Shown: positions 1 to 64,000 of the stretch, piece after piece | Layout: the number at the start of each line of letters is the position of its first letter | Position numbering within the stretch: the stretch's first letter is position 1 | Source: an uncultured delta proteobacterium | Lineage (GTDB): Bacteria > Myxococcota > Myxococcia > Myxococcales > Anaeromyxobacteraceae | Direction: 5' to 3' | Length of the DNA stretch: 64,000 bases | Assembly: GCA_963814585.1 (NCBI GenBank) | Contig: CAWFDF010000009.1 | Location: forward strand, 256,001-320,000 | Notes under the pieces: model-generated | What the model was told of the DNA's origin: nothing | Seen by the model: the letters and a program-made list of their open reading frames with translations, nothing else | Database searches by the model: none | Made by a program: the position numbers and the translations under genes

Positions 1-1061
<1,061 letters not shown>

Positions 1062-1083
1062 GCCTCGGCTCGCGGCGGCCGGC

Positions 1084-1470
1084 TCAGGAGCGGAGCCCAC
1101 CGAAGAGGCGGTACAGCACCCAGGCGAGGATCGACGCCATCACCATGGCGCCCCCGAGGACGAGCCGCCGTGGCCAGGGGCCGGCCTGGAGGTCCGGCGC
1201 CCTGGTGCGCGGCAGCTGCGAGAGCCCCATGACGGCGGCCCGCTTGAGGATCTCGCCCTTCATCTCCTGGGCCATGCGGTCCTGGGGGCGCGCCTCCAGC
1301 ACCGCCCGGTAGCGGCGGCCCACCTCGGCCAGCGCGTCGAGGTCGGCGCAGGCCGCCAGCAGGGCCCGGTGCGCCGCGGCCTCCTCCCAGCGCCGCTCCA
1401 GCGCGGCCCAGGCGGCGTCGCCGGCGGCGGCCTTCTCGACGGTCAGGTCGGGCACGGGGCGCGGCTCCAC
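1084..1470 (-). CDS. Hypothetical membrane-anchored protein (~128 aa)
   Basis: C-terminal part of track ORF 1084..3081 has normal composition and a C-terminal TM helix (LVLGGAMVMASILAWVLY). Fills the gap between lpoA and the helicase; start uncertain (1470 or 1455). Confidence 0.65.
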   Translation of the reverse strand: MEPRPVPDLTVEKAAAGDAAWAALERRWEEAAAHRALLAACADLDALAEVGRRYRAVLEARPQDRMAQEMKGEILKRAAVMGLSQLPRTRAPDLQAGPWPRRLVLGGAMVMASILAWVLYRLFGGLRS

Positions 1471-1475
1471 CAGGA

Positions 1476-3599
1476 TCAGGACCCGCCGGGCCCGGGCGCG
1501 CGGGCGTCCAGCTCGGCGGGGGTCAGCTCGCGGACCCCGTCGCGATCGAAGGTGAGGAAGAAGAGCTCCTTCTCCGGCGTGCGGCGCGCCGAGAAGGTGA
1601 TGTCGCCGGTGGCCCCCTTGAAGCCCTTGACGGCCGCCAGCCCGGCGCGCAGCGCCTCGCGCGTCTCCGCCCGCTCGCGCTCGATCACCTGCCGGCCCAT
1701 CTTCACGGCGTCGTGGGCGCTGGCCTCGAGGATGGTGGGCTCGGTCCCGAACCTGGCCCGGTAGGCCTCGGTGAACTTCCGGGTCTCGGGGTTGGCCGAG
1801 CCGGCGAAGAAGCCGTCCACGTAGACGGCGCAGCGCACGTGCCGCCCGGCCCCGCCCGGCCCGGCGTCGAAGAGGGAGGGATCCCCGCCCCAGCCGTTGC
1901 CGCCGAGCAGCTGCACCACGTGCAGCTCCTTCCTCGGGGCGCCCCGGTCGCGGCCCTTCTCCTTCCCGGCGATGCGCTCGGCGTTCTTCTCGATGCGCCG
2001 CAGCTCGTCGGGCAGGCAGGTGATGGTGAGCACGTCCTCCACCGCCAGCGCCGGCGCGATCAGCTTCACGTTGCGGGCGAAGTCGGCCACCAGCACGGCG
2101 TCGAAGTCGGTGACCGGCTCCAGGCCGTCGCGCGCCTTCTCCAGCGCCTTGCGGCGGCGGTAGGGATCGGGCTCGCGCGCCGCGATCTCCTTCTGCAGGT
2201 CGACGAACTCGGGCCGCTCCTCCAGGTAGAGCCGCCCCACCATCGACTTCACCAGGGGCGTGAAGGTGGTCCGGTCGATGGGGTAGGTCTCGGCGGCGCG
2301 CACCTCGCCCCCGCGCGCCTCCACCTCGTCCCAGAAGGCGTTGGCCAGGTCGCTGCCGTAGGGCACCGCGGGGTACATGATGGCGAACCGCTTCAGGCCC
2401 CGCCGGCCGACGAAGAGCTCGGCCAGGGCCCGGGCCTGGGCGCTGGCGGTGAGCATGTTCTGGAACACGTACGGCCCGGCGTCGGTGACGTTCTCCTGCT
2501 TGGAGAGCGAGATGAACGGGAGCCGCAGCTCGTCGGCGGTGGCGGCGGCCCGCTCCGCCTCGCCGCTGCTCACGCCCCCCACCACCAGGATGGCCTGCTC
2601 GTCGAGGGCCAGCTGCTCGATGGCGGCGGCGGCGCCGTCCGGCTCGCCGCGGGTGTCCCGCACCACCACCGTGAAGCCCGAGCCCTCGGGGAGGGCCAGC
2701 GCGATCCCCTGCAGGATCACCTCGCCCCAGCGCTGGAACTGGCCGCTGAGCGGCACGGCCACGCCGATGACCCTGGGCTTCACCGCCGTGAGCCGGGCGA
2801 GCCGGTCGAGCACGGCGCGCGCGTCGGCGGTCCACGGCGAGTCCGGCCAGGCGGCCACCAGCGCCCTGGCCTCCTGCTCGGCCCCCGCGTCGTCGCGCTC
2901 GTGGAGCCGGATGCGGGCCAGCTTCAGCGCCACCGCGGCCAGCGCCGGCGAGTCGGGCGGCAGGGCCTCCCGCAGCCGCGGCAGCTCGCCCGCCGGGAAC
3001 CCCACGTCGATGGCGTCGGCGACGCGGGCCAGGGCCTCGGTGCGCTCGGCGCCGGTGGCCTGGGAGGCCACCGTGCCCCACCAGCGGACCGCCTCGGGCC
3101 AGAGCCGCGCGGCCTCGGCGGCGGAGGCCGCCGCCCGCGCCGCCGCCGCCTGGTCGGCCGCCGGCAGCCGCGGGTAGAGCGAGGCGATGGTGGCCAGGCC
3201 GTCGCGGGTCCGCCCCACCTCGAGGTCGAGCTGGGCCAGCTGGAGCTTGGCCTGGGTGGACTCCGGGTAGAGCGGGTAGTCGACCAGCAGCCGCGAGAGC
3301 GCCGCGGCGGCGCGGGCCCGATCGCCGGCGGCCCGCCAGGCCCCGGCCGCCTCGTGGAGCAGCCCGGCCGAGGCGGGGAGGCCCGGGTAGCGGCCGGCCA
3401 GCGCCTCCAGCCTGGCCGCCTTCTCGGCGGGGGGGAGCCGGGCGGCGGCGGCCCGCTCCGCGGCCAGCTCGTCGCGGACCAGCACCTCGGCCTGCTCCAC
3501 CGGCACCGCCTGCCCGCGCACCACCACCCGCTGCGGGGCGCAGGCGGCCAGCGCCAGCGGGGCCAGCAGCACGACGAGGCGGAGGCGGGGGGCGCGCAT
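1476..3599 (-). CDS. Penicillin-binding protein activator LpoA/LppC-like lipoprotein (TPR plus periplasmic binding fold)
   Basis: Lipobox LALAAC after MRAPRLRL, then TPR-like helices, then IGVAVPLSG...DTRG..., YP...YG and FVDGFF-like segments of a PBP type-1 fold. Confidence 0.8.
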   Translation of the reverse strand: MRAPRLRLVVLLAPLALAACAPQRVVVRGQAVPVEQAEVLVRDELAAERAAAARLPPAEKAARLEALAGRYPGLPASAGLLHEAAGAWRAAGDRARAAAALSRLLVDYPLYPESTQAKLQLAQLDLEVGRTRDGLATIASLYPRLPAADQAAAARAAASAAEAARLWPEAVRWWGTVASQATGAERTEALARVADAIDVGFPAGELPRLREALPPDSPALAAVALKLARIRLHERDDAGAEQEARALVAAWPDSPWTADARAVLDRLARLTAVKPRVIGVAVPLSGQFQRWGEVILQGIALALPEGSGFTVVVRDTRGEPDGAAAAIEQLALDEQAILVVGGVSSGEAERAAATADELRLPFISLSKQENVTDAGPYVFQNMLTASAQARALAELFVGRRGLKRFAIMYPAVPYGSDLANAFWDEVEARGGEVRAAETYPIDRTTFTPLVKSMVGRLYLEERPEFVDLQKEIAAREPDPYRRRKALEKARDGLEPVTDFDAVLVADFARNVKLIAPALAVEDVLTITCLPDELRRIEKNAERIAGKEKGRDRGAPRKELHVVQLLGGNGWGGDPSLFDAGPGGAGRHVRCAVYVDGFFAGSANPETRKFTEAYRARFGTEPTILEASAHDAVKMGRQVIERERAETREALRAGLAAVKGFKGATGDITFSARRTPEKELFFLTFDRDGVRELTPAELDARAPGPGGS

Positions 3600-3610
3600 C
3601 GACCCCGGTT

Positions 3611-4747
3611 CTAGCGCTTTTTCTTCGTGTCCCGCCACAGCTCCGCCGCCTTCTCCCAGAAGGTGTGGCCGCGCGGGTGGGTGGCCTCGCCGGAGAGCTC
3701 GGCGAACCTCTCCAGCAGCTCGCGCTGCTCCCGGCTCAGGTGGGTGGGCGTCTCGACGAAGACCATGACGTGCTGGTCGCCGCGGCCGCCGCCGTTGAGC
3801 CCCGGGACGCCCTTGCCCTTCACCTTGAGCGCCGCCCCGGCCTGGGTGCCGGCGGGGATCTTCAGCTTGTGCGGGCCGTCGAGGGTGGGCACCTCGATGG
3901 TGGCCCCCAGCGCCGCCTGGGCGAAGGAGACCGGCACCTCGCAGACGATCTCGGTCCCCTCGCGCCGGAAGAGCGGGTGATCCTTGACCTGGATGACCAC
4001 GTAGAGGTCGCCGGCCTGCCCGCCGGGGCCGGGCGGCGGGCCGCCGTCGCCGAGCGAGCGGACCCGCGTGCCGGTGTCGACGCCGGGCGGGATGGCCACC
4101 TCGACGTCCACCTCGTCGCGGGTGGCGCCGGCGCCGCCGCAGTCCGGGCACTTCTCGACGATGACCCGGCCGGCCCCCTGGCAGTGGTGGCAGGTGCGGG
4201 CGATGGCGAAGAAGCCCTGGGTGAGCCTCACCTCGCCGGTGCCGCCGCAGGTGGGGCAGGTCCGCGGCGAGGTCCCGGCCTTGGCGCCGCTGCCGTGGCA
4301 GGCCTGGCAGGGCGTGGGGCGGGGGATGCGCAGCCGCTTGGTGACGCCGAAGGCCGCCTCCTCGAGGGTCAGCTCGAGGTGGTAGCGGTAGTCCTCGCCG
4401 CGGGTCCGCTGGCGGGCCCGGCGCCCGCCGCCGCCGCCGAACACCTCGCCGAAGATGTCGCCGAAGATGTCGTTGATGGAGGCGCCGCCCATGCCGAAGC
4501 CGAAGGGGTCGCTCCCGGCCGAGGCGCCCCCGGCGTGGCCGAAGCGGTCGTAGCGGGCCCGCTTCTCGTCGTCGGAGAGGACGGCGTAGGCCTCGGTCAG
4601 CTCCTTGAACCGCTCCTCGGCCGCCGCGTCACCCTGGTTCTTGTCCGGGTGGTACTGGTGGGCGAGCTTGCGGTAGGCGGTCTTGAGCGCGGCGGCGTCG
4701 GCGTCGCGGGGGACGCCCAGCACCTCGTAGTAGTCGCGCTTGTTCAA
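3611..4747 (-). CDS. dnaJ: Chaperone DnaJ
   Basis: [11 protein letters not shown] motif, G/F region, four CxxCxGxG repeats; TTG start. Confidence 0.97.
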
Positions 4748-4840
4748 GGAGATTCCAGCCCTTCGAGGCGGTGGGGGCCCAACGGTGGCCGGGCGGAATG
4801 TAACGCCGGAACCGGCGCTGGCAAGTGGCGCCGCCGCGGA

Positions 4841-8426
<3,586 letters not shown>

Positions 8427-8439
8427 CGGCGCCCCGCCC

Positions 8440-9147
8440 CTACGGCCCGGCGAGGCGGCGCTGCGCCGCGCTCGACAGCGTCTGGAAGCGGCCCTGCGCC
8501 AGCTCGCGCCAGGCCGGGACGGCGGGGTCACCGGCCTGCTCGGCCAGCAGGGCCTCGAGGTGGCGGCGCCCCTCGCGGAAGGGGAAGGCGAAGCCGGCCC
8601 GGGCCGCGCCGTCGTCGAGCCGCAGCGCCTCGCGCAGCTCGGACCGGGCGACGGCCGCGTCGCCGCGCGCGTCGGCCAGCTGCGCCAGCGCGTAGTGCGG
8701 CTCGGCGCGCTCGGGGTCGAGGCCGCGCGCCGCCTCGAGGTAGGCCTGGGCGGCGGTGGCGTGCCCCTCGACGGCGTAGAGGGCGCCGAGGTTGAGGAGC
8801 GCCGCCTGCTGCTGGCGCGGGCTGCCGCGCGCCACCACCTCGTCGAGCAGGCGGCGGGCGGCGTCGACGTGGCCGTCGAGGAGGTAGCCGACGGCGAGGT
8901 CGTTGAGCGCGCCCAGCTGGTCCGGGTCGGTGGCCAGCTCCGCCTCGTAGGCGGCGCGGGCGCCCGGGAGGTCGCCGGCGAAGAGGAGCGTCGCCCCGGC
9001 CGCGGAGGGTGACTCGACCGAGGCCAGCGTCGGCGTCGACTCCTCGCGGATGGCGATCCGGGATGGGTCCGGGGAGACGCCGCAGGCGGCCAGCGCCAGG
9101 AGCGCGAGCAGCGGAGACTTTCCCAGTCGTGTCGACGAGTTGCGCAA
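8440..9147 (-). CDS. TPR-repeat lipoprotein
   Basis: Lipobox LALAAC; TPR motifs ALNDLAVGY and ALLNLGALY. Confidence 0.75.
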
Positions 9148-9312
9148 CGGGGCCTCGGGGCGGCGAACACCTCCGCGACCGGAGGATAGCCACAGCCCCC
9201 GAACGGATCAAGGAGCCCGGTCAAGGGACAGCCCCGCACCGGCGGGCCTGGCCAGGCCGCCGTGATATGGAGTGCCCCGCCGCGCCGCCGGACCCGCCCC
9301 GGACCCGCCCCG

Positions 9313-12978
<3,666 letters not shown>

Positions 12979-12990
12979 TGGCGCCACCCA

Positions 12991-13109
12991 CTCGTGCCAC
13001 GCCCCAGGCAAGGTGACGTGACGAGAGAGCCGAGACCGAAGCGAGGCCGCCTGCCGCAGCGAGAGGATCGGCTCTCGCAGTGAGCATCTTGCCTGGGGCG
13101 TGGCACCAG
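12991..13109. mobile_element. Palindromic MITE-like element, copy 1 (119 bp, internally deleted)
   Basis: 19-bp inverted ends GTGCCACGCCCCAGGCAAG...CTTGCCTGGGGCGTGGCAC. Its reverse complement matches copy 2 apart from a 64-bp deletion between GCCTCG direct repeats and a few substitutions. Confidence 0.85.
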
Positions 13110-13358
13110 GCCCGATCCCCGCGGCGGCGCACGCTGCCTGGCGGCTCCCGGCTCGGGCCGGCCGAGGGCGCCGCGGGCCGGTTGCCGGGGCCTTCCGGCG
13201 GCGGGGCCCGGCGCGCTTGATCCAGCCGTCGTTCCGTGGTCTTTTCCGGCCCTCGATCCCGGTTGCGGGCGGTCCGTGTCGGGGAAGTGTCCCCCCGTCC
13301 CGCGCGTTGAATGCAGGCGGCCCCGTCCGCCGTCTCCACCTGAAGGAGCCTCGTCCCC

Positions 13359-14386
13359 ATGGTTCGTCGAATCGTGCTCGTCAGCGTCGCCGCGGCCCTC
13401 GCCGCCTGTGGCAACTCCGGCCCCAAGAAGAGCGGCACGGCCGTCGCCTCCGGCAAGGGCATCACCATCACCGCCGAGGAGTTCAAGGCCCGCCTGGATG
13501 AGCAGTCCCCCTTCATCCGCGCCCGCTACACGACGCTGGAGCGGAAGAAGGAGTTCCTCGACAACCTGATCCGCTTCGAGGTCCTCGCCAAGGAGGCGGA
13601 GCGGCAGGGGCTCGACAAGGACCCCGAGGTGCAGCTGACGCTGCGGAAGATCATGGTCCAGAAGCTGGTCCAGCGGTCCTTCCAGGACCCGGGCGCCGCC
13701 AAGGAGCTGCCCGACGCCGAGACCCAGAAGTACTACGACGAGCACAGGGACGAGTTCAACCGTCCCAAGAAGGCCCGGGTGGCCGCCATCGTCCTCAACG
13801 CGCCGGCCGGCTCGCCCGACCGGGCCAAGAAGGTCGCCACCGCCAGGAAGGCGCTCGCCAAGGTGAAGGCCGAGGAGAAGAAGAACCCCATGGCCTTCCA
13901 GCAGGCGGTCGCCGAGTTCACCGAGGACGCGGCCAGCAAGGGCGTGGCCGGCGACCTGGGCTTCAAGTCGGCCGAGGAGCTGGAGAAGAGCTTCGGCAAG
14001 GAGGTGGCGACGGCCGCCTTCGCGCTCAAGGCCGGCGAGGTCTCCGGCGTCATCGAGGGCGCCCAGGGTGTCTACGTGATCCGGCTGGCCGGCGTGCAGG
14101 AGGAGCTCTCCCGCTCCTTCGAGCAGGTGAAGGGGCAGATCAGCCAGAAGCTGACCCGGGAGCGGCGCACCAAGGAGTTCGACGAGCTGGTGAAGAAGCT
14201 CCGCGACGAGGCCCAGGTGGCCATCGACGACAAGGCGCTCGAGGCCGTCGTGGTGGCCGCCGCGCCGGCGCCCACGCCCGGCGCCCCTGGCGCCGGCGCC
14301 ACGGCATGCCCGGCGCGCCCGGCATGCCCATGTCCATGCCGGCACCGGCCCCGGCCGCTCCGCCCGCCGCGCCCAAGACCAGGTAG
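13359..14386 (+). CDS. PpiC-type peptidyl-prolyl isomerase lipoprotein (one base apparently missing near 14297)
   Basis: Lipobox LAAC; EDAASKGVAGDLG, AFALKAGEVSGVIE. The Pro/Met-rich tail continues in another frame to TAG 14384-14386. Confidence 0.85.
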
Positions 14387-15339
14387 TGCGCCGGACCGGC
14401 TCGCTCGGCCTGCTGGCCCTCGTCACCCTCGCGGCCGCCTGCAGCCGGAGCGGGGGTGGCGCGGCCTCCGGGGCCCCGGCGGGCACCCAGGCGGTGGCGG
14501 TGGTGAACGGCGAGCCCATCCCGGCGGCGGCGCTGGCCCGCGAGCTCCGCCAGATCCGCGCCGGCGGCGAGGGGGACGCGCCGGGCGAGCCGCTCCGCAA
14601 GCGGGTGCTGGACGATCTCATCGACCGGGCCCTGCTGCTCCAGCAGGCCCGGGCCCGCTCCATCGCCGTGGGGCAGGAGCAGGTGGAGCGCGCCTTCCTG
14701 CGGGTCCGGGGCGAGTACCCCGGCACCCACTTCGACGACCTGCTGGCGCGCGAGCGGCTCAGCCAGGCCGAGCTGAAGGCGCGCCTGAAAGACCAGCTCA
14801 CGGTGGAGCGGCTCTTCCACGACGAGGTCTTCCCCCGGGTGCAGGTCCAGCCCGCCGACGTGGAGCGGTGGTACGCCGACCACGCCGCCGAGTTCCAGGA
14901 GCCGGACCGGGTCCGCGTGCTGCAGGTGGTGGTGTCGAGCCGCGACGAGGCCGCCGCGCTGCGCGACAAGCTGCGGCGGGACCCGTCCAAGTTCGCCGAG
15001 GTGGCCCGGGCCAGCTCCATCGCCCCGGAGGGGAAGAACGGCGGCGAGCTGGGCTGGATCCGCCGCGGCGGCGGCTTCCCGGAGGTGTTCGACGTCTGCT
15101 TCTCCCTGCCGCTCCACTCCATCTCCGACGTGGTCCCGTCGCCCTACGGCTTCCACGTCTTCCGCGTGGTGGAGCGAAAGGGCGCCAGCCGGCGCACCCT
15201 CGACCAGGCCCGCGGCGAGATCGCCGAGCGCCTGCTCCGCGAGCGCCGGGCCCGCGCCCAGGAGGAGTACCTGGCCACGCTGCGCGGGCGCGCCACCATC
15301 CAGGTCGACCAGTCGGCCCTCTCCGCGGTGACTCCTTGA
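14386..15339 (+). CDS. PpiC/SurA-type peptidyl-prolyl isomerase lipoprotein
   Basis: Lipobox LAAAC; VAVVNGEPI, SIAPEGKNGGELGW, SPYGFHVF. Confidence 0.88.
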   Translation: MRRTGSLGLLALVTLAAACSRSGGGAASGAPAGTQAVAVVNGEPIPAAALARELRQIRAGGEGDAPGEPLRKRVLDDLIDRALLLQQARARSIAVGQEQVERAFLRVRGEYPGTHFDDLLARERLSQAELKARLKDQLTVERLFHDEVFPRVQVQPADVERWYADHAAEFQEPDRVRVLQVVVSSRDEAAALRDKLRRDPSKFAEVARASSIAPEGKNGGELGWIRRGGGFPEVFDVCFSLPLHSISDVVPSPYGFHVFRVVERKGASRRTLDQARGEIAERLLRERRARAQEEYLATLRGRATIQVDQSALSAVTP

Positions 15340-16434
15340 ACCCGATCTCGCTCTCGCTGCTCGCCCTCGCACTCGCCGCCGAACCGGCCCCGCCGGCCGC
15401 CACCGCCCAGGAGGCCCGTCCGGCTGCCGCTCCGGCCACTGACCCGGCTGCGGCCCCAGTCGCTGCTCCGCCTGGGGACCGCACCGGCGCCCGCGAGGGC
15501 TCCGGGGCCGGCCCACCGGGTCGTCGTCAACCGGGTGGCCGCCACCGTCAACAGCGAGGTGGTGACGCTGCAGGAGCTGGAGCAGCGCGGCGGCGACGAG
15601 TGGAAGCGGGCCAGCGCCCTGCCGCCCGGGCCGGAGCGCGACCGGGCCGTGGCGCTGGCGCTGCGCCGCGCCTTCGACGGGGTGCTGGCCGAGAAGGTCT
15701 TCCACGCCCAGGCCGTGGCGCTGCAGCTCGAGGTGACCGACGACCAGGTCACCGCCGCCATCGAGGACATCAAGAAGCGGAACCGCGCCGACGACAAGAT
15801 GCTCGACCAGATGCTGGCCGAGCAGGGGCTGACCCGGCCCGAGTTCCGCGAGCAGATCCGCGGCCAGCTCGAGAGCTACAACGTGCTCTCCGCCAAGGTG
15901 CGCGGCAAGGTGAGGCTCTCCGACGACGACGTGAAGAACTACTACCAGAAGCACCCGGGCGAGTTCCGGGGCGAGGAGGAGCTGCACGTCCGCCACATCC
16001 TCGTGCCGCTCCCCGAGGACGCCGACCGGTTCGAGGTCGGCCGGGCCACGCTGGCGGGGGAGAAGGCCCGGCAGCGCGTCACCGGCGGCGAGCCGTTCGG
16101 CGAGGTGGCCAAGGCGATCTCCAAGGGGCCCGGCGCCGCCGAGGGCGGCGATCTCGGCTGGCTGCGCCGCGGCACCATGCAGCGCTCGCTGGAGGAGGTG
16201 GTGTTCGCCCTGAAGGACGGCGAGGTCTCGCCGCTGGTCCGGGCCGGGCCGGGCCTCCACCTCTTCAAGGTGGAGGAGCGGCGGCAGGGCGGCGGGCGGA
16301 GCTTCGAGCAGGTCAAGGACGAGATCCGCGACCGGCTCAGCATGGAGCAGACCCAGGCCTACCGGGAGCAGTACCTGGGCGAGCTGAGGCGCGACGCCGT
16401 CATCGACATCCGCATCCCCGAGCTCAGGGACTGA
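15336..16434 (+). CDS. SurA-like chaperone/PPIase (extra G near 15475)
   Basis: Signal peptide from TTG 15336 (LNPISLSLLALALAA); after the shift VVNRVAATVNSEVVT, VRHILV, EGGDLGW. Immediately upstream of pdxA, as in surA-pdxA operons. Confidence 0.85.
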
Positions 16435-16448
16435 CGGGGCCCGGATCG

Positions 16449-17474
16449 ATGCGAGCTCCCCGCCTCGCCATCAGCCTGGGCGATCCCTCCGGCATCGGCG
16501 CCGAGGTGACGGCGGCGGCGCTGCTCGAGCTGCGCGGCGAGGTGGAGCCGCTCCTCTTCGGCGACCCGGGCCTGCTGGCGCGCGGCTTCGCCCCGCTGCG
16601 GCTCCCGGTGGTCGAGCTGGGCGCGCCGGTCCCGGCGGGGGGCGCGCTGGTGGCGGTCACCCGGCTGCCGGCCCCGGCGCTCCGGGCCGGCCGCCCCTCG
16701 GCGCGCGGCGCCGCCGCCCAGCTGGCCTTCCTCACCGCGGCCTTCGACTCGGTCCGGAACGGCCAGTCGGCCGCGCTCTGCACCGCGCCGGTCTCCAAGG
16801 CCCAGGTGGCGCGTGTCCTGCCCGGCTTCGTCGGCCACACCGAGTGGCTGGAGGCCCGCTGCGGGGTGCGCCGCACGGTGATGATGCTGGCGGGGCGGCG
16901 GCTCCGGGTGGCGCTGGTGACCAACCACGCGCCGCTGTCGCGGGTGCGGCGGGCGCTCACCGCGGCGCTCATCGCCGAGACCATCGCCGTCACCTTCCGG
17001 GCGCTGCGCCACGACCTCGGCGTGGCCCGGCCGCGGGTGGCGCTGGCGGCGTGGAACCCGCACGCCGGCGAGGGCGGCCTGGTGGGCGACGAGGAGGCGG
17101 CGCTGCTCGACCCCGCGCTCGGGCTGGCCCGGCGGGGCGGCACGCCGGCGCACGGCCCCTACCCCGCCGACTCGGTCTTCTTCCGCGCCGCGCTCGGCGA
17201 GTTCGACGCCGTGGTGGCGCTCTACCACGACCAGGGGCTGATCCCGGTGAAGCTGCTCGACGCGGTGGCGGGTGACGCCGCGGTCAACGTGACGCTGGGG
17301 CTGCCGCTGGTGCGGACCAGCCCGGATCACGGCGTGGCCTACTCGCTGGCCGGCACCGGCCGCGCCAACCCGGCCTCGATGGTGGCGGCGCTGCGGCTGG
17401 CGGCGAGGATCGCCAACGTGCGGGCGGTGGCGGCCCGCAGCGCCAGGGTGCGGGCGAAGGCGGCGCGACCGTAG
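16449..17474 (+). CDS. pdxA: 4-hydroxythreonine-4-phosphate dehydrogenase PdxA
   Basis: LGDPSGIGAE, TAPVSK, GHTE, NPHAGE, YHDQGLIP, RTSPDHG. Confidence 0.95.
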   Translation: MRAPRLAISLGDPSGIGAEVTAAALLELRGEVEPLLFGDPGLLARGFAPLRLPVVELGAPVPAGGALVAVTRLPAPALRAGRPSARGAAAQLAFLTAAFDSVRNGQSAALCTAPVSKAQVARVLPGFVGHTEWLEARCGVRRTVMMLAGRRLRVALVTNHAPLSRVRRALTAALIAETIAVTFRALRHDLGVARPRVALAAWNPHAGEGGLVGDEEAALLDPALGLARRGGTPAHGPYPADSVFFRAALGEFDAVVALYHDQGLIPVKLLDAVAGDAAVNVTLGLPLVRTSPDHGVAYSLAGTGRANPASMVAALRLAARIANVRAVAARSARVRAKAARP

Positions 17475-17682
17475 TCCTTCTCGCCTGGTCGGATCGCCCT
17501 CACGCGCGTCACGATCGGATCTGTTGAAACGTCCTGATTCCAGGCAGTTGAGTGGCCCATGACGCGGGTTGGTGCGTCATGGATTACTCTCGGTCGGGCG
17601 CCGCGGTCGGGCGCCGAGAGGCTCCCGGGAGCGGCGGGGCCTCGACGCGACCAGGGGAGCCGCCGGGGTCTGAACCTGGCTT

Positions 17683-17714
17683 GCGTCGGCGCCACCAGAA
17701 GCCGGCGCCGACGC
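17683..17714. terminator. GC-rich hairpin just downstream of the ychF stop
   Basis: 11-bp stem GCGTCGGCGCC / GGCGCCGACGC. Confidence 0.55.
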
Positions 17715-17717
17715 GAT

Positions 17718-18824
17718 CTAGACGTTGAACCGGAAGTGCATGACGTCGCCGTCCTGCACCACGTAGTCGCGCCCCTCGATCCGCAGCTTCCCCTTCTCGC
17801 GGCAGGCCGCCTCGGTCTTCAGCTCGAGCAGGTCCTCGACGCGGATCACCTCGGCCTTGATGAAGCCCTTCTCGAAGTCGGTGTGGATGACCCCGGCCGC
17901 CATGGGCGCGGTGTCGCCGCGGTGGACCGTCCAGGCCCGGCACTCGTCGCCGCCGGAGGTGAAGAAGGTGATGAGGTGGAGCAGGTCGTAGCCGGCCCGC
18001 ACCAGGCGGTTGAGGCCAGGCTCGGTCATCCCCATGCTGGCCAGGAACTCGGCCCGCTCGGCGGGCGGAAGCTCGACGAGCTCGGCCTCGACCTTGCCGC
18101 AGATGACGACCACGGGGGCGCCCTCCTCGTCGGCCAGCGCCTTCACCAGGGCGACATGCGGGTCGTCGGGGGCGAGCTCGGTGTCGTCCACATTGGCGAT
18201 GTAGAGGACCGGCTTGGCGGTGAGCAGCGACAGCTCCCTCGCGAGCGCCCGCCCCTCGTCGGAGAGCTTCTGGCGGCGCACCGGGACGCCGCCGTCCAGG
18301 CCGGCCCTGAGCTCGTCGAGGTGCACCAGCTCGGCCCGGGCCAGCTCGCCCGGCTTGCCGGCGCCCTTGGTGTTCTTCACGGTCCGCTCGCGCCGCTTCT
18401 CGACCGACTCGAGGTCCTTCAGCATCAGCTCGGTCTCGACCACGTCGCGGTCGGAGCGCGGGTCCACCTGGCCGGCCACGTGGATGACGTCCGGGTCCAC
18501 GAAGCAGCGCAGCACGTGGGCGATGGCGTCCACCTCGCGGATGGTGGCGAGGAACTGGTTGCCCAGGCCCTCGCCCTTCGACGCCCCGGCCACCAGGCCG
18601 GCGATGTCGACGAACTCCAGCGTGGTGGGGGTGGTCTTCTCCGGGCCGAAGAGGGCCGAGAGCGCGTCGAGCCGCTGGTCCGGCACCGGCACCACGCCGA
18701 GGTTCGGCTCGATGGTGCAGAACGGGTAGTTGGCCGCCGCCGCCTGGGCGGTGCCCAGCAGCGCGTTGAAGAGGGTGGACTTCCCCACGTTGGGGAGCCC
18801 GACGATGCCGATGCCGAGTGCCAT
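17718..18824 (-). CDS. ychF: Redox-regulated ATPase YchF
   Basis: GIVGLPNVGKST, ANYPFCTIEPN, DIAGLV, GEGLGNQFL, EGRDYVVQDGD, FRFNV. Confidence 0.97.
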   Translation of the reverse strand: MALGIGIVGLPNVGKSTLFNALLGTAQAAAANYPFCTIEPNLGVVPVPDQRLDALSALFGPEKTTPTTLEFVDIAGLVAGASKGEGLGNQFLATIREVDAIAHVLRCFVDPDVIHVAGQVDPRSDRDVVETELMLKDLESVEKRRERTVKNTKGAGKPGELARAELVHLDELRAGLDGGVPVRRQKLSDEGRALARELSLLTAKPVLYIANVDDTELAPDDPHVALVKALADEEGAPVVVICGKVEAELVELPPAERAEFLASMGMTEPGLNRLVRAGYDLLHLITFFTSGGDECRAWTVHRGDTAPMAAGVIHTDFEKGFIKAEVIRVEDLLELKTEAACREKGKLRIEGRDYVVQDGDVMHFRFNV

Positions 18825-18905
18825 GAGGCTTCCTTGGAAATGAAACGGCCCCGGCGGACCTGGAGGGCCCGCCGGAGCCGGCGATGCGTGACCGCGGAGG
18901 CGCCG

Positions 18906-19442
18906 CTAGGCGCGTCCGGCGGGGAGCTGCTTCAGGTAGTCCTCGACCAGCTGGCGCTGGGACTTCTCGTCCAGGCTGGCCTTCACCAGCCGGGACGCCG
19001 CGTCGATGGCGAGATCGACCGCCATGCCGCGGAGCTCGGAGACCGCCTTGGACCTCTCCTCGACGATCTGCTTGCGGGCGCTGGAGACCAGCTCGTCGGC
19101 CTCCTGGCGGGCCCTGGCCGTGAGCTCCTGGCGGAGCTTCTCGACCTCCTGCTGGTTCCGCTTGGCCATCTCGGCGGCCTCCCGGGTGGCGCGGGCCAGC
19201 GACTCCTTCTGCTCGGCCAGCATCCGCTCGGCCTCGGCCCGCTCCTTCTTGGCCGCGTCGATGGCCTCGTGGATGGTCCGGGCCCGCTCGTCGAGCATCT
19301 TGACGATGGGACCCCAGGCGAACTTGTAGAGGACGCCCAGCAGCACCAGGAAGGTGATGGCCGTCCAGAGGGTGAGCCCGGGGTTGATGGTGGTGAGCGA
19401 CCCGGCGGCCAGCACCGGGGCGGGGACGGCGAAGAGGGCCAT
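18906..19442 (-). CDS. atpF: ATP synthase F0 subunit b
   Basis: N-terminal TM helix (FLVLLGVLYKFAWGPI) followed by a coiled coil; follows atpE. Confidence 0.93.
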   Translation of the reverse strand: MALFAVPAPVLAAGSLTTINPGLTLWTAITFLVLLGVLYKFAWGPIVKMLDERARTIHEAIDAAKKERAEAERMLAEQKESLARATREAAEMAKRNQQEVEKLRQELTARARQEADELVSSARKQIVEERSKAVSELRGMAVDLAIDAASRLVKASLDEKSQRQLVEDYLKQLPAGRA

Positions 19443-19476
19443 GCTGGCTCCTTCTGGTCGCGGCCGGACGGCCGGA

Positions 19477-19707
19477 CTACTTGGCGATGGCGAGGAGCAG
19501 CGTGACCACGATGGCGAAGAGCGTGGCGCCTTCGATGAGGGCGGCGGCGATGATCATCGAGGTGCGGATCTCGCCGGCGGCGGTGGGCTGGCGGGCCGAG
19601 CCCTCCATGGCGGCGGCGGCCAGCTTGCCGATGCCGACGCCGGCGCCGATGACGGCGAGGCCGGCGCCGATGCCGGCGCCGAAGTATCCGAGAGAGAACT
19701 GGTTCAT
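19477..19707 (-). CDS. atpE: ATP synthase F0 subunit c (H+-type signature)
   Basis: GAGVGIG, ARQP loop, ALIEG; no Q...ES/T Na+ signature. Confidence 0.96.
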   Translation of the reverse strand: MNQFSLGYFGAGIGAGLAVIGAGVGIGKLAAAAMEGSARQPTAAGEIRTSMIIAAALIEGATLFAIVVTLLLAIAK

Positions 19708-19837
19708 GGTGTCATTCCTCAGGTGCTGCCGTGGCGGCGGATGAGGGACGGGCCGCCGTGACCCGTGGCGCGAGTGCTCCGCGCTCGACTACCCATGGCC
19801 CGGGAACCCTCCCGGCCACGTGTGAGAGGTGGGACTC

Positions 19838-20956
19838 CTAGTGGTGGGCCTCGGCGTGGTCGCCGTGGGCGGCGCCGTGCTCCTCGTGCTCGTCGTGGCC
19901 GTGGCTGGCGAAGGCGGCCCCGATGAAGAGCGAGGAGAGCATGGTGAAGATGTAGGCCTGCACGAAGGCCACGAAGAGCTCGAGCATGAAGATGGCGAGC
20001 GCCAGCGCCACCGAGGCCGGCGCCACCCAGACCGAGATGGCGAAGATCAGGCCGAGCAGCGCCAGGATGACGAAGTGGCCGGCCACCATGTTGGCGAAGA
20101 GACGGACGGTGAGGGCGAAGGGCTTGGTGAAGAGCCCGAGCACCTCCACCGGGACCATGACGAACCAGAGCGGCCAGAGCGACTTGGGCACGCCGCCGGT
20201 GAGGTGGGCCAGGTAGGCGCCGATCCCCATGGCCTTGATGGCCGCGTACTGGGTGATGAGGAAGGTGAACACCGCCAGGCAGACCGTCACGTTGACGTTG
20301 GCGGTGGCGGTGCCGCTCCAGGGGATGAGCCCGAACAGGTTGACGAAGAGGATGAAGAAGAAGGCGGTCAGCAGGTAGGGCAGGAAGCGGTCGGCGTCCT
20401 TCTTGCCGATGTTGGGCGCCGCCAGCTCGTTGCGGACGAAGTTCACCAGCAGCTCGACGAAGTTGTAGAGCCCGCGCGGCACCAGGGCGCGCTTGCGGGT
20501 GGCGGAGAGCACCACCAGCAGCAGCAGCGCCGAGGCCAGCCACATCATGATGACGTGCTTGGTCGGCGTCATGTCGACGGCGCCGAACTTGAGGGCGTCG
20601 CCGAAGGTGCCGCTCAGCTTCCACTCGCAGTTCCAGTGCCAGCCGCCCTGCCCGTCCTTGACGCAGACGCCGGGGTACTCGATGACGTCGCCGTCGACCA
20701 CGTGGTGCATCATCACCGCGCCGAGGCTCTCGTCGTGGCCTCCGCCGTGGGCGCCAGCGGTCGCCTCGTGCCCGGCCGGCGCGCCGTGCCCGCCGGCGGA
20801 GGCGCCGTGCGGGGCGGGGGCGCCGTGCTCCACGGTGGCGGCGGGCGCGGCGTGGCCATGGCCGGCGTGGGGATCGGCGGCGTCGCCGGGGGGGGCGGGC
20901 TGATGCTGGCCGAGGGTGAGGCTGAGCGCGAGCGTGACGAGCGTCGAGGCGATCAT
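19838..20956 (-). CDS. atpB: ATP synthase F0 subunit a with a long His-rich N-terminus
   Basis: [37 protein letters not shown]. Confidence 0.95.
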
Positions 20957-21318
20957 GCGGTCGTTTCCGGGGCGCGGCGGAGGGTGTGGACGTAGGCGGC
21001 CTCGAGGGCCGCGAAGGCGAAGAAGGTGACGAAGAAGGCCACCACGAAGGCGATGACGTTCCCGCTGGCCCGAACCACGGCGACGGTGCCGAGGCCGAGC
21101 AGGACGAGGCGGAGGAGGAAGCCGGCCACCACGACGGCCAGCGCCGCCTGGATCGGCCTGGAGGCGCGCGCCGTGATCCGCAGCGCCAGGACGGAGCCGA
21201 GGCCGGTGAGCCCGGCGATGGCCGCGCCGGCCAGCGCCCCGAGCCGGTACTCGCCGGTGGCGCTGGCGATCCCCAGGAAGGCGGCGGCGATGGCGGTGGC
21301 GGCGAGCGGGAACTTCAC
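20953..21318 (-). CDS. ATP synthase protein I-like 4-TM protein
   Basis: Four hydrophobic segments; 4-nt overlaps with both neighbours; GTG start. Confidence 0.7.
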
Positions 21319-21560
21319 TTGTCCTTCCTCGGTCCCAGGACCTGCCTGAAGAAGCTGATGAACCCGACCACCATCCCCAGCACCGCGCCGGCCACCGTCA
21401 ACCACGGGGTCCGCAGCTCGAACCACCCGTCGGCCAGGTGCCCGAGCCAGGTGCAGCCACCGACCGCAACCACCAGGCTCGTCGAGGCGGCGGTGTATGG
21501 CGCCGCCTTCCGGTACGCGTCGGCGAGGCTGTTGAGACCGTTACCCTTGCCTTGAAACAT
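21315..21560 (-). CDS. AtpZ/AtpI (ATPase gene 1) family 2-TM protein
   Basis: [24 protein letters not shown] motif; first gene of the F0 block. Confidence 0.8.
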
Positions 21561-21680
21561 GAGGGACATCCAATGCTTCGGTGAGGCGGAGGGGACGCTC
21601 GTATAGCAGGGCCAATCCCCGCTCGTCAACGACTGCCGGAGCGGGCCCGGAGCGCCCCCTCCCTGCGGGGCAAGCGCCCG

Positions 21681-22976
21681 TCATCCTTCGATCTTTGCCG
21701 CAGCGGCGAAGGCCACCCTCGCGGCGCGGAGCGTCAGGGCCAGGTCGGCCTCGGAGTGGGCGGTGGAGAGGAAGGCCGACTCGAACTGGGAGGGTGGGAA
21801 GTAGACGCCGTTCTCCAGCAGGGCGTGGAAGAAGGCGCCGAACCGCCTCGCCGAGGCCAGGCGGGCGCTGGCCGCGTCGGTGACCGGGGTCGAGGTGAAG
21901 AAGACGGTCAGCATCGAGCCGACGCGGTTGAGCACCACCGGGACCTTCTCGGCGGCGGCCGCCTCCAGCAGCCCGGCCGCCAGCGCGGCGGCCCGGGTCT
22001 CCAGCAGCTGGTAGGCGGCCGGCGTCATCAGCCTCAGGGTGGCCATGCCGGCGGCCATGGCCATGGGGTTCCCGGAGAGCGTCCCGGCCTGGTAGATGGG
22101 GCCGGCCGGCGCCACCCGGTCCATCACGTCGGCGCGGCCGCCGAAGGCCCCCACCGGCAGGCCTCCCCCGATCACCTTGCCGAAGGTGACGAGGTCGGGG
22201 CGGAGGCCGTAGAGGCCGCAGGCGCCGCCGCTGCCGAGCCGGAAGCCGGTCATCACCTCGTCGACGATGAAGAGCGCTCCGTGCCGCTTGCAGAGGTCGT
22301 GGATGCCCTGCAGGTAGCCGGGCTCCGGCACGATCACGCCCATGTTGCCCACCACCGGCTCGATGATGACGGCGGCGATGGTGCGGCCGTGGGCCTCGAA
22401 GAGCCGCGCCAGGGCGGGCAGGTCGTTGTAGGGGGCGGTCAGGGTGTGCTTCGCCACGTCGGCCGGCACGCCGGGCGAGTCGGGCAGGCCCAGCGTCTCC
22501 ACGCCCGAGCCGGCCTTGACCAGCAGCGGGTCGCCGGCGCCGTGGTAGCAGCCGTCGAACTTGACCAGGTCGTCACGCCCGGTGAAGCCGCGGGCCACCC
22601 GGATGGCGGCGGTGGTGGCCTCGGTGCCGGAGGAGCAGAAGCGCATCTTCTCGATCCAGGGGGCCCGCTCGCGCACCAGCTCGGCCAGCTGGATCTCCTT
22701 GGGGCTGGGGGCGCCGAAGCTGGAGCCCTCGCGCAGCGCCTCCTGCACCTCGCGCATCACCTCGGGGGCGCAGTGGCCGGCGATGAGCGGCCCCCAGGAG
22801 AGGACGTAGTCGACGTAGTCGTTGCCGTCGACGTCGACGAGGTGGGCGCCGCGGCCGCGGGCGATGAAGCGCGGCGTGCCGCCCACGCCCTTGAAGGCCC
22901 GGACCGGCGAGTTGACGCCGCCGGGGAAGAGGGTGTTGGCCTTGGCGAAGAGCTTCTCGGAGAGGTCGGTCTTCAT
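21681..22976 (-). CDS. hemL: Glutamate-1-semialdehyde 2,1-aminomutase
   Basis: PGGVNSPVRAF, SGTEA, FDGCYHG, DEVMTGFR, GKVIGGGLPVGAFGG, AGTLSGNP. Confidence 0.97.
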   Translation of the reverse strand: MKTDLSEKLFAKANTLFPGGVNSPVRAFKGVGGTPRFIARGRGAHLVDVDGNDYVDYVLSWGPLIAGHCAPEVMREVQEALREGSSFGAPSPKEIQLAELVRERAPWIEKMRFCSSGTEATTAAIRVARGFTGRDDLVKFDGCYHGAGDPLLVKAGSGVETLGLPDSPGVPADVAKHTLTAPYNDLPALARLFEAHGRTIAAVIIEPVVGNMGVIVPEPGYLQGIHDLCKRHGALFIVDEVMTGFRLGSGGACGLYGLRPDLVTFGKVIGGGLPVGAFGGRADVMDRVAPAGPIYQAGTLSGNPMAMAAGMATLRLMTPAAYQLLETRAAALAAGLLEAAAAEKVPVVLNRVGSMLTVFFTSTPVTDAASARLASARRFGAFFHALLENGVYFPPSQFESAFLSTAHSEADLALTLRAARVAFAAAAKIEG

Positions 22977-23941
22977 GGGATGATCTCGCGGTCCTGGGGC
23001 TTGGGGTGACCGTAGTCGAAGGCTTCGTTGCGGTCGCCGGGGGTGACGGTCCGGGCCGCTTCCTTGCGCCGGCGGACCGCTTCGATGTTGGTGAGGATGG
23101 CCTGCGGGTTGGGGTGGCCCGGCAGGGCCAGCGCGTAGAGCTCGAGGGCCCGGTCGAACCTGCCGAGCTGGGCGTAGAGGCCGGCCTGTCCCTCCTGCGC
23201 CCGCGCCACCAGCTCCGGGGCCGGCCGCCGGTCGACGAGGGCCTGGAAGGCGCGCAGCCCCTCCTCGTCGTGGTGGTCGAGGGCCCAGGCCTGCGCGGTG
23301 AGCAGCTGCGCCTCGTCGGCCTCGACGCTGGCTGGCCAGCGCTCGCGCAGGGTGCGGGCCTCGGCGCGGGCCTGCTCGGCGTTGCCGAGCTCGAGGTACT
23401 CGCGCGCCACCTTGAGCTGGAAGGCGGGGGCCTGCGCCGCGTCGCTGGCGGCGATGTGGGCGTACTGGGCGATGGCCGCCTGGCGGTCCTGGAAGCGGTC
23501 GCGGAAGATGTCGCCGATGATGGCACGGGCCTGGAGCGCCTCCGGGCTGCCGGGCTGCAGCGAGATGATGCGCCGGTAGTAGGCGATGGCGCCGGCGTAG
23601 TCGCCCAGCTCCAGGTAGGCCACGTCGCCGGCGGCCCGCAGGACCCGGAGCCGGACCGCGGCCTGCGGCCCGGGCAGCGGCCCCTCCCCGAGCGAGGCCA
23701 GCAGCCTCTGGAGCTTCTCCAGCGCCTCGCGGGGCTGGCCGCGCTGGCGCAGCTGGGCGGCCGCCTCGATGACGGCCTCGGGCGACGAGCACCCGGGGAG
23801 CGCGGCGAGCAGTCCGGCCAGGCCCAGGGCCACGGCCCGACGGCCCGGCGCCCTGGCGGGGCCACGCGCCCGGCCGGGTCCCCGCCGCGGGGCATGCCGC
23901 CTGGCCGTGCCGGGGCCGGTCCCGCCGAGGAGCGCCGTCAC
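22973..23941 (-). CDS. TPR-repeat lipoprotein
   Basis: LLAALPGC lipobox and multiple TPR helices; overlaps the gyrA stop and the hemL start. Confidence 0.75.
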   Translation of the reverse strand: MTALLGGTGPGTARRHAPRRGPGRARGPARAPGRRAVALGLAGLLAALPGCSSPEAVIEAAAQLRQRGQPREALEKLQRLLASLGEGPLPGPQAAVRLRVLRAAGDVAYLELGDYAGAIAYYRRIISLQPGSPEALQARAIIGDIFRDRFQDRQAAIAQYAHIAASDAAQAPAFQLKVAREYLELGNAEQARAEARTLRERWPASVEADEAQLLTAQAWALDHHDEEGLRAFQALVDRRPAPELVARAQEGQAGLYAQLGRFDRALELYALALPGHPNPQAILTNIEAVRRRKEAARTVTPGDRNEAFDYGHPKPQDREIIP

Positions 23942-26577
23942 GCCGGCTCCTCTTCCCCCTCGCCGTCGCTGGGCGCGGTCTCCACCGGCGCGGCCAGCTC
24001 GCCGCCCGGCTCCTCCACCCCGGCGGCGGCGGCCTCCGGGCTGGTCTCGGCGACGCGGGCCACGCCCACCACCTGCTCCTCCTTCGACTCGAGGGTGATG
24101 AGCCGGACGCCCTGGGTGTTGCGCCCGATGACGCTGATGCCGCTGGCCGCCATGCGGATGAGCATGCCGGCGTTGGTGATGAGCATGACCTCCTCGGTGT
24201 CGAGGACGCGGGTGGCGGCCACCACCGGCCCGTTCCGCTCCGAGGTCTTGATGGTGATGAGCCCCTTGCCGCCCCGGCTCTGCAGCCGGTACTCGGCGAG
24301 CTCGGTCCGCTTGCCGTAGCCGTTGCGGGTGATGGTGAGGATGGTCGGCAGCGGCGCGCCCTCGGCCGGCGCCGGCAGCACCTCGGCCGCCACCACCTCG
24401 TCGCCCTCGTCCAGGGTGATGCCCTTGACGCCGTAGGCGGTCCGCCCGGTGGCGCGGGCGTCCGCCTCCTCGAAGCGGATGGCCATGCCCTGCGCGGTGG
24501 ACAGCAGCAGGTGGTCGCCGGCGCTGGTGAGCCGCGCCGAGATCAGCTCGTCGCCGTCCTCGATGCCCAGCGCGATGATGCCGGTGGCGCGCGGGCGCGA
24601 GAAGGCGTCGAGCCGGGTCTTCTTGACCAGGCCGCGCCGGGTGGCCATGGAGACGTGCTCGCCGCTCCCCTTCTCCTCCACCTCCTCGGCCCCCTCGGCC
24701 TCCTCGCCCCCGGGCGGATCGGGGAGCCGGCGCACCGGCAGGATGGCGGCCACCTTCTCGCCTGGCGCCATCTGGACCAGGTTGACGATGGGCTTGCCGC
24801 GGGCGGCCCGCCCGGCCTGGGGGATCTCGTGGACCTTGAGCCAGTAGACCCGGCCGCGGTCGGAGAAGACCAGCACGTAGCTGTGGGTCGAGGCGGTGAA
24901 GAGGCTCTCGAGGAAGTCCTCCTCGCGGGTGGCGGCGCCGGTCTTCCCCTTCCCGCCCCGCTTCTGGGCGCGGTAGAGGCTGACCGGGTTGCGCTTCACG
25001 TAGCCGAGGTGCGAGACGGTGACCACCATCTCCTCCTCGGCGATCAGGTCCTCGGTGGAGAGGTCGGCGGTCTCGCCCTGGATCTCGGTGCGCCGCTCGT
25101 CGCCGAAGAGGTCCTTGACCTCCAGGAGCTCGGCGGTGATGACCTCGAGCAGCACCTTCTCGTTGGCCAGGATCTCCTTCAGCCGGGTGATGAGCGCCTG
25201 CACCTCGGCGAGCTCGTCGAGGATCTTCTGCCGCTCCAGGCCGGTGAGCCGCTGCAGCTGCATCTCCAGGATGGCCTTGGCCTGCAGCTCGGAGAGGCCG
25301 AAGGTGGCGATCAGGCCGAGGCGGGCCGCCTCGCGATCGCCGGCCTTCTTGATGAGCTCGATGATCTCGTCGATGTGGTCGAGCGCGATCCGAAGCCCGA
25401 GCAGGATGTGCTCGCGGGCCCGCGCCTGCTTCAGGTCGTGGCGGGTCCGGCGCGTCACCACGTCGCGGCGGTGGGCCAGGAAGCGCTCCAGCACCGACTT
25501 CAGGTCGAGGATGCGCGGCTGGCCGGCGTCGATGGCCAGCAGCGTGACCCCGAAGCCGACCTGCATGTCGGTGTGGAGGTAGAGGTTGTTGAGCACCACC
25601 TGGGCCATGGCGTCGCGCTTCAGCTCGATGACGATGCGCATCCCCTCGCGGCTCGACTCGTCGCGCAGGTCGCTGATCCCCTCGAGGCGCTTCTCGCGGA
25701 CCAGGTCGGCGATCTTCTCCACCAGCCTGGCCTTGTTGACCTGGTAGGGGATCTCGGTGACGACGATGGCCTCGCGCTCGGTCTTGGGGTGGACCTCGAC
25801 GCTGGCCCGGGCCCGCACCTGGATGTTGCCGCGCCCCTCCTCGTAGGTCTTCCTGATCCCGTCGCGGCCGAGGATGATGCCGGCGGTGGGGAAGTCGGGG
25901 CCGGGGATGAAGCGCATCAGCTCGGTCACCGTCGCCCGGGGGTGATGGACGAGGTGGACCACCGCGTCGATCACCTCGTTCATGTTGTGGGGCGGGATGT
26001 TGGTGGCCATGCCGACGGCGATGCCGGAGGAGCCGTTGACCAGCAGGTTGGGGAAGCGGGTCGGCATGACCAGCGGCTCGACGGTGGTGTCGTCGAAGTT
26101 GGGCCCCCACTCGACGGTCTCCTTGTCGATGTCGGCCAGCAGCCAGTCGGCCAGCTTCTCCAGCCTCGACTCGGTGTAGCGGTAGGCGGCGGCCGGATCG
26201 CCGTCGACCGAGCCGAAGTTGCCCTGGCCGTCGATGAGCGGATAGCGGAGGTTCCAGTCCTGCACCAGCCGGACCAGCGCGTCGTAGACCGAGGCGTCGC
26301 CGTGCGGGTGGTACTTCTTGAGGACCTCGCCGACCACGCCGGCGCACTTCGAGTAGCGCTTGTTGTGGTGCAGCCCCTCGGTGTGCATCGCGTAGAGGAT
26401 GCGGCGGTGGACCGGCTTCAGGCCGTCGCGCACGTCGGGGAGCGCGCGGCCGATGATCACCGACATCGAGTAGTCGAGATACGACTTGCGCATCTCGTCT
26501 TCGATGTTCACCTGGGCCCGGTGCGGGTCGGCCGGGGGCGGCGGCGGCGCGGGCGGTGGCAGGGTCTCGTCGGGCAT
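23938..26577 (-). CDS. gyrA: DNA gyrase subunit A
   Basis: [29 protein letters not shown], GyrA-box QKRGGKG. Confidence 0.98.
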
Positions 26578-26701
26578 CGTGATCGGGCTCTCTCGCGGGC
26601 CACGCGGGCGTGGCCCGATGGGGCCCGTGGCGAGCCTTGGTTGTAGCCGAGAAACCCAGTCAACTCAACGCGGTTGGCCCGTTTCCGGGGGCCGCGGCGG
26701 G

Positions 26702-27100
26702 CTACTTCCCGGCGATGCCGATGCGGGCCGCGGCGCGGCGCACCCGCGCCTCTTCCTCGGCGTGGCTGCGATCGTCGGCGGTGAGCTTCTTCAGCTTCTC
26801 CCGGGCGTCGGCGAGGGCGCGCTGGGCGCGGTCGAGGTCGATGTCGGAGGCCGCCTCGGCGCTGTCGGCCAGCACGATCACCTTGTCGTCGGCGACCTGC
26901 AGGAACCCGCCGCCGATGGCGAAGTGGTGCTCGCGCCCGCCCTCGACGTAGCTGAGCCGGCCGGGCTCGAGCGCGCTCATGAAGCTGGTGTGGCCGCGGC
27001 GGATGCCGAAGCCGCCCTGGACGCCGGGGGCCCGCACCTCGTCGCAGGTGACGGACAGGACGCGCCGCTCCGGCGTGACGATGTCGAGGGTGAGCGCCAT
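26702..27100 (-). CDS. atpC: ATP synthase F1 epsilon
   Basis: LDIVTPER, GFGIRRGH, GGFLQV. Confidence 0.95.
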   Translation of the reverse strand: MALTLDIVTPERRVLSVTCDEVRAPGVQGGFGIRRGHTSFMSALEPGRLSYVEGGREHHFAIGGGFLQVADDKVIVLADSAEAASDIDLDRAQRALADAREKLKKLTADDRSHAEEEARVRRAAARIGIAGK

Positions 27101-27103
27101 CGG

Positions 27104-29444
<2,341 letters not shown>

Positions 29445-29480
29445 GTGCGTCCTCGTTCGGGCCGGGAGGGACGACCCCGG

Positions 29481-31007
<1,527 letters not shown>

Positions 31008-31042
31008 TGCGATCTGTCTCCGGGGGGTCCGAAAGGGCGTGG

Positions 31043-31582
31043 CTACCGCTTCAGGGTGCTGCGCAGGTCCTCGAGCTGGGTGCGGAGCGAGCCGTCGTAG
31101 ACGACGCTCCCCACCTGCGCCACGACACCGCCGAGGAGGGCGGGATCGACGGCGCGTTCGACGAGCACCTTCTTCTGGGTGGCGGCCGAGAGCTTCTCGG
31201 CGATGGCCTGGATGGCGGCGTCGTCGAGCGGCACGGCGCTGGTGACCCTGGCGCGCAGCCGGCCCAGCTCGACGTCGGCCAGCTCGCGGTAGGCCCCGAC
31301 GATGGCCGAGAGGCCGGCGAGCCGGTTCCGCTCGCCGAGCAGGTGCAGCAGCGCGGCGGGCTCGGCCTCCAGCTGGAGGGATTCGGCCAGCCGGGACACC
31401 ACGGCGGCGCGGGCCTCCCGCCCGTAGGCCGGGTTCTGCAGCACGTCGCGCAGCTCCGGCGACGCGTCCACGGCCCGCCCGATGGCGAGCAGGCTCTCGC
31501 CCCAGGGCTCGATGCGGTTCTTCTCGACGGCGAGGCTGAAGAGCGCCTTGGCGTAGCGGCGGGCGATGGACCCAAGGATCAT
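31043..31582 (-). CDS. atpH: ATP synthase F1 delta
   Basis: [21 protein letters not shown]; start MILGS at 31582. Confidence 0.94.
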
Positions 31583-31661
31583 AAGGGGAGCGCTCCGTAG
31601 CACGGGCCCCACCTGGTGGTCAAGGGCGATTGGTCCAATGTTCCGAGCACTTGGAGCGTGT

Positions 31662-31689
31662 TTGACAAGCGTCTGCGCCTGCTTACCTT
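31662..31689 (+). promoter_or_regulatory. Putative sigma70-type promoter of hsp20
   Basis: TTGACA-N16-TACCTT; strong AAGGAGG RBS before ATG 31729. Confidence 0.55.
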
Positions 31690-31728
31690 GCGGGCGTCTG
31701 GCGCGATGCCAAAAGGAGGAAAAAAATC

Positions 31729-32166
31729 ATGGCGATGCTCACTCGGTACGACCCATTCAGGGATCTGTTCAGGCTCCAGGACGTGCTCGGCCGCACCTTC
31801 GACGACCGCGTCGGCCTGCCCACCAGCGAGTCGGTCGGCTGGGCCCCGGCGTGCGACATCTTCGAGGACGGCGACGGCGTGACGGTCCGCTTCGAGCTGG
31901 CCGGCGTCGACCCGAAGGACGTCGACATCCGCTTCGAGAACGGCGTGCTCACCATGCGTGGCGAGCGGAAGCTGGAGAAGGAGGACAAGAAGGAGAACTA
32001 CCACCGGGTCGAGATGCAGTACGGCTCGTTCAGCCGCTCCTTCTCGCTCCCCGGCACCGTGGACGTGGAGAAGATCCGCGCCGAGTCGAAGAACGGCGTG
32101 CTCACGGTGACCCTGCCGAAGAAGGCCGAGGCCAAGCCCCGGCCGATCCAGGTGAAGGTCAGCTGA
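31729..32166 (+). CDS. Hsp20/alpha-crystallin small heat-shock protein
   Basis: P.CDIFE, ELAGV, GVLTMRGER, YGSFSRSFSLP, NGVLTVTLPK, C-terminal IQV. Confidence 0.95.
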   Translation: MAMLTRYDPFRDLFRLQDVLGRTFDDRVGLPTSESVGWAPACDIFEDGDGVTVRFELAGVDPKDVDIRFENGVLTMRGERKLEKEDKKENYHRVEMQYGSFSRSFSLPGTVDVEKIRAESKNGVLTVTLPKKAEAKPRPIQVKVS

Positions 32167-32197
32167 TCGTCCCGCGGCGCCGAGGCGCCCGGACGAC

Positions 32198-32231
32198 GAA
32201 GGCGGGCCACCTTCCCGGTGAGCCCGCCTTC
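32198..32231. terminator. Hairpin between convergent hsp20 and bactofilin genes
   Basis: Stem GAAGGCGGGC...GCCCGCCTTC with an inner CACC/GGTG pair. Confidence 0.6.
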
Positions 32232-32254
32232 TCGTGTCCGGGTGACGCAGCGCG

Positions 32255-32683
32255 TCAGCGAGTCGGGTTGTTGCTGACCGGCGTGAGGGTCGGCTTGGCG
32301 GCCGCCTTCTCCACGCCCTCCATCTTGGTCTGACCCTCGAAGATGACCCCCTTCTCCACCATCAGGATGGGGGTCTCGATGTTGCCGCGCATGCGGGCCG
32401 GGTGGTGCAGCTCGACCAGGGCGCGGGCCTTGATGTTCCCGGAGATCTCGCCGTGGACGATGATGGTCCCGCAGCTGATCTCGGCGGCGATCTTGGCCCC
32501 CTCCCCCACCACCAGCACGTCGTTGGTGATGATGGTGCCGTTGAACTTGCCGTCGATGCGGACGGTCCCCTCGAAGGTGAGCTTCCCCTCGAACTCCGAG
32601 CCGCGCCCCAGCAGGGCGTTGAGATCGCTCCCGGCCGCGGCGGCGGGAACGGCGGTCAAGTCATCTCGCTTCAGCATGGCCAT
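32255..32683 (-). CDS. Bactofilin (polymer-forming cytoskeletal protein)
   Basis: LGRGSEFEGKLTFEGTVRIDGKFNGTI...GNI...GVIFEG beta-helix repeats. Confidence 0.93.
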   Translation of the reverse strand: MAMLKRDDLTAVPAAAAGSDLNALLGRGSEFEGKLTFEGTVRIDGKFNGTIITNDVLVVGEGAKIAAEISCGTIIVHGEISGNIKARALVELHHPARMRGNIETPILMVEKGVIFEGQTKMEGVEKAAAKPTLTPVSNNPTR

Positions 32684-32799
32684 GTCCTGTGGTCTCCACC
32701 GGGATCGGCGCGTCGTGGCGCCGTCGCGGTCAAGGTTCGTAGCACCGCTCCCGCGATCAAGTCTACCCCGCGGGGGCGCGGCCCTCTCGCGCCGCCGGA

Positions 32800-33671
<872 letters not shown>

Positions 33672-33675
<4 letters not shown>

Positions 33676-34481
33676 GCCACACCTCCTTCGAGACGCTGTT
33701 TCGCTTCGCGGGCCCGCTCTGGGTCGAGACGCAGCTCCACCTCGCGGGCCAGCTCGAGGTAGCTCTGGCAGCCCTTCGAGCCCACGTCGTAGAGGAGGAT
33801 CGGCTTGCCGTGGCTGGGGGCCTCGGAGAGCCTGACGTTGCGGGGGATGATGGTCTGGAAGACCTGGCTCGCGAAGGTTCGCCGGATCTCCTCGGCCACC
33901 TGGTTGGCGAGGTTGTTGGGCGAGTACATCGTGAGGACGATGCCGTCCACCATCAGCTCGGGGTTGGCGGAGGCCTTCACCAGCTCGATGGTCTTCAGGA
34001 CGTCGGCCAGCCCCTCCAGCGCGTAGTACTCGCACTGGAGCGGGATGATCACGCCCTTGGCGGCGACCAGGCCGTTGAGCGTGAGCAGCCCGAGCGACGG
34101 CGGGCAGTCGACGATGACGAACTCGTACTCCGGCGCGATCGGCTCGATGGCGTTCCGCAGCCGCGACTCCCGACCCTCCAGCGCCGCCAGCTCCAGCTCG
34201 GCGCCGACGAGGTGCTGCGAGGCGGGGACGAGATCCAGGTACTTGAGCTCGGTCTTGCGGACGGCGTCGCGCAGCGGGATGCCGTCGAGGAGCACCTCGT
34301 AGATCGACTGCTCCGACTCGTCCCGCCGGATGCCGAGCGCCGACCCGGCGTTGCCCTGCGGGTCGAGGTCGATGAGCAGGGTCCGGTGCTCGGCGGCGGC
34401 CAGCGAGGCCGCCAGGTTGACGGCGGTGGTGGTCTTGCCGACGCCGCCCTTCTGGTTGGCGATGGTGAGGATGCGGCTCAT
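33672..34481 (-). CDS. parA: Chromosome partitioning ATPase ParA/Soj
   Basis: NQKGGVGKTTT, DLDPQGNA, DCPPSLG, IPRNVRLSEAPSHG; start MSRIL at 34481. Confidence 0.96.
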
Positions 34482-34512
34482 GGGAGGGGAATCTGCCTCG
34501 CCCCTCTGACAG

Positions 34513-34528
34513 TGTTCCACGTGGAACA
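34513..34528. promoter_or_regulatory. parS site 1
   Basis: Perfect palindrome TGTTCCACGTGGAACA upstream of parA. Confidence 0.92.
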
Positions 34529-34743
34529 CCGGTGCGGCGGCGGACCGGTCCCTCGCTCCCGACGACCTCTCGTGGGCGGGCGTGGACGGCGGCTGCCGCG
34601 GGACGGGGTCGGGGTGACCACGGGATGGGCCGGAGGTGTGGCCTGGAGCCTCGGACGGGCGGGGCGCCTGAAGGGAGGGCCGGTCCATCGGGCCCCGGTG
34701 AATTACTCTCGGTCAGGAAGAACGGGCGTGATTTCCGATGGGT

Positions 34744-35415
34744 CTACGCCGATGTTCCACGTGGAACATGGGGCCGGCCCCACCGGACCACGGCGCGGGC
34801 GGCGTGCGAGAACGGCAGCTCGAACTGGTCGACGCCGAGCAGGTCGAAGCCGTGTGCCTTGCCCAAAGCCTCCAGGTGAGTCCGCTCCGCCCCCTTGCCC
34901 AGCATCCCGAGCAGCACCCCGCCCGCGCCGACGTAGCCTGCCCCCAGCTCGACCCAGCGCTCCGGGTCGGCGACCGCCCGGCTCACCACCGCCTCGCAGA
35001 TGGGGAGCCCGTCCCGGGCCGGGTCGCCGGTGGCCCGGATCGGCAGCCCGCGCACGGCCAGCCCCAGCTCCGCTGCGGTCGCCTTCACGAACGCCACCTT
35101 CTTGCCGACCGAGTCGCAGCAGGTGACCTGCAGCCCGGGGCGCGCACAGGCCACCGCCATCCCGGGAAACCCGGCGCCGCTGCCGACGTCGAGGAGCGTG
35201 GTTCGCCCCTCGAGCGCCGGGAGCAGCACCAGGCTGTCCAGGAAGTGCTTCTCGGCCACCTCGGCCGGATCGGTGATGGCGGTGAGGTTGATCTTGCGGT
35301 TCCAGGTCACCAGCCGCTCGGCAAACCGGACCAGCCGCTCGATGGCCGGATCGTCGACCGGAAGCCCGAGGGCCGCGATCCCGCTGCGAAGCACCTGCTC
35401 GAAGACCCGATCCAT
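34744..35415 (-). CDS. rsmG: 16S rRNA m7G527 methyltransferase RsmG (GidB)
   Basis: [33 protein letters not shown]. Confidence 0.95.
34753..34768. promoter_or_regulatory. parS site 2 (inside the rsmG 3' end)
   Basis: Identical palindrome TGTTCCACGTGGAACA, 240 bp from site 1. Confidence 0.92.
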
Positions 35416-35480
35416 TCACCCTCGCGACCGTGCATCGACCGAGACCGCCGGTTCAGCGCCGGCGGTCACCGGGCTCCCGA

Positions 35481-35663
35481 CTAGTGCCGCGCCCCAGGCA
35501 AGATGCCTACTGCGAGAGCCGATCCTCTCGCTGCGGCAGGCGGCCTCGTCGGTCCGCTGCTCAGCGTAGCGCTGCTACGCTTCTGCTGCTCCCTCCTCGG
35601 GCGCCAGCCTCGCTTCGGTCTCGGCTCTCTCGTCACGTCATCTTGCCTGGGGCGCGGCACTAG
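35481..35663. mobile_element. Palindromic MITE-like element, copy 2 (183 bp, full length)
   Basis: Perfect 25-bp inverted ends CTAGTGCCGCGCCCCAGGCAAGATG / CATCTTGCCTGGGGCGCGGCACTAG; central hairpin AGCGTAGC-GCT-GCTACGCT; no credible ORF. Confidence 0.9.
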
Positions 35664-35752
35664 AGCACATCCCAGGATCCCAGGCCTGCTGCGGCGAAGG
35701 ACACCGGGACTCGCGGGTCAGCCTCGCGGTGGCCGGGGTCGCGGAACGGGCT

Positions 35753-35962
35753 TCACGCCTTCCGCCCGATGGCCTGCTCCACCTCGGCGAGGTGCGCGGC
35801 CAGGTAGGCGACCACCGCGTCGTCCTCCAGCCGCATGTCGCGCAGGACACCCTCGTAGACGAACCGGAACCCATCGGCGTACGCCTCGCCGCGCAGCTCG
35901 AACGACCGACGCAGCACCGCCGCCGCGAAGAGCCGCTCCTCGAGTGACTTCTCCCGGGCCAC
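35753..35962 (-). CDS. Small hypothetical protein (~69 aa, MAREKSLEERLF...)
   Basis: Normal-composition part of track ORF 35753..36073; the upstream part of that ORF is translated repeat element. GTG at 35962. Confidence 0.65.
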   Translation of the reverse strand: MAREKSLEERLFAAAVLRRSFELRGEAYADGFRFVYEGVLRDMRLEDDAVVAYLAAHLAEVEQAIGRKA

Positions 35963-35964
35963 GC

Positions 35965-36147
35965 TCAGGGTCCCGATCCAGGCAAGTTGCCGGCTGCGAG
36001 GGCCGATCGTCTCGCTGTAGCAGGTGGCCTCGTCGGGCCGCTGCTCAGCATCGCACGGCCACGCGTCCGCCACTCCATCCTCGGGCGCCAGCCTGGCCTC
36101 GGTCTCGGCGCGCTCGTCACGGCGTCTTGCCTGGCTCGGGGCCCCGG
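35965..36147. mobile_element. Palindromic MITE-like element, copy 3 (183 bp, diverged; overlaps the jag 3' end)
   Basis: Colinear with copy 2 (CCAGGCAAG, CTGCGAG.GCCGATC.TCTCGCTG, GGCCTCGTCGG.CCGCTGCTCAGC, TCCTCGGGCGCCAGCCT, CTCGTCACG, TCTTGCCTGG) and the same length. Confidence 0.8.
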
Positions 36148-36662
36148 TCCCCCTGGCCCTCGGGAACGGCCACGCGCTTGCCCGGGTCGGGGAAGACCAG
36201 GAGCTGGCGGAAGATCCCCTCGCCCTCGCTCCTGGTGCCGACGCCCTCGGCCTCCTGCAGGGCGATGTGCAGCTGCCTCCGCTCGCGCGCGCTCATCGGC
36301 GCCAGCCCCACGGTCCGGCCGGTCCGGCGGACGGTCTCGGCCAGCCGCGCCGCCATCGCCTTGACGGCGGGGTCGCCCGCCTCGCCGAAGCCGCCGACCT
36401 CGAGGTTGACCCACTTCCGATCCACGCCCGGCGGGTTGACGGCCCGGTTGGCCAGCGTCTGCACCGCCTCGACCAGGGCCGAGTGGAGCTCCACCCGGTT
36501 GCCCTCCAGCGGCTTGAGCCAGACGCCGATGGCCTCCGGCGTCTCGCGCAGCTCGACCTCGACGGTGGCCCCCAGCCTCCGGAACAGCTCCACGCAGAAG
36601 GCGCGAGCCTTCTCGACCTTCTCGGGGGCGTGGGCCGGCGGCGGCGCGCTGTCTCGCTCCAT
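36117..36662 (-). CDS. Jag/KhpB-like R3H RNA-binding protein
   Basis: PMSARERRQLH (R3H), TRSEGEG; position after yidC. Confidence 0.85.
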   Translation of the reverse strand: MERDSAPPPAHAPEKVEKARAFCVELFRRLGATVEVELRETPEAIGVWLKPLEGNRVELHSALVEAVQTLANRAVNPPGVDRKWVNLEVGGFGEAGDPAVKAMAARLAETVRRTGRTVGLAPMSARERRQLHIALQEAEGVGTRSEGEGIFRQLLVFPDPGKRVAVPEGQGDRGPEPGKTP

Positions 36663-36698
36663 TTGACTCTCCGTGAACAGGGGCCCGGCCCGCCCTGG

Positions 36699-38357
36699 TC
36701 AGGCCTTGGCGGGCCGATCCTGCATCCGGTTCACCAGCTGCTGCTGCGCGATCGAGAGCACGTTGTTGACGAAGATGTAGAGCGTCAGCCCCGAGGGCAC
36801 GAAGAGCATCATGACCGTGAAGAAGCCCGGGAAGAAGTAGAGCATCATCTTGGCCTGGGTGGCCTCGGCCGGCTGCGGGGAGAACTTCTGCATGATGTAG
36901 CTGGTCACGCCCATGGCCACCGGCAGGATGAAGTAGGGATCCTGCTGCGTCAGGTCGCTCATCCAGAGGAAGGGCGCCCGGTAGAGCTCGACCGAGGTCT
37001 GCAGCGCCGCGTAGAGCGCGAACCAGATGGGCATCTGCAGCAGCATGGGCAGGCAGCCGCCGGCCGGGTTGACCTTGTGCTGCTGGAAGAGCGCCATCTG
37101 GGCGCGGCTCATCGCCTCGCGGTCGTCGCCGTGCTTGGCCTTGAGCTTCTCGATCTCCGGCTGCAGCTTCCGCATGGCGTTCATCGACTGCATCGACTTG
37201 AAGGTGAGCGGGTAGAGCAGCACCTTCACCGTGATGGTGAGCAGGATGATGGCCGTGCCCCAGTTGGCGACGAAGCCGTGGAACCAGCGCATCACCCCGA
37301 GCAGGATCTGGGCGAAGAAGGCGAAGAAGTTGCTCACCGGGCCGTAGTCGATGGCCGACTCGAAGCCGCGCTCGTGGCCGTTGAGCTGGGCGTAGGACTT
37401 GAGCAGCTCCAGCTGCTTGGGGCCGGCGAAGAGGGTGAAGGCCAGCTTGCGGCCGGCGGCGTCGAGCGGGTACTGGATCACCGCCGCGCCGCTCCCCTTC
37501 TCGCCACCCTTCACGAACAGGCAGGTGCCGCCCGGATCGGCCGGCAGCAGCGCCGCCGTGAAGTAGTGCTGGTCGATGCCGGCCCAGAGCACCGCCCCCT
37601 CGAGCTTCTTCTGCGCCTCGTCCCCGGCCACGTCGAACCGCTCGGTGTTCTTCCCGGCCCGGCAGACCGGCCGCACGAACTCCAGCGACGGCCCGGAGAA
37701 GATGCCGCCGCTGGAGGTGGCCGGCGGCATGAACCCGTCGAAGATGACCGAGGCGGTGCCGGCCGCCGGGGCCCCGGACAGCTCCAGCTCGACCGTCACC
37801 TCGTAGGGCTTGCCGGTGAGCCGGTAGCTCTTGCGGATCGACGCCGCGCCGGCGCGCCCCTCGAAGACCACGCTGGTCGCGTCCCGCGAGACCACCCGCA
37901 TGGCCGCCCGGGCGCCCGGATCGAGGAGCGGATCGGCGGCCCCGCCCAGCTCCGGCGACACGGCCACCGAGAGCGGCCACGGCATCCCCGGCGCCACCCG
38001 GACCATGTCGATGGGGACCAGCTTGCCGTCCACGAGCCGCCGGAACTTCTCCCCCAGCAGCTCGACGTGGGCGACGGCGCCGCCGTGGCTGGAGAACACC
38101 ACCGCGAACTCGGAACCGGTGAGCCGGACCAGCTCCTCGGGGGCGTTGGCCGCCACCTCGACCGGTGCCGCGCCCGCCACGGGGGCGGGGCCCTTCGCGC
38201 CGGCCACGGGCCCGGGCGCCGGCGTCGCCGCGGCGAGCGTGTTGGTGGTGGCGACCACCGGCCTGGGCTTCTCCGGCGGGAAGAGCACCTGCCAGCCGAA
38301 GGCGATGCCCAGCGAGGCCAGGATGGCGATGAGGAAGCGGCGGTTGTCTGTGGGCAC
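36699..38357 (-). CDS. yidC: Membrane protein insertase YidC
   Basis: NWGTAIILLT, GCLPMLLQMPIW, DPYFILP, PSGLTLY. Confidence 0.96.
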   Translation of the reverse strand: MPTDNRRFLIAILASLGIAFGWQVLFPPEKPRPVVATTNTLAAATPAPGPVAGAKGPAPVAGAAPVEVAANAPEELVRLTGSEFAVVFSSHGGAVAHVELLGEKFRRLVDGKLVPIDMVRVAPGMPWPLSVAVSPELGGAADPLLDPGARAAMRVVSRDATSVVFEGRAGAASIRKSYRLTGKPYEVTVELELSGAPAAGTASVIFDGFMPPATSSGGIFSGPSLEFVRPVCRAGKNTERFDVAGDEAQKKLEGAVLWAGIDQHYFTAALLPADPGGTCLFVKGGEKGSGAAVIQYPLDAAGRKLAFTLFAGPKQLELLKSYAQLNGHERGFESAIDYGPVSNFFAFFAQILLGVMRWFHGFVANWGTAIILLTITVKVLLYPLTFKSMQSMNAMRKLQPEIEKLKAKHGDDREAMSRAQMALFQQHKVNPAGGCLPMLLQMPIWFALYAALQTSVELYRAPFLWMSDLTQQDPYFILPVAMGVTSYIMQKFSPQPAEATQAKMMLYFFPGFFTVMMLFVPSGLTLYIFVNNVLSIAQQQLVNRMQDRPAKA

Positions 38358-38374
38358 GAATGACCTCGCTGCGA

Positions 38375-38587
38375 TCAGGGCACCGGATCGATGCCGCCTG
38401 GATGGAACGGGTGACAGCGGCCGAGCCGCCGGATGGTGAGCCAGCCGCCCCGGGCGGCGCCGTGCCGCTCCAGCGCCTCGGCGGCGTAGCAGGAGCAGCT
38501 CGGGTGGAACCGGCAGGCCGCCGGCAGGCCGGGGCCGATGAACCGCTGGTAGAAGCGCACCAGCAGGAGGAGCAGCCTCGCGATCAC
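38375..38587 (-). CDS. yidD: Membrane protein insertion efficiency factor YidD
   Basis: [24 protein letters not shown]. Confidence 0.95.
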
Positions 38588-38925
38588 ATCCCCCTCCGCC
38601 TCAGCTCGTCACGGGCCGCCGCCAGCGCCCGGCGAGCGCCCGGGAGCCCCTGGGCGAGCGCTCCCGACCGGGCGATCACCACCAGATCGACCACCGGCAG
38701 CTGGTCCTGGATCTCCCGGAAGGCCTCGCGCACCCAGCGCTTGACCCGGTTTCGCCCGACCGCGTTGGCGACCTTGGAGGACACCGTGATCCCGATCCGC
38801 GGCCGATCCGGCGCCGCGCCCCCGCAGAGGACCACCAGGTTGCCCGAGCAGAGCCGGGCGCCGCGTTCCTGGACCGCGAGGAACTCACGGCGGCGCCGCA
38901 GGCGCGCGGCCTTGGCCAGCTTCAC
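38584..38925 (-). CDS. rnpA: Ribonuclease P protein component
   Basis: [25 protein letters not shown]. Confidence 0.94.
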
Positions 38926-38934
38926 CTGGAGAGG

Positions 38935-39084
38935 CTACTTGGTCGGCGCCTTGGTGGTGAGGCGCTTGCGACCCTTGGCACGACGGCGCTTGATGACGTT
39001 GCGACCGCCCGGGGTCGCCATCCGCTTCCGGAAGCCGTGGGTGCGGTTCCGCTTGATCTTCTTGGGCTGGTAAGTGCGCTTCAT
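38935..39084 (-). CDS. rpmH: 50S ribosomal protein L34
   Basis: Own translation: [49 protein letters not shown] (49 aa, below the track cutoff). Confidence 0.97.
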
Positions 39085-39349
39085 GGCGCGGCAACCTCCA
39101 CGATCACGTGCGGCATGTCAAGGTCCGGCCGCCCCCACCGAAAGCTCCGTCCTTCCGCGGCCCTTCCACGCCCTTCATTCTTGGCCTTGATCCCTCCGCG
39201 CGACCGTGCTTGTTTGCCCCGAATACCGCGGCACGGCAGCGACACCATCCACGAGTTCCGACGTCACGACTCCCCCCGGATCACGCCCGATCCCGGAGAC
39301 GGTCCCCCGTTGGCTCCTGGCACCGTCCCGCTGCGATGGAGGAGGGTCC

Positions 39350-40711
39350 ATGGAGTCACCTGCGAGGACGCGGGAGCTGTCGGCGCTGGACGAGACCTGG
39401 ACCCGGGTGGACGGGTACCTCCGCTCACGCCTCCGTCCCGACCTCTACGACCGCTGGTTCGCGCCGCTGCGCGCCAGCGCCATCGACGACGGCCGGCTCC
39501 ACGTCGCCGCCCCCGACAAGTTCCACCGCGACTTCGTCGACGACAACTACCGGCCCTGGTTCGAGGAGTTCCTCCCGACCGTGACCGGCATGCCGCTGCG
39601 GGTGGTCTTCGTGGTCGACGACCGGCCGCGGGCGGCCGCCGCCCACGAGGCGACGCCGGCCCCGGCCAGCCCGGCGGCCGGGGAGTCGCAGGAGCGGCGC
39701 CCCAGCCAGCGCTACACCTTCGAGACCTTCGTGGTCGGCGAGTCGAACCGCTTCGCCTTCGCCGCCGCCCAGGCCGTGGCGCAGAAGCCCGGCCATGCCT
39801 GGAACCCGCTCTTCCTCCACGGCGACTCGGGCCTCGGCAAGACCCACCTGCTCCACGCCATCGGCAACTCGATCCTGGCCGCCAACCCGGGCCGGCCGGT
39901 GGCGGTGGTCACCTCCGAGCGCTACACCAACGACTTCGTCGACGCCCTGCGCAAGGGCACGCTCGACGAGTTCCGCCGCCGCTACCGCGAGTGCGCCGCG
40001 CTGCTCATCGACGACGTCCAGTTCTTCGCCGGCAAGGACAAGACCGCCGAGGAGTTCTTCCACACCTTCAACACCCTCTACGAGCAGGGCGTCCAGATCG
40101 TCCTCTCCAGCGACCGCAGCCCCAAGGAGCTGAAGGGGCTGGAGGAGCGGCTCTGCTCCCGGTTCGAGTGGGGCATGCGGGTGCAGATCGACGTCCCCGA
40201 GTTCGAGACCCGGGCCGCCATCCTGAAGAAGAAGGCCGAGCTGGAGCGGATCGACCTGCCCGACGAGGTGGCCACCCTGCTGGCCACGCACATCCGCTCC
40301 AACGTCCGCGAGCTGCACGGCGCCCTCACCAAGCTCTCGGCCTTCGCCTCGCTCAAGGCCGAGCCCATCAGCATCCGCCTGGCCCGCGACGTCCTCTCCG
40401 ACGTCATCCCACCGCCCGGCTACAAGCCGACCATCGAGCGGATCCAGGAGGCCACCGCCGCCCACTACGGGCTCACGGTGGCCAAGCTCACCAGCTCGTC
40501 GCGCGAGCAGAAGATCGCCATTCCGCGCCAGGTCGCCATGTTCCTCTGCCGCGAGCTGGCCAAGGAGACCTTCCAGCTCATCGCCGAGAAGTTCAACAAG
40601 AAGGACCACTCCACGGTCATCTCGGCCAAGGAGCGGGTCGAGGAGCTGCTCGGCCAGGACCCCGAGATCCAGACCGCCGTCGCCACCCTGACGCAGAAGC
40701 TGGCCCCGTAG
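39350..40711 (+). CDS. dnaA: Chromosomal replication initiator DnaA
   Basis: YTFETFVVG.SN, NPLFLHGDSGLGKTHL, LLIDDVQF, EEFFHTFN, SNVRELHG, KDHSTV; RBS GGAGGAGG. Confidence 0.97.
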   Translation: MESPARTRELSALDETWTRVDGYLRSRLRPDLYDRWFAPLRASAIDDGRLHVAAPDKFHRDFVDDNYRPWFEEFLPTVTGMPLRVVFVVDDRPRAAAAHEATPAPASPAAGESQERRPSQRYTFETFVVGESNRFAFAAAQAVAQKPGHAWNPLFLHGDSGLGKTHLLHAIGNSILAANPGRPVAVVTSERYTNDFVDALRKGTLDEFRRRYRECAALLIDDVQFFAGKDKTAEEFFHTFNTLYEQGVQIVLSSDRSPKELKGLEERLCSRFEWGMRVQIDVPEFETRAAILKKKAELERIDLPDEVATLLATHIRSNVRELHGALTKLSAFASLKAEPISIRLARDVLSDVIPPPGYKPTIERIQEATAAHYGLTVAKLTSSSREQKIAIPRQVAMFLCRELAKETFQLIAEKFNKKDHSTVISAKERVEELLGQDPEIQTAVATLTQKLAP

Positions 40712-40939
40712 CCGCGAGCCGGTGGATGGCCGGTGGATCACGCCCGGGACGGCCCGGGGACGGAGCGTGTCCCGTCGTTGACACCTCGATCGGCCGCACG
40801 CTACACAGATCGGGCCCGCGCTGATCGGCCCCGTTGTCCAGACCAGGAACCTCCGTCTTTCCGCTGGCTCGCCTCGGTTGTCCACATCGATCCGCCCCCT
40901 GCTACTACTGCTGTATCAAAGAAGAAGAGAGCCTCTCCC
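40712..40939. other. Probable oriC (dnaA-dnaN intergenic region)
   Basis: DnaA-box-like TTGTCCACA (40878-40886), a C-rich linker, DnaA-trio-like CTACTACTGCTG (40902-40913), then an A-rich run. Gene orientation flips around dnaA. Confidence 0.75.
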
Positions 40940-42067
40940 ATGGAACTGAAGATCGGATCCCAGGAACTCGCCCGGGCGCTGGGCCGCTCGCAGGGCATCG
41001 TCGAGCGCAAGTCGACCATGCCGATCCTCTCCCACGTCCTGCTCGAGGTGCGGAATGGGAACGAGCTGCACCTCTCGGCCACCGACCTCGACCTCTCCGT
41101 CACCTCGCAGCACGCCTGCGAGGCCGGCAAGGACGGCGCCCTGGCGGTCTCGGCCAAGCACCTCTACGAGATCGTGCGGGCCCTCCCGGAGCAGTCGGTC
41201 ACGCTGAAGCGGGCCGGCAACAACTACCTGGAGGTGAAGAGCGGCCCGTCCGAGTTCCGCATCGTCGGCCTGCCCGCCGAGGACTTCCCGGCCCTGCCGC
41301 GCTTCGAGAAGCTCGGCTTCGTCGACGTCGACCCGAAGTCGCTGCTCGACCAGATCGAGCGGACCTTCTTCGCCGCCTCCAACGACGAGACCCGCTACAA
41401 CCTGAACGGCGTCTTCTTCGAGCCGCAGGGGGCGATCCTGCGGCTGGTGGCCACCGACGGCCACCGGCTGGCGGTCTCGGAGCGGCCCCTGGCCGGCGAC
41501 TTCGGCCTCAAGAAGGGCGTCATCCTGCCGAAGAAGGGGCTGCAGGAGCTCCGCAAGCTGCTCACCGAGGCGGCCGAGTCGGGCGAGGAGAAGCCGGTGG
41601 CCCAGCTCGGCTTCGCCGAGAACTCGGCGGTGTTCCGCCGCCCCGGGGTCAGCCTGGTGATGCGGCTCATCGAGGGGCTCTTCCCGGACTACAAGCAGGT
41701 GATCCCGAAGCCGGGCGAGAAGATCCTCAAGGTGGGGCGCCAGCGCTTCCTGGAGACGCTGCGCCGGGTCTCGCTGCTCTCCTCCGACAAGTCGCACGCC
41801 GTCAAGCTGGAGCTCTCGGCCGGCACGCTGCGAGTGCTCTCGCAGAACCCCGACCTCGGCGACGCCCGCGAGGACGTGCCGGTGGAGTACGCCGGCGAGC
41901 CGCTCCAGATCGGCTTCAACTCGCGCTACCTGACCGACGTGGTGGCCGCCCTCAAGGCCGACGACGTGCAGCTCGAGCTGGCCGACGACCTGTCGCCGGG
42001 CGTCCTCAAGGGCGCCGGCGAGCCCGACGCCGGCTACACCGCCGTCGTGATGCCGATGCGCATCTGA
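40940..42067 (+). CDS. dnaN: DNA polymerase III beta clamp
   Basis: MPILSHVLL, ATDLD, VATDGHRL, FPDY, GFNSRYL, VVMPMRI. Confidence 0.97.
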   Translation: MELKIGSQELARALGRSQGIVERKSTMPILSHVLLEVRNGNELHLSATDLDLSVTSQHACEAGKDGALAVSAKHLYEIVRALPEQSVTLKRAGNNYLEVKSGPSEFRIVGLPAEDFPALPRFEKLGFVDVDPKSLLDQIERTFFAASNDETRYNLNGVFFEPQGAILRLVATDGHRLAVSERPLAGDFGLKKGVILPKKGLQELRKLLTEAAESGEEKPVAQLGFAENSAVFRRPGVSLVMRLIEGLFPDYKQVIPKPGEKILKVGRQRFLETLRRVSLLSSDKSHAVKLELSAGTLRVLSQNPDLGDAREDVPVEYAGEPLQIGFNSRYLTDVVAALKADDVQLELADDLSPGVLKGAGEPDAGYTAVVMPMRI

Positions 42068-42094
42068 GGCGGGCGGCGACGGGGGCTGGACGCG

Positions 42095-43204
42095 GTGCGG
42101 ATCGGCTCGCTGCAGCTCCAGGACTTCCGCAACCTCGCCGAGGTCTCGCTGCAGCCGTCGCCGCGGCTCACCGTGCTGCTCGGGCCGAACGGGCAGGGGA
42201 AGACCAACCTGCTCGAGGCGGTCTACCTGCTCACCACGCTGCGGCCGCTGCGGGCCACCCGGCTCGCCGAGCTGATCCGCTTCGGCCGGCCGCGGGCCTC
42301 GATCGGCGCCAGCGTCTGGCGCGGCACGGTGGAGCGTCGGCTCTCGGTGGAGGTGCTGCCCGGGCAGCGCCACGCCCAGCTCGACGGCAAGCCCCTGGAC
42401 CGGCTCGACGACTACCTCGACGGCCTGGCCGCGGTCTGCTTCTCGCCGGACGACCTGCAGCTGGTGAAGGCCGGGCCGGACGGGCGGCGGCGCTTCCTCG
42501 ACCGGGCCGCCTTCAACCGCTGGCCGGCGGTGCTCGGCGAGGCCCGGGAGTACGTCCGGGCCCTCCGGGAGCGGAACGCCGCCCTGCGCGCCGGCGCCAC
42601 CGACGTCGAGCAGAGCTTCCGGGGGCCGATGATCCGGGCCGGGGCGCGGGTGCTGCGCCGGCGCCGCGACATCGTCGAGGAGCTCACCCCGCGGCTGGGG
42701 CGCGCCTTCGCCGAGATCTCCGGCCCGGGCGCCCCGGTGGCCCACCTCTCGTACCGGCCCAGCGGCGGGCTCTCCACCGCCGGGACCGAGGCCGAGCTGG
42801 CCGCCCGCCTCGCCGAGCTGCTGGAGGCCCGGCTCGCCCGCGACCTGCTCCGCGGCTACTCGACCTGCGGCCCGCACATGGACGACCTGCTCTTCGGCCT
42901 GGGCGGCCGCGCCGCGCGCGTCTACGGCAGCCAGGGGCAGCAGCGGGCCTTCGCGCTGGCCCTGCGCATCGCCGAGGTGGAGAACCTGCGGGCCGTGCAG
43001 CAGGAGGCCCCGCTCCTGCTCCTCGACGACGTCTCCAGCGAGCTCGACCCGGAGAAGAACGGGTTCCTGCTCGACTACGTGGCGGCGCTGCCGGCGCAGG
43101 CCTTCCTGACCTCGACCGACCGGCGGCTGATCGAGCCGCTGGCGGGCCCGGAGACGCTCTTCTTCGCGGTCTCGGCGGGGGCGGTCTCGCCGCTCGGTTC
43201 GTGA
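42095..43204 (+). CDS. recF: DNA replication/repair protein RecF
   Basis: GPNGQGKTNLLEA, GPHMDD, GSQGQQR, LLLDDVSSELD. Confidence 0.96.
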   Translation: MRIGSLQLQDFRNLAEVSLQPSPRLTVLLGPNGQGKTNLLEAVYLLTTLRPLRATRLAELIRFGRPRASIGASVWRGTVERRLSVEVLPGQRHAQLDGKPLDRLDDYLDGLAAVCFSPDDLQLVKAGPDGRRRFLDRAAFNRWPAVLGEAREYVRALRERNAALRAGATDVEQSFRGPMIRAGARVLRRRRDIVEELTPRLGRAFAEISGPGAPVAHLSYRPSGGLSTAGTEAELAARLAELLEARLARDLLRGYSTCGPHMDDLLFGLGGRAARVYGSQGQQRAFALALRIAEVENLRAVQQEAPLLLLDDVSSELDPEKNGFLLDYVAALPAQAFLTSTDRRLIEPLAGPETLFFAVSAGAVSPLGS

Positions 43205-43364
43205 CGGCGCCACCCGCCCGGCCGGCGCCTGGCGCGAGGCGCGCCGGGGGCCGGCGAGGGCCCCGGGAACCCGGGTTCCCGGTTGCTGGCGGCACCCGGC
43301 TCTGGTATACCGACCGGTGGTCTAAGTTGGCAGAACCGCTCAGAGAAATCCGCGAGGCCTCACC

Positions 43365-45825
<2,461 letters not shown>

Positions 45826-45851
45826 CCGCCGCCGCTGGACTGGAGCCACCC

Positions 45852-46847
45852 ATGCCCCGCACCGTCATCGCCGCACTCGGAACCTGCGTCCCCGACCGCG
45901 TCGTCACCAACGACGAGCTGAGCCGCCGCATGGACACCTCCGACGCCTGGATCCGCGAGCGCACCGGCATCGAGGAGCGGCGCTGGGTGGGTGAGGAGAC
46001 CGGCAACTCGGACCTGGCGCTGGCCGCCACGCAGAAGGCGCTCGACCAGGCCGGCTGGAAGGCCACCGACGTCGAGGCCATCATCTACGCCTCGCTGTCG
46101 CCGGACTTCATGTTCCCCGGCGACGGCTGCTACCTCAACGCCAAGCTGGGCATCCCCGGCGTGCCGGCGCTCGACATCCGCAACCAGTGCTCCGGCTTCG
46201 TCTACGGCCTCTCGGTGGCCGACGCCTGGATCCGCACCGGCACCTACCGGCGCGTCCTGCTGGTGGGCTCGGAGGTCCACTCCACCGGCCTCGACGTCAC
46301 CACCCGCGGACGCGACGTCTCGGTGATCTTCGGCGACGGGGCCGGCGCGGCGCTGCTGGAGGCCACCGACGACCCCGGCCGCGGGGTGCTCTCCTGCGAG
46401 CTGCACGCCGACGGCCGCTTCGCCAAGGAGCTCTCGACCGACGCGCCGGGCTCGCGCTACCACCCGCGCCTCCAGCCGCGCATGCTGGAGGACGGCTCGA
46501 TCTACCCGCACATGGAGGGGCAGAAGGTCTTCAAGCACGCCATCTCCAAGATGCCGGAGGTGGTGCGCTCGGTGCTCGACAAGAACGGCCTGAAGCCCGG
46601 CGACCTCAAGCTGCTCATCCCGCACCAGGCCAACCTGCGCATCAGCCAGATGGTGCAGCGCTCGCTGGAGCTGCGCGACGACCAGGTCTTCAACAACATC
46701 ATGAAGTACGGCAACACCACGGCGGCCTCGATCCCGATCTGCCTCGCCGAGGCGGTGACGGCCCGCGGGGTGAAGCGCGGAGACCTGGTCGCCCTGGCGG
46801 CCTTCGGCGCCGGGTTCACCTGGGGCGCGGCGCTGCTGCGCTGGTGA
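45852..46847 (+). CDS. 3-oxoacyl-ACP synthase III (FabH family)
   Basis: DTSDAWIRERTGI, NQCSGF (catalytic Cys), FGDGAGA, PHQAN, GNTTAASIP, FGAGFTWG. Confidence 0.93.
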   Translation: MPRTVIAALGTCVPDRVVTNDELSRRMDTSDAWIRERTGIEERRWVGEETGNSDLALAATQKALDQAGWKATDVEAIIYASLSPDFMFPGDGCYLNAKLGIPGVPALDIRNQCSGFVYGLSVADAWIRTGTYRRVLLVGSEVHSTGLDVTTRGRDVSVIFGDGAGAALLEATDDPGRGVLSCELHADGRFAKELSTDAPGSRYHPRLQPRMLEDGSIYPHMEGQKVFKHAISKMPEVVRSVLDKNGLKPGDLKLLIPHQANLRISQMVQRSLELRDDQVFNNIMKYGNTTAASIPICLAEAVTARGVKRGDLVALAAFGAGFTWGAALLRW

Positions 46848-46889
46848 CACCGGGGACCGGCCGGGGCGGGCGGCGGGCGAGACCATCCT

Positions 46890-46960
46890 TGAGGCGTCGT
46901 CCAACGGCAGGACTGCGGACTTTGGATCCGCGTATGAAGGTTCGAATCCTTCCGCCTCAG
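46890..46960 (+). tRNA. tRNA-Gln(UUG), CCA not encoded
   Basis: Acceptor stem TGAGGCG/CGCCTCA, anticodon arm GCGGA-CTTTGGA-TCCGC, T arm GAAGG-TTCGAAT-CCTTC. Confidence 0.95.
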
Positions 46961-47024
46961 CACCACCCCCGCGCCGAAGGGGCGCGAGCGGCATGACCGG
47001 CCTGCGGCGGCGCTCGGGGGCCCG

Positions 47025-47864
47025 GTGATCCGGCTCTGCCAGCGCCCCGGCGCCTCCTGCGGGGCCTGCTGCGGGCTCTACAACACCCGCGACCACGGGC
47101 GAGAGGCGGTGCGCGCGGAGCTCACCCGGCGCACCCGGGCGCTGGCCCGGGTGGAGCGGACGCTGCCGGCCTTCCGCGAGGCGGCGGCGCGGCTGGCCGC
47201 GGGCGGGCCCGAGCCGCTCTTCCCCCTGGTGCGGGTCTGCCCGCTGCTCGGCTTCCTCGACGAGGCCGGGACCCGCGTCGGCTGCCTGGCCCACCCGCTC
47301 GTCACCGGCGGCCCGGACCTGCGCGACGCCGGCGTCTACGACGTCACCACCTGCGAGTCGTTCCTCTGCCCGAGCCACGCCTGGCTCGCCGAGGAGGAGG
47401 CCGGGCTGGCCGAGCTGGCCAGCGGCGACTTCCACCTCTACGGGCTGGTGGTGACCGACGTGCCGTTCCTGCGCGCGGCGCTGGGCGCGGTGGCGGCGCT
47501 GGCCGGGGCGCGGGTGGAGCGGCGCCACCTGGATCGCCCGGCCTTCCGCGCGGCGCTGACGGGCCTGCTGGCGCTCAAGGAGGAGCTGGCGCCGGGCTCG
47601 GAGGGGCTCTTCGGGGCCTTCCGGCCCGGGCGCGACGGCGAGCCGGTGCCGCGCACCATCGACTACCAGGCCATCGACCGGGAGCGCTCCCCGTACGACG
47701 AGCTCCTCACCTGCGTGGGGGCCGACCCGCGCAGCGGCAACGATCTCGACCTGCTGGAGGACGAGGTGCGCCGCCGGCTCGACGCCTGCGCAGCGGCCTT
47801 CGCGACCCCACCGGCCCGGCCCGGGGCTCGGGCCAGGCGGCGCGGCGCACCCCGGGTCCCCTGA
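47025..47864 (+). CDS. Cys-rich hypothetical protein (possible Zn/Fe-S cluster protein)
   Basis: LCQ...SCGACCG, CPLLGF, GCLAHP, CESFLCP; high GC at third codon positions. Confidence 0.7.
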   Translation: MIRLCQRPGASCGACCGLYNTRDHGREAVRAELTRRTRALARVERTLPAFREAAARLAAGGPEPLFPLVRVCPLLGFLDEAGTRVGCLAHPLVTGGPDLRDAGVYDVTTCESFLCPSHAWLAEEEAGLAELASGDFHLYGLVVTDVPFLRAALGAVAALAGARVERRHLDRPAFRAALTGLLALKEELAPGSEGLFGAFRPGRDGEPVPRTIDYQAIDRERSPYDELLTCVGADPRSGNDLDLLEDEVRRRLDACAAAFATPPARPGARARRRGAPRVP

Positions 47865-47914
47865 CCAGCTCCTCCATGGGCCCGACCCTCGCCCTGCACG
47901 GAGCGGCGGGTCCT

Positions 47915-48694
47915 CTACCAGAGCGCCACCTCCAGGCCGGCGCCGACGAAGTGGGTCAGCGAGAAGTTGTAGACGTTGGGGCTGTCCGAGCCGCCCTCGA
48001 CGACGCGGTAGCCGAGCCGGACCGCCAGGTCGGGACGGAGCTGGCGGCGCAGCGCCAGCTGGACGTCCTCGGCCCGGCCGAAGCCGCTGGCCAGGGCGTC
48101 GCCGTCGAGCAGCAGGCTCCAGTCCCCGGAGAAGCGCCAGCGGAAGCTGAAGGAGAGGAGCGGGACCAGGCCGACGTTGAGCCGCTCCTCGAACAGCCCG
48201 CCGCCCTGCAGGGTGATGCCGGCGTCGCGGACCAGGGCGGTGAGCCCCACCGTGGCCTCCAGCGCCTCCGAGCTCCACCAGGTGTAGCGGTAGGTGAGCC
48301 GCCAGGTGTCGAAGCGGTACTGGCCGGTCACGAAGGCATCGGCCGGGAAGGTCGAGCCGTTGAAGTCGACGGGGGCCGTCAGGGTGCCGCGGGCCTGCAG
48401 CAGCAGCGGCACCGCCGCCAGGTAGACGGTGTGCCGCCCGGCGAAGGTGGCGCCGAGCTTGAGCCGGAAGTACGGGGCCGAGGCGGTGGTGATGGGGCCC
48501 GAGTTGAGCGAGAAGAGGGTCCCGGTGTCGCCGGGGATGCGCACGTCGTTGTAGCCGGGGATGGCCCAGCCGGCCTCCACGTCGGCGAAGGGGCGGACCT
48601 CGGCGGCGGCGGCCGCGGGGAGCAGCAGGCCGAGCGTGAGCGCCAGGGCGAAGGGGCGGGCGAAGGGGCGGGCGAAGTTCATGGGTCGGGGCAC
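47915..48694 (-). CDS. Putative outer-membrane beta-barrel protein
   Basis: Signal peptide, alternating aromatic beta strands, C-terminal Trp; start 48694 or 48682. Confidence 0.7.
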   Translation of the reverse strand: MPRPMNFARPFARPFALALTLGLLLPAAAAAEVRPFADVEAGWAIPGYNDVRIPGDTGTLFSLNSGPITTASAPYFRLKLGATFAGRHTVYLAAVPLLLQARGTLTAPVDFNGSTFPADAFVTGQYRFDTWRLTYRYTWWSSEALEATVGLTALVRDAGITLQGGGLFEERLNVGLVPLLSFSFRWRFSGDWSLLLDGDALASGFGRAEDVQLALRRQLRPDLAVRLGYRVVEGGSDSPNVYNFSLTHFVGAGLEVALW

Positions 48695-48718
48695 TGGTCT
48701 CCGTTCGGTGTGCGGACA

Positions 48719-50696
48719 TCACCCGGCGACCGGGGCGTCGCGCCTCGGCAGCCCGAGCGCCACGATCTCGGCGATGTCCATGGCCTTCATGGTCTCCTCG
48801 CGGCTGGTCTCGTTGATGCCGTCCTTCACCATGGTGAGGCAGAAGGGGCAGCCGGTCGCCACCACGCCTCCGCCGGCGCCGAGCGTCTCGGCCGCCTCGT
48901 TCACCCGGTTCTGGTTGATGCGGGTGCCGAGGTGCTCCTCCAGCCACATGCGGCCGCCCCCGGCGCCGCAGCAGAAACCCTGCCGGCCGTTGCGAGGCAT
49001 CTCCACCGGCGTGACCCCGGCGGCCGCCAGCGCGGCGCGCGGCGCGTCGATCACGCCGTTCCAGCGGGCCAGGTAGCAGGGGTCGTGGTAGGTGACCGCG
49101 GTGCCGGCCAGCCCCTCGGCCTTGCCGGGCGTGAGCCGGCCCTCGGCCACCAGCCTGGCGATCAGCTCGGCGTGGTGGACCACCTGGTAGTGGCCGCCGA
49201 AGTCGGGCAGCTCGTTCTTGATGGTGTTGAGGCAGTGCGGGCACTGCACCAGGATCTTCTTCACCCCGTGGCCGTTGAGCGTCCCGGTGAGCGCGGTGGC
49301 CTGCATCTGGAAGAGGTACTCGTTGCCGAGGCGCCGGGCGGCGTCGCCGGTGCAGGTCTCCTCCTCGCCGAGGATGGCGAAGGTCACCCCGGCCTGGCGC
49401 AGGATCTGGACGATGGCGCGCGAGACCTTCTTCTGCCGGTCGTCGAAGGCGCCGGCGCAGCCGACGAAGAAGAGGTACTCGTACTCGCCGCCGTCGGCGG
49501 CCCGCGGGATGGCCAGGTCCTCGCACCACTCGGCCCGCTTGTTGGAGCCGATGCCCCAGGGGTTCCCCTGGGTCTCGATCCCCTTGAAGATGCGGGCGGC
49601 CTCGTCGGGGAACACCGAGTCGACCTGCACCGCCTGGCGGCGGATGTCGATGAGGCGGGGGATGTTCTCGATGAGGACCGGGCAGGCGGTCTCGCACCAG
49701 CCGCAGGTGGTGCAGGCCCAGGCGGTGTCGGGCGCCACCACCTCGGTGATGCGGCGGCAGCCTCGCGGCGATGGCCTCGCGCGCGGCAGGGTCGGTGGCG
49801 GCGGCCAGCTCGACGAGCGTGGGGCCGACCTGGCCGAGGTGCTTGCGGATGGCCTTGTTGACCTCCTTGTGGCTGAGCGGCTTGCCGGTGACGTGGGTGG
49901 GGCAGTGGGTCTGGCAGCGGCCGCACTCGGTGCAGCTGTAGACGTCCCAGCCCTCCTTCCAGGAGAGGTCCTTCACCGTGGCGGTGCCGAAGCGGGCCCC
50001 CTCCGACTCGAGGTCGAGCTTGGCGAGCCTGGCCTCCGGCGGAAGCCGGCGGAAGAAGACGTTGGGCAGCGCGGTGATGACGTGGAAGTGCTTCCCGATG
50101 GGCAGGAAGTTGAGGAAGAGCAGGATGACCACGAGGTGGAGCCAGAAGCTGGCCTGCTCGACCACCGCGGTGGCGCCCGGGGAGAGCCCGAGCCAGCCGG
50201 GGTGCTCGTAGAGGATCTCGGTCGCCATCAGGATGATGATGAAGCCGACCACCAGCGTGCCCTCCCAGGAGGCGGTCACGCGCGCGGGCTTCGTCACCAG
50301 CCGTCGCCAGAGGAACCCGAGCGCGGCCAGCAGCGCCGCCCAGACCACCACGTCCTTGACGGCGTCGTAGAGGGGTCCCAGCGTCGAGCCGGGGCCGAGC
50401 AGCGGCAGGTGGAAGTCGGTGGAGAAGCCGACGCCGAAGAGGGTGATGGTCCGGAGCGCCAGCACCAGGAAGGCGGCGAAGAGGACCACGTGCAGCAGTC
50501 CGGCGACCCGCTCCTCCGGGTCGACCAGCCGCTTCTGGCCGAAGCCGAAGCGGAGCAGGCCGCTGACGCGCTCGGCGGAGCGATCGCGCCGATCCTCGCG
50601 CCGGAGCGCGAGGAGGGGGCGAAGCCGGGCGAGCGCCGACCAGGTGAAGAGCCCGAGCCCGGCGAGGAGGAGGGCCGCCGTGAGGAGAGGGTTCAT
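48719..50696 (-). CDS. Membrane-bound Fe-S oxidoreductase (FadF/HdrD-like; one extra base near 49752)
   Basis: N-terminal TM helices, CTECGRCQTHCP, CTTCGWCETACP, two CCG domains (YHDPCYL, CCGAGGG, CPFC). Confidence 0.88.
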
Positions 50697-50793
50697 GGGC
50701 CGGACGCTAGCACGACGCGTCGAGGCATTGACTCCAGAATCGAGGCGCCGGGCCGGGGGAAGGCAGGGCGAATCGTCGCGGCTGCCCTACCGG

Positions 50794-52023
50794 TCAGTCC
50801 TTCGACTTGTCGCCCTTCGGCGGCTCGGCCTTGGGCTTGTCGGCCTTGGGCTTGTCCTTGCTTCCGTGGTCGTCACCCTTGGACGGCGGAGGGGTGCCGC
50901 GCGGCGGGGCGGCCTTGGGAGGAGGCGACTGGGAGGGCGGCGCACCGCGTGGCGGGGCGGCCTGTGGCGGAGGGGTCTTGGGTGGCGGGCCGGCGCGGGG
51001 CGGCTCGGCCTTGGGGGGAGGCGCATGGGACGGAGGCGCGCCACGCGGCTGCTCGACCTTGGGCGGAGGGGGCTGGGATGGCGGCGCGGCATGCGGGGGC
51101 GCTCCACGCGGCGGCGCAGCGGGCGGTGGCACGTAGGCAGGTGGCGGCGCGGCGGGCGGCGGGCTGGTGTGGCCCGGCGGAGTCCCGCCCTGGCCGGGCG
51201 GCGTGTTGCCGTGGCCGGGGGCCTGGCCGGAGCGGCCGTTGTTGCCCTTGTCCTTGCTCCCCTTGTTGCCCTTGTCGCCCTTGTCGCGATTGTCCCGATC
51301 GTGGTCCCCGTCGTGCTGCGAGGGCGGCGGCTGAGTTCCGGGCGGACGAGCAGGCGGCGCGGGGTGCGTGCCACCCGGCGGGCGGGGCGGCGGCGCCGGG
51401 CGCGGGGGCGGCGGCGGGAGCGCCGGGCGAGGCTGGTACCACTCGATCGGCCGCGGCGGGGTCACCCGCGGCGGAGGCGGCGCGGCGCGAGACCAGTAGG
51501 TCGGCGGCGGCGGACGCGACGGGGCGTAGTGGCCGCCGTAGACGTAGCCGCGCCCGTGCTGCCAGCGCCAGTCCGGCCCGCGCGGCGGGTAGTAGTCGTG
51601 GTAGTGCGGGCCGCCAAGGAAGCACCAGCCGCCACCGGGGAGCGGGTGTCCGGCGAAGAAGCTGAACTGGAAGGGGCCGCGGTAGTAGTAGTAGCCGCCG
51701 TCGACCACGAAGTGGTCCTCGCGGTCCGGGTAGTAGTCGTGGGTGTGCGGGCCGGAGAGGTAGCACCAGCCGCCGCCGAGCGCGTCGGGGATGAAGTGCT
51801 CGCCGTAGTACCAGACCTCGAGGGGAGGGGGCGGCTGGTAGACCGGCGGCGGTGGCTGGTAGGCGACCGGCGGCGACTCGGCCGGCGGCGGGCTCGAGGG
51901 CGGCGGCGACTCGTAGGTGGCCGGCGGCGGCGCGTACGGCGCCTGGGAGACCGGAGGGTGGTGGTGGACGACGCAGCCGGCGAGCAGCGAGAGCGGGAGC
52001 AGGGCCAGCAGGGGACGCATCAT
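50794..52023 (-). CDS. Proline-rich lipoprotein with a duplicated His/Cys motif
   Basis: Lipobox LLAGC; two GGGWC...GPH.HDYYP repeats; long Pro-rich tail. Confidence 0.75.
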   Translation of the reverse strand: MMRPLLALLPLSLLAGCVVHHHPPVSQAPYAPPPATYESPPPSSPPPAESPPVAYQPPPPVYQPPPPLEVWYYGEHFIPDALGGGWCYLSGPHTHDYYPDREDHFVVDGGYYYYRGPFQFSFFAGHPLPGGGWCFLGGPHYHDYYPPRGPDWRWQHGRGYVYGGHYAPSRPPPPTYWSRAAPPPPRVTPPRPIEWYQPRPALPPPPPRPAPPPRPPGGTHPAPPARPPGTQPPPSQHDGDHDRDNRDKGDKGNKGSKDKGNNGRSGQAPGHGNTPPGQGGTPPGHTSPPPAAPPPAYVPPPAAPPRGAPPHAAPPSQPPPPKVEQPRGAPPSHAPPPKAEPPRAGPPPKTPPPQAAPPRGAPPSQSPPPKAAPPRGTPPPSKGDDHGSKDKPKADKPKAEPPKGDKSKD

Positions 52024-52087
52024 GTGATCACTCCTCGAGGACGATTCCGACGCCTCGAGTTGACGACGAATCGCGCCCCGCGTCCAT

Positions 52088-53083
52088 TCAACGGCGCGAT
52101 TTCCCGGCGCCGGTGTGGGTCGAGGTGCGAGCCGCGAAGGCCACGGCGTGGTCCACGTAGCGGCCGGCGATGTCGAGGCCGGTGGCCCGCTCCAGCGCCT
52201 CGAAGCCGGGCGAGCTGTTGACCTCCATGATCATCGGTCCGTCGCGGGCCTCCAGCAGGTCCACCCCGGCCACCTCCAGCCCCACCACCCGCGTGGCCCG
52301 CACCGCCGCCCGGGCGTACTCCCGCGGCAGGTCGAGCCGGGTCGCGGCGCCGCCGCGGTGGATGTTGGAGCGGAACTCGCCGGCCCGGGCGGTGCGCCGC
52401 ATGGCGGCGACCACCTCCCCGCCGATCACCAGCGCCCGCACGTCGCGGCCACGCGACTCCTTGACCAGCTCCTGCAGCAGGATCTCCTGCCCCAGCGTCC
52501 AGAGGGTGTCGAGCAGGCCGGTCACCTCGGCCATGGTGCTGGCGATCATCACGCCCACGCCCTGCGCGCCGCGCACCAGCTTGATGATGCAGGGGAGCCC
52601 GCCCACCAGCTCCACGGCCGCCGGCACCTCGTCGCGGTAGCGGCACAGGGCAGTGCGCGGGATGGCCAGCCCGGCGCTGGCGAGCAGCTGCAGCGCCCGC
52701 AGCTTGTCCCGCGAGCGGCCGATGCCCACGGCGCCGTTGAGGACCGGCACGCCCATGAGGTCGAGCTGGTTCAGGACCGAGAGGCCGTAGCCGGTGATGG
52801 AGGCGCCGATGCGCGGCACCACCACCCGCACCGAGGCCGGAGCCAGCTCGACGCCACGGTAGAAGAGGCGGGGCCGGTCGCGCTCCAGCAGCAGGTCGCA
52901 GCGGAGGGTGTCGAGCACCCGGGGCGAGAGCGCCCGGGCCCGGGCGGCCGCCAGCAGGCGCCGCGTCGAGTAGAGCCTGGGGTTGCGGGAGAGGATGATC
53001 AGCGCCGGCCGCGCCGCCGCGCCCCGGCCACGGCCCTGGATCCGCTCCGCCGGCCTCATCGCCCTCTTCGGTCTGCTCGCCAT
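52088..53083 (-). CDS. RimK-family alpha-L-glutamate ligase (ATP-grasp)
   Basis: [45 protein letters not shown]. Confidence 0.92.
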
Positions 53084-53150
53084 CGGTGGAGGGGAGGGTA
53101 GCCGGAAGCCCCCCCTCCTGCTAGAACCGCTGTCCTTCCGAGGGCTCCAC

Positions 53151-55928
53151 GTGGACTACAAGGACACCATCCAGCTCCCCAGGACCGATTTCCCCATGAA
53201 GGCCAACCTGGCCGCGCGGGAGCCCGAGATCCAGCGCGCCTGGGAGGCCGAGGGGATCTACGAGCAGGTGCTGGCCAAGAACGCCGCGGGCCCGAGCCCG
53301 AGGAAGTTCGTGCTGCACGACGGGCCGCCCTACGCCAACGGCGACATCCACATCGGCCACGCCCTCAACAAGATCCTCAAGGACATCATCGTCAAGTACC
53401 GGAACCAGAACGGCGAGGTGCGCCGACTACGTGCCGGGCTGGGACTGCCACGGCCTGCCCATCGAGCTCAAGGTGGACAAGGAGCTGGGGTCGAAGCGGC
53501 GCGACATGGACCGCGCCGCCATCATCGAGGCCTGCCGCGCCTACGCGGCCACCTGGATCGACAAGCAGCGGACCTCCTTCAAGCGGCTCGGCATCTTCGG
53601 CCGCTGGGCGACGCCCTACGCCACCATGGACCGGCGCTACGAGGCCGACACGGTCCGGGCGCTGGCGCGCGCCGCCGAGCGCGGCTACCTGGTGCGCGGC
53701 AAGAAGCCGGTCTACTGGTGCATCACCGACCGGACCGCGCTGGCCGAGGCCGAGGTGGAGTACGAGGAGCACACCTCGCCGTCGATCCACGTCGCCTTCG
53801 ACCTCACCGCGCCGCTGCCGGACCCGAAGCTGCGCGGCCGCGCCGCCCGGCTGGTGATCTGGACCACCACCCCGTGGACGCTCCCGGCCAACCTGGCCAT
53901 CGCCGCCCGCGCCGACTACACCTACGTGGCCTACGACCTGAAGGGCACGGTGGTGGTGGTGGCCCGGGACCTGCTGGGCGCCTTCCTGGCCGCCTGCGCG
54001 CCGGGCGAGCTGGACGGCGCCGCCCTGGCCCACCCGGAGCGGGTGCTGGCCGAGCTGGAGGGGAAGCAGCTGGAGGGGCTCACCTACCGCCACCCGTTCA
54101 TGGGGCGCGAGTCGCCGGTGATCCTCGGCGAGCACGTCACGCTGGAGGCCGGCACCGGCCTGGTCCACACCGCCCCCGGCCACGGCGCCGAGGACTACAT
54201 CGTCGGCCAGCACTACAAGCTGGCGGTGCTCAACCCGGTCGACGGGGCCGGCGTCTTCACCGAGGAGGCCGGGCCGTATGCCGGCCAGAAGATCTTCGAG
54301 GCCAACGCCGAGGATCGTGGCCGACCTGGCCGCCTCGGGCCACCTGCTCTCCGACCCGAAGGCCTCGCTCAAGCACAGCTACCCGCACTGCTGGCGCTGC
54401 CACAGGCCGGTGGTCTTCCGCGCCACCGACCAGTGGTTCCTCCGGCTCGATCACGACGGCATGCGGCAGAGGACGCTGGCGGAGATCGACCGGGTCAACT
54501 GGATGCCGCACTGGGGACGCGACCGCATCTACAACATGATCGAGAACCGGCCCGACTGGTGCCTGTCGCGCCAGCGGACCTGGGGCGTGCCCATCCCGGT
54601 CTTCTACTGCGAGCCCTGCGGCGAGCCGCTGGTCTCCCCGGCGCTGATGGACCGCGTGGCCGACGCCTTCGAGCAAGAGGGGATCGAGGCCTGGTACCGG
54701 CGCGATCCGGCCGAGTTCACGGCCGGGGCGGCCTGCGCGAAGTGCGGCGGCACAGCCTTCCGACGCGAGCAGGACATCCTCGACGTCTGGTGGGACTCGG
54801 GCGTCAGCTGGGCGGCGGTGGCGGAGCGCGATCCGAACCTGGGCGCCCCGGTCGACCTCTACCTGGAGGGCTCCGACCAGCACCGCGGCTGGTTCCACTC
54901 GGCGCTGCTCACCAGCGTGGCCATCCGCGGCCACGCCCCGTACCGGGCGGTGCTCACCCACGGCTTCGTGCTCGACGAGCACGGCAAGCCCATGTCGAAG
55001 AGCGCCGGCAACGGGACCACCCCGGCGGAGATCATCGCGACCTACGGCGCCGACGTGCTCCGGCTCTGGGTGAGCGCCTCCGACTACCGGGACGACGTGG
55101 CGCTCTCGCCGCAGATCCTCACCGGAATGGCCGAGGGCTACCGCAAGATCCGCAACACCCTCCGCTACGCGCTGGGCGCCGTCGACGGCTTCGACGTGGC
55201 CCGCCACGCGGTGCCGGTGGCGGAGCTCCTGCCCATCGACCGCTGGGCCTACGACCGGCTGGTGGCCTGGCAGGAGAAGGTGCGGGCCGGCTACGAGGGC
55301 TACGAGTTCCACCACGCCTACCACGCCACCGTGCAGCTCTGCGCCGTGGAGCTCTCCTCCCTCTACTTCGACATCGTCAAGGACCGGCTCTACACCGCCC
55401 GCGAAGGACGGGACGGCGCGCCGCAGCGCCCAGACCGTGCTCTGGCACGTGGCCCACGACCTCTGCACCTGGCTGGCGCCCATCCTCTCCTTCACCGCCA
55501 GCGAGGCGTGGGGGTACCTGCCGGGGGCGCCGGTTCCGTCGGTCTTCCTGGCGGGCCTGCCGAGGCGGGAGCGCGCCGCCGGCGCCGAGGCGCTCGAGGC
55601 CCGCTACGCCGCCCTCTTCGCGGTGCGCGAGGTGGTGCAGAAGGCGCTGGAGACCTCCCGGGCCGCCAAGCTGATCGGCAAGAGCACCGAGGCGGCGGTG
55701 ACGGTGCACGCCGAGGGCGAGCAGCGGAGGCTGCTGGAGTCGGCGCTGGCCGAGCTGCCCGCCCTCTTCATCGTCAGCAAGGTGACGCTGGCGGACGGGC
55801 CGCTCTCCGCCGAGGTGGCGGCCGCGCCGGGCGTGAAGTGCCCGCGCTGCTGGGTCTTCGCCGAGGACACCGGGCGCAGCGCCGCCCACCCCGAGCTCTG
55901 CGGCAAGTGCGTCGAGGCCATCGGGTAG
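53151..55928 (+). CDS. ileS: Isoleucine-tRNA ligase type 1 (three +1 frameshifts at ~53421, ~54307, ~55402)
   Basis: [58 protein letters not shown]-terminal CPRC...CGKC. Confidence 0.95.
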
Positions 55929-55939
55929 GAGGAGCCGGC

Positions 55940-56524
55940 ATGGGCAAGTGGCGCGTCTTCCTGCTGATCGTGGCGACGGGCCTGGTGGCCGACCAGGCCA
56001 CCAAGTTCATGGCCGTGGACCGGCTCACCACCGCGCTGCAGCGGACCGACGGCTCGCTCCCGGCGCGGATCTCCGGCTTCTACTCGTTCCGCCACCTCGA
56101 GCCCTACGCCACCGAGCCCCACGTGGTCTGGGCGCCGATGTGGCGCATGCGCTACGCCGAGAACCCGGGCGCGGCCTGGGGGCTGTTCCGCGGCCTCTCG
56201 CTCACGGCGCGCAACACCGTCTTCTCGCTCACGCTGCTGGGCGCGGTGATCTTCATCCTCGTCTACTTCCGCAGGCTGGAGCAGGCGCAGCGGCTCCCGC
56301 AGGTGGCGCTCTCGCTGGTCTTCGCCGGGGCCATCGGCAACTTCATCGACCGGCTGGCGCGCGGCTACGTGGTGGACTTCGTCGACTGGCACTGGTGGAA
56401 CCGCCCGGACCTGTACTGGCCCACCTTCAACGTCGCCGACTCGATGATCGTGGTCGGCGTGGTGCTGCTGGTGCTGCTGCCGGGCGAGCCGGCGGCGGCC
56501 TCGGCGAAGCGCGCGAGGGGCTAG
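55940..56524 (+). CDS. lspA: Lipoprotein signal peptidase II
   Basis: DQATK, NPGAAWG, GAIGNFIDR, VVDF, FNVAD. Confidence 0.95.
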   Translation: MGKWRVFLLIVATGLVADQATKFMAVDRLTTALQRTDGSLPARISGFYSFRHLEPYATEPHVVWAPMWRMRYAENPGAAWGLFRGLSLTARNTVFSLTLLGAVIFILVYFRRLEQAQRLPQVALSLVFAGAIGNFIDRLARGYVVDFVDWHWWNRPDLYWPTFNVADSMIVVGVVLLVLLPGEPAAASAKRARG

Positions 56525-57586
56525 ATGCTGCCGATCCTCTTCGCCATCGTCATCCCGGCCTGGCTGGTCAAGCCGGTGGCGGTGGTGGCGGTGCTGCTGG
56601 TGGTGCTGGCCCGGGCGCTGGCCTGGCGGCGCCGCTCGGCCCGCGCCGGGCACCCCGTCTCCCTCCTCGCCGCGCTCGGCGACGACTGGGTGGTCTCGGC
56701 CCTGCTGGTGGCGGCGCTCGCCGTGCTCTGGCGCGCCGGCCTGCTCGGCGCCGACCTGCGCCTGCCGCTCCACAGCTACGGCCTGCTCATCGCCGGCGGC
56801 TTCATCACCGGCATCTGGCTGGCGCAGCGGGAGGGGAAGCGGCGCGGGCAGGACCCGGAGCGGATCGCCGACCTGACCTTCTGGATCCTGGTGGCGGCGC
56901 TGGTGGGCAGCCGCGTCTACTTCATCCTGGTCAACTGGCGCGACTACTTCGAGGCCAGCACCTTCCTGGCCAACACCTCCTTCGGCCGGATCCCCCGGGT
57001 GCTGGCCATCTGGGAGGGCGGGCTGGTCTTCTACGGCGGCTTCATCGGGTCGGTGCTGGTGGCGTGGCTCTACATGCGGCGCCACGGCATGAACTTCCTG
57101 GCCCACGCCGACACGCTCATCCCGTCGGTGGCGCTCGGCCACTTCTTCGGCCGGCTGGGCTGCTACGCGGCGGGGTGCTGCTGGGGCGACGTGGCCCACG
57201 CCCACCTGCCGTGGATGGTCCACTTCCCGCCCGAGTCGCTGGCCTACCAGACCTTCGCCGGGCGGGCCACGCCCGGGGCCTTCCTGGCCGCCGACCGGAG
57301 CGCCACGCTGCCGCTCCACCCCACGCAGCTCTACGAGTCGTTCGGCGAGCTGGGGCTGTTCCTGCTGCTGGTGGTGGTGGTCCGGCCGCGCAAGCGCTTC
57401 CACGGGCAGGTCCTGGCGACCTGGCTCCTGCTCTACGCGGTGCTGCGCACGGTGGTGGAGTCGTTCCGCGGCGACGTGGAGCGGGGCGTGGTGCTGGGGC
57501 TGGGCGTGGGGACCTGGACCTCGCTGGTGATCTTCGCGGCCGGGGCGGCCATCTTCGCCAGCGCCGGCCGGCGCGCTAAGGTGTAG
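56525..57586 (+). CDS. lgt: Prolipoprotein diacylglyceryl transferase
   Basis: SYGLL, WEGGLVFYGG, GRLGC, HPTQLYE, ESFRGD. Confidence 0.93.
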   Translation: MLPILFAIVIPAWLVKPVAVVAVLLVVLARALAWRRRSARAGHPVSLLAALGDDWVVSALLVAALAVLWRAGLLGADLRLPLHSYGLLIAGGFITGIWLAQREGKRRGQDPERIADLTFWILVAALVGSRVYFILVNWRDYFEASTFLANTSFGRIPRVLAIWEGGLVFYGGFIGSVLVAWLYMRRHGMNFLAHADTLIPSVALGHFFGRLGCYAAGCCWGDVAHAHLPWMVHFPPESLAYQTFAGRATPGAFLAADRSATLPLHPTQLYESFGELGLFLLLVVVVRPRKRFHGQVLATWLLLYAVLRTVVESFRGDVERGVVLGLGVGTWTSLVIFAAGAAIFASAGRRAKV

Positions 57587-57589
57587 GGC

Positions 57590-58465
57590 GTGGCCACGCC
57601 CCTCAAGCCCCCACCGAAGCCCGGCGCGCCGCTGGCACCCGAGCCGGTCGAGGACAAGGGCCGCCACGCCACCGACGAGCTGGCCGACGCCTGCGCGGCG
57701 CTGGAGGCCGAGGTCGAGGAGCTGAAGGTGAAGTACGAGATGTACTTCCTCGGCGTGGAGCGCCACGAGCCGAACCGGACGCGCGACGAGCTGAAGAAGA
57801 AGGTGCTGCGGCTCAAGGAGCGCTTCACGCGCAACGCCGGCATCCGCTTCCGCGTCCAGTCGCTCCACGCCCGCTTCATCTCCTACGAGCGGCTCTGGAT
57901 GCGGAGCGCGCGGGAGAAGGAGGAGGGGACCTACCGGCGCGACCTCGTCAAGGCGCGGCGCAACGCCGGCCAGCGCGCCGGGGCGGCCCCGGGCAAGAAG
58001 GAGATCCTCCGCTTCTCCCAGGCCGAGGACGTGGACCTGTCGGACCTCGGCGACGAGGACGGGTTGGCCGACGCGGGGCCGGCCCCCGCACCAGCGGCGT
58101 CGGTTGGATCGACGCCGGTTCCCGGCTTCGCGCTCCCGCCGCCGGGGAGCGGGACGGCGGCCCGGCCGGCCGCACCGCCGACCCCGGCAGCTGCGCCAGC
58201 GCCCCGTCCGCCGGCGCCGACCGCTCGTCCGGCCGCGGCCGCGGCGCCCGGCGTCGACGCCCAGACCCGGGCGCTCTACGACGCCTACGTGGCGGCGCGG
58301 AGGAGCTGCAACCAGGACCTGGCCGGGATCACGCCCGACGCCATCGCCCGGACCATCGCCAAGCAGACGCCGGAGATCTTGAAGGCCCACAAGGCCAGGT
58401 CGGTGGAGTTCAAGGTCGAGGTCAAGGACGGGCGCGCCATCTTGAAGGCGGTCCCCAAGACCTGA
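57590..58465 (+). CDS. MXAN_5187 C-terminal-domain-like protein
   Basis: YEMYFLGVE..EP N-terminal domain; LYDAYVAARR.C...VEFKVEVKDGRAILKA C-terminus typical of this myxobacterial family. Confidence 0.75.
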   Translation: MATPLKPPPKPGAPLAPEPVEDKGRHATDELADACAALEAEVEELKVKYEMYFLGVERHEPNRTRDELKKKVLRLKERFTRNAGIRFRVQSLHARFISYERLWMRSAREKEEGTYRRDLVKARRNAGQRAGAAPGKKEILRFSQAEDVDLSDLGDEDGLADAGPAPAPAASVGSTPVPGFALPPPGSGTAARPAAPPTPAAAPAPRPPAPTARPAAAAAPGVDAQTRALYDAYVAARRSCNQDLAGITPDAIARTIAKQTPEILKAHKARSVEFKVEVKDGRAILKAVPKT

Positions 58466-58568
58466 GGGATGGCCCGGGGCGCCCGGGACGTCGCCAGGGT
58501 TGCATCCCGGGGCCCGTGATCGTAAAAGGCAGCGCCCTCGGCGGGAGCGCCGGGGGCGCACGCAGGAA

Positions 58569-58641
58569 GCCTGGATAGCTCAGATGGTAGAGCAGGGGAC
58601 TGAAAATCCCCGTGTCCCTGGTTCGATTCCGGGTCCAGGCA
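58569..58641 (+). tRNA. tRNA-Phe(GAA), probable integration site
   Basis: Acceptor stem GCCTGGA/TCCAGGC, anticodon arm GGGGA-CTGAAAA-TCCCC, GGTTCGATTCC; followed by TCA rather than CCA. Confidence 0.97.
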
Positions 58642-58661
58642 TCACAGCACGTCCGACATCA

Positions 58662-58703
58662 GAGGCCCCGTGGACTGCAAAGTCCCCGGGGCCTCACTGT
58701 TTT
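58662..58703 (+). terminator. Terminator hairpin after tRNA-Phe
   Basis: GAGGCCCCG-TGGACT-GCAA-AGTCCC-CGGGGCCTC followed by ACTGTTTT. Confidence 0.7.
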
Positions 58704-59857
58704 CTGGGGGTGGTGTCGGTCAGTGGCGACGGGTCGGCCGGGGGTCCACCCGGTCCACCGGATCCAGCCGATCCCGGGGCGGCTGATACAATGCTGCTAC
58801 AGTTTTCGACCCTCGACACGGGGAGTCCCATGGCCCGCGCCATGAGCCCCGCCAGCTGCGCCGGCGTCTGCCGGCCGTAGACTCGCTCCAGCATCCGCGT
58901 GTCCTTGTGGCCCATCGCCTGGGCGATGGGGAAGAGCGGCACGCCCGCCTCCACCTGCCAACTGGCGAAGGTGCGCCGCAGATCGTTCGGGCTGCAGCGC
59001 TCGATGCCGGCCCGTTCGCAGGCCTCGGCGAGGTCGCGCCGCACGTTGCGCCAGGCCGTGAAGAGGGCGCCCTGGGTGCCGCCGGCGTGCTCGAGCGCGT
59101 GCTCGAGCAGCGAGCGCTGCGCCGGGCTCACGATCGGCACGGTGCGGAAGCGGGTCTTCCGCTTGGTGCCGCGCAGGAGGACCGTCGCGAGGCCCTCGCC
59201 CACGTCCTCGCGCCGGGCCAGCTCGGTCTCGCGCCAGCAGGCCGAGGTCGAGACGATGAAGGCCACCCGGGCGGCCCGGTCCGGCAGCAGCTCGGCCAGG
59301 AGCTTCGAGAGCTCGCCGGCCGGGAGGGCCCGCTTACGCGGCTCGTAGCCCGGCGAGAAGGCGACCGGGATGACCTCCTCGACCCGGCCGCGCCAGGCGC
59401 CCGCCCGGATGGCGAGCCGCAGCGACTTGCGCAGCACCACCAGCTCCTTGGCGACGGTGGTGTCGGCCACCCCCTCGCCACGCCGGACCGAGATGTACCG
59501 GTCGACGTCGTTGGCGCGAAGTGACGCGAGCGGGAAGGGGACCTGGGCGCCGTCCTTGCCGACCTCGAAGACCCGGACCAGGTGGCCCGCCTTGCTCCTG
59601 TGGAACGCGGTGGTGTCCGGGCTGCGCCGGCCGGCCTGGACCTCCTCCTCGTCCCGAGCCAGGAGGAGCTGCAGCGCCCCCGTCAGTGTCGCGGTCCGCG
59701 CGGCAGCGTGATCCGGATCGGCTGCGTCCCGCTCCCACTGCCGGGCGACGAGCTCGGCCGCGGACCGGTCGCGGCACTTGGTGGTCCGGACCACCCGGCG
59801 CCCCTGCTCGTAGAACCAGCCGTACCAGAGCCTTCCCCGCTTGAAGAGCCGCTGCAT
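58694..59857 (-). CDS. Tyrosine recombinase / phage-type integrase
   Basis: Arm-binding-like N-terminus (KRGRLWYGWF), LRGTK, NDLRRTFAS, MGH, ERVY. Confidence 0.9.
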   Translation of the reverse strand: MQRLFKRGRLWYGWFYEQGRRVVRTTKCRDRSAAELVARQWERDAADPDHAAARTATLTGALQLLLARDEEEVQAGRRSPDTTAFHRSKAGHLVRVFEVGKDGAQVPFPLASLRANDVDRYISVRRGEGVADTTVAKELVVLRKSLRLAIRAGAWRGRVEEVIPVAFSPGYEPRKRALPAGELSKLLAELLPDRAARVAFIVSTSACWRETELARREDVGEGLATVLLRGTKRKTRFRTVPIVSPAQRSLLEHALEHAGGTQGALFTAWRNVRRDLAEACERAGIERCSPNDLRRTFASWQVEAGVPLFPIAQAMGHKDTRMLERVYGRQTPAQLAGLMARAMGLPVSRVENCSSIVSAAPGSAGSGGPGGPPADPSPLTDTTPRKQ

Positions 59858-60057
59858 GACAGCACCTCCCTGGCGTACCGCTCCCAGACATCGAGTTGGA
59901 CCCTGAGGAGCCCACGCTCTCCCTGCGGCCGCCGCGCGGCACGCCGCAGGTGCTCGTATGCGAGCGCCCGGGAGCACCCCAGCGCGCGCCGGACCTCGGT
60001 GGCCGAGACCCACATCGTGACCAGCCCGAGCCGGATCTTGCCGGTCGCGATGTCCAC
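59683..60057 (-). CDS. Excisionase-like HTH protein overlapping the int 5' end
   Basis: VSATEVRRALGCSRALAYEHL (AlpA/Xis-like HTH); the Ser/Gly tail overlaps int in another frame. Confidence 0.65.
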   Translation of the reverse strand: MDIATGKIRLGLVTMWVSATEVRRALGCSRALAYEHLRRAARRPQGERGLLRVQLDVWERYAREVLSCSGSSSGEGSGTAGSTSRGAGWSGPPSAATGPRPSSSPGSGSGTQPIRITLPRGPRH

Positions 60058-60058
60058 T

Positions 60059-60394
60059 TCAGCGCCCCTTCCGTCCCTTGCCCGGGGCGTCGAAGCCCGG
60101 CCCCTGGTCGCGCACCGCGAGGCTCCGCTGGAAGAGCAGGTGGAGCAGGTAGGTGTACCGGTCCATCCTGAGCGCCGAGCGGTCCTCGTCGAGGACCGTC
60201 GTCGCCGCCTCCGGGAGGCCGAAGTCGTCGAGGAAGGCGTTGGTCAGCTTGACGACGAGCGCTGTGAGATCGAGCCCTCTCCGATCTGCTTCGGCCCGGA
60301 GCCTAGCCACCAACTCCTTCGGCATCCTGAAGGTCTGCATGATCTTCTCGGTCGTCAACAGGTCCTGACCCGCCACAGCCTTCCTCGACACCAT
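60059..60394 (-). CDS. Ribbon-helix-helix (Arc/CopG-like) DNA-binding protein
   Basis: MQTFRMPKELVARLRAEADRRGLDLTALV pattern; first gene of the RHH-xis-int unit. Confidence 0.7.
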   Translation of the reverse strand: MVSRKAVAGQDLLTTEKIMQTFRMPKELVARLRAEADRRGLDLTALVVKLTNAFLDDFGLPEAATTVLDEDRSALRMDRYTYLLHLLFQRSLAVRDQGPGFDAPGKGRKGR

Positions 60395-60839
60395 CGTCCC
60401 CACCTTCCCGTTGTCAGTCCTACGACTAGCATTATGTATAGACACATTCGATGCTTTTCTACCTTTCCTCTGTACCCTGATGTGTCGTTTCTGGTTTGAA
60501 CTTTGGATCCATGACACCACCCCAACCCTTGGTCCCGAACCGAGATCACCGTTCCAGAACACCAGCCATGCCCCGCCGCCGCCCACCTTCTCCGCTCCCT
60601 GCCCAACATCCGCCCGACCCCTTCCACTCAAGTGGTCGAGTGGGAGGGGTCGGGCGGATGGCGGGCCTCACACCGGTGTGCACGCCAGCTCTGGGCGGTA
60701 GGGCCAAGCCGAGCCCGATCGAGCGGTTGCGAGATCGAATCGCGTCCCAATCCTGTCAGGCGGGTGGTGCTCAATCCTGTCCTCGCCGCAGGACACCCCA
60801 GAGGACACCCCACACGCGCGATCTCGCAGAAAGCCGCGT

Positions 60840-60950
60840 GTTGGTCCGCGCGGACCAACTCACCGATTTCCGTGCAGACCCCCTCGCTGGTCCACGTGGA
60901 CCAGGAGGCCCCTCGCCGAAAACGTGCGGGTTGGTCCGCGCGGACCAACC
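60840..60950. repeat. Three parS-like palindromes TGGTCCRCGYGGACCA
   Basis: GTTGGTCCGCGCGGACCAAC (60840-60859), CTGGTCCACGTGGACCAG (60887-60904), GGTTGGTCCGCGCGGACCAACC (60929-60950). Confidence 0.9.
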
Positions 60951-61102
60951 GCGGCAATTCCGCATGGGCACCGGAGTCTCCGTGCCCAAAGATCCCCGTG
61001 TCCTGGCTCGACTCCAGGCTCAGGCACATCGTCCGAGCTGGTTCGAAGTCGACGACGCCCTGGTGCTTGCGATCGTCTAGGACTGCGGGTCTACTGCATC
61101 AC

Positions 61103-62380
61103 ATGAAGAACATGGTTGGCACGGCCTTCGTGGTTGCGCTCCTGGTGCCTGCGTGGGCTGCTGGAGCGCCGACCCCGGGCTTCGCTTACGGCGTACGAGG
61201 TGCCGACCAGGCCGATTCGTCGACGCTCAAGTGACAGCTCCAAGGCGGCTGGGTCGAGGTCCTGGGCAGCAAGGCCGTCTGGCACCGTGCCGCAGCGACG
61301 ACCATTGCGGTTGACATTCCAGAGTCAGAATACGCAGTCGACGGGCGGGGCGGCGTAATTGACGCTGTCTGGTGTGGCAATGTCGACGGGGATCTCGTCT
61401 TGTTTCATGAAGGCCGGTACTTGTCGAAGGAAGGCGACTTCTCGGATGGCGGCGGCTTCAGGATGGACGGGCGCTCCAGCGTGGTTCGCTGGAAACTTGC
61501 GGTTGGCCCTGGCCTCGGCGAACCGGTGCGCGATGGCAACTCTGTCTACCTGACGTCATACGGCGCCGTGGGGAAGCTCGACCTGAACAAGGGCCAGTTC
61601 CTTTGGAGACATCGCTCGCTGGATCGAAGCCCTGGCCTCTACCACCACTTCAAAGCTCCTCTGCTGGAGGGCACCCGGATCACGTTCCCCGCGACGAATC
61701 GCTGGTACGGCGCTCCACCTCCAGACTCATGGCCCAAGGCCATCGTGCTGGACAGGTCCAGTGGCCGGATCCTTGAAGGTGCTCCTCCGCCTCTCTTGCC
61801 TGAGGTGGCGCCGTACCGAGTATCGGACCACCAGTGCGAGTACGAAGTCTTCTACCAACGCGGCTGGGTGGAGGAACGCGTCCGGTTCGTCGTTATGCTT
61901 GGGGACCGGATGCGGGAGGGCTACTTCGGCGACCCCTTCTCACCACCTCCCGCGGGCCCGACGATGGACCAGACATTCGCCTCGGCACATAGGTACGTGC
62001 AGAGGCAGAGCAAGTTCGAGAGCCTGTCTACGATCTGGCCCGTTCCTCCCCAGCTGGAGCCAGTGGTCAAGTACGTTCGCTCCCGTCTCCAGGCCGAGGT
62101 CTGGATAGAGGAGGCTTCTGGCACGTGCTGCGAGACGGCTGATCTTGCGCCACTTCGAGCTGGCGCGAACGGCGCAGCACTCGCCAAGCCATGCGACGCA
62201 GCAGTACCCGTTGCGCCGGTCAGGCCGGCGGCCCAGTGCGAGGCTGCCCTCCAGGCATGGCGGGCCTGCGCAAGTCGCGAGCTGACCGCGAAGCTTGGGC
62301 CCTATCCTGCAACTGCCTGGCAGGACTTTCAGGCGGCAGGGGAGGTCGTCCTCCGCGCGGTCGAGTGCAAGACGCGCTAG
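61103..62380 (+). pseudogene. Secreted protein with a PQQ-like propeller segment, one in-frame TGA at 61232-61234
   Basis: Signal peptide MKNMVGTAFVVALLVPAWA. The same frame is open from 61235 to 62380; VYL...GKLDLNKGQFLW resembles a PQQ-like repeat. Confidence 0.6.
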
Positions 62381-62426
62381 GACGGCGTGACGAGCGGGAG
62401 CGCGCTGTGATGGTGGTGGGCTTGGC

Positions 62427-62795
62427 TTACGTTGCTCGGTGCCCGGCCGCCCTCCTTGGTGCGTGACGCTTCCCCGAAGCCGATGGCCTCTTAAAGGTCG
62501 GCGACCTGGCGGGGCTGAGCGACAACTCCGCTCCGAGGGCCTGGGCCAGCGCCGCGATGGTCGAGAGCGTGGGGTTGGAGTTACCCGCTTCGATGCGGCT
62601 GATCTCGGCCTGCTGGATCCCGGCCTTCGCACCGAGTTGCCGCTGCGTCAGCCCGCGCGCCTTCCGAAGTTCGAGAACCTCCAGCGCGAGCCGGTAGAAG
62701 GCTCCGAACGCGGCGTACTCAGCGAGGGCCTTCTGACCGCCGCGCCGGGCCTCCTCCTGCAGCTCTTTCATGAAGTCACCGAACTTGTTGCTCAT
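62427..62795 (-). CDS. XRE-family HTH regulator (HigA/HipB-like)
   Basis: LRKARGLTQRQLGAKAGIQQAEISRIEAGNSNPTLSTIAALAQALG; start MSNKF. Confidence 0.85.
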   Translation of the reverse strand: MSNKFGDFMKELQEEARRGGQKALAEYAAFGAFYRLALEVLELRKARGLTQRQLGAKAGIQQAEISRIEAGNSNPTLSTIAALAQALGAELSLSPARSPTFKRPSASGKRHAPRRAAGHRAT

Positions 62796-62889
62796 GGGGC
62801 GCCTCCACTGGGTGGTCTCGCGCTTTGAACATGTGCCTTGACACATCTTGCACCAAGGGACCCTGAACCTGCGGGAGGAAGCCTGGAGC

Positions 62890-62918
62890 TTGCGCCTGTG
62901 CATACAACGTATTACGCT
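62890..62918 (+). promoter_or_regulatory. Putative promoter/operator of the PIN TA pair
   Basis: TTGCGC-N17-TACGCT with inverted ATAC-AAC-GTAT in the spacer. Confidence 0.55.
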
Positions 62919-62924
62919 AGGGCC

Positions 62925-63179
62925 ATGGCCAAGCAGGCGATCATCCCGGTGAGAGTGACCAGCGCCGACCGGGCGGCGCTCAAGGCGGCCGCAGGCGCCG
63001 AGCCGGTCTCGACCTGGTTGCGACGCCTGGGGCTCGAGGAGGCGAAGCGGCGGGCCGCAGCCAGGTCGGTCTCGGACCTCCTGGATGAGGCCCGGTCCCA
63101 GGGCTTCGGGATGTCCGACGCCGCGGCCGCCAAGCTCGCCGAGCAGGCCACCCACGCGGTTCGTCGTCGCGCCCGGTGA
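62925..63179 (+). CDS. Putative antitoxin (RHH-like)
   Basis: 84 aa, IIPVRVTSADRAALKAAA..PVSTWLRRL; GTGA overlap with the PIN gene. Confidence 0.75.
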   Translation: MAKQAIIPVRVTSADRAALKAAAGAEPVSTWLRRLGLEEAKRRAAARSVSDLLDEARSQGFGMSDAAAAKLAEQATHAVRRRAR

Positions 63180-63628
63180 CCGTTCGGGCGGTGGTGGACA
63201 CCAACGTGGTGGTGTCGGGCATCCTCAGCCCAGGCGGGAAACCGGCCGCCGTCCTCAGGGCCGCAGGCGTCTCCTTCCAGCTCGTCTGGACGCCAGGCAT
63301 CGTGGCCGAGTGCCTGCGCGTGCTGGCCTACCCCCACATCGCCAAGACCCTGGCGCCGAAGCGGCGGCAGGAGTACGCGCGCCAGGTGGTGGCCGGCCTC
63401 GCTGCCGGCGCCGACATGGTGTCACCGGAGATGCTGCCGAAGCTTCGCGTCGTGAAGGCCGACCCCGACGATGACCTGTTCCTCGCCACGGCGCTCGCCG
63501 GGGGCGCGCAGGTCCTTGTAAGCGGAGACCGACGGCACCTGCTTTCGATGCGGGAGTACGCCGGCGTCCGCATCATCGACACCGCGGCCTTCCTCGCTGA
63601 GTTGGAGCAGCCGGAGACGGACGGGTAG
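63176..63628 (+). CDS. PIN-domain toxin (VapC/PIN_3-like)
   Basis: VVDTNVVVSG, E, DPDDDLFL, LVSGDRRHLL. Confidence 0.92.
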   Translation: MTVRAVVDTNVVVSGILSPGGKPAAVLRAAGVSFQLVWTPGIVAECLRVLAYPHIAKTLAPKRRQEYARQVVAGLAAGADMVSPEMLPKLRVVKADPDDDLFLATALAGGAQVLVSGDRRHLLSMREYAGVRIIDTAAFLAELEQPETDG

Positions 63629-63659
63629 ATCAAGCCTTCTGCCGCGCCTCAGGGGCCTC

Positions 63660-63924
63660 TCACCTCGCAGCCCGGAGCTCGCGAAGGAGATCCTCGGCCG
63701 AGACCGACCTGCCAGCCGTAATCCTTCTTCGGCCTGCCGGAGCGAAGCATGGAGCCGGGCACGTTCGTCGTCGGCCATGTCCACGAGGGGCTCGACCTTG
63801 CCCGGGCTCGCGTACGGATCGCTCGCATCCCGCAGGTACTCGAGGTAGCGACGGGCTGCCTGCTCCTCCCCGGCGGGTAGCGCGTCGATGAGGGCGTGGA
63901 ATCCCTTCGGGCCGCGTTGCTCAT
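63660..63924 (-). pseudogene. Frameshifted small antitoxin-like gene
   Basis: Joining frames gives MSNAAR..FHALIDALPAGEEQAARRYLEYLRD...DDERARLHASLRQAEE..AGRSVSAEDLLRELRAAR*, which needs about three shifts. Confidence 0.5.
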
Positions 63925-64000
63925 GTGGGAATCCTGGCGACCCACGCCACGGTCCGCCACCCGGGGGACGGCCACCCAGGATCCAGGCGCCCGACCGCGC

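Follow-up and report, generated by a model that had tools for sequence, protein, structure and literature searches.

Nature of the element and its copies in the window

The 183-bp palindrome at positions 35,481 to 35,663 of the window, that is, of the whole 64-kb stretch of DNA that was analysed, raises the question of what kind of element it is, what moves it and what its interior contributes. In an earlier note it was read as an unannotated MITE or structured-RNA family. In this work, the element was found to be multicopy, intergenic, presence/absence polymorphic and furnished with ends that match an IS630-family element, in agreement with the MITE reading. Judged by its sequence, it is a MITE with ends of the IS630 type, RUP-like and thus of a known kind.

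The copy at 35,481-35,663 (+ strand; copy 2) is a young full-length element including its CTAG flanks, in the order C-TA, 177-bp element, TA-G. Its left terminal inverted repeat with CTAG (35,481-35,505, + strand) is an IS630-type end and pairs perfectly over 25 bp with the right one (35,639-35,663, - strand), which, read inwards, gives TAG immediately and TGA in two frames deeper. The conserved core between them (35,506-35,638) has its purine-rich strand on the - strand, where an unbranched rod with GA-rich internal loops is predicted, and the apical hairpin (35,563-35,581, no strand assigned) has an 8-bp stem, AGCGTAGC-GCT-GCTACGCT. The length, the perfect CTAG-bounded ends and the central hairpin are thus as first described. 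The neighbours are the rsmG/gidB gene on one side and, on the other, a short gene, itself located downstream of an R3H (jag-like) gene.

Copy 3 (35,965-36,147, + strand) is an old full-length copy with decayed ends, TCAG...CCGG. It had been called equal in length and diverged, and it is indeed 183 bp long, 83% identical to copy 2 over 165 bp, with 22 differences from the majority core. Its right arm provides the R3H/jag-like gene with its final 9 codons and its TGA stop (36,117-36,119). The statement that the element has no ORF holds in substance, since Pfam gives no match for a 387-codon frame spanning copies 2 and 3, but it does not hold for these terminal codons and stop, which copy 3 supplies. 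Copy 1 (12,991-13,109, - strand) is inverted, as had been noted, but it is not the same element in full: it is a 119-bp derivative with ends CTCG...CCAG, from which the apical 64 bp are missing between two CGAGGC repeats, and the rod fold is still predicted for it. Hence the description of a family with CTAG ends applies to copy 2 but not to copies 1 and 3, only one of the three window copies having CTAG at both ends.

Copy 1 is nested inside a decayed older sister element of a TGA/TCA-flanked lineage (12,979-13,173, no strand assigned, limits approximate), which begins directly after the TGA stop (12,976-12,978) of an mfd-like gene and has flanks that are matched by several sister copies at other sites of the genome. 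At 13,359-17,474 (+ strand), the window also contains a 1371-codon open frame whose first part encodes SurA-like rotamase domains and whose last part encodes PdxA, either a true fusion or separate genes in one frame.

Copy number and placement in the genome

By BLAST, the assembly (4.34 Mb in 18 contigs, 91.7% complete) contains 68 loci, 30 of them full length, or about 65 places after two or three probable duplicated contig ends are discounted; many more copies genome-wide had been predicted from the three in the window. Near-identical flanks were seen on different contigs (C7:43932 and C9:6392; C1:21225-22116 and C16:33500-35676), which may reflect contig ends present twice in the assembly or variants from different strains. 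Among the full-length copies, 20 of 30 have at most four differences from the majority core and nine are identical to it. All but one of the loci (67/68) lie outside the genes predicted by our own simple gene caller. By gene context, these 67 loci comprise 20 convergent, 8 divergent and 37 co-oriented cases and 2 at a contig end, against 374 convergent and 534 divergent cases genome-wide.

The neighbouring gene's stop codon is formed by 20 of 87 element ends, and by 20 of 38 if only TAG-intact ends are counted. The CTAG tetranucleotide is five-fold depleted in this genome (1758 observed vs 8626 expected), and about half of the genomic CTAG sites (414/879) are stops. Because 20/38 is close to 414/879, there is no enrichment of stop codons beyond availability, and targeting of this kind was rejected. 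A fixed orientation to transcription was likewise rejected: the orientation relative to flanking genes is 19 vs 11 in this genome and 15 vs 28 elsewhere, the latter count representing 43 co-oriented cases out of 169 loci in other genomes.

At seven sites (C10:75944, C14:116123, C14:368925, C12:124550, C12:116723, C3:333194, C13:85654), predicted neighbour genes run 19-29 bases into the arm and stop at an internal TGA, which gives them short C-terminal tails. At C8:138460 and C8:546670, collapsed remnants of about 24 bases from the outer parts of both arms were found, a form that a deletion across the hairpin, between short repeats, would leave.

Mobility and target site

The sites of copies 2 and 3 near rsmG are empty in all five congeners examined, one of which keeps a 24-base collapsed remnant at the upstream gene's stop codon (L012 in G007, upstream of rsmG). 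In metagenome contigs, from which 15 runs with word shares below 0.2 were left out, except X20, two of four runs, belonging to two studies, contained a joint at copy 2 that leaves out exactly 179 bp. The comparison of empty with filled orthologous sites, which the earlier note had proposed, speaks for mobility. The depth at the empty-allele joint was 10.1 in run X1 and 5.2 in run X5; the short side of the joint has only 24-25 bases and the likeness floor was 90%. In run X1 the contig extends 190 bp past the joint with 4 differences and a neighbour contig ends exactly at the branch, and in run X3 a contig enters the element at the copy 2 site. The 179-bp joint could be a hairpin-skipping artefact. 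The RNA run X20 yielded low-depth short element pieces and was set aside, as contigs of a repeat indicate neither expression nor origin.

The insertion of copy 2 adds 179 bp to a single CTAG. A duplication of TA and a blunt AG...CT insertion at CTAG yield identical sequence, and a TA duplication is presumed here by analogy with the IS630 precedent in the accessible part of PMC2170065. The outer flank base among 20 young copies is C in 15 and T in 5, and this variability suits duplication of TA better than duplication of CTAG. A 4-bp CTAG duplication was rejected, given that TTAG/CTAG pairs occur and the outer base varies.

Of 20 young, otherwise near-identical copies, 9 have lost the outer T at position 182 (the 5' end on the purine strand), mostly in favour of C on that strand, vs a change of 0.7% per core base; one end of the IS630 element L048 is changed likewise. 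A similar lean of the outer base was observed in other genomes (34/83 vs 19/83 at the opposite end). Plain cut-and-paste does not explain this asymmetry. At C8:326507, which has a CCAG end, the outer-base change likely came after insertion, because 4/4 aligned orthologues stop with TAG there; the idea that CCAG ends prove a non-TA target was rejected on the same grounds.

A strand-specific predicted fold

On the purine-rich strand, the 30 aligned elements are predicted to form one rod of 56 pairs, 46 of which have changes on both sides. When the core alone is considered (30 sequences), both sides have changed in 25 of 34 pairs, and 94.9% of cells are paired vs 26-53% in slid controls, a comparison that flatters the fold because the structure was derived from the same alignment and the sequences are related. 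The unpaired columns of the core are more conserved than the paired ones (0.90 vs 0.80), and G and A make up most of the well-conserved unpaired bases. The internal loops CGAG/CGCAG and tandem GA/GA are near-invariant and, as motifs of this kind do, may form sheared G-A pairs. Copy 2 has a folding z of -9.5 (+ strand) and -12.6 (- strand), with 0/200 shuffles folding as well; for the core, z is -4.49 on the purine-rich (-) strand vs -1.91 on the + strand. When standard DNA parameters were used, the predicted minimum was a structure other than this rod. Mismatches between the arms, read on the purine strand in a register fixed by the element ends and among related elements that are not independent, are G-T in 71 cases vs A-C in 16, or 37 vs 13 as distinct events; within this genome (18 copies) the count is 9 vs 6, which is not significant.

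A search of the window against Rfam returned only 2 tRNAs at the gathering score, and 3 chance matches (E 3.6-10) in E-value mode. Of the structured-RNA alternative, the conserved core fold stands, but neither an Rfam family nor a consistent orientation to transcription accompanies it. The element is unannotated as far as Rfam families are concerned, but its apical hairpin was already listed in Geobacter metallireducens in 2009, according to the accessible part of PMC2700814.

One core under the ends of several transposase families

The core of about 130 bp is found across Myxococcota and in three other lineages, within elements of 174-188 bp. Core matches occur in 56 of 401 genomes of the phylum, in 6 families, with two candidates scored per genome. 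A search with a core pattern returned at least 114 stretches, including Anaeromyxobacter oryzisoli SG63, A. terrae SG22 and A. sp. PSR-1 and, among the matches listed, Ca. Eisenbacteria, Ca. Binatia and Vulcanimicrobiota, and a covariance model matched all five genomes taken from these pattern matches. From such matches, the window's DNA probably belongs to the family Anaeromyxobacteraceae. Two element queries gave no match among PLSDB plasmids, and one core pattern gave 0 matches in viral contigs.

The 83 distinct full elements fall into 16 end clusters, and the length range of 174-188 bp is kept in all 16. The ends of five insertion sequences have 0, 1, 2, 2 and 3 differences of 18 bases from element ends, with 0/2000 shuffles as good in each case; these five were chosen after inspection, and most other IS ends differed at 5-7 of 18. 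They belong to the IS630 element L031, the IS5 element L229, the element L223 (IS1182-like by its best model, which is below cut-off), the ISAzo13 element L279 and the short DUF4096 element L269; L223 and its matching elements reside in one genome (G183). An IS630 or IS5 transposase had been suggested as the mover. IS630 fits the present family, and ends of IS5, IS1182-like and ISAzo13 type bear the same core in other genomes. The core profile was found in 0 of 87 transposase loci, which implies that the elements are not deletion products of the partner IS.

Several relatives depart from this plan. Shorter ones with the inner core only (L107, L110, L137, L189, L192, L204; Binatia and other Deltaproteobacteria) are closer in form to the Geobacter repeats, and L107 has a partial tandem duplication. 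The sister lineage, with a related core, other arms and TGA/TCA on both sides, is represented at C3:363809, C14:186226, C4:248638 and C14:381321 and at 12,979-13,173 of the window; from these sequences it apparently lands on TGA stop codons. A. oryzisoli SG63 has dozens of core matches, and the copies examined there have arms related to this sister lineage. Among the DUF4096 and ISAzo13 loci, no partner was found for the TGA/TCA-flanked lineage.

The candidate IS630 partner

The search for a transposase with matching ends led to relatives of this genome, where one of 22 DDE_3 loci, L031 (G013), is a CTAG-flanked IS630 element of 1213 bp with two reading frames, classed by NCBIfam as IS630 with 123 bits vs a cut-off of 100. 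Its left end has 2/22 differences from one of the two end subtypes of our genome and 4/22 from the left end of copy 2, while among the genome's other 22-mers that start with TAG (about 23,660), 0 come within 2 differences of it. Both arms of the element resemble one end of an L031-type IS, and L031 and its kin have CTAG flanks and land on TAG stop codons, as the element does. The two IS630 frames overlap at a run of seven A (L031:1400-1410), likely a -1 frameshift site.

Kin of L031 are present in 6 of 92 family genomes, and among 11 congeners only in G011, in which no element match was found. Such kin and full-length copies occur in one genome only in other genera (G023, G060). In the assembly itself (91.7% complete), no cognate transposase was detected, either with the DDE_3, DDE_Tnp_1, DUF4096 and ISAzo13 profiles or by tblastn with five transposases, even though young copies are present. 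Close copy pairs were considered as the ends of an autonomous unit and rejected, as the genes they enclose are of the housekeeping type (aldolase, CAAX protease, methyltransferase, histidine kinase, TPR protein).

Proposed mechanism and alternative explanations

We consider it probable that the element is an IS630-type mobile element with ends that are moved in trans, and that its core is likely selected as a portable helper module. In the accessible part of PMC2170065, transposases of the IS630/Tc1-mariner type attach to the terminal repeats, cut the element out and give rise to a TA duplication. We hypothesize that an IS630 transposase supplied in trans would act on the arms, cut out the element and paste it into the TA of (C/T)TAG. 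Because about half of the CTAG sites are TAG stops, many insertions would land on and rebuild a TAG stop and do little harm. The purine-rich strand would fold when single-stranded, most likely as DNA in replication or transposition and possibly as RNA, and the rod would pair the arms. A new IS end may be gained on one side by insertion at CTAG and then copied to the other arm by template switching, by which the core would be re-fitted to an active transposase. Through the GA loops, stability of the rod would be confined to one strand, and these loops may also serve as a protein-binding surface. For the role of the core, a DNA-level helper is a serious though still tentative candidate, to which the inconsistent orientation to flanking genes leans; an RNA-level effect is possible but rather doubtful, and a core without any selected role seems slightly less probable again.

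The element may instead be an ordinary MITE whose core is unselected: an old hairpin kept by descent, with compensatory changes from hairpin-templated repair and ends gained by chance. Template switching in quasi-palindromes produces concerted changes without selection, and could account for those seen here; internally deleted copies without the apical hairpin, such as copy 1, are moreover present in the genome. However, template switching should erase mismatches, whereas the unpaired GA positions are the best conserved, and the length of 174-188 bp is held under all the end clusters; the deleted copies, for their part, may be dead ends. We regard this explanation as unlikely. That the element is a host-domesticated structured RNA or a regulatory element of 3' ends, the role suggested for the Geobacter repeats, is less likely still. 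The covarying fold and the G-U-friendly strand bias would suit it, as would the excess of convergent over divergent loci (20 vs 8, against 374 and 534 genome-wide) and the designation of the related Geobacter repeats as predicted short RNAs in the accessible part of PMC2700814. But insertion sites are not conserved between species or strains, the orientation to genes is inconsistent (19 vs 11; 15 vs 28), Rfam gives no match, and the convergent bias follows equally from stop-codon targeting.

The folded single strand could also be the real substrate, handled by an HUH (Y1/RAYT-like) or other single-strand mechanism, with the IS-like arms as a mere closing stem. The strand-specific fold extends into the arms, the DDE partner was not found in this assembly, the outer flank base changes asymmetrically, and the genome gives four weak Y1_Tnp matches, all of which speak for such a mechanism. 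Yet four or five DDE families have IS ends that the arms match far better than shuffled sequences do, and the REP-type unit of tag plus hairpin is absent from the element ends. With E values of 2e-5 to 6e-4, the Y1_Tnp matches are weak; three have no Pfam family at 1e-5 as genes, and none of the four loci has a core nearby. We hold this to be the least probable of the explanations considered. The four frames that contain these matches (C8:453811, C14:375628, C10:67364, C9:151583) measure about 310-340 codons, two of them agreeing in score and length, and are possibly genes of the REP-associated type, unrelated to the core as far as tested.

Comparison with known systems

Our preferred reading, a trans-moved IS630-type element with a selected core, has its nearest parallel in RUP of Streptococcus pneumoniae, described in the accessible part of PMC2229807 as a 107-bp, non-coding, intergenic element with a TA target, IS630-Spn1-like ends and a long stem-loop. 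All these traits except the length recur in our element, whose ends resemble another IS630 element and whose TA target is a presumed one. In contrast to RUP as described there, it is longer (177 bp plus the TA flanks), GC-rich and bounded by perfect 25-bp arms, and its interior shows no relationship to the partner IS and is common to elements with IS5, IS1182-like and ISAzo13 ends. Among insertion sequences themselves, ISY100 belongs to the IS630/Tc1-mariner group (PMC2170065, accessible part). The end sequence, the CTAG flanks and the landing on TAG stops are common to the L031 kin and the element; unlike these insertion sequences, the element has no transposase gene, both its arms resemble one IS end, and its core occurs in no IS examined. 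IS630 reportedly prefers TA within CTAG.

The 24 repeats Gmet_R1001-R1024 of Geobacter metallireducens were listed in 2009 as predicted short RNA elements (PMC2700814, accessible part). Their central palindrome equals the inner 16 bases of the apical hairpin, they are likewise multicopy and intergenic, and a comparison by eye suggests similar flanking motifs. The inner 16 bases were found at 16 places in our genome and the full 19-base Gmet motif at none, while the full motif is present in 27 of about 300 loci compared, two of them duplicates. In the part of that source available, the Gmet repeats differ in being about 111-116 bp long, without CTAG-bounded IS-like arms as listed, and were not read as mobile; by eye, the outer parts of the core look different as well.

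Chunjie, a MITE from Geobacter uraniireducens (PMC3184786, PMC10969869, accessible parts), has 178-235 bp, 21-bp arms, a strong fold, 9-bp direct repeats and an A+T-rich composition. It resembles our element in size, inverted arms, strong fold and provenance from a related phylum, but our element is GC rich and its flanks share only TA/CTAG, a distinction that rests on Chunjie's description in those parts.

The REP/REPIN sequences with RAYT are intergenic and multicopy, with a long hairpin and strand asymmetry. The element likewise has these features, but it has neither an end-tagged REP unit nor a flanked RAYT gene, and its arms match DDE insertion sequences. The accessible part of PMC3733652, on REP/REPIN and RAYT, contains no mention of Anaeromyxobacter or CTAG. 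A literature search, with ISfinder and most subscription papers outside its coverage, returned no account of the element family or of one core under the ends of several IS families.

Significance

As a MITE, the element is ordinary. What is unusual is that the interior, commonly regarded as filler, is conserved while the ends come from unrelated transposase families, and what is new is a portable, strand-specific core in a real, recently mobile IS630-type MITE, the role of the core being a proposed one. The element shapes this genome: stop codons are rebuilt or replaced, and nine residues have been added to the jag-like protein. A testable question follows, namely what selects stable strand-specific MITE folds and how a MITE changes its transposase. 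Direct assays are now possible with the partner transposase, the invariant GA loops and the cultured core hosts A. oryzisoli SG63, A. terrae SG22 and A. sp. PSR-1. As a speculative extension, which we hold to be possible but not likely, the rod with its GA loops may be a transposase-independent cis module that raises mobility or survival and so permits end swaps over IS630, IS5, IS1182-like and ISAzo13 elements in several phyla. If this were true, selection would act on the core as its unit and not on the ends, which inverts the common picture of a MITE as a deletion product of one IS.
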